Part shown: piece after piece, positions 1 to 26,962 of the stretch
Layout of the letters: each line of letters opens with the position of its first letter
Position numbering within the stretch: the first letter of the stretch is position 1
IMG/VR virus record: IMGVR_UViG_3300025018_000474
Span: 1 to 26,962 of that record
Source: a virus
Taxonomy: Duplodnaviria > Caudoviricetes
DNA length: 26,962 nucleotides
Direction: 5' to 3' (one strand)
Made by a program: the position numbers and the translations under genes
The notes under the pieces: model-generated
The model's database searches: none
What the model was told of the DNA's origin: nothing
The model's input: only the letters and a program-made list of their open reading frames with translations

Positions 1-510
1 ATAAATCTTATCAAAAGAATTAGCTACTCTACCATATACTAAACAATATCTAAATAATACATAATTAGAAATTCCTTCTACCACCTCACCACTTTTTTGT
101 ATTAATGAAGCTTTTTCTTCTAAAGTAGCTATTCTATATTCTTCTGCTATAGATTTAGATTTAAATACTACTGTAAACTTTAGTATTTTACCTCTTAATT
201 TATTATCAGGTGTTTCTTCATCAGCGGGAATAAATACAGAAATATTACTCCAATAATCCCTAACTGCTTGTAACCAGTGCATAGGGTCTTCTGGTCTTAC
301 ATTAATAAGAATAGGCAAATACTTTTCTTCTTCCTTCCTATCTAATCCACTAAGAGCGTTAACTCCTTTCATTGCACTACCTATCTTAAAATTATAATTG
401 ATAGGGTCATCTCCCGGTAGTCCTACTAACCCAGGTTTCCTTCTTATTGATAATATTGTTATTACTTCTATATCAACTGCATTATTTACTGTTGTTGTTG
501 TTGTTTCCAT
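1..510 (-). CDS. Conserved crAss-like virion-module protein downstream of the major capsid gene (partial, runs off the window)
   Basis: ATG at 510, open frame to base 1 (METTTTTVNNAVDIEVITILSIRRKPG...KYLPILINVRPEDPMHWLQAVRDYWSNISVFIP); position directly after the capsid gene matches the crAss-like gene order. Confidence 0.75.
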   Translation of the reverse strand, partial: METTTTTVNNAVDIEVITILSIRRKPGLVGLPGDDPINYNFKIGSAMKGVNALSGLDRKEEEKYLPILINVRPEDPMHWLQAVRDYWSNISVFIPADEETPDNKLRGKILKFTVVFKSKSIAEEYRIATLEEKASLIQKSGEVVEGISNYVLFRYCLVYGRVANSFDKIY

Positions 511-529
511 ATATATTTTTATTGTTTAA

Positions 530-556
530 TAAGGGAGTAGATAACCTACTCCCTTA
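530..556 (-). terminator. Stem-loop after the major capsid gene (terminator or mRNA-stabilising hairpin)
   Basis: Perfect inverted repeat TAAGGGAGTAG / CTACTCCCTTA with a 5-nt loop; U-tract on the - strand is weak. Confidence 0.6.
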
Positions 557-591
557 ACATTATAAATTTAATTTATTTCAATTACTTATCT

Positions 592-2109
592 TTACTCTGC
601 TGGTTCTAAATCACAAGTTAATTTAAAACAATGAGTATTTCTCCTAATAAGAATACCAGAAGTTTTCATAAAGTGGATACTTGTTTTATCTTGGTCAGTA
701 GCAAGTCTCAAATCCATAGCGTTACCTTTATAATCACCAAAACCTTTACCTTTATATAGGGTCATACCTTGTTCGATACCACGTACCATAGAACGACCTT
801 TCTGTACTACCATCTGTACGTTACGACTTCCATCGTAGTTACTCATATCAACGAAGTACATTTCATAAGAACTTAATGGTAGATTAGAAATAGGGTGTTT
901 AGGACTATTATCTGCTCTACTACCAAAGTCTAATAAATTCATCAAGCGAACTGTAATAGTATGCCCATCAATATGTACATAACGATTAAAGTACCCACCA
1001 AATTCTAAATTATGAGTACCAGAACCACGTACAAATTTATTAGCTACATCACCACCTAAAAGTACAGACCATCCACCAGTACCATTGGTTTCTCTTTTAA
1101 TAGCAGCATCAAATTCTCTAGCCCCACCAATACCAGTAAATAGAATTACATCCATTCTACCTGTATCAGTACCACCATATAATACATCACCAATAGTATT
1201 ATGTAGTTTCTGTACTGTTAAGAATCCATAAGTATCTTTATGAGGAATCTGGTCATCTACACCAGCACTCATAGGAATAGGAAGTTGAGTATCAGGGTCA
1301 ATAGTAGTAATTTTACCTTGTGAATCTCTGTTATACTTAGACCACCATGAAGATTCTTCTACTACTTCTTTAAACTGCATTTCATGTTGGTATTCTTCCC
1401 ATGGCATCCATAGATTAGTAGTTCTACCTTTAATATTAAACTGAAATTCTACAGTTCTATTAGGTACATTACCAGCAATTTCATAAGACTTACGTAAGAT
1501 ACCAATTTGATTTTTTAACCTACCCGGAGCTTGTTTGTTACTTTCATTACCACTAGAGTAAGATTCAGAAACGTTAGCTCCACCAGTCATAGACCACTTA
1601 GTTCCAATTACTAGTTCACTTAATGAACAATATTCAGAAGGCTCACGATAGATTAATTGTAGTGTATATTCCCACACACCATCTACAGGTACAGGTTTAC
1701 CCTGAATCCTAGCTTGTACCCCATTAGGAGAATGAATGGTATGCTGTTGTTTTAACCAGTTACTTTTAAACCTCAATTTAAAAGGAGTTCCAGCAATACC
1801 GGGCTTATCAGTAGCAGAATAACTATGCCCAACTAAGATGTCAGACTGTTTCATTCTACTCATAACGGGCCAATTATACTCTACATCTTCTATCTCTATC
1901 CTCTTCATACCACCTATTTGACCCTCGGTTAAAAAGGTAAGAGGAAATTTTTTGTCTTCACGTCCCATAAGGTGCGTGATTACTGGATTCACAACATCAG
2001 GTTTTGTAAGCCTCATTTGTGCTAACGAATTGTTGTTAGTAAACCCATTACTGTCAAACGTTTCATGTATAAGAATACGTGATGCGTTTTGGTCTGTTAA
2101 TGTGTCCAT
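592..2109 (-). CDS. Major capsid protein (crAss-like)
   Basis: 505 aa; motifs typical of crAss-like capsid proteins (FPLTFLTEG, NQIGILRKSY, LFTGIGGAREFD, FGGYFNRYVHIDGHTITV, HPISNLPLSSY); order terminase-portal-X-capsid. Confidence 0.9.
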   Translation of the reverse strand: MDTLTDQNASRILIHETFDSNGFTNNNSLAQMRLTKPDVVNPVITHLMGREDKKFPLTFLTEGQIGGMKRIEIEDVEYNWPVMSRMKQSDILVGHSYSATDKPGIAGTPFKLRFKSNWLKQQHTIHSPNGVQARIQGKPVPVDGVWEYTLQLIYREPSEYCSLSELVIGTKWSMTGGANVSESYSSGNESNKQAPGRLKNQIGILRKSYEIAGNVPNRTVEFQFNIKGRTTNLWMPWEEYQHEMQFKEVVEESSWWSKYNRDSQGKITTIDPDTQLPIPMSAGVDDQIPHKDTYGFLTVQKLHNTIGDVLYGGTDTGRMDVILFTGIGGAREFDAAIKRETNGTGGWSVLLGGDVANKFVRGSGTHNLEFGGYFNRYVHIDGHTITVRLMNLLDFGSRADNSPKHPISNLPLSSYEMYFVDMSNYDGSRNVQMVVQKGRSMVRGIEQGMTLYKGKGFGDYKGNAMDLRLATDQDKTSIHFMKTSGILIRRNTHCFKLTCDLEPAE

Positions 2110-2137
2110 AATACAAATAATTTAAATTATTAATTAA

Positions 2138-3502
2138 TTAACTATTTAATAATACATCTAAGCTTACATCACCTGGATTTATATTCTTACTAGTACTAGT
2201 ATTAGTATTAGATGAATTGCTTTTACGTGATTTATTAATTCTTTCTCTTAAAGTAAAAACTTTATCTTTATTCTTTTCTTTATTTATAATCTTTTCTAAA
2301 TTATAACCTTTATAACGATAATATCTCATCATTAATTCAGATTCTAATCCTTGCTTATTATTATCTAAAGTCTCTTGACTATTTCCTTCATCATCTACAG
2401 GAGTAGATAAATATTTGAAGAAAGCTACTTGGTCATCTTTAGGTATATCTATATTGCCAAATTTACCTTTATCTATCACCTGTTTAACTTGCCCCCAATA
2501 CCTAATTATATTATCATTTTCTTCTTTAATACTATTTTGGTAGGCAATATCTCTTTCTTCTTGTATAAGTTTTTGATTATTATCTAATATACCAATAGCT
2601 TTACCTAATCTCTTATCAATTTCAGTATCACCTTTTTCTTTAATTAAATCTATCATATCTGATGCACTATCTGAATCCACACCAGAAGTAATAAAAGATT
2701 TTTTAATCAATTCTAACTTATCATTAGCAGTTAATTTTTTAGTATCAATTTTAGTATAATCTACAGGATTTTTAAAATCATCTAATTTACCACCACTAAG
2801 TAAATGTTTTGCTACTTCTGTTAATTCAGGATTACTAGCTATTAAACTTTCATATTGATTTACAGCTTCTATTCTTCCAATATCTTTAGCTAATTTAGTA
2901 TAACCTTCTAAAGTATCATCGTATATAATAGGATTACCTTTTTCATCTTCTAACTTATAAGGTAAATTAGATATAACACCAGCAATAGCAGATTTACTAA
3001 ATTCTACTTGTGCTTTAGTCCTAAGTACTTTACCTTCTTCATCTATTTGATTACCTTTACTATCAAATATAGGTTCTGCATTAATAAACTTATCTACCTT
3101 ATCAAAATCAGCAATTACTTTACCATCTTTATCTAAGATATTACCATTCTCATCAATAGAAAATCCATTAAACTTAGTAAGAATCTCATCTCTTAATTCT
3201 TTTTGGTCAATGGATAAAGTATCAGAATTTAACCCCTGTAGTAAAGTTAAATTATCTTCATTCCCCTCATCACCTTCTTCCCTCTCTTCCACTTCTTTCT
3301 TACTATTAGCTAATATAGTAGCTTCTGCCTTTTCTACTATTTTATCTACTTTCTGTCCTCCTGTTTCACCACCATTATCAATAGGAGTATAATCATTCCC
3401 TACACCTGAATTTAATATTAAATCTAAATCTATTAAATTCATATCATCTTCACCTTCTGTTGGGTAAGGTAAAACCCTTTCTAAAAAATTACAATCTTTC
3501 AT
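2138..3502 (-). CDS. Acidic conserved protein between portal and capsid genes (scaffold-like)
   Basis: 454 aa, D/E-rich N-terminal half, helical C-terminal half; syntenic position; start could be the internal MNLIDLD Met. Confidence 0.65.
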   Translation of the reverse strand: MKDCNFLERVLPYPTEGEDDMNLIDLDLILNSGVGNDYTPIDNGGETGGQKVDKIVEKAEATILANSKKEVEEREEGDEGNEDNLTLLQGLNSDTLSIDQKELRDEILTKFNGFSIDENGNILDKDGKVIADFDKVDKFINAEPIFDSKGNQIDEEGKVLRTKAQVEFSKSAIAGVISNLPYKLEDEKGNPIIYDDTLEGYTKLAKDIGRIEAVNQYESLIASNPELTEVAKHLLSGGKLDDFKNPVDYTKIDTKKLTANDKLELIKKSFITSGVDSDSASDMIDLIKEKGDTEIDKRLGKAIGILDNNQKLIQEERDIAYQNSIKEENDNIIRYWGQVKQVIDKGKFGNIDIPKDDQVAFFKYLSTPVDDEGNSQETLDNNKQGLESELMMRYYRYKGYNLEKIINKEKNKDKVFTLRERINKSRKSNSSNTNTSTSKNINPGDVSLDVLLNS

Positions 3503-3517
3503 TACTCTTAATTTAGA

Positions 3518-5881
3518 TTATTGATTATTATTGCTTTTCTTTTGTGTAATAGTAGCACTAGCTACTTTATTATCTATTATTAATCTCTTATCATCTTGTG
3601 CTAACTTCTTATTATCTACTTTGATATTATGTTGAAGTTCTCTATCTTTTCTATCCTGCTCTCTTTCTTGTACTGGGTCAACATCAATAGTAGTATCAGT
3701 ATCATTATTTCCTACTATATTAGCTTTTATTTCAGCAGAATCTATAGCAGTTCTATATTTCATATCTGCTTCATATGTTTTAATATCTCTATCCGCTTGC
3801 TCACTTTCTCTTTTAGCCTCTTCCATTCTTTCTAAGCTAGCTGTCTTTTCTTTCTCCATACTATTAGCTAACTCTCTTTCTCTATCTTCTAATTTTCTAA
3901 TAACTTCTTTTCCTTTAGTAAAATTGGTTAAATCAAGAGCTTCCATAAATACTGTAGAACTGCCAGCATTTTGAGCATAACTAAACATATAAGATTTCAT
4001 TTCTTCTAGCTTCTGATTTTCTTTTCCACTATTCTTAACAAATACATTATATGAAGTATTAACATGATGGATAACATCATCAGCATTCATATTTAAAAAA
4101 GCCTCTCTTTCCTCACTATTAATATACTTAGCTTTCTTACCATCTAAAAATGCTATCTTACTTAAATCTAATAATCCACTATAATCTTTTTCTTCAAACT
4201 TTTCAAATTTTCTATTAAGTTCTTCACTTATAATAGCACTTCTAAAAATAGCTTGTTCTGTTACACCTTTACCATCACTAGATTTGGTATCCCCAAATCT
4301 TTGTCTATTCATACCAATAGCTTCCCACCAATCATCTTTAAGCCCCATTAGTAATTCTCTACTCTGATTAATAAAAGTTCCAAGAGACATATCTAATACC
4401 TTTAAAGCTTGCATAGAAGCCAATGCAGTAGGAGAAGCTTCATCAACAAACATAAAGCCAGTAGCTCTACTATGATACATAAACTTTTCTTCATCCCACC
4501 CTTCTTTATCTTTTGGTATCATACCTATAGGTATAATAGCTATTTTATCCATATTCCTATTTATCATTCTTTCAGTTTGATAATGTACTATATTATATAA
4601 TATCTGATATGGATAACCTGTTTTAGCTAAAGAAAGTATTTCACCGTCTTTATTACACATATACCTACCATTATAAGGAAGCTTTTGTTCTGATTCATTA
4701 TTTAAATCAGCTCTATTATATGGTAAGGGTCTAACATCTATGTAAATTTCACCTATTGTAGAATCTTTTACTTTCCACCCTTCCCAAATTTCTGTAATCC
4801 ATTCCCAATCTATTTTAATATCACCATTAGATTTATCTAACTTGTAGGTATCATCTATATCAATTTCTTCTATTTCTCCTAATTCGTTTTGAGTATATAA
4901 TATACCTACTTTTTGAAAACTTCTCCATACTGCATGATATAGAGTAATTCCAGAAATTTCATTATTTAAACTATATTTTCTTTTATCTGATTCATTTCCT
5001 ATATAGGCAGTAGGCAACCAAGTATAACCATTACCTTCTAATTGGTAATCTTTATCATTATTTAATGTATCTAATGCTTTTACTTCTTTTTCACTTAACC
5101 TATCATGGAATTTATCTAATATATAATTAGGAGTAACTGACTGCCTTCTTACAAACCAATCCCCATCTTCTATAAAAGGAGATTGATAATTCTTAGGAAA
5201 ATACCCTTCTAATGGATCTACTGGTTCTAAGTTAACGTCATTATGATTAACATCTTTATAACTAATAGCTCTACCCACTATAAGCCAATCATAATACATC
5301 TTAACATATTTCTCATCTACATCTTCTGCGTACTTGATATAGTCTAAGATTTCATTACCAGTAATAATATGGTTTTCTGTATAAGTCCTATCAAACTCTT
5401 GTGCAACTTCTTCTTCTGATGGTTGTTCTACTGTTGGTTGACCTGTTTCTATACCTGCTGCATTTAAACCATTAATAGCTTTTTGTGCATAGTAGTTCTT
5501 CATAACCTTACCTAACTCCTTTTCATACTTAGATTGAGCTTCTGGATTAGTACCTACTGCTTGATAGTTCTTTAATCTCTTTCCATATTCCCCTACAAAT
5601 AATTCTATAATAGGGGTAATAATATTAAAGTTTCTTAACTTAGCACTAAACCTAGTATATTTATCTATTTTAGTATTAAAAGGATTTAAAACATAGTTAT
5701 AATCTTCTCTATCTAATTCAGAACTCATTACTCTATATAAGCGCATCATTTCCTCATGGTCACTATTCATAGAAGTTTGTTCCACTAGATAATCTATATT
5801 AACTTCACCCCAAGTTTTATCAGTACCAACTCTTTTGGTCTTGTCTATAGAACTTAATTTCTGTTTAGGATATATTGACAT
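3518..5881 (-). CDS. Portal protein
   Basis: 787 aa; NIITPIIELFVGE, WEWITEIWEG, KLPYNGR, PYQILYNIV, GMNRQRFG motifs as in crAss-like portals; coiled-coil C-terminus; downstream of terminase. Confidence 0.88.
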   Translation of the reverse strand: MSIYPKQKLSSIDKTKRVGTDKTWGEVNIDYLVEQTSMNSDHEEMMRLYRVMSSELDREDYNYVLNPFNTKIDKYTRFSAKLRNFNIITPIIELFVGEYGKRLKNYQAVGTNPEAQSKYEKELGKVMKNYYAQKAINGLNAAGIETGQPTVEQPSEEEVAQEFDRTYTENHIITGNEILDYIKYAEDVDEKYVKMYYDWLIVGRAISYKDVNHNDVNLEPVDPLEGYFPKNYQSPFIEDGDWFVRRQSVTPNYILDKFHDRLSEKEVKALDTLNNDKDYQLEGNGYTWLPTAYIGNESDKRKYSLNNEISGITLYHAVWRSFQKVGILYTQNELGEIEEIDIDDTYKLDKSNGDIKIDWEWITEIWEGWKVKDSTIGEIYIDVRPLPYNRADLNNESEQKLPYNGRYMCNKDGEILSLAKTGYPYQILYNIVHYQTERMINRNMDKIAIIPIGMIPKDKEGWDEEKFMYHSRATGFMFVDEASPTALASMQALKVLDMSLGTFINQSRELLMGLKDDWWEAIGMNRQRFGDTKSSDGKGVTEQAIFRSAIISEELNRKFEKFEEKDYSGLLDLSKIAFLDGKKAKYINSEEREAFLNMNADDVIHHVNTSYNVFVKNSGKENQKLEEMKSYMFSYAQNAGSSTVFMEALDLTNFTKGKEVIRKLEDRERELANSMEKEKTASLERMEEAKRESEQADRDIKTYEADMKYRTAIDSAEIKANIVGNNDTDTTIDVDPVQEREQDRKDRELQHNIKVDNKKLAQDDKRLIIDNKVASATITQKKSNNNQ

Positions 5882-5887
5882 AGATTA

Positions 5888-6643
5888 TTAATTTAAGATA
5901 GTTTTTAATTTTAATCCAATAGAAGATAATGAACCAATCTTATACCCTTTAGCATCAGTATATACTCTTAATATTATATCAGATGCTTTAATACCACTAT
6001 ATATAATATCTTTAATATATTCATATAATACAGGAGACTTACTTAACCTAACAGATAAACTTAATACCTTAGTATCGGGTATTAATTTAATATTAGTTAA
6101 TTCTTTTAGTTTTATTTCCTTATTTACCTTTGAACAATAACAACTAAATATAAATTCTTTAACTTCATTTAAAGTTAATTCTAATGAATTTTTAATCTTG
6201 TTCTTATTTAAATATAATAGTTGAGTATAAAAATCATCCTTAGCGTTATCGTTAGATAGAAACATTAAAGGGTACATTAAATGATAATTGATTAATTTAG
6301 TATAATCAAATTTATGGGATACTGTTATTTCTGGTTTATATATAATACATACTTTATATTGTTGTATTACTGGGTGGGTTATAAGTAATAAGGGATTTAA
6401 AAATATAGGATTAACCTTTATAATATTGATTAATCCTACAATAGATTTAAAACTCTCCTTAACTATATTATACATATCTAAACTAGTAAATAATATTACT
6501 GAATATTCTTTTATATTAGTATTATTTAATTGAGATATTAAAGATACTTTTAATTTAAGAATATCATCATTGTTCTCTATGTAATAACAAATACATAGTT
6601 TCTTATTATTTATATCTTTAATACTTATTGTATTATCTATCAT
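5888..6643 (-). CDS. Hypothetical protein inserted between terminase and portal; weak resemblance to a GT-A glycosyltransferase N-terminus
   Basis: Open frame, likely ATG at 6643 just after the terminase stop; very AT-rich; fold guess from beta/alpha pattern only. Confidence 0.6.
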   Translation of the reverse strand: MIDNTISIKDINNKKLCICYYIENNDDILKLKVSLISQLNNTNIKEYSVILFTSLDMYNIVKESFKSIVGLINIIKVNPIFLNPLLLITHPVIQQYKVCIIYKPEITVSHKFDYTKLINYHLMYPLMFLSNDNAKDDFYTQLLYLNKNKIKNSLELTLNEVKEFIFSCYCSKVNKEIKLKELTNIKLIPDTKVLSLSVRLSKSPVLYEYIKDIIYSGIKASDIILRVYTDAKGYKIGSLSSIGLKLKTILN

Positions 6644-6644
6644 A

Positions 6645-8900
6645 TTAGAATAACTCCCTATCAAATATATGTTGACTACCTACTGCATGGTTATTAGTAG
6701 GCTTCTTAACATCTACATGGTACTGTTCCTTGATATCAAACATTCCTACTATCATTGTAGATATCCTGTCAAAGTTTCCTTTCATATTCCATTTAATAGA
6801 TTCTTTTAATAAAGCTTCATCATAAATATAATGTAAATTTAATAAATCTTTTCCATTTTCATCCACCCCCCTCTTAGTTAATAGCCAATCCCTATAATAT
6901 ATAATACCGTCCTCTTTACGTTTTTCATTAATATGGATACCTTTTTTGCGCCCTGTTTTAGCCCCCTGTAAAGCCTTTTTCCATAATATATCAGGTTCAT
7001 CTTCAAGAAGTTCAAGGCATTTATTTTGCCTTGCATAGTTGAACACGTCTCCCCTATCGTTCTCGAATAATAGCTTTGCATTATAGTATCTCAATAACTG
7101 AAAAAGAATTTCATTATATTGGTCTGTAGTCTCTCTCCTACCAGTAAAGCTAGCTACTAATCTATCTCCTAAACCAGAGGTTATATTATTACTTCTTTCA
7201 AATATATAAGTACAACCTAATGAATCCTTAGATGTTATATGTTTTATTTCTTTTGGTATTGCATAAGGATCATGCCATGCTCTATATAGATTGTCTGGAA
7301 CTATTCTACCATGAGCAGTATCTACTCTAAATGGTGGTGCCCACATAACTATAGTACCTCTGACATCAGTTTTAGCTTCTATTGGATAATCTGTAATAGG
7401 GTCAAACATCATACTTTGTTCTTGAGCATTAGCAAACATTCTATCTTTAAATCTTAACCCTTCACTAGTATTAACTATATAGCCAGTCTTACATACTGCT
7501 TTAATACTTTCATCCCTTTGTACTCTCTTTAACTGCTCTGCTAATTGTTGTATAGGCAATATACTATCTTGTTTTCTACTAAAAGCTTCTGTAGGACAAA
7601 ATGGCTCTTCCATTATATAGCCATTTAACTTACTAGAACCACGTTTTTTTCTTTTTTCCCTTTCTGCTTTTTCGTACTCTATAGCTTTCTGATTATCACT
7701 ATTACCATGTATATCTATAAATCCTACTTTATTAACTTCTGTTGGTATAAAGAACCCACATTCAGTACCTTTTTGGTCCTCATCCCATATATTCTCAAAG
7801 CTCATAAAATTCTCTGAACTAGGAGCAAAAAATAATTGTTCAAATGATTCCCATAACTTACCTTCACCTCCACCAGTACCAAAAACAATCATTTGTCCTG
7901 TTACCAAATTACCGTCTCTTAATGTAGGTAGTGTACTATCTAATACATCTGATAAGTTAGGGCATTTACCTGCTTCCTCTATCATTACCAAGTCAGCATC
8001 TTTACCTCTAGCAGCCCCTGGGTTATTAGGTCCAAAGGAAACACAAATAATACGACTTAAATAACCTCTTTCTATACCTAGTGAATCATTAAACTTATAT
8101 CCAAACTTAACAAAGTCCTCTCTATTTACTAACCTTCTTTTCTTCCAATCAGTATGTTTATTAAGGAACTGCAAATAAGTATCTGCCATAGTCATAGTAC
8201 CTTCTGGATATAGAGAATCACTTACAAATGCTCCTAATACTGTACAACTATTTCTAACTAAGTTGGCTCTATTAGCAGCTATCCAACCATTTTTGTACGA
8301 ATAACCTTTACGTCTAGCTTTACCAACTACCATATGAAAACCTAAGTTCCTTGCTATATCCTTAGCTTTAAAGTAAAAGTAATCACTACCCCAGAAATAT
8401 GGGAATGAAATTAATTTATCTGCACCTTTAGTTACCTTATTTAGTAATTCACCATCTTCTGATTCTAATACCCCACCTACTATCTTCTTCTCTTTAGTCA
8501 TTTTCATTTGAGAGAAGTTTAAATATCCATAATGCTCACCAGTAATATGAATATTTTGCATATAATACTTCCCACTAGAATCTCTTAGTAGTCTCCCGGG
8601 CATTGTTATACCTTCCCTACACCTTCTTTCTTCTTCATCCCAAAAAGCATCATACTCTTTCTTATCATAGATAGGATGTGCTTTAGTATATACTTTATTC
8701 TTTAAAAAGTATTGTGCTGTTTTACTAAATTCAGAAGTATTAACAAAAGCTATATCTTGTGGACTAAAAAGCCTTTCTCCTGCTAAACCTTCTATAATGT
8801 TAAAAGGGTTAGAAATATCTTCTAACCCTTTTTTAGTTTCTAGTGTTTTTAAAACACTTTCTGGTATTACTTGTATATCATCATATGTAGGAGTAATCAT
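6645..8900 (-). CDS. terL: Terminase large subunit
   Basis: 751 aa; Walker A-like KARRKGYS, Walker B LVMIEEAG, IVFGTGG motif, RNase H-like nuclease motifs HDPY, FENDRG, GNFDRIS. Confidence 0.92.
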   Translation of the reverse strand: MITPTYDDIQVIPESVLKTLETKKGLEDISNPFNIIEGLAGERLFSPQDIAFVNTSEFSKTAQYFLKNKVYTKAHPIYDKKEYDAFWDEEERRCREGITMPGRLLRDSSGKYYMQNIHITGEHYGYLNFSQMKMTKEKKIVGGVLESEDGELLNKVTKGADKLISFPYFWGSDYFYFKAKDIARNLGFHMVVGKARRKGYSYKNGWIAANRANLVRNSCTVLGAFVSDSLYPEGTMTMADTYLQFLNKHTDWKKRRLVNREDFVKFGYKFNDSLGIERGYLSRIICVSFGPNNPGAARGKDADLVMIEEAGKCPNLSDVLDSTLPTLRDGNLVTGQMIVFGTGGGEGKLWESFEQLFFAPSSENFMSFENIWDEDQKGTECGFFIPTEVNKVGFIDIHGNSDNQKAIEYEKAEREKRKKRGSSKLNGYIMEEPFCPTEAFSRKQDSILPIQQLAEQLKRVQRDESIKAVCKTGYIVNTSEGLRFKDRMFANAQEQSMMFDPITDYPIEAKTDVRGTIVMWAPPFRVDTAHGRIVPDNLYRAWHDPYAIPKEIKHITSKDSLGCTYIFERSNNITSGLGDRLVASFTGRRETTDQYNEILFQLLRYYNAKLLFENDRGDVFNYARQNKCLELLEDEPDILWKKALQGAKTGRKKGIHINEKRKEDGIIYYRDWLLTKRGVDENGKDLLNLHYIYDEALLKESIKWNMKGNFDRISTMIVGMFDIKEQYHVDVKKPTNNHAVGSQHIFDRELF

Positions 8901-9361
8901 TACTTAATTGTATCTATATCTTTATAATATTTAATTCCACTATATTGATGTAAGTTATAATCTTCATCTGAATTACCTATTAAAATACTATTAGGAATAT
9001 CTAACTCATATTCTAATGCACATTCATATATAAGACCGGGATTAGGTAGCCTATAATATTCATCTCTATCACCAGTCCAGAACATATAGGATACAGCATT
9101 TTTCTTTATACTACAGGCTCTTTCTAATATCTCTAGTATTTCTGATATTTTTTCCTCAAATACTCTTATATCTACAAAACCATGTGCAACACTATCTTGA
9201 TTATCTACTATTATTACTTTATAGTTTTCTTTATAATACTTTTTAATAGTATCAAATAAATCTACATTAATAATCCAGTCCTTGCTATGAACTGGATATT
9301 TTTGACCACTCTTTGTAAATATAAGAGTATTATCTAAGGTAAGAAATAATGCTTTTTCCAT
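8900..9361 (-). CDS. HAD-superfamily (class IIIA, PNKP/GmhB-like) protein with degenerate catalytic motifs
   Basis: LFLTLDNTLI, IVDNQ, RLPNPGL, LIGNSDED correspond to DxDxT, (T/S)NQ, RKPxxG, GDxxxD. Confidence 0.75.
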   Translation of the reverse strand: MEKALFLTLDNTLIFTKSGQKYPVHSKDWIINVDLFDTIKKYYKENYKVIIVDNQDSVAHGFVDIRVFEEKISEILEILERACSIKKNAVSYMFWTGDRDEYYRLPNPGLIYECALEYELDIPNSILIGNSDEDYNLHQYSGIKYYKDIDTIK

Positions 9362-9362
9362 A

Positions 9363-9599
9363 TTATATAGAATGATTTAAAAATGAAGTACTTTTATTTA
9401 CTATTTTAATACCAGTAGGTGTAAAAAATGTATTTACATATTCTTCATCTCTCATATCATCACCAGTACCAAATACTATTACTCTACCTATACCTTTATT
9501 AGTATAGTTAGGAGTACAAGCATCAAATGCTTCTTTACTAATTTTATTTAATATATCTCTTGTTTTGAAATACGGTCTTGTACCATTACATTTTTCCAT
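9363..9599 (-). CDS. Small protein resembling a fragment of the terminase ATPase domain
   Basis: GRVIVFGTGD...TFFTP parallels GQMIVFGTGG...LFFAP of the neighbouring terminase; tightly packed in the operon. Confidence 0.65.
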   Translation of the reverse strand: MEKCNGTRPYFKTRDILNKISKEAFDACTPNYTNKGIGRVIVFGTGDDMRDEEYVNTFFTPTGIKIVNKSTSFLNHSI

Positions 9600-9601
9600 A
9601 T

Positions 9602-10000
9602 TTATTTTCTTTGTATTAAATATACTTCTTCAATTGTTTTTAATCCAGTATTATCTGGATGTGGGTCATGTACTATTTTTCCATCCTTCCATATAACAGA
9701 GTGTCCAATATTATTTGTAGAAAAGATTCTAGGAGATTCCCCACCAATCATAAAATACCCATCTATCCCTTTATAATCTCCAATATCTTTTAACTTACAC
9801 CATCCATCATATATATAACCTAATCTATCTATCTCATTTAAAAATATATTAACCCATATAGTATCATCAGCATCATTAAAATAATTTTCAAATGGTTTAA
9901 TTTCATCTATATCTACTTCAAATAATGAAGCTAAACAAGCTCTCATACAATTACCATTAAATTCTTCTGTATGTAATTTAGTTTGTGTTATTGGTATCAT
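9602..10000 (-). CDS. Papain-like (peptidase C39-like) protein
   Basis: Q...GNCMRACLAS (Cys), GHSVIW (His), HDPHP (Asp) triad pattern. Confidence 0.6.
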   Translation of the reverse strand: MIPITQTKLHTEEFNGNCMRACLASLFEVDIDEIKPFENYFNDADDTIWVNIFLNEIDRLGYIYDGWCKLKDIGDYKGIDGYFMIGGESPRIFSTNNIGHSVIWKDGKIVHDPHPDNTGLKTIEEVYLIQRK

Positions 10001-10953
10001 GCTACTAAGTTTTGTTTATAATAATTTAACATTAATCTAATATCTTCTTTCATATAAGGAACTTTCAATAATTCTGGTTCTTCATTAGGTCTTATATGAT
10101 ATATCAATAATCCATTATTAATAAGTTCATACCCCCAACTTTCCAACATATAAGCATACAAACTTACTTGTAGTGTATAGATAGTTCCTTTACAATCTTC
10201 TAAATAAGTAAGAGGATATAACATAGGCATTGGTTTATCTAACCATTGATTAGTTTTAATATACTTACCATTTATTAATTCTTTTTTATAGTACCCTGAT
10301 TTAAAGTGTATAATATCTTTATTGGTTTTCCAGTCAATAATTAAAAACTTATTACCTTTAACTACTAAACAATCTATCATACCAGATACTTCGTATTCAT
10401 CTATATATACTTTCTTTTCAGCATATATAGTACAACCTGTATTAATATAATATAGTAAAGTATGATATATCTTAGGAAATATAGATAATAGATTAGTTTT
10501 ATCTAAATCATGTTGACTAGAATAGAATTGGATTTCTTCCCCAGTAAGAGGTTTAATAGTAATGTTCGTATCCCCTTCACTATCATTTTTACTATCATTA
10601 ACACTACCTTCTAAATAATCATGTATCTTATTACCTCTATCACAAGCTACTTTAGTAGTATCATCCCAACCATTTTTCATCATTTTACACCCTTCTCTAT
10701 ACATCTCTATACTATATAAAGAATCTAAAGAATGTGGTGTATTATTTACATATATGATTTCATATTCTTCTTCTGCTCTTACTCTTAAATGAAATGTTTC
10801 TTTTAAGGTAGAATACATAGCCCAATACCTTCTATTAAAAGGTTTCTTAAACTTACTAACTATAGTAGTACATGAAATATAGGGTTTACCTTTACGTAAA
10901 TAAGTATGTGAAGTAGGGTCAAATATTATATCAGATTGTATTATTGTATTCAT
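9997..10953 (-). CDS. PD-(D/E)XK (RecB/Cas4-like) nuclease
   Basis: RGNKIH, EKKVY, SGMIDCL, IIDWKT, YTLQVSLY motifs; ATG at 10953 preferred over the GTG at 10992 that overlaps the upstream gene. Confidence 0.85.
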   Translation of the reverse strand: MNTIIQSDIIFDPTSHTYLRKGKPYISCTTIVSKFKKPFNRRYWAMYSTLKETFHLRVRAEEEYEIIYVNNTPHSLDSLYSIEMYREGCKMMKNGWDDTTKVACDRGNKIHDYLEGSVNDSKNDSEGDTNITIKPLTGEEIQFYSSQHDLDKTNLLSIFPKIYHTLLYYINTGCTIYAEKKVYIDEYEVSGMIDCLVVKGNKFLIIDWKTNKDIIHFKSGYYKKELINGKYIKTNQWLDKPMPMLYPLTYLEDCKGTIYTLQVSLYAYMLESWGYELINNGLLIYHIRPNEEPELLKVPYMKEDIRLMLNYYKQNLVA

Positions 10954-10957
10954 ATCT

Positions 10958-11629
10958 TTAATCCTCACGACTACCAAGCTCCCCACCACCATATAGTTTC
11001 TTCTTACCTTCTTGTTCTTTCCTCATTTTCTCATATAAATCTTCTAAGGCTTTATAAGCATTAGGTAAAATTCCACTTAACTTAATTACTTCTTGTGTAT
11101 TCTTACTTAGATTTTCAGTAAGCTTATCAAGCATATATTCTTTAGATTCTAATTGGTCAGGAGTTATACTATCATCTTCTAATTCTAATTTAAGTTTATT
11201 TATCTTAGCCCTAGTCCTAGAGTTAGCTTCATTAAACAAAGCTAAATCTTCCCCTATAGAATATAAACCCCTACTAGCATTATAATAAGCGTGTTCACTA
11301 CCAGTTAGTTTACGACTTTCTTCATACTTTAATATAGCTTCTTTTATTAATATAGATTCTTTCCAATCTTTACCTAACTCTGCTTCTTCTTTAGCTTTAG
11401 CTTTTCTTAATTTAATTGGTAAATCTCTATAGATAGACTTAGGGTCAACTACATGGTATATATATTTAAACTCTTTAAATGATTGAAATTTCTTTCTACC
11501 ATCTGAATCACCAACACTTCCTCTATCCCTTTCTATAATAAGTCTAAACTCTCTTATACTTCTAGTTTCTTTCTTATTAATTATAAGTAAACCATTCTCA
11601 TCTATTGAAAATAAACTTCTATTCTCCAT
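10958..11629 (-). CDS. Conserved crAss-like protein upstream of terminase (function unknown; small-terminase candidate)
   Basis: 223 aa; ERDR...FKEFKYIYHVVDPKSIY pattern then coiled coil; position in the packaging operon. Confidence 0.6.
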   Translation of the reverse strand: MENRSLFSIDENGLLIINKKETRSIREFRLIIERDRGSVGDSDGRKKFQSFKEFKYIYHVVDPKSIYRDLPIKLRKAKAKEEAELGKDWKESILIKEAILKYEESRKLTGSEHAYYNASRGLYSIGEDLALFNEANSRTRAKINKLKLELEDDSITPDQLESKEYMLDKLTENLSKNTQEVIKLSGILPNAYKALEDLYEKMRKEQEGKKKLYGGGELGSRED

Positions 11630-12056
11630 TCTGTTCTTCTATTAGCTTACTTAATCTATCATATATAATCTTACCATTAGATATATTAGGAGTTCTAACT
11701 ACATCTACTACTGTAAGTTCTGTTTCTCTTTCTTTTTTCCACCTAGCTTTATGTCTTTGTATAGTAGCTATCTTACCTTCTAACACCTTCTGCTCAAATT
11801 CTATTTCACTATAGAAGTCTTTAATTTTATTAAGTTCCATTATCCTTCTAATGGTATCAGATTTATTTATAAATAAAAACCTTCCTATTACTGGTAGTTT
11901 AATACTAAGACCTTTCTTTAATCCATATACAGTACCCCTAAATTGAGAATCAACTACATCTAATATCTCTTCCTCACTCATTTCTATAGGGTATTTCTTT
12001 TCTATCTGTATCTTAACTTCTTTTGTTATACGTCTTATAGTATCATCTACATTCAT
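11619..12056 (-). CDS. HU/IHF-like DNA-binding protein
   Basis: Helix-helix followed by SQF...SIKLPVIGRF, resembling the HU/IHF (V/I)xLxxFGxF motif; such genes occur in crAss-like packaging operons. Confidence 0.6.
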   Translation of the reverse strand: MNVDDTIRRITKEVKIQIEKKYPIEMSEEEILDVVDSQFRGTVYGLKKGLSIKLPVIGRFLFINKSDTIRRIMELNKIKDFYSEIEFEQKVLEGKIATIQRHKARWKKERETELTVVDVVRTPNISNGKIIYDRLSKLIEEQNGE

Positions 12057-12147
12057 ATCAATATACTAATTACCAAACCCACAATTCCCATTTAATTCTA
12101 TTGTAGTATAATCTCTTATTATTATCCCAGTAATAGATAATAACTAA

Positions 12148-12588
12148 CTAATCCTTAACTGCACTCATTAGTGGTTTACCATTAGAAGTAACCAAATTAC
12201 CAATCTGTTCCTTTTTCTTTTTCTTCTCATCTTCCTTATTGAGAATATTAATATGGGACATTATAGTATAATTAGTAAACATCTGATACATCAAATCCCT
12301 AAGTAATTGTAGTTTCCAATACTTACTCCTAGAAGCTTCTGTTATATTCTTTAAAGGAACATGAGCAATATATAGAATAAAATTACCATCTATAGTATTT
12401 ACTCTTAATTGTAATGTTTTATAATTCTTAATAATACTACTACCTGATTGTAATGGTTTATCTGCATCTAATATTTCTAATGTATAGACATTAGATACTT
12501 TTTGTTTCTTAGCTTCTTTATTCCAAGCTATGACATACTCTTGCATCTGATTCCAGAGCATATCTGGGTAATTATCTTCTTTACTCAT
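12148..12588 (-). CDS. Hypothetical protein
   Basis: 146-aa ORF, start coupled to the upstream ORF stop (ATGA overlap). Confidence 0.75.
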   Translation of the reverse strand: MSKEDNYPDMLWNQMQEYVIAWNKEAKKQKVSNVYTLEILDADKPLQSGSSIIKNYKTLQLRVNTIDGNFILYIAHVPLKNITEASRSKYWKLQLLRDLMYQMFTNYTIMSHINILNKEDEKKKKKEQIGNLVTSNGKPLMSAVKD

Positions 12589-12734
12589 TTTGTAATATTA
12601 GTTGTAAATGTTTCTTTAGTTTTAGTAGGTGATATATATTGTACGTTAGGTGAATTATCATAAATAGACAAATCTATAAATATTAGCTCTGCTTTTGCTA
12701 ACGGTTCTTTTAGTTTTTTCTGTTTCTTCTCCAT
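12585..12734 (-). CDS. Small hypothetical protein (49 aa), first ORF of the leftward operon
   Basis: MEKKQKKLKEPLAKAELIFIDLSIYDNSPNVQYISPTKTKETFTTNITK*; TGA overlaps the next ATG; lies just behind a consensus promoter. Confidence 0.6.
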   Translation of the reverse strand: MEKKQKKLKEPLAKAELIFIDLSIYDNSPNVQYISPTKTKETFTTNITK

Positions 12735-12756
12735 ACTTATTAATTTTTAACTTAAT

Positions 12757-12787
12757 CAAAGTTATAAAATTATAATAAGGTAACAAA
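12757..12787 (-). promoter_or_regulatory. Bacteroidota-type primary sigma promoter for the leftward operon
   Basis: TTTG (12787-12784), 19-nt spacer, TAACTTTG (12764-12757): exact TTTG-N19-TAnnTTTG. Confidence 0.75.
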
Positions 12788-12828
12788 TTTTCAAATAAAG
12801 TTTTACCGAATTTATACCATTATATAAT

Positions 12829-12856
12829 AAGAAAAAGGGTAGCCCAATGACTACCC
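12829..12856 (-). terminator. Intrinsic terminator
   Basis: - strand GGGTAGTC-ATTG-GGCTACCC followed by TTTTTCTT. Confidence 0.7.
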
Positions 12857-12918
12857 CTTAAATTAACCCAAACTAAACCAAACCAACCAAAACTTAACCT
12901 ATGAAAAAAAAATGCTCG
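12829..12918 (-). ncRNA. Candidate ~85-90 nt U/G-rich small RNA
   Basis: ORF-free segment between a near-consensus promoter (12951-12921) and a terminator (12856-12829). Confidence 0.5.
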
Positions 12919-12920
12919 AA

Positions 12921-12951
12921 CTAATATACTACTATATATGGAAAAATCAAA
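12921..12951 (-). promoter_or_regulatory. Near-consensus Bacteroidota-type promoter
   Basis: TTTG (12951-12948), 19-nt spacer, TATATTAG (12928-12921; one mismatch to TAnnTTTG). Confidence 0.5.
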
Positions 12952-13309
12952 ATAAAATACCAAAAAACATAAAAATTATTTGTGATAGTAGTAAGAAATA
13001 ATATAAAAACATAGGAGTAACATATAATAGTATAAAATTTTATAGTAAAAAATTTTTTATGGTGAAAAAATTAGGGGTAATAGAAATATAAAAAGGTATT
13101 AGTATAAAAGAAAGGAATTTTTAGGGTATAATAAAGTATTATAATAAAGTAGTATATAAAAGTATTAAAAAATTTAGTTGGTGTGTATAAGATAGAACCA
13201 TCTTCATTTCAACCCACTACTAAGTTTTGGGAATGGAACTCCCCCGTACCACTTTTGGTACTACCAAGTGAGTTTCGCAGTCGTATTAAACAATTTAAAT
13301 CCATAAGTC

Positions 13310-13888
13310 ATGCGTACTTTAGCGATTGAAAAAGTGAGTGTTATCCGCCACAACAAAGTAGGCGAAGTAATTAATGTTGTAGCTATTCGTATTCCAGGTA
13401 AACCTGCAATACTTCGTAGCTTCGACCAGTTTGTAACAGATTTAAAGGATAGCTTTCTTATCAGTGATAGTGTCACCGATATGAACGACCCTGAAATCTT
13501 AGAGGTATTGGCTGATTTGCAAGGCGGTACTGTCACAGGTAATGTCACATTCCATAAAGAGGGTGACACCTACAAGATTGATGAAAACCATCCAGCTATT
13601 ACCAATCCGAACCACAGGTTATATGGTAAGGTATCAGTTGGGCAGGAGATGAAAACAGAGAAAGATGGTAGCCGTATTACAGAGGGTTTCTTAACTCTTA
13701 AGAGAGAAGTGACCAGTCAGGTAATTCATAAGAGTGCTAATTCTTATGCGAATAAGAGATTAGCTCTGGAAGGCTTCCTGAAATCAGTAGGTGTGGGTAC
13801 TCCACGTGGTCAGGCCCCAACTGATACTGATGATTTCGAAATTGAAGAGGTAGCATTACAGAAAGAAGCTGTAGGGGGAGTAAAGTAG
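13310..13888 (+). CDS. Hypothetical protein, first gene of the rightward arm
   Basis: 192-aa ORF, visibly higher GC and different codon usage, acidic C-terminal region, own terminator. Confidence 0.85.
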   Translation: MRTLAIEKVSVIRHNKVGEVINVVAIRIPGKPAILRSFDQFVTDLKDSFLISDSVTDMNDPEILEVLADLQGGTVTGNVTFHKEGDTYKIDENHPAITNPNHRLYGKVSVGQEMKTEKDGSRITEGFLTLKREVTSQVIHKSANSYANKRLALEGFLKSVGVGTPRGQAPTDTDDFEIEEVALQKEAVGGVK

Positions 13889-13894
13889 GGTTTT

Positions 13895-13926
13895 GGGGAT
13901 AGCAGGTATTGACCTGCTTCCCCTTT
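13895..13926 (+). terminator. Intrinsic terminator
   Basis: GGGGA(T)AGCAGGT-ATTG-ACCTGCTTCCCC-TTT directly after the stop codon. Confidence 0.75.
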
Positions 13927-13981
13927 GCTAATAATTAACTAACAATTTATCTTTATTATTTATTAACTTAATATAACAACA

Positions 13982-14236
13982 ATGAAAATACTTAGAATAA
14001 TAGCAACAACTATACTATTAACAGCAGGATTTATATGTATCTTTGCAGAACTAACTATTGAGGATACTGGATACAAGTATTTAATTGCCAATATGATAGT
14101 TAGAACTTGTGGAGTACTAATGATTATCTATGCTTATCGTATCATACAATATATTAACGACATAGAACCTCTTGAAGTAGAGTATGAAGATGATGATATG
14201 GATAGAAAAGTATATGATGATGAAAAAATGAAGTAG
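13982..14236 (+). CDS. Small membrane protein (two hydrophobic helices, acidic tail)
   Basis: Hydrophobic stretches IIATTILLTAGFICIFA and LIANMIVRTCGVLMIIYAY; D/E-rich C-terminus. Confidence 0.75.
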   Translation: MKILRIIATTILLTAGFICIFAELTIEDTGYKYLIANMIVRTCGVLMIIYAYRIIQYINDIEPLEVEYEDDDMDRKVYDDEKMK

Positions 14237-14437
14237 TTTGTATAGCCGGAGGGAGTGGTAAATGTCTGTAAAGCGTCCATGTAGTAATTATATTATCACA
14301 CATTCTAACCTCTGGCTATTTTTATGATATATTGCGTTAAGTGTTAGAGTTAGTTAGTTTCTCCTACTGGAGTAGTAGATATAATCTATTACGAAGGTAG
14401 GAGATTACTAACTTTAATATCTGATTAAAAATAAAAA

Positions 14438-14710
14438 GGGTGGAAAACCATACCGAACCCATCACAAATGAAAATAGTAGTTTGTGATTGAATACAAGGA
14501 TGGAGGCAAATGGATGAGCCTTAGGACAAGATTCCATCGTATAAACTCAGGTAATAACCTGATACGTCAATAAAGTTAGTGGCTTATAACCACTCGTTGA
14601 AAGGTCGGTTTGCTACCGAATACGTTTTGTCAGAAACAAGTATGGCAGACTTGGGTGCAGGGATTAGGGATGCCTGTTAGAGAGAGTACCTGAAAGCTCT
14701 CTTAATTTTT
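14438..14710 (+). ncRNA. Candidate ~270-nt multi-hairpin structured RNA
   Basis: GC-enriched island with no long ORF and about eight consecutive stem-loops, ending in a hairpin plus U-rich tract. Confidence 0.6.
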
Positions 14711-15089
14711 TAAATATTAATAATATGGAGTTGTATTGAGGTATAATGGTGTGAGAGGGTGTCTATTAAGCAGTCTAACCCCTATCCACCCTACTTCCTA
14801 TCACCTCTAAACCCCATATTTTTAATCTTATATATATATCCATATTTTACCCTTATTTTCCTTATACGATATAATCTTTAATATTTTATATCTTATACGG
14901 ACAATAAAACCCTTCTATAATGGCTATAAATATCTATACTAACCTCATTTACTGGGAGATATGCAGATGTTAAATAGCATATTATTATTTTAGGTTTGGT
15001 ATTGCATATATGGAATAATATGTTATTAGATAATTATATTAATATATAAAATCCCTATATATTTGATATTCAAGGTTTTATATTTATCT

Positions 15090-15135
15090 TAGTACCCCAT
15101 TTTGGGGTGTTGTAGTACCCCATTTTGGGGTACTA
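15090..15135. repeat. Tandem 19-bp palindromic repeat (origin or protein-binding site candidate)
   Basis: TAGTACCCCATTTTGGGGT at 15090-15108 and 15113-15131; second copy extends to a 10-bp-arm inverted repeat (15113-15135); very AT-rich flanks. Confidence 0.8.
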
Positions 15136-15296
15136 GACTTTATAATATATTGAATATGAGATATATACAAATGTATTTTTAGAATGATTCTAAATAATAT
15201 TGCGATGATAATGTAATTATCAAGTAGTATAGTTAATATATTTGTTTACCCAGTAGGAGATGATAACTAAATAATAATAATAATACTATTACTACT

Positions 15297-15485
15297 ATGA
15301 ATATTACAATAAAAACAATAATACTATTGATATTATCAATAGTATTTATTACTGCTTATATAGTCAGTTTAACTTGCTTATATTTTTTAGTAAGTACTGA
15401 TGAACATATAAATACTAAAATATCTGTATTAACAATAAGTATTATATATTTGGTATTTTATATTTATATTGCCATAAATATATAA
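15297..15485 (+). CDS. Small membrane protein (two hydrophobic helices)
   Basis: 62-aa ORF, almost entirely hydrophobic with a short polar loop. Confidence 0.55.
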   Translation: MNITIKTIILLILSIVFITAYIVSLTCLYFLVSTDEHINTKISVLTISIIYLVFYIYIAINI

Positions 15486-15661
15486 GGACTAAGAGTTAGA
15501 TAGGGATTTAGCTCTGGTTTTGTGTAATAGTTCTTATAATAGAGAGTTGTCAGATTATCTGTTTTCATAGCTTATAATTAGTTTAGTTTAGATTGATATA
15601 TACTAATCAGATAACTCTCTATTTATATAGTTAAATATTAATAAAAATAATACTTAATAAT

Positions 15662-16267
15662 ATGACTAAAATTGAAATTGAACAATTTAATCCATGTTAT
15701 GATGGGTTAGAATTTAGAAAAAAGTATCTAGATTTTAAATCTGCTTGGGAAAATTGTCCTAGGGGGGATTGGATGCTATGGATAGCTAAAAAATTAGATG
15801 TTGATTTATATAAATTAACTACTGCTAAAGCATTATGTGCTAATACAGTAAGGCATTTAATGAATGATGAAAGAAGTATTAGGGCAGTTGATACAGCTTT
15901 ATTGTTTGGTGAAAGAAAAGCCAACAAGAAAGAATTAGTTGCTGCTAGTGATGATGCTTATGCAGTTTATACTAATGCTAGTACTGTTGCTATTTATGCT
16001 GCTGATGCTGCTTATGCAGCTGCTGCTATTCATTCTGCTGATGTTGCTGCTGCTACTGCTGATGCTGCTTATGCAGATGTTGTTGATGCCGCTGATGCTA
16101 CTGCTTATGCAGATGATTATGTATATGATTATGTAGATGATACTTATCTTACTACTACTGTTTATGCAGTTGCTGATAGGATTAAAATAAAAAATCAACT
16201 GCAAACCGCCAATATTTGTCGTAAAATATTGACGGAAGATGTATTTAAGAAACTTAATATAAAATAG
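15662..16267 (+). CDS. Phage protein with AWxxCPRGDWMLW N-terminal motif and Ala/Asp/Tyr low-complexity repeat
   Basis: 201 aa; repeated GCTGATGCTGCTTATGCAG units (16001-16019, 16058-16076). Confidence 0.85.
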   Translation: MTKIEIEQFNPCYDGLEFRKKYLDFKSAWENCPRGDWMLWIAKKLDVDLYKLTTAKALCANTVRHLMNDERSIRAVDTALLFGERKANKKELVAASDDAYAVYTNASTVAIYAADAAYAAAAIHSADVAAATADAAYADVVDAADATAYADDYVYDYVDDTYLTTTVYAVADRIKIKNQLQTANICRKILTEDVFKKLNIK

Positions 16268-16323
16268 TATAAAACTTTTATAATTCACTATTTTTTATTA
16301 ATTTTCATAAAAATTATATTATT

Positions 16324-16593
16324 ATGGTAGAAGAATGGGCAGAAATAGAAGAATCTACTGGTTATAGTATAAGTAATAAAGGTAGGGTAAAGAAAGGAAA
16401 TATTATTTACCCTACCTATACCCTTACCAAGAATGGTATAGCCATTTATCTATCTATAGATAGTAAGGCTGTCTTATATTTAGTTGATGATTTAGTTGAA
16501 AAGTATTTTGGTGAAATAAATACTATAATACTTAAACCCTCATCAATTATAAGAAATCGTAAACCTAAAAAATGTTGTGGTAACAACAAATAA
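16324..16593 (+). CDS. NUMOD4-like protein without a recognisable HNH active site
   Basis: EEWAEIEESTGYSISNKGRVK matches the NUMOD4 pattern; YLVDDLVEKYF parallels VHRLVAxAF. Confidence 0.65.
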   Translation: MVEEWAEIEESTGYSISNKGRVKKGNIIYPTYTLTKNGIAIYLSIDSKAVLYLVDDLVEKYFGEINTIILKPSSIIRNRKPKKCCGNNK

Positions 16594-16606
16594 TAATAAT
16601 ATAGAT

Positions 16607-17191
16607 ATGATAACGAAACATCTCTTAGGTACTAAACTTAAAGTACAAGAAGATGGTAAAATATTTAGTAATGGTAAAGAATTAGCAATAAATACTACTG
16701 GTACTTATGATATGGTTAAAATATCTATCAAAGGTAGGTACAGAAATTTTAGAGTAGATTATGTAGTTGCTAATTCTTTTTTCCCTTTATTAGATGAAGA
16801 TGGGGAAGTAATACATCTTGATTATGATTTACATAATCATAGCTATACTAACTTACAATGGATTAGTTTTGAATCTGATATTGCAATAGATGCCTTAACT
16901 AATGATTGTTTAATATTATGTATAGATGTTTTTACATCTAACCTTATCTCTTTCTACAGGGGGGAACGTCATGTATGTATTAAAAATAATACAACATTAG
17001 AAGAGCTTACACCCCATCTAATACAACCTATAATACCTATTAATAATAAATTATTCTTTAGATTAATAGATATTAATGTAATAGATATAAATACAGCTTA
17101 TATGATATTTGAAGTATCAGATAAAATGTATGTAATACGTTATAATCAGGATATGATGTACAAATTAGTTAAATTACTCAAAAATGAATGA
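16607..17191 (+). CDS. Divergent HNH endonuclease-family protein
   Basis: VDYVVANSFFP...VIHLDYDLHNHSYTNLQW follows the phage HNH pattern; ATG at 16607 preferred to GTG at 16577. Confidence 0.7.
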   Translation: MITKHLLGTKLKVQEDGKIFSNGKELAINTTGTYDMVKISIKGRYRNFRVDYVVANSFFPLLDEDGEVIHLDYDLHNHSYTNLQWISFESDIAIDALTNDCLILCIDVFTSNLISFYRGERHVCIKNNTTLEELTPHLIQPIIPINNKLFFRLIDINVIDINTAYMIFEVSDKMYVIRYNQDMMYKLVKLLKNE

Positions 17192-17504
17192 AACTATATT
17201 TGATATAAAAGAAAAACTTCCTATCAATATAGTTATTATACCTTTTGACCATAATATAGAAAGGTTAACAGGTTATATTGATATAATAATTTCTGATACT
17301 AAATTATATCTTACCAATAATACAAATTTTACTATTAATGATATAGTTGATATACCTATTAATGTAAAAAGTATATCTGTAAAATCTGAAGATAGTCATT
17401 TTTTACTTAATAATTTTATGAATACAATAATATTTACAACTAGTAGTTATTTTATTACTACTTATATAAATGGGTTTAAGGTCAAAAGGCAATCCAATAA
17501 TTAA
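17184..17504 (+). CDS. Hypothetical protein
   Basis: 106-aa ORF overlapping the upstream gene end. Confidence 0.7.
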   Translation: MNETIFDIKEKLPINIVIIPFDHNIERLTGYIDIIISDTKLYLTNNTNFTINDIVDIPINVKSISVKSEDSHFLLNNFMNTIIFTTSSYFITTYINGFKVKRQSNN

Positions 17505-17524
17505 AACTAAATACAAAATGCTAA

Positions 17525-17788
17525 ATGAATAACGCAAAAAACTCCCAATTAACTATAATACGTGTTATACGCATACCCATTTTATCCTATTATGGTGGTG
17601 GTTATCGTTTAGAATACGACGGTAAATACATAACGCTTATCGGAAAAGATAAAAACTACAAGTGTATGTTTGGTGAGGATTATGAAGAAATGGTCTTGAT
17701 TCCAGTTGTGGAAGAAATTAGAAATGCTGAACCTGAAATTATAGAAACGACAAATAAGGAGATTGTGGTTTCTTTAGGTTATGCATAA
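17525..17788 (+). CDS. Hypothetical protein (cassette-like gene)
   Basis: 87-aa ORF; stop codon lies in GCATAAC. Confidence 0.75.
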   Translation: MNNAKNSQLTIIRVIRIPILSYYGGGYRLEYDGKYITLIGKDKNYKCMFGEDYEEMVLIPVVEEIRNAEPEIIETTNKEIVVSLGYA

Positions 17789-17908
17789 CGTTGGTGGTAT
17801 GGTTAGTTGGGGATTGTGAGGTACTGATATATCAAATTACAAAGGATTACAAGCAGAATAAACGGATTGTCTTTATAATTGGCACTAATGGTTCGTATAT
17901 AAGTAGTT

Positions 17909-17993
17909 GGGGAGATAGTAATAATGGTAAAACATAATACAAGTCTTTGGAGAAAACGGTATTAAGATTTGAGTTCGGTCCTCAATCTCTCCA
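17909..17993 (+). tRNA. Degenerate tRNA-like element with expanded anticodon loop (possible pseudo-tRNA-Gln UUG)
   Basis: Acceptor GGGGAGA/TCTCTCC+A, D-loop TAATGGTA, stem TAATAC/GTATTA around an 18-nt loop containing CTTTGGA, T-arm TTGAG-TTCGGTC-CTCAA. Confidence 0.55.
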
Positions 17994-18039
17994 CAATTAT
18001 TTATATACAGTTGGGATATAATTTTTTAAATTAAAATAT

Positions 18040-18213
18040 ATGGAAGATTTACTAAGAGAAGTATTTAAACTTGGGCAACAATGGGTTCAAGATATGAACA
18101 ATGGCAAAGAGTCAATAAACTTTAATACATGGTACAGTTCTGATGAAACGTAGGAGCATCTTGAATTATTGGAAAAGGTCTTTAAAAACCACTTCCAGAA
18201 AAACAAAGATTAA
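18040..18213 (+). pseudogene. Small ORF interrupted by an in-frame TAG
   Basis: MEDLLREVFKLGQQWVQDMNNGKESINFNTWYSSDET*(18151-18153)EHLELLEKVFKNHFQKNKD*; good A-rich start context. Confidence 0.5.
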
Positions 18214-18235
18214 AATAAATACAAAACTTAAATAT

Positions 18236-18520
18236 ATGAAGGATAATAATTTAGAAAATGAAAGTAAGCAATTAGGTACATACCATGTTACCCGAAATAA
18301 TTTATATAAAGGTATGCGTGTGCAAGATAGTGAAGGTAAAAAAGGTGTTGTTAGGAATTGTGAAGATTTGCATAATGTTCATATAACATTTGAAGGCAAA
18401 GGAATTGAGATAGATTGGTATGAAACACTTTTTGAGTGTGGGGATAGTGGGTTGTATTGCTTCATTGAAAATTGTGAAGATAATTGTGAGGATGAATACC
18501 CATTGTATTATTGCATATAA
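18236..18520 (+). CDS. Hypothetical protein (cassette-like gene, Cys/acidic C-terminus)
   Basis: ATG at 18236 in typical A-rich context, preferred to 18143; leader MKDNNLENESKQLGTYHV. Confidence 0.75.
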   Translation: MKDNNLENESKQLGTYHVTRNNLYKGMRVQDSEGKKGVVRNCEDLHNVHITFEGKGIEIDWYETLFECGDSGLYCFIENCEDNCEDEYPLYYCI

Positions 18521-18578
18521 TGGTTACGTATATGACCCGTTTGAGATAAATAGTACAAACTTTCAAAACAATATATAG

Positions 18579-18848
18579 ATGAGAAAAGAAATAAAACAAC
18601 AAAACAGCATCGACACCCAAATGGGTTATGATATAGTATCACTTGCTGTTTTTCCTTGCAAAAAGATAAAGGCAGGTAAATATAAATATCGTGGTTGGAT
18701 TATTTCGTGTGTTGGCTATTATGAGCCTGAACGAAGAGTATGCTGGGAAGGATATGACCCTGAAACTGGCTGTGGGGATTTTCATGGGTTTTCAAAGCGA
18801 GAAATAAAATGGTTAATAGACGAAAGCCTGTTTAAAAATAGCAGGTAA
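18579..18848 (+). CDS. Hypothetical protein (cassette-like gene)
   Basis: 89-aa ORF; stop in GCAGGTAAC; body bounded by a 16-bp imperfect inverted repeat. Confidence 0.8.
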   Translation: MRKEIKQQNSIDTQMGYDIVSLAVFPCKKIKAGKYKYRGWIISCVGYYEPERRVCWEGYDPETGCGDFHGFSKREIKWLIDESLFKNSR

Positions 18849-18902
18849 CGGTCATAAATATATCTAGTTTAGGATAAATAGTATAAACTTTAAACAAATA
18901 AA

Positions 18903-19148
18903 ATGAGTAAAAAAGAAACTTTAAATGAAACACGGAAACCCAAATTGCGCCTAACTGGTATTAGGCATAGTCTTTCTAACTATGCTATTTTTGAAATACA
19001 AGACAAAGGCATAATTAGAATGGCACTTACAGGGGATAAAGATAAAGAACATTCCTTTTTAATGCGAGATGAAGCGATTGAATGGCTTGTTAATTATGCC
19101 GATGATTTTAAGCGGTATTTTATAGTAGAACAAATAATAGTCTATTAA
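18903..19148 (+). CDS. Hypothetical protein (cassette-like gene)
   Basis: 81-aa ORF with leader MSKKETLNETRKPKLRLTGIRHS. Confidence 0.75.
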   Translation: MSKKETLNETRKPKLRLTGIRHSLSNYAIFEIQDKGIIRMALTGDKDKEHSFLMRDEAIEWLVNYADDFKRYFIVEQIIVY

Positions 19149-19209
19149 ATTACGCTTAACGTGGGTTATGTAGTTGGGTTTTATTTATCAATTTAAAACA
19201 AAAGTAGAT

Positions 19210-19440
19210 ATGAAACATAAATTTTCAATAACCGACAAATTAAGGCATTTTTTATATTGCTTATTATGTTGTGTTAAATTTATAGTAGGATGGATAATGT
19301 GGATAATAATATTTCTGTTATCATTAATATTTTCATTGTTAACGTGGAATTTTAAAGAAACATCTACTATAAATATGAAAGTTGTAATGATAGAAATATG
19401 TGGAAAATCAACATGGAAATGTATGGGACTTGGTGATTAA
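19210..19440 (+). CDS. Small membrane protein (cassette-like gene)
   Basis: ATG at 19210; long hydrophobic segment FIVGWIMWIIIFLLSLIFSLLTW. Confidence 0.7.
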   Translation: MKHKFSITDKLRHFLYCLLCCVKFIVGWIMWIIIFLLSLIFSLLTWNFKETSTINMKVVMIEICGKSTWKCMGLGD

Positions 19441-19495
19441 TACCCTTATAACGGATGAATATATATTTCGGTTATGATTTACAAAGAACTAGTAA

Positions 19496-20008
19496 ATGAA
19501 ACCAATAAAAAACAGAAGGCAGATATTAAAACAATATCCTATTGATATTAGTCCATTTGCCTCTCGGACTAAGATAAAAGCTAAATTTAATCTTCAAGAG
19601 ATACAAAATAGTGATTCAGATGTGGTATTAGCTAGAAAAAGAGCTTTTCAATCAGATGAATACATTAAATACATTTTATCTCCTGAAATGAATTTAGCTG
19701 CTTATTATAGATTATCTAATTTAGCTAAGACTATGTTACAATATATAGTTCATAATTGTTTAGAATATAATACACCTATTTTTAGATTAGATATTAATGA
19801 TTTTATGATACTCATTAAGTTTAAGACTAAGAATAAAGTGTATGATTGTGTAAATGAACTTATAACTACAGATTATATAGCTAGGACTACTACCAAAGAA
19901 ATATATTGGATAAACCACAATATATTTTATAAAGGTAATTATTTAATTACTAAAGAATTAAAAATACGCAAGACTGAAGAATATTTAAAAAAATTAGGAA
20001 TAAAATAA
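19496..20008 (+). CDS. RepL-like winged-helix replication initiator / DNA-binding protein
   Basis: LSNLAKTMLQYI...VYDCVNELITTDYIART...YWINHNIFYKGN resembles the RepL family C-terminal YxINPxxFxxG motif; RepL-like genes are known in crAss-like phages. Confidence 0.7.
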   Translation: MKPIKNRRQILKQYPIDISPFASRTKIKAKFNLQEIQNSDSDVVLARKRAFQSDEYIKYILSPEMNLAAYYRLSNLAKTMLQYIVHNCLEYNTPIFRLDINDFMILIKFKTKNKVYDCVNELITTDYIARTTTKEIYWINHNIFYKGNYLITKELKIRKTEEYLKKLGIK

Positions 20009-20014
20009 CCTATT

Positions 20015-20293
20015 ATGAATTATCAATATTTAAATAATATAACAGAACTTCCTAGAAGTGAAGGTGGAAATATATTATCTGTTAAAATATCTAAAAAAGA
20101 TATAGATAATGTAACAATTATTTGTGATTACAATACTAAAGGAGACAGTACTAAAGTTACTATAAAAGTTAGAAAAAATAGTAATATATTAGAACAAAGG
20201 ACTTTTTTAAATTCTAATATATTTCCAAAGCATATAATGAGAACTAAAACAGATATTATAATTTATTTAGAATCATTCAAAAATGAAGATTAA
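20015..20293 (+). CDS. Hypothetical protein
   Basis: 92-aa ORF in a tightly packed operon. Confidence 0.7.
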   Translation: MNYQYLNNITELPRSEGGNILSVKISKKDIDNVTIICDYNTKGDSTKVTIKVRKNSNILEQRTFLNSNIFPKHIMRTKTDIIIYLESFKNED

Positions 20294-20651
20294 GACATTT
20301 AATAAAAAGATATTTAAAGAAAAAATAGAATCTATTGGTACTAATAAAGTTAAAGAATTTAAGACTAAAATAAAGAGTGTAGAACAACATATACCTTTAG
20401 AGTTTTTTAAGTCTAATGGTTCTTTATCTATTGAGAATACTTTAAATATATTACCTACGCCTATAAAGAATATACTAGAGAATGGTAATAATCCAATTTC
20501 TATCAAATCCAACAGTTCTATTATTGAGATTAAAACTGATACTGGATTATCTATTACAGTAAAAACTAGTAGCATAGATGATAAAGTACCACAAGTTAAA
20601 ATCTTTGATAAAGACTCAAAGACTGAACTACTTAATACATACAAAAGATGA
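20283..20651 (+). CDS. Hypothetical protein
   Basis: 122-aa ORF, ATGA-coupled to the helicase gene. Confidence 0.7.
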   Translation: MKIKTFNKKIFKEKIESIGTNKVKEFKTKIKSVEQHIPLEFFKSNGSLSIENTLNILPTPIKNILENGNNPISIKSNSSIIEIKTDTGLSITVKTSSIDDKVPQVKIFDKDSKTELLNTYKR

Positions 20652-21889
20652 ATGAACTTAATGTAAATTTAACTGTTGACCAGAAAGATGCTTTAAATCA
20701 TATGGTTGATTGGGCTAAACAACCTAATAAAACTAATGATGATTTATTCTATGTTTTAACTGGGTTTGCTGGAACTGGTAAAACTTTTTTATTAAAATAC
20801 TTTGTACAAGTAAGTGGAATTAATAACTTAGTTGTTACTGCACCTACTCATAAAGCTAAGAAAGTTATATCTAATAATACTGATTTACCTGCTAAAACTA
20901 TACAATCTTTATTAGGTTTAAGACCTGATGTTAATATGGAATTCTTTGATATTAACAAACCTGTATTTAATCCACTTGCAGAAGAAACTATTAAAGATTA
21001 TAGATATGTAGTTATTGATGAAAGTAGTATGCTTAATAAAGATTCTTTTGAATTAATAACTAAGAGAGCTATATACTTTAAAATAAATATAATATTTTTA
21101 GGGGATAGTTATCAATTACCACCAATAGGTGAGCCTATTAGTAGAGTATTTATAGATATTAAAAACAAATCTGAACTTACTACTATTGTTAGGCAAGAAG
21201 AAACTAATCCTAATATTAATTTACTTAATCTGATTAGAAATGATATTAGATTTAATAAAACTACTGCTTTAGCTTATATATATAAGAATCCTAGTAATAT
21301 TAATAAAATAGGAGAAGGATATTTAGCTTTAACATCTAAGGATTTTGTTCAAGCATTAATATCTCAATTTTGTAAAACAGAATCTATGTATAGTTCTGAC
21401 TATATTAAATATATAGCATATACTAATAAATCTGTAGCTACCGCTTGTAAAGGTATCAGAAATAAAAGGATTGGCAAAGAATCTTCTGAATTAATTGTTA
21501 AAGCTGATTTTTTAATAGGATATAATACTATATTAAAAGATGCTAAAGATGGTTTATATACTGTTATAGAGAATAGTGAAGATTATACTATAGATAGTAT
21601 TGAAGATTGTGTTAGTGATTTTAATATTAAGTGTTATGGTGTTAAATTATCAGATTCAAATAATTCTTCATCTTTTATATATATAGTTAAGAAAGAATCT
21701 TACGAAGATTTCTTAGATATATTTAGAAGTAAGTTATTAGTAGCTAAAGAGAAAAGAGGTAGATATTGGGAATATTATTATAAGTTTAAAAACGAACATT
21801 TACTCATGGAAGATTTCTATTTTTCTAGTGGTAAATTGGAAGTAAAGAAAGACTTATACTATGGTTATGGTTTAACGATACATAAGAGT
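20648..21889 (+). CDS. dda: Dda/RecD-like SF1B DNA helicase, exon 1
   Basis: Walker A GFAGTGKT, APTHKA, TIQSLL, Walker B IDESSM, GDSYQLPPI, IVRQ; ends in motif V (GLTIHKS). Confidence 0.9.
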
Positions 21890-22921
21890 TAACAAAAACC
21901 TATGGCTCTTATAAAACCTATTTAATTGCTGGAACTTCCTAAAGATGTTAATACTACAACATAACTAGAAATAGTAAGTGTGAATGTTTAAGAAATTAAC
22001 ATATATTACAATGGATAATCAGCAGCGAAGCCTTTAAGTAGAAATATAAAAGGAACGTTCAGAGACTATCGAAAACACGTGCAAACGGAAGTGAGTAGAG
22101 TACATTTATGTATAAAAACATATCTGGAAAAAGTAGGGTATTTCTGTTTACTATTCACAAATTGCTTAAATTCACAGTTCATAAAAAGCAATTTTAGAAT
22201 TTTAAACATTTGAAAATTATGGAAAATAAAGTTAAAAGGGAGTATCTATTGTTTAGTTAATCCTATTACAGAAGAGATTTTTTATGTAGGAGCAACTAAG
22301 ACTGATTTAATGGAAAGACTTAAAAAACATTATTGGGATTTAACTAGTTACCAAAACGGAAAACGTAAGTTTAATAAACGTTTTGAGTATTTAGAAAAGT
22401 TATTACCAAATACTGTTAGTTTAGGTCTTATTGAAGAAGTTAACTTAGAAGAATTAGATGAGAGAGAAAAATATTGGATTAATTATTATAAAAATTTAAA
22501 TCCTAATCTTACAAATACTACAATAGGTGGTAGAGGTGGAGATACATATGGATTACAATCTGATATAAGACAAAAAGAAATTTCTCTTAGAATAAGTAAT
22601 GCAAATAAAGGTAGGTCTAAACCTATAGGATTTGCTGAAAATTTATCTAAAGCCAGAAAAGGTATTAATAATCCTGCTGCTAAAGAAATTAGTATAGGAT
22701 GGATAGTATGTAGTAGAAAATACTTATTTAAATATGGTTTTGAAATTAATTCTTTTATGAAAAATGATTATGCTTTTGGAAACATATATAAGGCTCTTAA
22801 AAAGAATAATAGAGCTATGTGTAATTTTAAAAACTTTGAATTATTTAGTAATTTATCAAAAGAAATACAAGATATAGTCCAACAAGATTATGAAAGTAAT
22901 CAAATGAAAATTTAAGTACAG
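21890..22921 (+). mobile_element. Group I self-splicing intron in the helicase gene
   Basis: Exon end ATAAGAGT pairs with IGS GCTCTTAT (21905-21912, U.G at the splice site); core elements AATTGCTGGAA, AATCAGCAG, GTTCAGAGACTA, AAGATATAGTCC; P9 GATTAT-GAAA-GTAATC; terminal G at 22921; removal restores HKS/QGST. Confidence 0.93.
22219..22915 (+). CDS. Intron-encoded GIY-YIG homing endonuclease (frameshift near the 5' end)
   Basis: GSIYCL...FYVGAT...RLKKH, EREKYWI, NTTIGG and NUMOD3-like repeats; the ATG at 22219 is one base out of frame with the motif-bearing frame. Confidence 0.8.
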
Positions 22922-23053
22922 CAAGGTAGTACTTATAATAATGTTGCTGTTAATGTAAAAGATATACTTAAAGTTAGAAATATAAAAGAAAGAAATAAAC
23001 TTTTATATGTAGCTTTAAGTAGAACTAGTAAATTAAATATTTTAAATATATAA
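22922..23053 (+). CDS. dda: Dda/RecD-like helicase, exon 2
   Basis: QGSTYNNVAV...NKLLYVALSRTSK completes helicase motifs V and VI. Confidence 0.92.
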   Translation, partial: QGSTYNNVAVNVKDILKVRNIKERNKLLYVALSRTSKLNILNI

Positions 23054-23055
23054 TT

Positions 23056-23256
23056 ATGGCTAAAGGATATTGTTTAACTTGTGGTATTGAAATAGAAGTT
23101 AATATATGTTGTAATGGGTATATGTGTGGATGTCAAGGGCAACCTACTGAGCCACCATTTTGTTCTCAGGAATGTTATGATGAATATATACCACCAACTA
23201 GAGCAGATAAATTTATAAAATTAGATTTAGATGATAAAACTACTAATAAAAAATAG
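23056..23256 (+). CDS. Small Cys-rich (putative zinc-binding) protein
   Basis: CxxC...CC...CGC...FCSxxC pattern. Confidence 0.75.
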   Translation: MAKGYCLTCGIEIEVNICCNGYMCGCQGQPTEPPFCSQECYDEYIPPTRADKFIKLDLDDKTTNKK

Positions 23257-23533
23257 TCCTATTACATACGCTACATTCCGAGCTTGGATTACTATATATT
23301 TTAAAGGGGATATAATTAGAGTACAAAAATTTGAATCTATGGCTGATATGTATATTATTCCAGTATTGATAAAGTATCTGGAAGATGAAAAGAAAGTTCC
23401 TATTTTAAATGCTATGAATTACTATTCTAAGCTAAGATATATACAAGGATATAATAATCAAGCTAAAAACATGATATTATATGAATTTAGTAGGATTGAG
23501 CAAGGTAAAACAACTAATTATAATATATTTTAA
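23231..23533 (+). CDS. Hypothetical protein
   Basis: 100-aa ORF in operon. Confidence 0.7.
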   Translation: MIKLLIKNSPITYATFRAWITIYFKGDIIRVQKFESMADMYIIPVLIKYLEDEKKVPILNAMNYYSKLRYIQGYNNQAKNMILYEFSRIEQGKTTNYNIF

Positions 23534-23535
23534 TT

Positions 23536-23754
23536 ATGGATACAAGTAAACATATTTGGGAAGGTTGGACAGTCCAATCATTTATTGATGAATTAGAACC
23601 AACATTAGATATGATACAAAATAATCAAAGTTGGCAAAGACCTATCAATGATATAAAAGAACTTAAAACATGGTGTATGGATAATCAACCATATTATAAG
23701 AAATATATTCCTGAAGTAGTTAAATATTTTTCTAATAAATATAAACTAAATTAA
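23536..23754 (+). CDS. Hypothetical phage protein
   Basis: 72-aa ORF with TAATTATG start context. Confidence 0.75.
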   Translation: MDTSKHIWEGWTVQSFIDELEPTLDMIQNNQSWQRPINDIKELKTWCMDNQPYYKKYIPEVVKYFSNKYKLN

Positions 23755-23755
23755 T

Positions 23756-24142
23756 ATGAAAGATTTAACTTTTGTAGGGATAGATGTTGATTTAGAAATT
23801 TCATTATTTGAGTATAATGTAATAGTTTCTAATGAAGAACACAAAGATGGTTCTGGTACTCATTTTGTTATCTACAAAATAGATGATGATAATTATGGTA
23901 CTGGGCATATATCAGAGAAAGAACTTAATAATTTAATTGAGGGTAAAGATTGGATTAAAGAAAATGATATAAAATCATTTTTAGATTATTGTGGTACTAT
24001 TAAAGGGATTTGGTTACAATTTTCATTAATAGAAAAACTTGAAAGCCTTATTAATTATTGGGGATATGAAAATATAATGGGTACTGATTATAGTCCTGTT
24101 AATAAAGAATTTGTATTAAATAAATATTTAAAAATAAAATAA
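23756..24142 (+). CDS. Hypothetical protein
   Basis: 128-aa ORF in operon. Confidence 0.75.
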   Translation: MKDLTFVGIDVDLEISLFEYNVIVSNEEHKDGSGTHFVIYKIDDDNYGTGHISEKELNNLIEGKDWIKENDIKSFLDYCGTIKGIWLQFSLIEKLESLINYWGYENIMGTDYSPVNKEFVLNKYLKIK

Positions 24143-24143
24143 A

Positions 24144-24248
24144 ATGAAAACAAAAATTGATGAATTAACTATTGAAGGTATAGTATATGACTACGGTTTT
24201 GGTTTTAGCTATAATAGTGATAATGGTGATAGTTATGGCAATGGTTAA
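24144..24248 (+). CDS. 34-aa micro-ORF or gene remnant with Gly/Tyr/Asp/Asn-rich tail
   Basis: MKTKIDELTIEGIVYDYGFGFSYNSDNGDSYGNG* fills the gap before polA. Confidence 0.45.
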   Translation: MKTKIDELTIEGIVYDYGFGFSYNSDNGDSYGNG

Positions 24249-24260
24249 TAAATATTTAAA

Positions 24261-26540
24261 ATGATTTATTTCATAGCTGATATTAATATATATAAAGGAG
24301 ACATATCTTTTATTAATGGAGATGATATAACAATATTAAATCCAGTACAAGGTATATCTTCCTTTATTTCTTTTACTAAGGAAAATGATATTATAGGATT
24401 TGATATTGAAACTACTGGTTTAGATGCTTATATGCACAAAGTAGTGTTATGGGGGTTTGGTAATTTTGATATTCAATACATATTTCATAGTTCTATAAAT
24501 CTTAAAGAAGTATTTTTATTATTATTAATGAAAACCCTATTAGGTCATAATATTAAGTTTGATATTAAATTTGCTAAAGTATTATATGATATACTCATTA
24601 CTAAGGTTTATGATACTATGATAACTGAACAGAGATTATATCAAAAGTCAGGTTTACCTATGAATTTAGCTGCTTTATCTACTAGATATTTAAATGAACC
24701 TATGTTTAAAGAGGTAAGAGAAGAATTTATAGGTTGTAATCCTAATACTTTTCAACTATATAATAGACATATTAGATATGCAGCTAAGGATATATCAAAA
24801 CTTTTCCCAATAAGAGAAAAACAGATTGAGAGAATTAATAGATATAATATGAATTTCTTATTATATAATATAGAATTTCCACTTATATCTATTATTGCTA
24901 AAGCTGAACTAACTGGATTTAAGTTAGATGAAGTTAAATGGAGACAGATATATGAAAAGAATATTAAACGTAGATTTGAATTAGAATGTTTATTAGATGA
25001 AGAAATAAGAAGATTAAGAGCTACTAAACCTAAACATATCAGATTAAGGTTAACTGGTGGTAAATATGACCAACCTAGAATTGAAGATACTACAAATATA
25101 TTTAATTATGATGATGATAGTACTAATGTAATTGGGTTATTTGGAGAACTTATGTCAGTTAAAACTTTAACTGGAAAGAAGAAAAAAATAACTAGAAGTC
25201 CTAATAATATTAATTATAATAGTCCTGACCAAAAGATAGATATATTTGCTAAACTAGAAGAACCGCTACTTACAGAATTTGATTCTGTTGCAATACCACA
25301 ACTACTAAAGAAAGATAGAAAAGTTGGGTTTCAAACTAATAGTGATGCCTTTGAAGCATATTTAAAAATAAAACCTGACTGTAATACAAAACAACTTATT
25401 AAGTATCTAATAGAATACGGTAGTATATCTAATATGATTAAGAATTTTGGTTTAAAGTTTTTAAATAAAGTAAATCCTATAACTGGTAAAATACATACTA
25501 TTTATAGACAAGCTAATGCTGATACTAGTAGATTTCAATCTGGTGGTGGAAGTAGTGACCCTGATAAACCTAATTTTCAAAATATTCCTGCTATTACTGA
25601 ATATAGAAATTGTTTTCTTACAGAAGGTACTTGTAGTACTACTGATTTTAGTGGGGCTGAATTAATGATTATGGTATCTTTATCACAAGACCAGACTTTA
25701 AAGAAGTTAGCAGAAGGTGATATGCACAGTTATATGAATCAAGCTATTTGGAGAAATATTTATAAGTATAGATATAATCAATTAGCTAAGATGACTTCTA
25801 CTATGAGTAGGGTAAGTGATGATGTTAATAAGAAATTAGAAGAATTAGCACATTTAGCTAATACTTTTGAAGTATCTAAAACTGTTAATAAAGCATTTAG
25901 AAATAAAAATCTTACATTTGGTTCTATTTATGGTATGTATGCTGCTAAAGCAGGTAAGATTATGAATGTATCTAAGGAAGAAGGTCAAATAGCTATTAAT
26001 ACTATTAGAAAGATTATTCCTAAGATATTTGAAGTAGTTGAATCAGCTTCTAAATTTGTAGAAAAAAATGGTTATATTATTATAAGTAGTAGAACTAAAT
26101 CAAGAGCATGGTTTCCTAATTGTATTAAAGTATTAAAAGGGGAGTTAAATAAAGACGAAAATTTTAAGATAATACAGAAAGAACTTAGTGAAGCTAGAAA
26201 TATTAAGATACAGGGTACACAAGCTGATTTTGTAAAAGAAGCTACAGTAGTAGCACAACAATATATAGACTATTATCATTTACCTATAACAATATTACAT
26301 TGGGTACATGATGAAATTGTAGATGACCACAATCCACAATTAGATGGTATGTCTAAAAGATGGAAAGAATGGGTAAAGAAAAATCCTAAAGGATTATCTA
26401 TTATTCATAAAGGGGTTAAAAAGTCAGGATTATGTTGGAATGATGTAAAAGAATTAATTATGACAACTGTAGCTAATAGATACTTAAAAGATGTTGATAT
26501 GAAAGTAGAATCTAAGATTTCACCTTATTGGACAAAATAA
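24261..26540 (+). CDS. polA: DNA polymerase family A with 3'-5' exonuclease domain
   Basis: Exo I FDIETTGL, Exo II GHNIKFD, Exo III YAAKD; PNFQNIP, motif A DFSGAE, motif B KNLTFGSIYG, IQGTQAD, motif C VHDE. Confidence 0.95.
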   Translation: MIYFIADINIYKGDISFINGDDITILNPVQGISSFISFTKENDIIGFDIETTGLDAYMHKVVLWGFGNFDIQYIFHSSINLKEVFLLLLMKTLLGHNIKFDIKFAKVLYDILITKVYDTMITEQRLYQKSGLPMNLAALSTRYLNEPMFKEVREEFIGCNPNTFQLYNRHIRYAAKDISKLFPIREKQIERINRYNMNFLLYNIEFPLISIIAKAELTGFKLDEVKWRQIYEKNIKRRFELECLLDEEIRRLRATKPKHIRLRLTGGKYDQPRIEDTTNIFNYDDDSTNVIGLFGELMSVKTLTGKKKKITRSPNNINYNSPDQKIDIFAKLEEPLLTEFDSVAIPQLLKKDRKVGFQTNSDAFEAYLKIKPDCNTKQLIKYLIEYGSISNMIKNFGLKFLNKVNPITGKIHTIYRQANADTSRFQSGGGSSDPDKPNFQNIPAITEYRNCFLTEGTCSTTDFSGAELMIMVSLSQDQTLKKLAEGDMHSYMNQAIWRNIYKYRYNQLAKMTSTMSRVSDDVNKKLEELAHLANTFEVSKTVNKAFRNKNLTFGSIYGMYAAKAGKIMNVSKEEGQIAINTIRKIIPKIFEVVESASKFVEKNGYIIISSRTKSRAWFPNCIKVLKGELNKDENFKIIQKELSEARNIKIQGTQADFVKEATVVAQQYIDYYHLPITILHWVHDEIVDDHNPQLDGMSKRWKEWVKKNPKGLSIIHKGVKKSGLCWNDVKELIMTTVANRYLKDVDMKVESKISPYWTK

Positions 26541-26547
26541 ATTAATT

Positions 26548-26775
26548 ATGAACAAAATAGATACAATAGTAACTAAACATAAAAAGAATTTTGAAACTCT
26601 TAAAAAAGCTTTTAAAAATAAACAAGTTGCATTAATGGAATGTATTGAAAATAGTACTGGTGAAAAAGTAGCTGTTATATGTACAGTAGAGTTTGACGGA
26701 AAAGAATATAATTTTACTCCATTTGCTAAATTCTTTAACGATAACCCATTTGAACTATTAACACCACCTATGTAA
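26548..26775 (+). CDS. Hypothetical protein
   Basis: 75-aa ORF with TAATTATG start context. Confidence 0.75.
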   Translation: MNKIDTIVTKHKKNFETLKKAFKNKQVALMECIENSTGEKVAVICTVEFDGKEYNFTPFAKFFNDNPFELLTPPM

Positions 26776-26954
26776 TGTATAAATTATATCATAAACTACC
26801 AAATAGTATATGGAAGTACACAGATACTTTTAGTAGTACCTTAGACCCTAGATACCATGAATATATTAATATCTTTAAAGAAGATAAAATAGAATGGGAA
26901 TTAAGAGATTGGAAAAATCAAGTTAAATTTAAAAATAAATATTATGAAAAATAA
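26775..26954 (+). CDS. Hypothetical protein (59 aa)
   Basis: TAATG-coupled ORF MYKLYHKLPNSIWKYTDTF...KNKYYEK*. Confidence 0.6.
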   Translation: MYKLYHKLPNSIWKYTDTFSSTLDPRYHEYINIFKEDKIEWELRDWKNQVKFKNKYYEK

Positions 26955-26962
26955 ATTAGACC

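Follow-up and report, generated by a model that had tools for sequence, protein, structure and literature searches.

Decayed hairpin-headed small-gene units in a likely crAss-like phage fragment, with possible exchange at an AAC core by a predicted Xer-like recombinase

We consider it somewhat probable that the 17.5–19.5 kb region of a phage DNA stretch of 26,962 nt (the window) consists of decayed, hairpin-headed small-gene units, exchanged between phages at an AAC core by a predicted Xer-like recombinase. The window is likely a fragment of a crAss-like phage, with an estimated completeness of 32%. A sequence-only reading had described the region as an integron-like cassette array. That description finds support at the level of a wider hairpin family, in its anatomy, arrays, breakpoints, and recombinase, but not for complementary cassette ends, a trailing attC site, or an integron integrase.

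The region is marked by a recurrent word, a shared core, and its composition. On its + strand, the window has 10 copies of GC[N1-4]TAA[CT]G, of which six lie at 17783–19154. Small genes had been said to end in or just before TAAYG words, and this was confirmed: the in-frame stop is the TAA of the word in three of six small ORFs (17788, 18520, and 18848), and in two further ORFs the TAA of the word lies 9–12 nt beyond the stop. The reported spacer core, GATAAATAGTAYAAACTTT, was also recovered, with two copies (18545 and 18873) against 0.30 expected and none of 100 shuffles reaching two, while GTAGTTGGGG, with at most one mismatch, has five copies against 0.63 expected, three of them inside the region. 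Between 17500 and 19500, TAAYG followed by GTTAT at most 150 nt away was counted nine times versus 2.1 in shuffles, and none of 300 shuffles reached nine. GC content is 0.29–0.36 in the region versus 0.20–0.25 in the flanks, and this GC-richer block of orphan genes was probably imported. Just 5′ of the array (16324..17191, + strand) lies a NUMOD4/HNH homing-endonuclease-like gene, split into two overlapping ORFs of 89 and 204 aa (Pfam NUMOD4, E 2.4e-5; PHROG 959 HNH endonuclease, E 2e-5 and 5.6e-12). No PF00589 tyrosine recombinase was found within the window, a tRNA search of the window found none, and Rfam gave nothing meaningful for the window or for the canonical array of the family. Neither the 170-aa ORF nor the helicase found close relatives of the window in scans of viral contigs.

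All of the small ORFs and sites of the region lie on the + strand. The first ORF (17525..17788; 87 aa, GC 0.33) ends in the TAA of the core GCATAACG, belongs to no Pfam or PHROG family, and had no tblastn match in 50,697 phage records. Its first codons hold a mini site, W0 (17528..17572), read from the letters as TAACG at 17531–17535 and TGTTA at 17563–17567. Positions 17525–17567 are common to contigs of three other sequencing runs (5–6 differing letters of 43), with unlike flanks on both sides. W1 (17783..17860) appears by homology to be the 5′ half of a family hairpin, with foot, 5′ arm, and loop and without the 3′ arm. It matches LR756500.1 at 81.7% identity over 71 nt (E 1e-8 in a search of 2.3 billion bases), is homologous to a site that passes our covariance model R1 (L003, 2992–3133; E 1e-8), and has a local alignment score of 94 versus a shuffle mean of 19.7. 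W1b (17878..18024), recognized from inverted repeat I5, its fold, and R1, is a full-length hairpin with a TAATG foot and a loop of ~70 nt. Its stem (17895–17915 with 17988–18008) pairs at 18 of 21 positions, the fold of 17884–18024 has a z of −2.18 (4 of 200 shuffles as good), and its R1 score is 24.1 bits (E 0.062), where noise lies near 22 bits. An ORF of 37 aa follows (18040–18153; no Pfam or PHROG family), then one of 94 aa (18236–18520) whose stop is the TAA of GCATATAATG and which has neither a Pfam or PHROG family nor a tblastn match.

W2 (18510..18644) is a hairpin with the shared core in its loop, together with the ATG at 18579 and the opening 13 codons; its 3′ arm is translated. It scores 23.1 bits with R1 (E 0.096), again with noise near 22 bits; the + strand of 18516–18644 folds (z −1.54, 16 of 200 shuffles as good) and the opposite strand does not (z +1.31). 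The ORF that starts there (18579..18848; 89 aa, GC 0.37) ends in the TAA of GCAGGTAACG and is 50% identical to Dulem virus 41 and 62% identical to positions 4001–4279 of an unrelated phage contig (L002), where the relative is also flanked by hairpins (R1 matches at 3939–4079 and 4269–4416). W3 (18841..18963) appears by homology to be a decayed full family element, with foot, 5′ arm, core loop, ATG, and N-terminal codons; it is ~80% identical to an element of L086, with a score of 147 versus a shuffle mean of 29.6 and a maximum of 45. Beyond an 81-aa ORF (18903..19148; no Pfam or PHROG family, no tblastn match), W4 (19154..19180) reads as a minimal remnant, GCTTAACG TGG GTTATG, then GTAGTTGGGT; an R1 score of 15.1 bits, at 19086–19174, is below noise. 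A hydrophobic 76-aa ORF from the ATG at 19210 (19210..19440; GC 0.24, no Pfam or PHROG family) is followed by W5 (19441..19480), a mini hairpin CTTATAAC...GGTTATGA directly before the ORF at 19496–20008. The fold of 19445–19480 has a z of −2.03 (10 of 200 shuffles as good), and its R1 score of 12.9 bits is below noise.

The claim that the spacers fold was thus upheld for three of the six (4–16 of 200 shuffles as good) and not for the others: those of W1 (17784–17883) and W4 (19155–19209) fold no better than shuffles, and that of W3 (18844–18962, z +1.64) does not fold beyond them, W3 having no stem because its 3′ arm is mutated. For the inverted repeats proposed around gene bodies, the matches (8/13, 12/16, and 8/12 positions) are at chance level. 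Nor did the proposed complementarity of cassette ends emerge, as the best values for six ORFs were 10–11 of 14, versus shuffle means of 9.8–10.4 and values of 10–13 in 10 control genes. Complementarity is located inside each spacer, not between gene-body ends. The view that several sites are eroded fits the two R1 matches at noise level and the three of six spacers without a fold beyond shuffles. The R1 scores of the window compare with a 22-bit match inside a minus-strand gene, and none reaches E 0.01. The window spacers are tied to the hairpin family by sequence homology more than by model score, and the sites are probably largely dead. A purely accidental pattern, arising from TAA stops in AT-rich DNA with no element involved, would account for R1 scores at noise level, for gene-end complementarity at chance, and for three spacers without a fold. 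We regard this as very improbable, and it is already contradicted by the homology of W1 and W3: the match of W1 to a bona fide element has E 1e-8 in 2.3 billion bases, the W3 score of 147 lies far above its shuffle maximum of 45, and the word and core counts are above all shuffles.

The family itself was defined with R1, whose structure was set by hand from single folds; RNAalifold had given no structure on a first alignment because of half-length rows. Scanning phages with this covariance model located the family in 28 of the 88 phage loci searched, at 121 sites of which 109 are distinct, with the window matches at noise level. In the family stem, 95.0% of 2624 pair cells are paired, versus 67.5% in shuffles and 38–54% with the partner column slid, and both-sided changes are seen in 695 pair cells versus 221 in shuffles. 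These data show that the stem is kept by compensatory changes. The sites have an AAC...GTT foot and a 3-nt bulge; their stem covaries, and the top ranges from 2 to 85 nt. The foot UAACG/UGUUA (TAACG...TGTTA in DNA) is near-invariant, with a G.U pair in 100 of 109 sequences. On the gene-sense strand, G.T pairs number 339 versus 15 A.C pairs, and the fold is therefore on the sense strand. This G.T pairing is equally compatible with an RNA hairpin. In many phages the hairpins form arrays in which they stand between small co-oriented ORFs. A BLAST search with the canonical array against named phages gave only the self-match.

Such hairpins could alternatively be composite regulatory modules of the PeSL type, each stem-loop ending or processing the upstream transcript and carrying signals for the downstream gene, with shuffling as a by-product of general recombination on short conserved ends and no dedicated recombinase. 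We regard this as possible but doubtful. The G.U pairs lie on the mRNA-sense strand, as such modules would have them, and about half of the sites carry a TAnnTTTG word in the 3′ arm (consensus TATATTTGT, 41–65% per column), a putative Bacteroidota −7 box. The columns of this candidate −7 word covary with the 5′ arm, however, and the word is lost in the remaining half of the sites; read from the sequence, nothing like it is present in any of the window sites. There is also no T-run after the stem, the consensus past the foot being TAAGTA instead, and the invariant foot, fixed G.U pair, and fixed bulge point to a protein that reads sequence. According to the available text of two reports, PeSLs do show a similar place, shuffling, and mini-circles (PMC2839356, PMC4122927).

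Position and linkage also bear on this. Of 109 sites, 14 have the core TAA as the upstream stop, and in 66 that stop precedes the core TAA by at most 30 nt; the next ATG follows at a median of 17 nt past the site. The hairpins occupy nearly all of the stop-to-ATG gap, an arrangement that would suit regulatory modules, as would linkage to the downstream gene. Among 179 site-to-site matches, similarity extends by more than 20 nt downstream in 33 and upstream in two; each family hairpin travels with its downstream gene, unlike in integrons.

The same observations weigh on the idea of non-autonomous, MITE- or Correia-like mobile repeats that would have entered intergenic gaps by themselves, with the intervening genes not mobile. 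Terminal inverted repeats are present, the loops of the 109 sites form three discrete size classes (≤10 nt, n = 18; 20–40 nt, n = 42; 60–80 nt, n = 46), and copies 80–97% identical stand between unrelated genes of different phages. We nevertheless judge the idea improbable, in view of the uniform place and orientation of the elements (directly after the stop, on the gene strand), their linkage to the downstream gene, and the difference between phages P12002L and P12002S by whole gene-plus-hairpin units; no empty site was seen. Moreover, a 16-mer scan of bacterial genomes found real sites at only 5 of 100 loci, on contigs filed under unrelated taxa, the others being mostly chance. An IS200/IS605-type origin was set aside, as no Y1 transposase was present in the two jumbo records searched.

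Breakpoints were examined in P12002L and P12002S, cultured Polaribacter phages with 99% identical backbones. Here, in relatives rather than in the window, the expectation that gene-content breakpoints fall at the cores was borne out: five of six lie at AAC(G)/ (the slash marks the break) within 1–6 nt. One insertion, a methyltransferase unit of 850 bp, begins immediately after TAACG and is flanked by hairpins unlike each other. This unit ends ...GCTAACG/ in both phages, and the hairpin that comes next differs between them. A block has also been replaced, with CAACG/ and AAC/AACGG at its two borders. The core at these five breakpoints amounts to only 3–6 letters common to otherwise unlike hairpins, which argues against general recombination between regulatory modules. 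The sixth breakpoint is off the core, falling 10–15 nt further 3′ in the arm's conserved GTAT, and favors that alternative; it looks like recombination on short homology. A further pair of loci (L006/L032) was rejected as breakpoint evidence, since there an 821-bp block has moved and its breakpoints lie within genes, which is uninformative.

A recombinase encoded elsewhere had been postulated, and this fits the data: an XerA-like recombinase is present in 8 of 23 array-bearing records, and none is in the window. The protein (PF00589 plus SAM_4; 265–276 aa) has its catalytic R-K-H-R-H-Y intact and is closest to XerA (4A8E, E 1e-37). In all eight loci, the array sites lie upstream of the recombinase gene and on the same strand, so that the gene closes the array at its downstream end; in the seven loci that could be judged, no sites were found within ~1.4 kb downstream of it. 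A TAACTA...TATATA site was also noted upstream of the recombinase gene. This constant placement speaks against modules shuffled by general recombination alone. Four array-bearing genomes, LR756500.1 (462 kb), G009 (324 kb, 100% complete), P12002L, and P12002S, have no tyrosine recombinase at all, which speaks for them. The recombinases score 136–159 bits on TIGR02249, whose cut-off is 265, and reach the curated cut-off of no NCBIfam model. Aligned with IntI4 (2A3V), they jump from chain residue 177 to 260 across 35 query residues, and they are without ~48 residues where IntI4 carries an extra domain. Judged by sequence, the array-associated enzyme is of the Xer/IntI clade but is not an integron integrase. 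Literature listings contained no paper on an Xer-like recombinase with hairpin arrays in phages.

The region was also compared with contigs from five groundwater and aquifer runs, which are low-depth pieces. The phage of the window itself was present there with no differing letters, and no contig among the five runs bridged a deleted unit. Two contig joints were discarded as too weak: 18599 to 20225 has a short side of only 21 letters, and one that goes back from 17815 to 17524 has 31 letters with unknown letters between. As a weak pointer, short contigs of other DNA from three runs match from exactly 17785 (ATAACG...), with unlike letters before.

In the exchange that we favor, the sense strand would fold as single-stranded DNA, and site-specific recombination at the AAC core would carry units from phage to phage. 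The predicted enzyme would be a small Xer-like tyrosine recombinase that is not encoded on the fragment. The cut would fall after TAA in TAA/CG, as a mirror of the AA/C cut on the integron attC bottom strand, and a unit would therefore run CG-hairpin-leader-ORF up to the next ...TAA. The units of the window would have arrived from GC-richer phages and later lost their stems. A wider proposal, which we hold to be evenly balanced, is that of a second, phage-borne kind of integron, with sense-strand hairpins and TAA/C cutting by a 265-aa Xer-like recombinase, whose units cross unrelated phages and of which the window holds captured, decayed examples. Such movement would involve crAss-like phages, jumbo phages, and the siphovirus-type phages of Polaribacter. 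Should the hairpins prove to be recombination sites, phages would own a cassette-capture system that is a mirror image of the bacterial integron, with a simpler enzyme. This would explain the movement of orphan genes and DNA methyltransferases between unrelated phages, and the AAC-footed hairpin would be a sequence handle for accessory and counter-defence genes in metagenomes.

Among known systems, CALINs, clusters of attC sites without an integrase, were described in virulent phages by Qi et al. 2023 (PMC9892861), in whose available text two sites are reported for P12002L; R1 found four sites in this phage beyond those two (E up to 0.0013). One published site, P12002L_attC1, was predicted by HattCI as an attC site of a phage CALIN (PMC9892861, as available). 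It is a member of our family at 30002–30064 of L271, on the gene strand, with the foot and loop TCGTTTTAATG of the short class. In the IntI1 assay of section 3.4 of that paper, as available, it was the sole site of six without a verified product. The described CALINs resemble our arrays as rows of small genes, often DNA methyltransferases, with AAC...GTT hairpins between them, in phages that have no integron integrase. The available text of PMC9892861 does not include the long jumbo-phage arrays, the Xer-like recombinase at the array end, the linkage to the downstream gene, or the P12002L/P12002S breakpoints.

Family sites resemble integron attC sites in their predicted single-strand fold, with its AAC/GTT foot and nearby bulge, its covarying stem, and its variable top. 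Exchange would likewise take place at AA/C on the folded strand, the site accompanies the DNA 3′ of the exchange point on that strand, and a tyrosine recombinase of the Xer/IntI clade adjoins the array. In the family, however, genes are on the folded strand and the hairpin heads its gene, whereas an integron attC trails its gene and its folded strand is antisense. The family recombinase, of 265–276 aa, is without the IntI insert and is co-oriented at the downstream end of the array, whereas the integron integrase is divergent at the head. Family sites also often do not fit the RYYY/RRRY letters of attC (for example, AGGTAAC and GTTATAA).

PeSLs of T4-type phages stand between non-essential small genes of hyperplastic regions, with modular shuffling and mini-circles, and combine a strong sigma-70-type promoter with an effective terminator, shuffling by homologous recombination, according to the available text (PMC2839356, PMC4122927). 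As described there, they share with the family short conserved stem-loops between small orphan genes, at which related phages differ by insertions, deletions, and swaps. The family differs from PeSLs so described in having no conserved promoter or T-run, in breakpoints at a core of 3–6 nt, and in a co-occurring dedicated recombinase.

A last comparison is with Xer sites. Some phages use Xer on folded DNA, and pdif sites, which serve host XerC/D, are 28 bp long and double-stranded. The family sites are instead hairpins of 60–150 nt, and the enzyme is phage-borne. In pdif modules of Acinetobacter, resistance genes are flanked by Xer recombination sites, according to the available text (PMC7399989), and the family resembles these modules in having genes bounded by sites of an Xer-type recombinase.

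The array region of the window (17525-19475) holds seven small reading frames, all in the same orientation, none of the seven with a Pfam or PHROG family, and its GC content is 0.29-0.36 vs 0.20-0.25 on either flank. A sequence-only reading had proposed integron-like gene cassettes here, ending in TAA(C/T)G words. These words are real, and they cluster: of the 10 GC[N1-4]TAAYG matches on the plus strand, six lie within 17783-19154, and a second word, GTAGTTGGGG, has three copies in the region. The core said to be shared by the spacers also held, with two copies against 0.30 expected. The inverted repeats thought to enclose the genes do not exceed chance expectation, with 10-11 for the best 14-nt windows against shuffle means of 9.8-10.4 and 10-13 for ten control genes. 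Complementarity is instead located within each spacer, not across each gene. Folding of the spacers was borne out in part: the two spacers named form long-range stems and a third forms a mini-hairpin, with modest z scores of -1.5 to -2.2. A 36-nt piece at 18180-18215 is also present in a 37-nt contig of depth 564 (run X8) and in 'goes back' joints (runs X5-X7), and is probably a repeat common to abundant other DNA.

The window is the whole virus record of 26,962 bases, with an estimated completeness of 32%. It probably represents a crAss-like phage, because its SF1 helicase gene (20648-21892) has 71-73% identity with crAss-type phages across ~145 nt. Directly upstream of the array (16324-17191) is a NUMOD4/HNH homing-endonuclease-like gene, split between overlapping ORFs of 89 and 204 aa, which may be broken or frameshifted. 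Further upstream, the 201-aa ORF at 15662-16267 (PHROG 18326, function unknown) has a long Ala/Asp/Tyr-rich low-complexity middle and is overlapped by long antisense ORFs, an overlap that looks like a composition artefact. The ORF at 13310-13888, placed at the switch between minus- and plus-strand gene blocks, has a GC content of 0.42 vs ~0.25 for the genome, and is probably a further imported gene.

Spacers of the same kind were found in other phages. An 89-aa ORF of the window has a relative at 62% identity, flanked by such spacers, on L002, a phage contig that is unrelated and richer in GC, and the spacer after the ORF at 17525 has 81.7% identity with LR756500.1, a 462-kb uncultured phage in which well-kept hairpins, starting ...TAACG and ending ...TGTTAT, separate small ORFs. 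A 16-mer from the hairpin 3' arm, used as a search pattern, gave 128 viral loci; this one-arm pattern biases the seed set, from which 33 hairpins were used to build a model, R1. Modeling such spacers as a family, as had been suggested, yielded 121 R1 sites with E ≤0.01, of which 109 are distinct; they are spread over 28 of the 88 sources, often as densely as 5-10 per 5 kb. In the R1 alignment, 95.0% of 2624 cells were paired vs 67.5% in shuffles and 38-54% with the partner column slid, and 695 cells were changed on both sides vs 221 in shuffles, though fitting the alignment to the model favours structure and the slid-column controls carry the same bias. Dense hairpin arrays were also seen on small contigs from Methanolobus, Saccharofermentanales, and Christensenellaceae MAGs (L157, L173, L214, L153), probably phage contigs binned by mistake.

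Each site has a hardly variable 5-bp foot, UAACG/UGUUA, in which 100 of the 109 sequences have a G.U, followed in the 5' arm by a 3-nt bulge and then a conserved UAU/AUA inside a 20-bp covarying stem. By length, the sites group around three values, 62, 100, and 138 nt (A3 alignment: L004, L006, L009, L012, and others), the loops having 0, 1, or 2 copies of a ~35-nt unit that carries the motif AACTTTCAAATTA, the 'core' of the sequence-only reading. We read the fold as selected on the gene-sense strand because 339 G.T pairs stand against 15 A.C pairs, or 54 against 12 once four G.U-rich columns are excluded. G.U pairs on the sense strand also suit a serious rival, a regulatory hairpin at which short homology mediates recombination, like the promoter-early stem-loops (PeSLs) of T4-type phages, but the family hairpins have neither a T-run nor a conserved promoter.

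Membership of the window in this family rests on homology, because its R1 scores of 24.1 bits (17878-18024) and 23.1 bits (18510-18644) are close to the 22 bits of a chance match. The window site W1 corresponds to the 5' half of an LR756500.1-type element; W3 (18841-18963) has ~80% identity to the entire L086 element, with its 3' arm mutated and the stem not formed; and W4 and W5 are minimal remnants. We read the array block as imported units that have since decayed.

Across the family, the upstream stop codon coincides with the core TAA at 14 of the 109 sites and lies ≤30 nt before the core at 66 of 109, and the next ATG is at a median of 17 nt past the site. Where the ATG is within the site (20 of 95 cases), the downstream ORF is read through the hairpin 3' arm and the protein N-terminus forms part of the site (e.g., L086 182-320); W2 (18510-18644) and W3 in the window are of this type. 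Similarity between sites starts sharply at TAACG. Among 179 site-to-site BLAST matches, only two extend >20 nt upstream, one being an overlap of two loci, while 33 extend >20 nt and 10 extend >50 nt downstream. Because matches extend downstream and hardly upstream, each hairpin is read as inherited with the gene after it.

The cultured Polaribacter phage P12002L is named as a carrier of a CALIN (an attC cluster without integrase) in Qi et al. 2023 (PMC9892861), and four of its sites are detected by R1 (E ≤0.0013). The P12002L_attC1 sequence given in supplement Table S3 of that paper was placed at 30002-30064 on the gene strand; it has the family foot, and its loop sequence recurs in the short class. 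The published P12002L_attC2 sequence lies at P12002L 37265-37198 and 29239-29172 and at 6739-6806 in phage P12002S. On the gene strand it starts ...AAC|AACGG, bounds a replaced block, does not fit R1, and may be a second site type. Along a 12.5-kb stretch, 66% aligns between the two phages at 99% identity. One difference is an 850-bp methyltransferase unit, inserted precisely behind ...GGTAACG; its own end is ...GCTAACG, and the hairpins on its two sides are unlike each other. Another is a replaced block of 1.9 vs 2.4 kb with bounds CAACG| and AAC|AACGG. The third is a 1081-bp indel of three small genes that crosses over 10-15 nt to the 3' side of the core. Gene gain and loss breakpoints, proposed earlier as a test of the cores, thus fall at the core in five of six cases between these two cultured phages. 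The one breakpoint off the core speaks for the PeSL-like reading. Neither P12002L nor P12002S has a tyrosine recombinase.

Such an enzyme, expected to be encoded elsewhere, does co-occur with arrays. A PF00589 and SAM_4 protein of ~267 aa was present in three of 22 array loci (Pfam on 77 ORFs), and eight of 23 array-bearing records have exactly one recombinase gene each. Sites lie upstream of it on the same strand in 8/8 loci, although these loci, being from related phages, are non-independent; no site lies within ~1.4 kb downstream in the seven loci where this could be judged, and whole-genome maps of G003, G004, and G014 agree. The recombinases have 42-48% identity with their most distant member and keep R-K-H-R-H-Y. 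Their best model is XerA/integron-integrase NF040815 (184-194 bits vs a cut-off of 220), followed by XerC/D and then IntI; among solved structures, XerA 4A8E is the best match, ahead of IntI4, and the IntI insert is absent. At 40-60 nt upstream of the recombinase ATG (L263-L270) is a conserved word, TAACTA-N3-TATATA, with TAACTA invariant in 7/7 aligned, occupying the place where hairpins have TAACGG; it may be a partner (attI-like) site or an operator. At least 120 clusters (74% identity or more) of this recombinase were found in metagenomes, all but a handful at 265 aa. Two large array-bearing genomes, LR756500.1 and G009, have no such recombinase, and arrays existing without any enzyme again suit a PeSL-like hairpin.

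That the hairpins are recombination sites is consistent with these comparisons, though not proven by them. On the folded strand of an integron attC site, the AA|C cut falls in the 5' foot, and the site moves together with the DNA on the 3' side of the cut. Section 3.4 of Qi et al. 2023 (PMC9892861) gives this cut from the opposite strand, as G|TT. For the phage hairpins as recombination sites, an AA|C cut would fall at the 5' foot of the folded gene-sense strand, and the hairpin would travel with the DNA 3' of the foot. The family shows just this geometry of integron attC sites, on the gene-sense strand. It accounts for the sharp 5' edge and downstream linkage, as well as for breakpoints at the core and for a stem that covaries next to an unvarying foot.

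Follow-up and report, generated by a model that had tools for sequence, protein, structure and literature searches.

A likely decayed and immobile block of inverted integron-like cassettes in a crAss-like phage fragment, with hairpins that likely supply gene starts and leaders

The window analysed here, a stretch of 26,962 nucleotides of viral DNA (IMG/VR record IMGVR_UViG_3300025018_000474), contains a likely decayed and no longer mobile block of integron-like cassettes in inverted arrangement: the hairpin lies before the gene, where it likely holds the start codon and an N-terminal leader, and in related phages it is gained and lost together with the gene. We would put the chance that this reading is correct at roughly three in four. 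About 32% complete, this fragment comes from a crAss-like phage: its major capsid protein is 35-38% identical over 96-98% of its length to crAss-like capsids, as is expected of Crassvirales.

The block forms a cassette island of 1.95 kb (17505..19460, no strand assigned), with a GC content of 0.31 against 0.24 and 0.23 in its flanks. It holds five short ORFs, A (17525), C (18236), D (18579), E (18903) and F (19210), and neither PHROG nor Pfam returned an informative family for any of the five proteins. An initial annotation of this DNA had placed a recombination core 13-20 codons inside each ORF, and this is indeed what is found, with the core at 17564 in A (39 nt past the ATG, codon 14), 18287 in C (51 nt, codon 18), 18638 in D (59 nt, codon 20), 18960 in E (57 nt, codon 20) and 19263 in F (53 nt, codon 18). 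All five leaders are as it listed them, and the core is, as it stated, read in frame in three genes, as valine (GTT) in A and C and as isoleucine (ATT) in E; in D and F, the first core base is a third codon position. Contrary to its description of the leaders as polar, that of F is not. An Rfam scan of 17000-20000 matched no model and gave only one chance hit. The search for phage relatives, including any without the island, found none with the helicase and the 19496 gene as queries, which counts against our reading.

Several neighbouring features deserve mention. Two HNH-endonuclease-like ORFs lie directly 5' of the island (16324-17191), and a strong inverted repeat (15522-15636, arm score 40, attC-like offsets) just ahead of the 15662 ORF is possibly a further degenerate site. 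On the other side (20648-23000), a helicase-like ORF ends at 21892 and apparently continues near 22916 around a homing-endonuclease ORF (22310-22915); the break is likely an intron.

The hairpins, cores and ORFs of the island are all on the + strand. Gene A (17525..17788, 87 aa, of which 13 codons are a hairpin-encoded leader) is preceded by the remains of a hairpin (17480..17570) in which a loop remnant, a right arm and the inverse core GTTATAC (17564-17570) align with the complete hairpin of locus L002; the left arm is lost and no left core was found. At its far end, the cassette A 3' core GCATAAC is followed by the orphan left arm of the next hairpin (17783..17815; identical to the L002 left arm at 26 of 30 bases), whose right half appears to have been deleted with most of the cassette belonging to it, an arrangement also present in other contigs of the DNA runs. 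The orphan arm (17790-17815) hardly differs from the left arm found ahead of A in L002; a circular cassette A opened inside its loop would explain this, the alternative being two cassettes with the same hairpin type. Further along, a complete hairpin with a mutated upstream core (TAAT) occupies 17883..18016 (arm score 38, arms related to those of L139 and L141) and has no leader ORF. Its loop (17909-17994) can be folded into a tRNA-like cloverleaf with a 7-bp acceptor-like stem, a 5-bp T-like arm and an enlarged anticodon loop; neither ARAGORN at default settings (no tRNA) nor Rfam called it, and ARAGORN loses specificity under relaxed settings, with 611 calls on 469 control sites. A short ORF with its own ATG lies at 18040..18153; its TAG at 18151 is followed by 20 more open codons (to 18215), a situation identical in L286, and the ORF may be either a pseudogene or subject to TAG read-through.

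Gene C (18236..18520, 94 aa) takes a 17-codon leader from a right half-hairpin whose core, GTTACCC, lies at 18287 and whose left arm is absent. The gene D hairpin (18515..18644) retains an upstream core (TAAT), a left arm, an A-rich loop with the ATG (18579), a right arm and a mutated inverse core (18638). It is 81% and 72% identical to the intact hairpins of L287 and L288, and its identity as a site rests on this homology, because hits with a score of 30 are common in the AT-rich window under relaxed cores. Gene D (18579..18848, 89 aa) has a body predicted to consist of a small beta-sheet and a helix and a leader predicted to be disordered (residues 2-21, pLDDT<50); a fold search gave one match, an uncharacterised phage protein. 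The D 3' core AGGTAAC opens the gene E hairpin (18843..18966), with a decayed right arm and the inverse core ATTAGGC at 18960; by eye this site had looked like a hybrid, an idea that was dropped since the leaders of homologs suggest a decayed right arm instead. Gene E (18903..19148, 81 aa) has a 19-codon leader and also occurs on a 43-kb contig. Its 3' core, GCTTAAC, is followed by the gene F site (19154..19269, inverse core ATTATGT at 19263), which has unpaired arms, is about 14 nt shorter than usual and is likely a deletion hybrid. Gene F (19210..19440) encodes 76 aa with a hydrophobic middle.

No site in the window combines two intact cores with paired arms: the left arm is missing from A and C, both cores of D are mutated, the right arm of E has drifted and the arms of F do not pair. 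Among these, only D has an arm score above the shuffled null (30, for a 99th percentile of 26; E and F score 16). G>A changes are found in three 5' cores and AAC>AAT in two upstream cores, the cassette cores are complementary at only 4-6 of 9 positions, and the arms of four sites fold at -1.8 to -9.2 kcal/mol, compared with -12.9 to -20.1 (10th-90th percentile) for intact sites. Neither joints nor substitutions nor indels were found in the contigs of four DNA runs, one of which may be the source of the record, contigs being a form in which rare variants are dropped. The window copies are probably no longer mobile and, as far as the sequence can tell, the block is likely a fixed relic in which reading frames were kept. 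The window may represent an end stage, where sites decay while leaders stay in frame.

The window sites belong to a family of attC-like hairpins common in Bacteroidota and their phages. A single 23-base right-arm pattern matched 125 stretches of bacterial genome contigs, most of them titled as Bacteroidota, and no fewer than 128 stretches of viral DNA. A hairpin finder run on 1.70 Mb of loci identified 599 distinct sites with an orientation, compared with 0 in 0.34 Mb of shuffled DNA. Core-to-core distances are 110-125 nt in most sites, and in 323 of the 420 units from related loci the body ends are complementary over 8 of 8 bases, in agreement with paired RYYYAAC/GTTRRRY cores. The hairpin is asymmetric, with about five unpaired bases after AAC and one or two before GTT. 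In 212 phage sites, selected for an offset difference of 2-4, pairing follows the register 6-2, 7-3, 8-4, 9-5 rather than the integron spacer of 5-6 nt per arm; this register is constant over the first 18 positions, and there is no fixed bulge or extrahelical base.

When the strand is oriented by this geometry, G:T pairs outnumber A:C pairs about two to one (576 vs 269), the loop is 49% A, and the arms fold better on the strand so defined in 193 of 212 phage sites. This is a one-strand bias of the integron kind: in integrons, the attC bottom strand is recombined, being cut within AAC, and is marked by G:T skew and a purine-rich loop (PMC5027507). Of 203 phage cassettes, 176 have their gene on the folding strand (4 on the other strand, 23 unclear), whereas bacterial isolates show the reverse, 65 of their 83 cassettes having the gene on the other strand (4 on the folding strand, 14 unclear), the isolate set being dominated by one genome, the phage set by one search pattern, and the loci not being independent. 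Host arrays would thus be conventional and phage cassettes inverted; a top-strand gene followed by its own attC is the rule in host isolates and is reversed in phages and in the window. One Flavobacterium chromosome (L012, L016, L017, L058, L085, L086) carries an array of such sites across about 60 kb.

What moves can be read from cultured Flavobacterium phages. Of mumin6-1 and mumin6-4, one genome has a 506-bp segment, precisely bounded by TAAC at either end, that the other does not have; it holds the upstream hairpin, the ATG, a 15-residue leader and the gene, the downstream hairpin remaining in place. Among 18 pairs of homologous bodies, two have identical contexts and 16 are informative: in 12 of these, the preceding hairpin (in folding-strand orientation) is 0.80-1.00 identical and the flanks beyond AAC are at background on both sides; in the other four (hairpin identity 0.53-0.74), a different hairpin is joined at GTT. 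The gene D copies that share a hairpin (L287, L288 and the window) diverge 5' of AAC and again past the terminal AAC. In six phage-type loci (L168, L218, L185, L184, L230, L019), the last element of the array is an AAC core with no hairpin, followed after about 40-60 nt by a tyrosine recombinase in the same orientation, and a wider count of array ends goes modestly in the same direction (hairpin-less 3' ends 40/242 vs hairpin-less 5' starts 19/240). The routine crossover would thus likely take place at the AAC that lies 5' of the hairpin, so that hairpin, ATG, leader and body travel as one cassette. The initial annotation had proposed that insertion creates a translational fusion. These comparisons do not support the proposal: in its behaviour, the GTT within the ORF corresponds to the inverse core (R'') of the cassette to which the ORF belongs, gain and loss concern a unit that begins at the AAC 5' of the hairpin, and routine insertion would therefore bring the leader along and make no new fusion. 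At most, fusion on insertion holds as a minor route.

Two further observations concern the mumin phages. In one inverse core (L313 5424-5350 in mumin6-1, L314 4918-4845 in mumin6-4), the two genomes have four base differences, and complementarity to the core on the far side of the cassette is limited to the mumin6-4 version. In mumin6-1 (L313 2431-6317), DNA methyltransferase genes reside in such cassettes, two of them with hairpin leaders; methyltransferase content was linked to plating efficiency in a study of these phages whose main text uses neither 'integron' nor 'cassette' (PMC7077304).

Comparison of gene copies also indicates that leaders are exchanged exactly at GTT, and that this exchange, while real, is rarer than AAC-bounded movement. 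With junctions assigned by eye, 46 homologs of D fall into an xLP(A/T)V class (19), a VTRR class (8), two atypical cases and 17 without a hairpin-type leader; the hairpin-less copies L303-L306 carry purine-rich Shine-Dalgarno-like motifs. Fifteen DNA copies of D form seven hairpin clusters that share a single joining core, with a junction of 18 nt in the frame-0 cluster and 19 nt in the others, and in the D tree L289 groups with L290/L297 (96/97 support) despite their differing hairpins. Clustering and tree include the window and leave out 13 of 27 loci, which have no anchor motif (L302, L307, L309, L310), are hairpin-less (L303-L306, L308) or are near-duplicates (L285, L286, L291, L299). Gene A behaves similarly, its similarity to L003 breaking sharply at GTT. 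A crossover at the inverse core would be the simplest cause, the alternative being repeated independent capture; for classical attC sites, recombination of the top strand is 1000-10000 times rarer (PMC5027507). The predicted disorder of the D leader would fit a tolerated passenger. The suggestion that homologs share similarity only past the core and carry differing leaders thus holds for A, C and D when these are compared with more distant homologs, and fails for close homologs, which keep the leader with the body: so do three of three homologs of E, two of two of F, eight of 46 of D (those with the window's leader type) and L002 for A. The view of the site as a portable expression signal needs amendment too, portability not being free: the hairpins fall into at least two classes of reading frame, and the D copies that follow one or the other of the two show a one-base difference just past the core.

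The claim that the site encodes the start codon and leader is supported. None of the five ORFs has an ATG near the core, the first ATG, GTG or TTG after it being codon 48 in A, 27 in C, 40 in E and 30 in F, with none in D. In homologs of A, C and D, conservation starts at or just past the core, ahead of the next possible start codons (by 10-34 codons in A and C), so a start 5' of the core is needed. In phages generally, 172 long sites with a gene comprise 121 whose gene is open back to the core and 51 closed off by a stop, with a start of their own; the leader role is therefore not universal. An in-frame hairpin ATG is present in 107 of the 121 core-open genes (permuted mean 55, maximum 72) and, when the gene has no ATG of its own within 60 nt, in 71 of 72 (32.8 expected, maximum 47, 5000 permutations). 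Positions -12 and -13 are important in Bacteroidota initiation. They are A in 87% and 85% of the 71 in-frame loop ATGs and in 55% and 72% of the 29 out-of-frame ones, with A at -3 in 45% and 24%, respectively. Two observations count against our reading: A at -3 is less frequent at loop ATGs (45%; one of five in the window) than at ordinary starts (64-69%), and the third-position excess in the loop part of the leader is weak (25.5% vs 19.5/20.5%, p=0.13, 67 pairs), with an upstream control that is itself uneven. The Bacteroidota -7 promoter motif, TANNTTTG, occurs on the coding strand of 4 of the 212 phage sites and at none of the five window genes, a scarcity for which we claim no promoter in the hairpin. 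Each cassette thus likely carries its own translation start, as judged from these patterns.

The enzymes adjacent to arrays match the integron-integrase model TIGR02249 in two pieces at 133-212 bits, under its cut-off of 265 bits. In a comparison with 2A3V, a stretch of 68 residues in IntI4 corresponds to 25 in the phage enzyme, and host and phage array recombinases alike are without about 40 residues at the position of the IntI insertion. Arrays abut a recombinase in six phage-type and at least five host loci. In hosts, the array follows the 3' end of the enzyme and begins at a hairpin-less core (L067) or at an atypical palindrome (L052, L064, L031); that the recombinase-proximal site is hairpin-less in one case and an atypical palindrome in three is counted against our reading. 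Among viral loci, only 5 of 150 have a recombinase nearby, a scarcity suggesting that a host enzyme may act in trans. Neither mumin6-1 nor P12002L encodes a tyrosine recombinase, and none was found in the window record, which is about 32% complete, so that one could lie elsewhere in the genome. No primary (attI-like) site is present in the window. With several degenerate sites and no recombinase in this partial record, the block may correspond to a CALIN, a set of two or more attC sites with no neighbouring intI.

Other explanations of these data have to be considered. If the hairpin belonged to the upstream cassette and crossover at GTT were the main route, each insertion would fuse a start-less body to the preceding leader. 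The sharp breaks at GTT between copies with different hairpins (A in L003 against the window, the seven D clusters, four of 16 pairs) are what such a route would produce. Yet the mumin indel is bounded by TAAC, the upstream hairpin is kept in 12 of 16 pairs, in phages the array stops next to the recombinase at an AAC without a hairpin, and homologs of E and F retain their leaders; moreover, free shuffling over two or three frame classes predicts many mismatches, whereas 71 of 72 genes match. We regard this route as very improbable. We give similarly little credence to the idea that the leaders are untranslated, the open frame through the arm being fortuitous and the start a non-ATG codon near or behind the core. 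The weak codon-position signal, a stem that could hide the region, and a D leader that is predicted disordered and missing in 17 of 46 homologs would all agree with it, but D has no ATG, GTG or TTG past the core, A and C have conserved residues 10-34 codons before the next start, the frames match in 71 of 72 genes, and a one-base difference tracks the frame class.

It is also unlikely, if somewhat less so, that the hairpins are regulatory or repeat modules, combining RNA structure and an initiation region, which spread by homologous or microhomology recombination and owe nothing to the adjacent recombinase. The half and hybrid hairpins of the window are not expected from site-specific recombination; mumin6-1 and P12002L encode no tyrosine recombinase and few viral loci have one nearby; and P12002L_attC1, the one member of the family that was tried with IntI1, gave no verified junction (PMC9892861). 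Against such modules stand the 8-base complementarity of body ends in 323 of 420 units, the breaks at AAC between unlike hairpins and the recombinases that adjoin arrays in six phage-type and at least five host loci.

We thus propose that the block derives from inverted integron-like cassettes that worked as follows. Comparison of related loci shows a mobile unit bounded by two AAC cores, one ahead of the hairpin and one where the gene ends, and including the loop, the ATG, the right arm and the GTT inverse core. A tyrosine recombinase related to IntI and without its insertion, provided by some phages or by the Bacteroidota host, would recombine the folded coding strand at AAC. The A-rich loop may serve as a Shine-Dalgarno-free Bacteroidota initiation region, which would make each cassette translation-ready wherever it is placed in a phage transcript. 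A rarer crossover at the GTT inverse core, of which we see the pattern, would swap the whole hairpin and hence the leader, its products surviving only where the frame fits or a one-base change has followed. The phage of the window would have acquired the block, let its recombination features drift and kept the reading frames.

It is tempting to speculate further, though we think it rather doubtful, that these elements are an undescribed integron lineage with an IntI-insertion-less recombinase, common to Bacteroidota and their phages and mirror-image in the latter, and that crossover at GTT represents a second and slower activity of this recombinase, through which genes receive new N-termini and ordinary phage genes are drawn into cassettes. 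If true, the GTT activity would be a testable route for cassette birth. Independently of this speculation, a site that doubles as gene start would reverse the textbook cassette, lytic phages would be able to shuffle translation-ready accessory genes (such as the DNA methyltransferases of mumin6-1), and hairpin leaders would explain the recurrent junk-looking N-termini of small phage proteins. Cultured carriers exist, making strand choice, start use and cassette origin testable.

How does this compare with known systems? Phage attC clusters (PMC9892861) and translational help from attI and attC ORFs (PMC8876359) are already known. In the open full-text literature, we found no account of N-termini or starts encoded by attC or of inverted phage cassettes, an account that paywalled papers or preprint supplements may hold. 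Integrons have been described as rare in Bacteroidetes (PMC9024848), which contrasts with the 125 bacterial and at least 128 viral pattern matches reported here. CALINs, attC clusters without an integrase, were described in virulent phages including the Polaribacter phage P12002L (Qi et al. 2023, PMC9892861); P12002L attC1 is a short site of the same geometry and is also called by our hairpin finder. The main text of that paper contains none of the terms start codon, crAss or Bacteroid*, and the parts compared describe neither the inversion nor the leaders.

Recombination sites that supply translation signals have precedents in ORF-11, ORF-17 and ORF-18 of attI1, in short attC ORFs and in fused cassettes such as gcuF1-blaOXA-28, and about 20% of cassettes have no initiation region of their own (PMC8876359). 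Those systems act through coupling, a fixed attI or the loss of attC, whereas the N-terminus of the phage proteins would be encoded in frame by the loop and arm of an intact hairpin that belongs to the cassette itself. The A-rich, G-poor region ahead of the loop ATG resembles the Shine-Dalgarno-free initiation of Bacteroidota (PMC6847099), from which the loop ATGs differ in having A at -3 less often than ordinary starts do.

A further likeness is to integrons themselves (PMC5027507), with which the phage system shares paired RYYYAAC/GTTRRRY cores, a long imperfect hairpin, G:T and purine skew of one strand, a crossover at AAC on that strand (which here we infer from sequence) and an array beside a tyrosine recombinase. 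Unlike integron cassettes, phage cassettes have the gene on the folding strand, behind its own hairpin, and the site encodes the start; the spacer is about 5 nt on one arm and 1-2 nt on the other instead of 5-6 on both, no extrahelical base is fixed in the first 18 positions, and the recombinase is without the IntI insertion. By its features, then, the block appears to work like the integron cassette system in mirror image and, by the tests of insertion and spacer, stands outside the IntI family.
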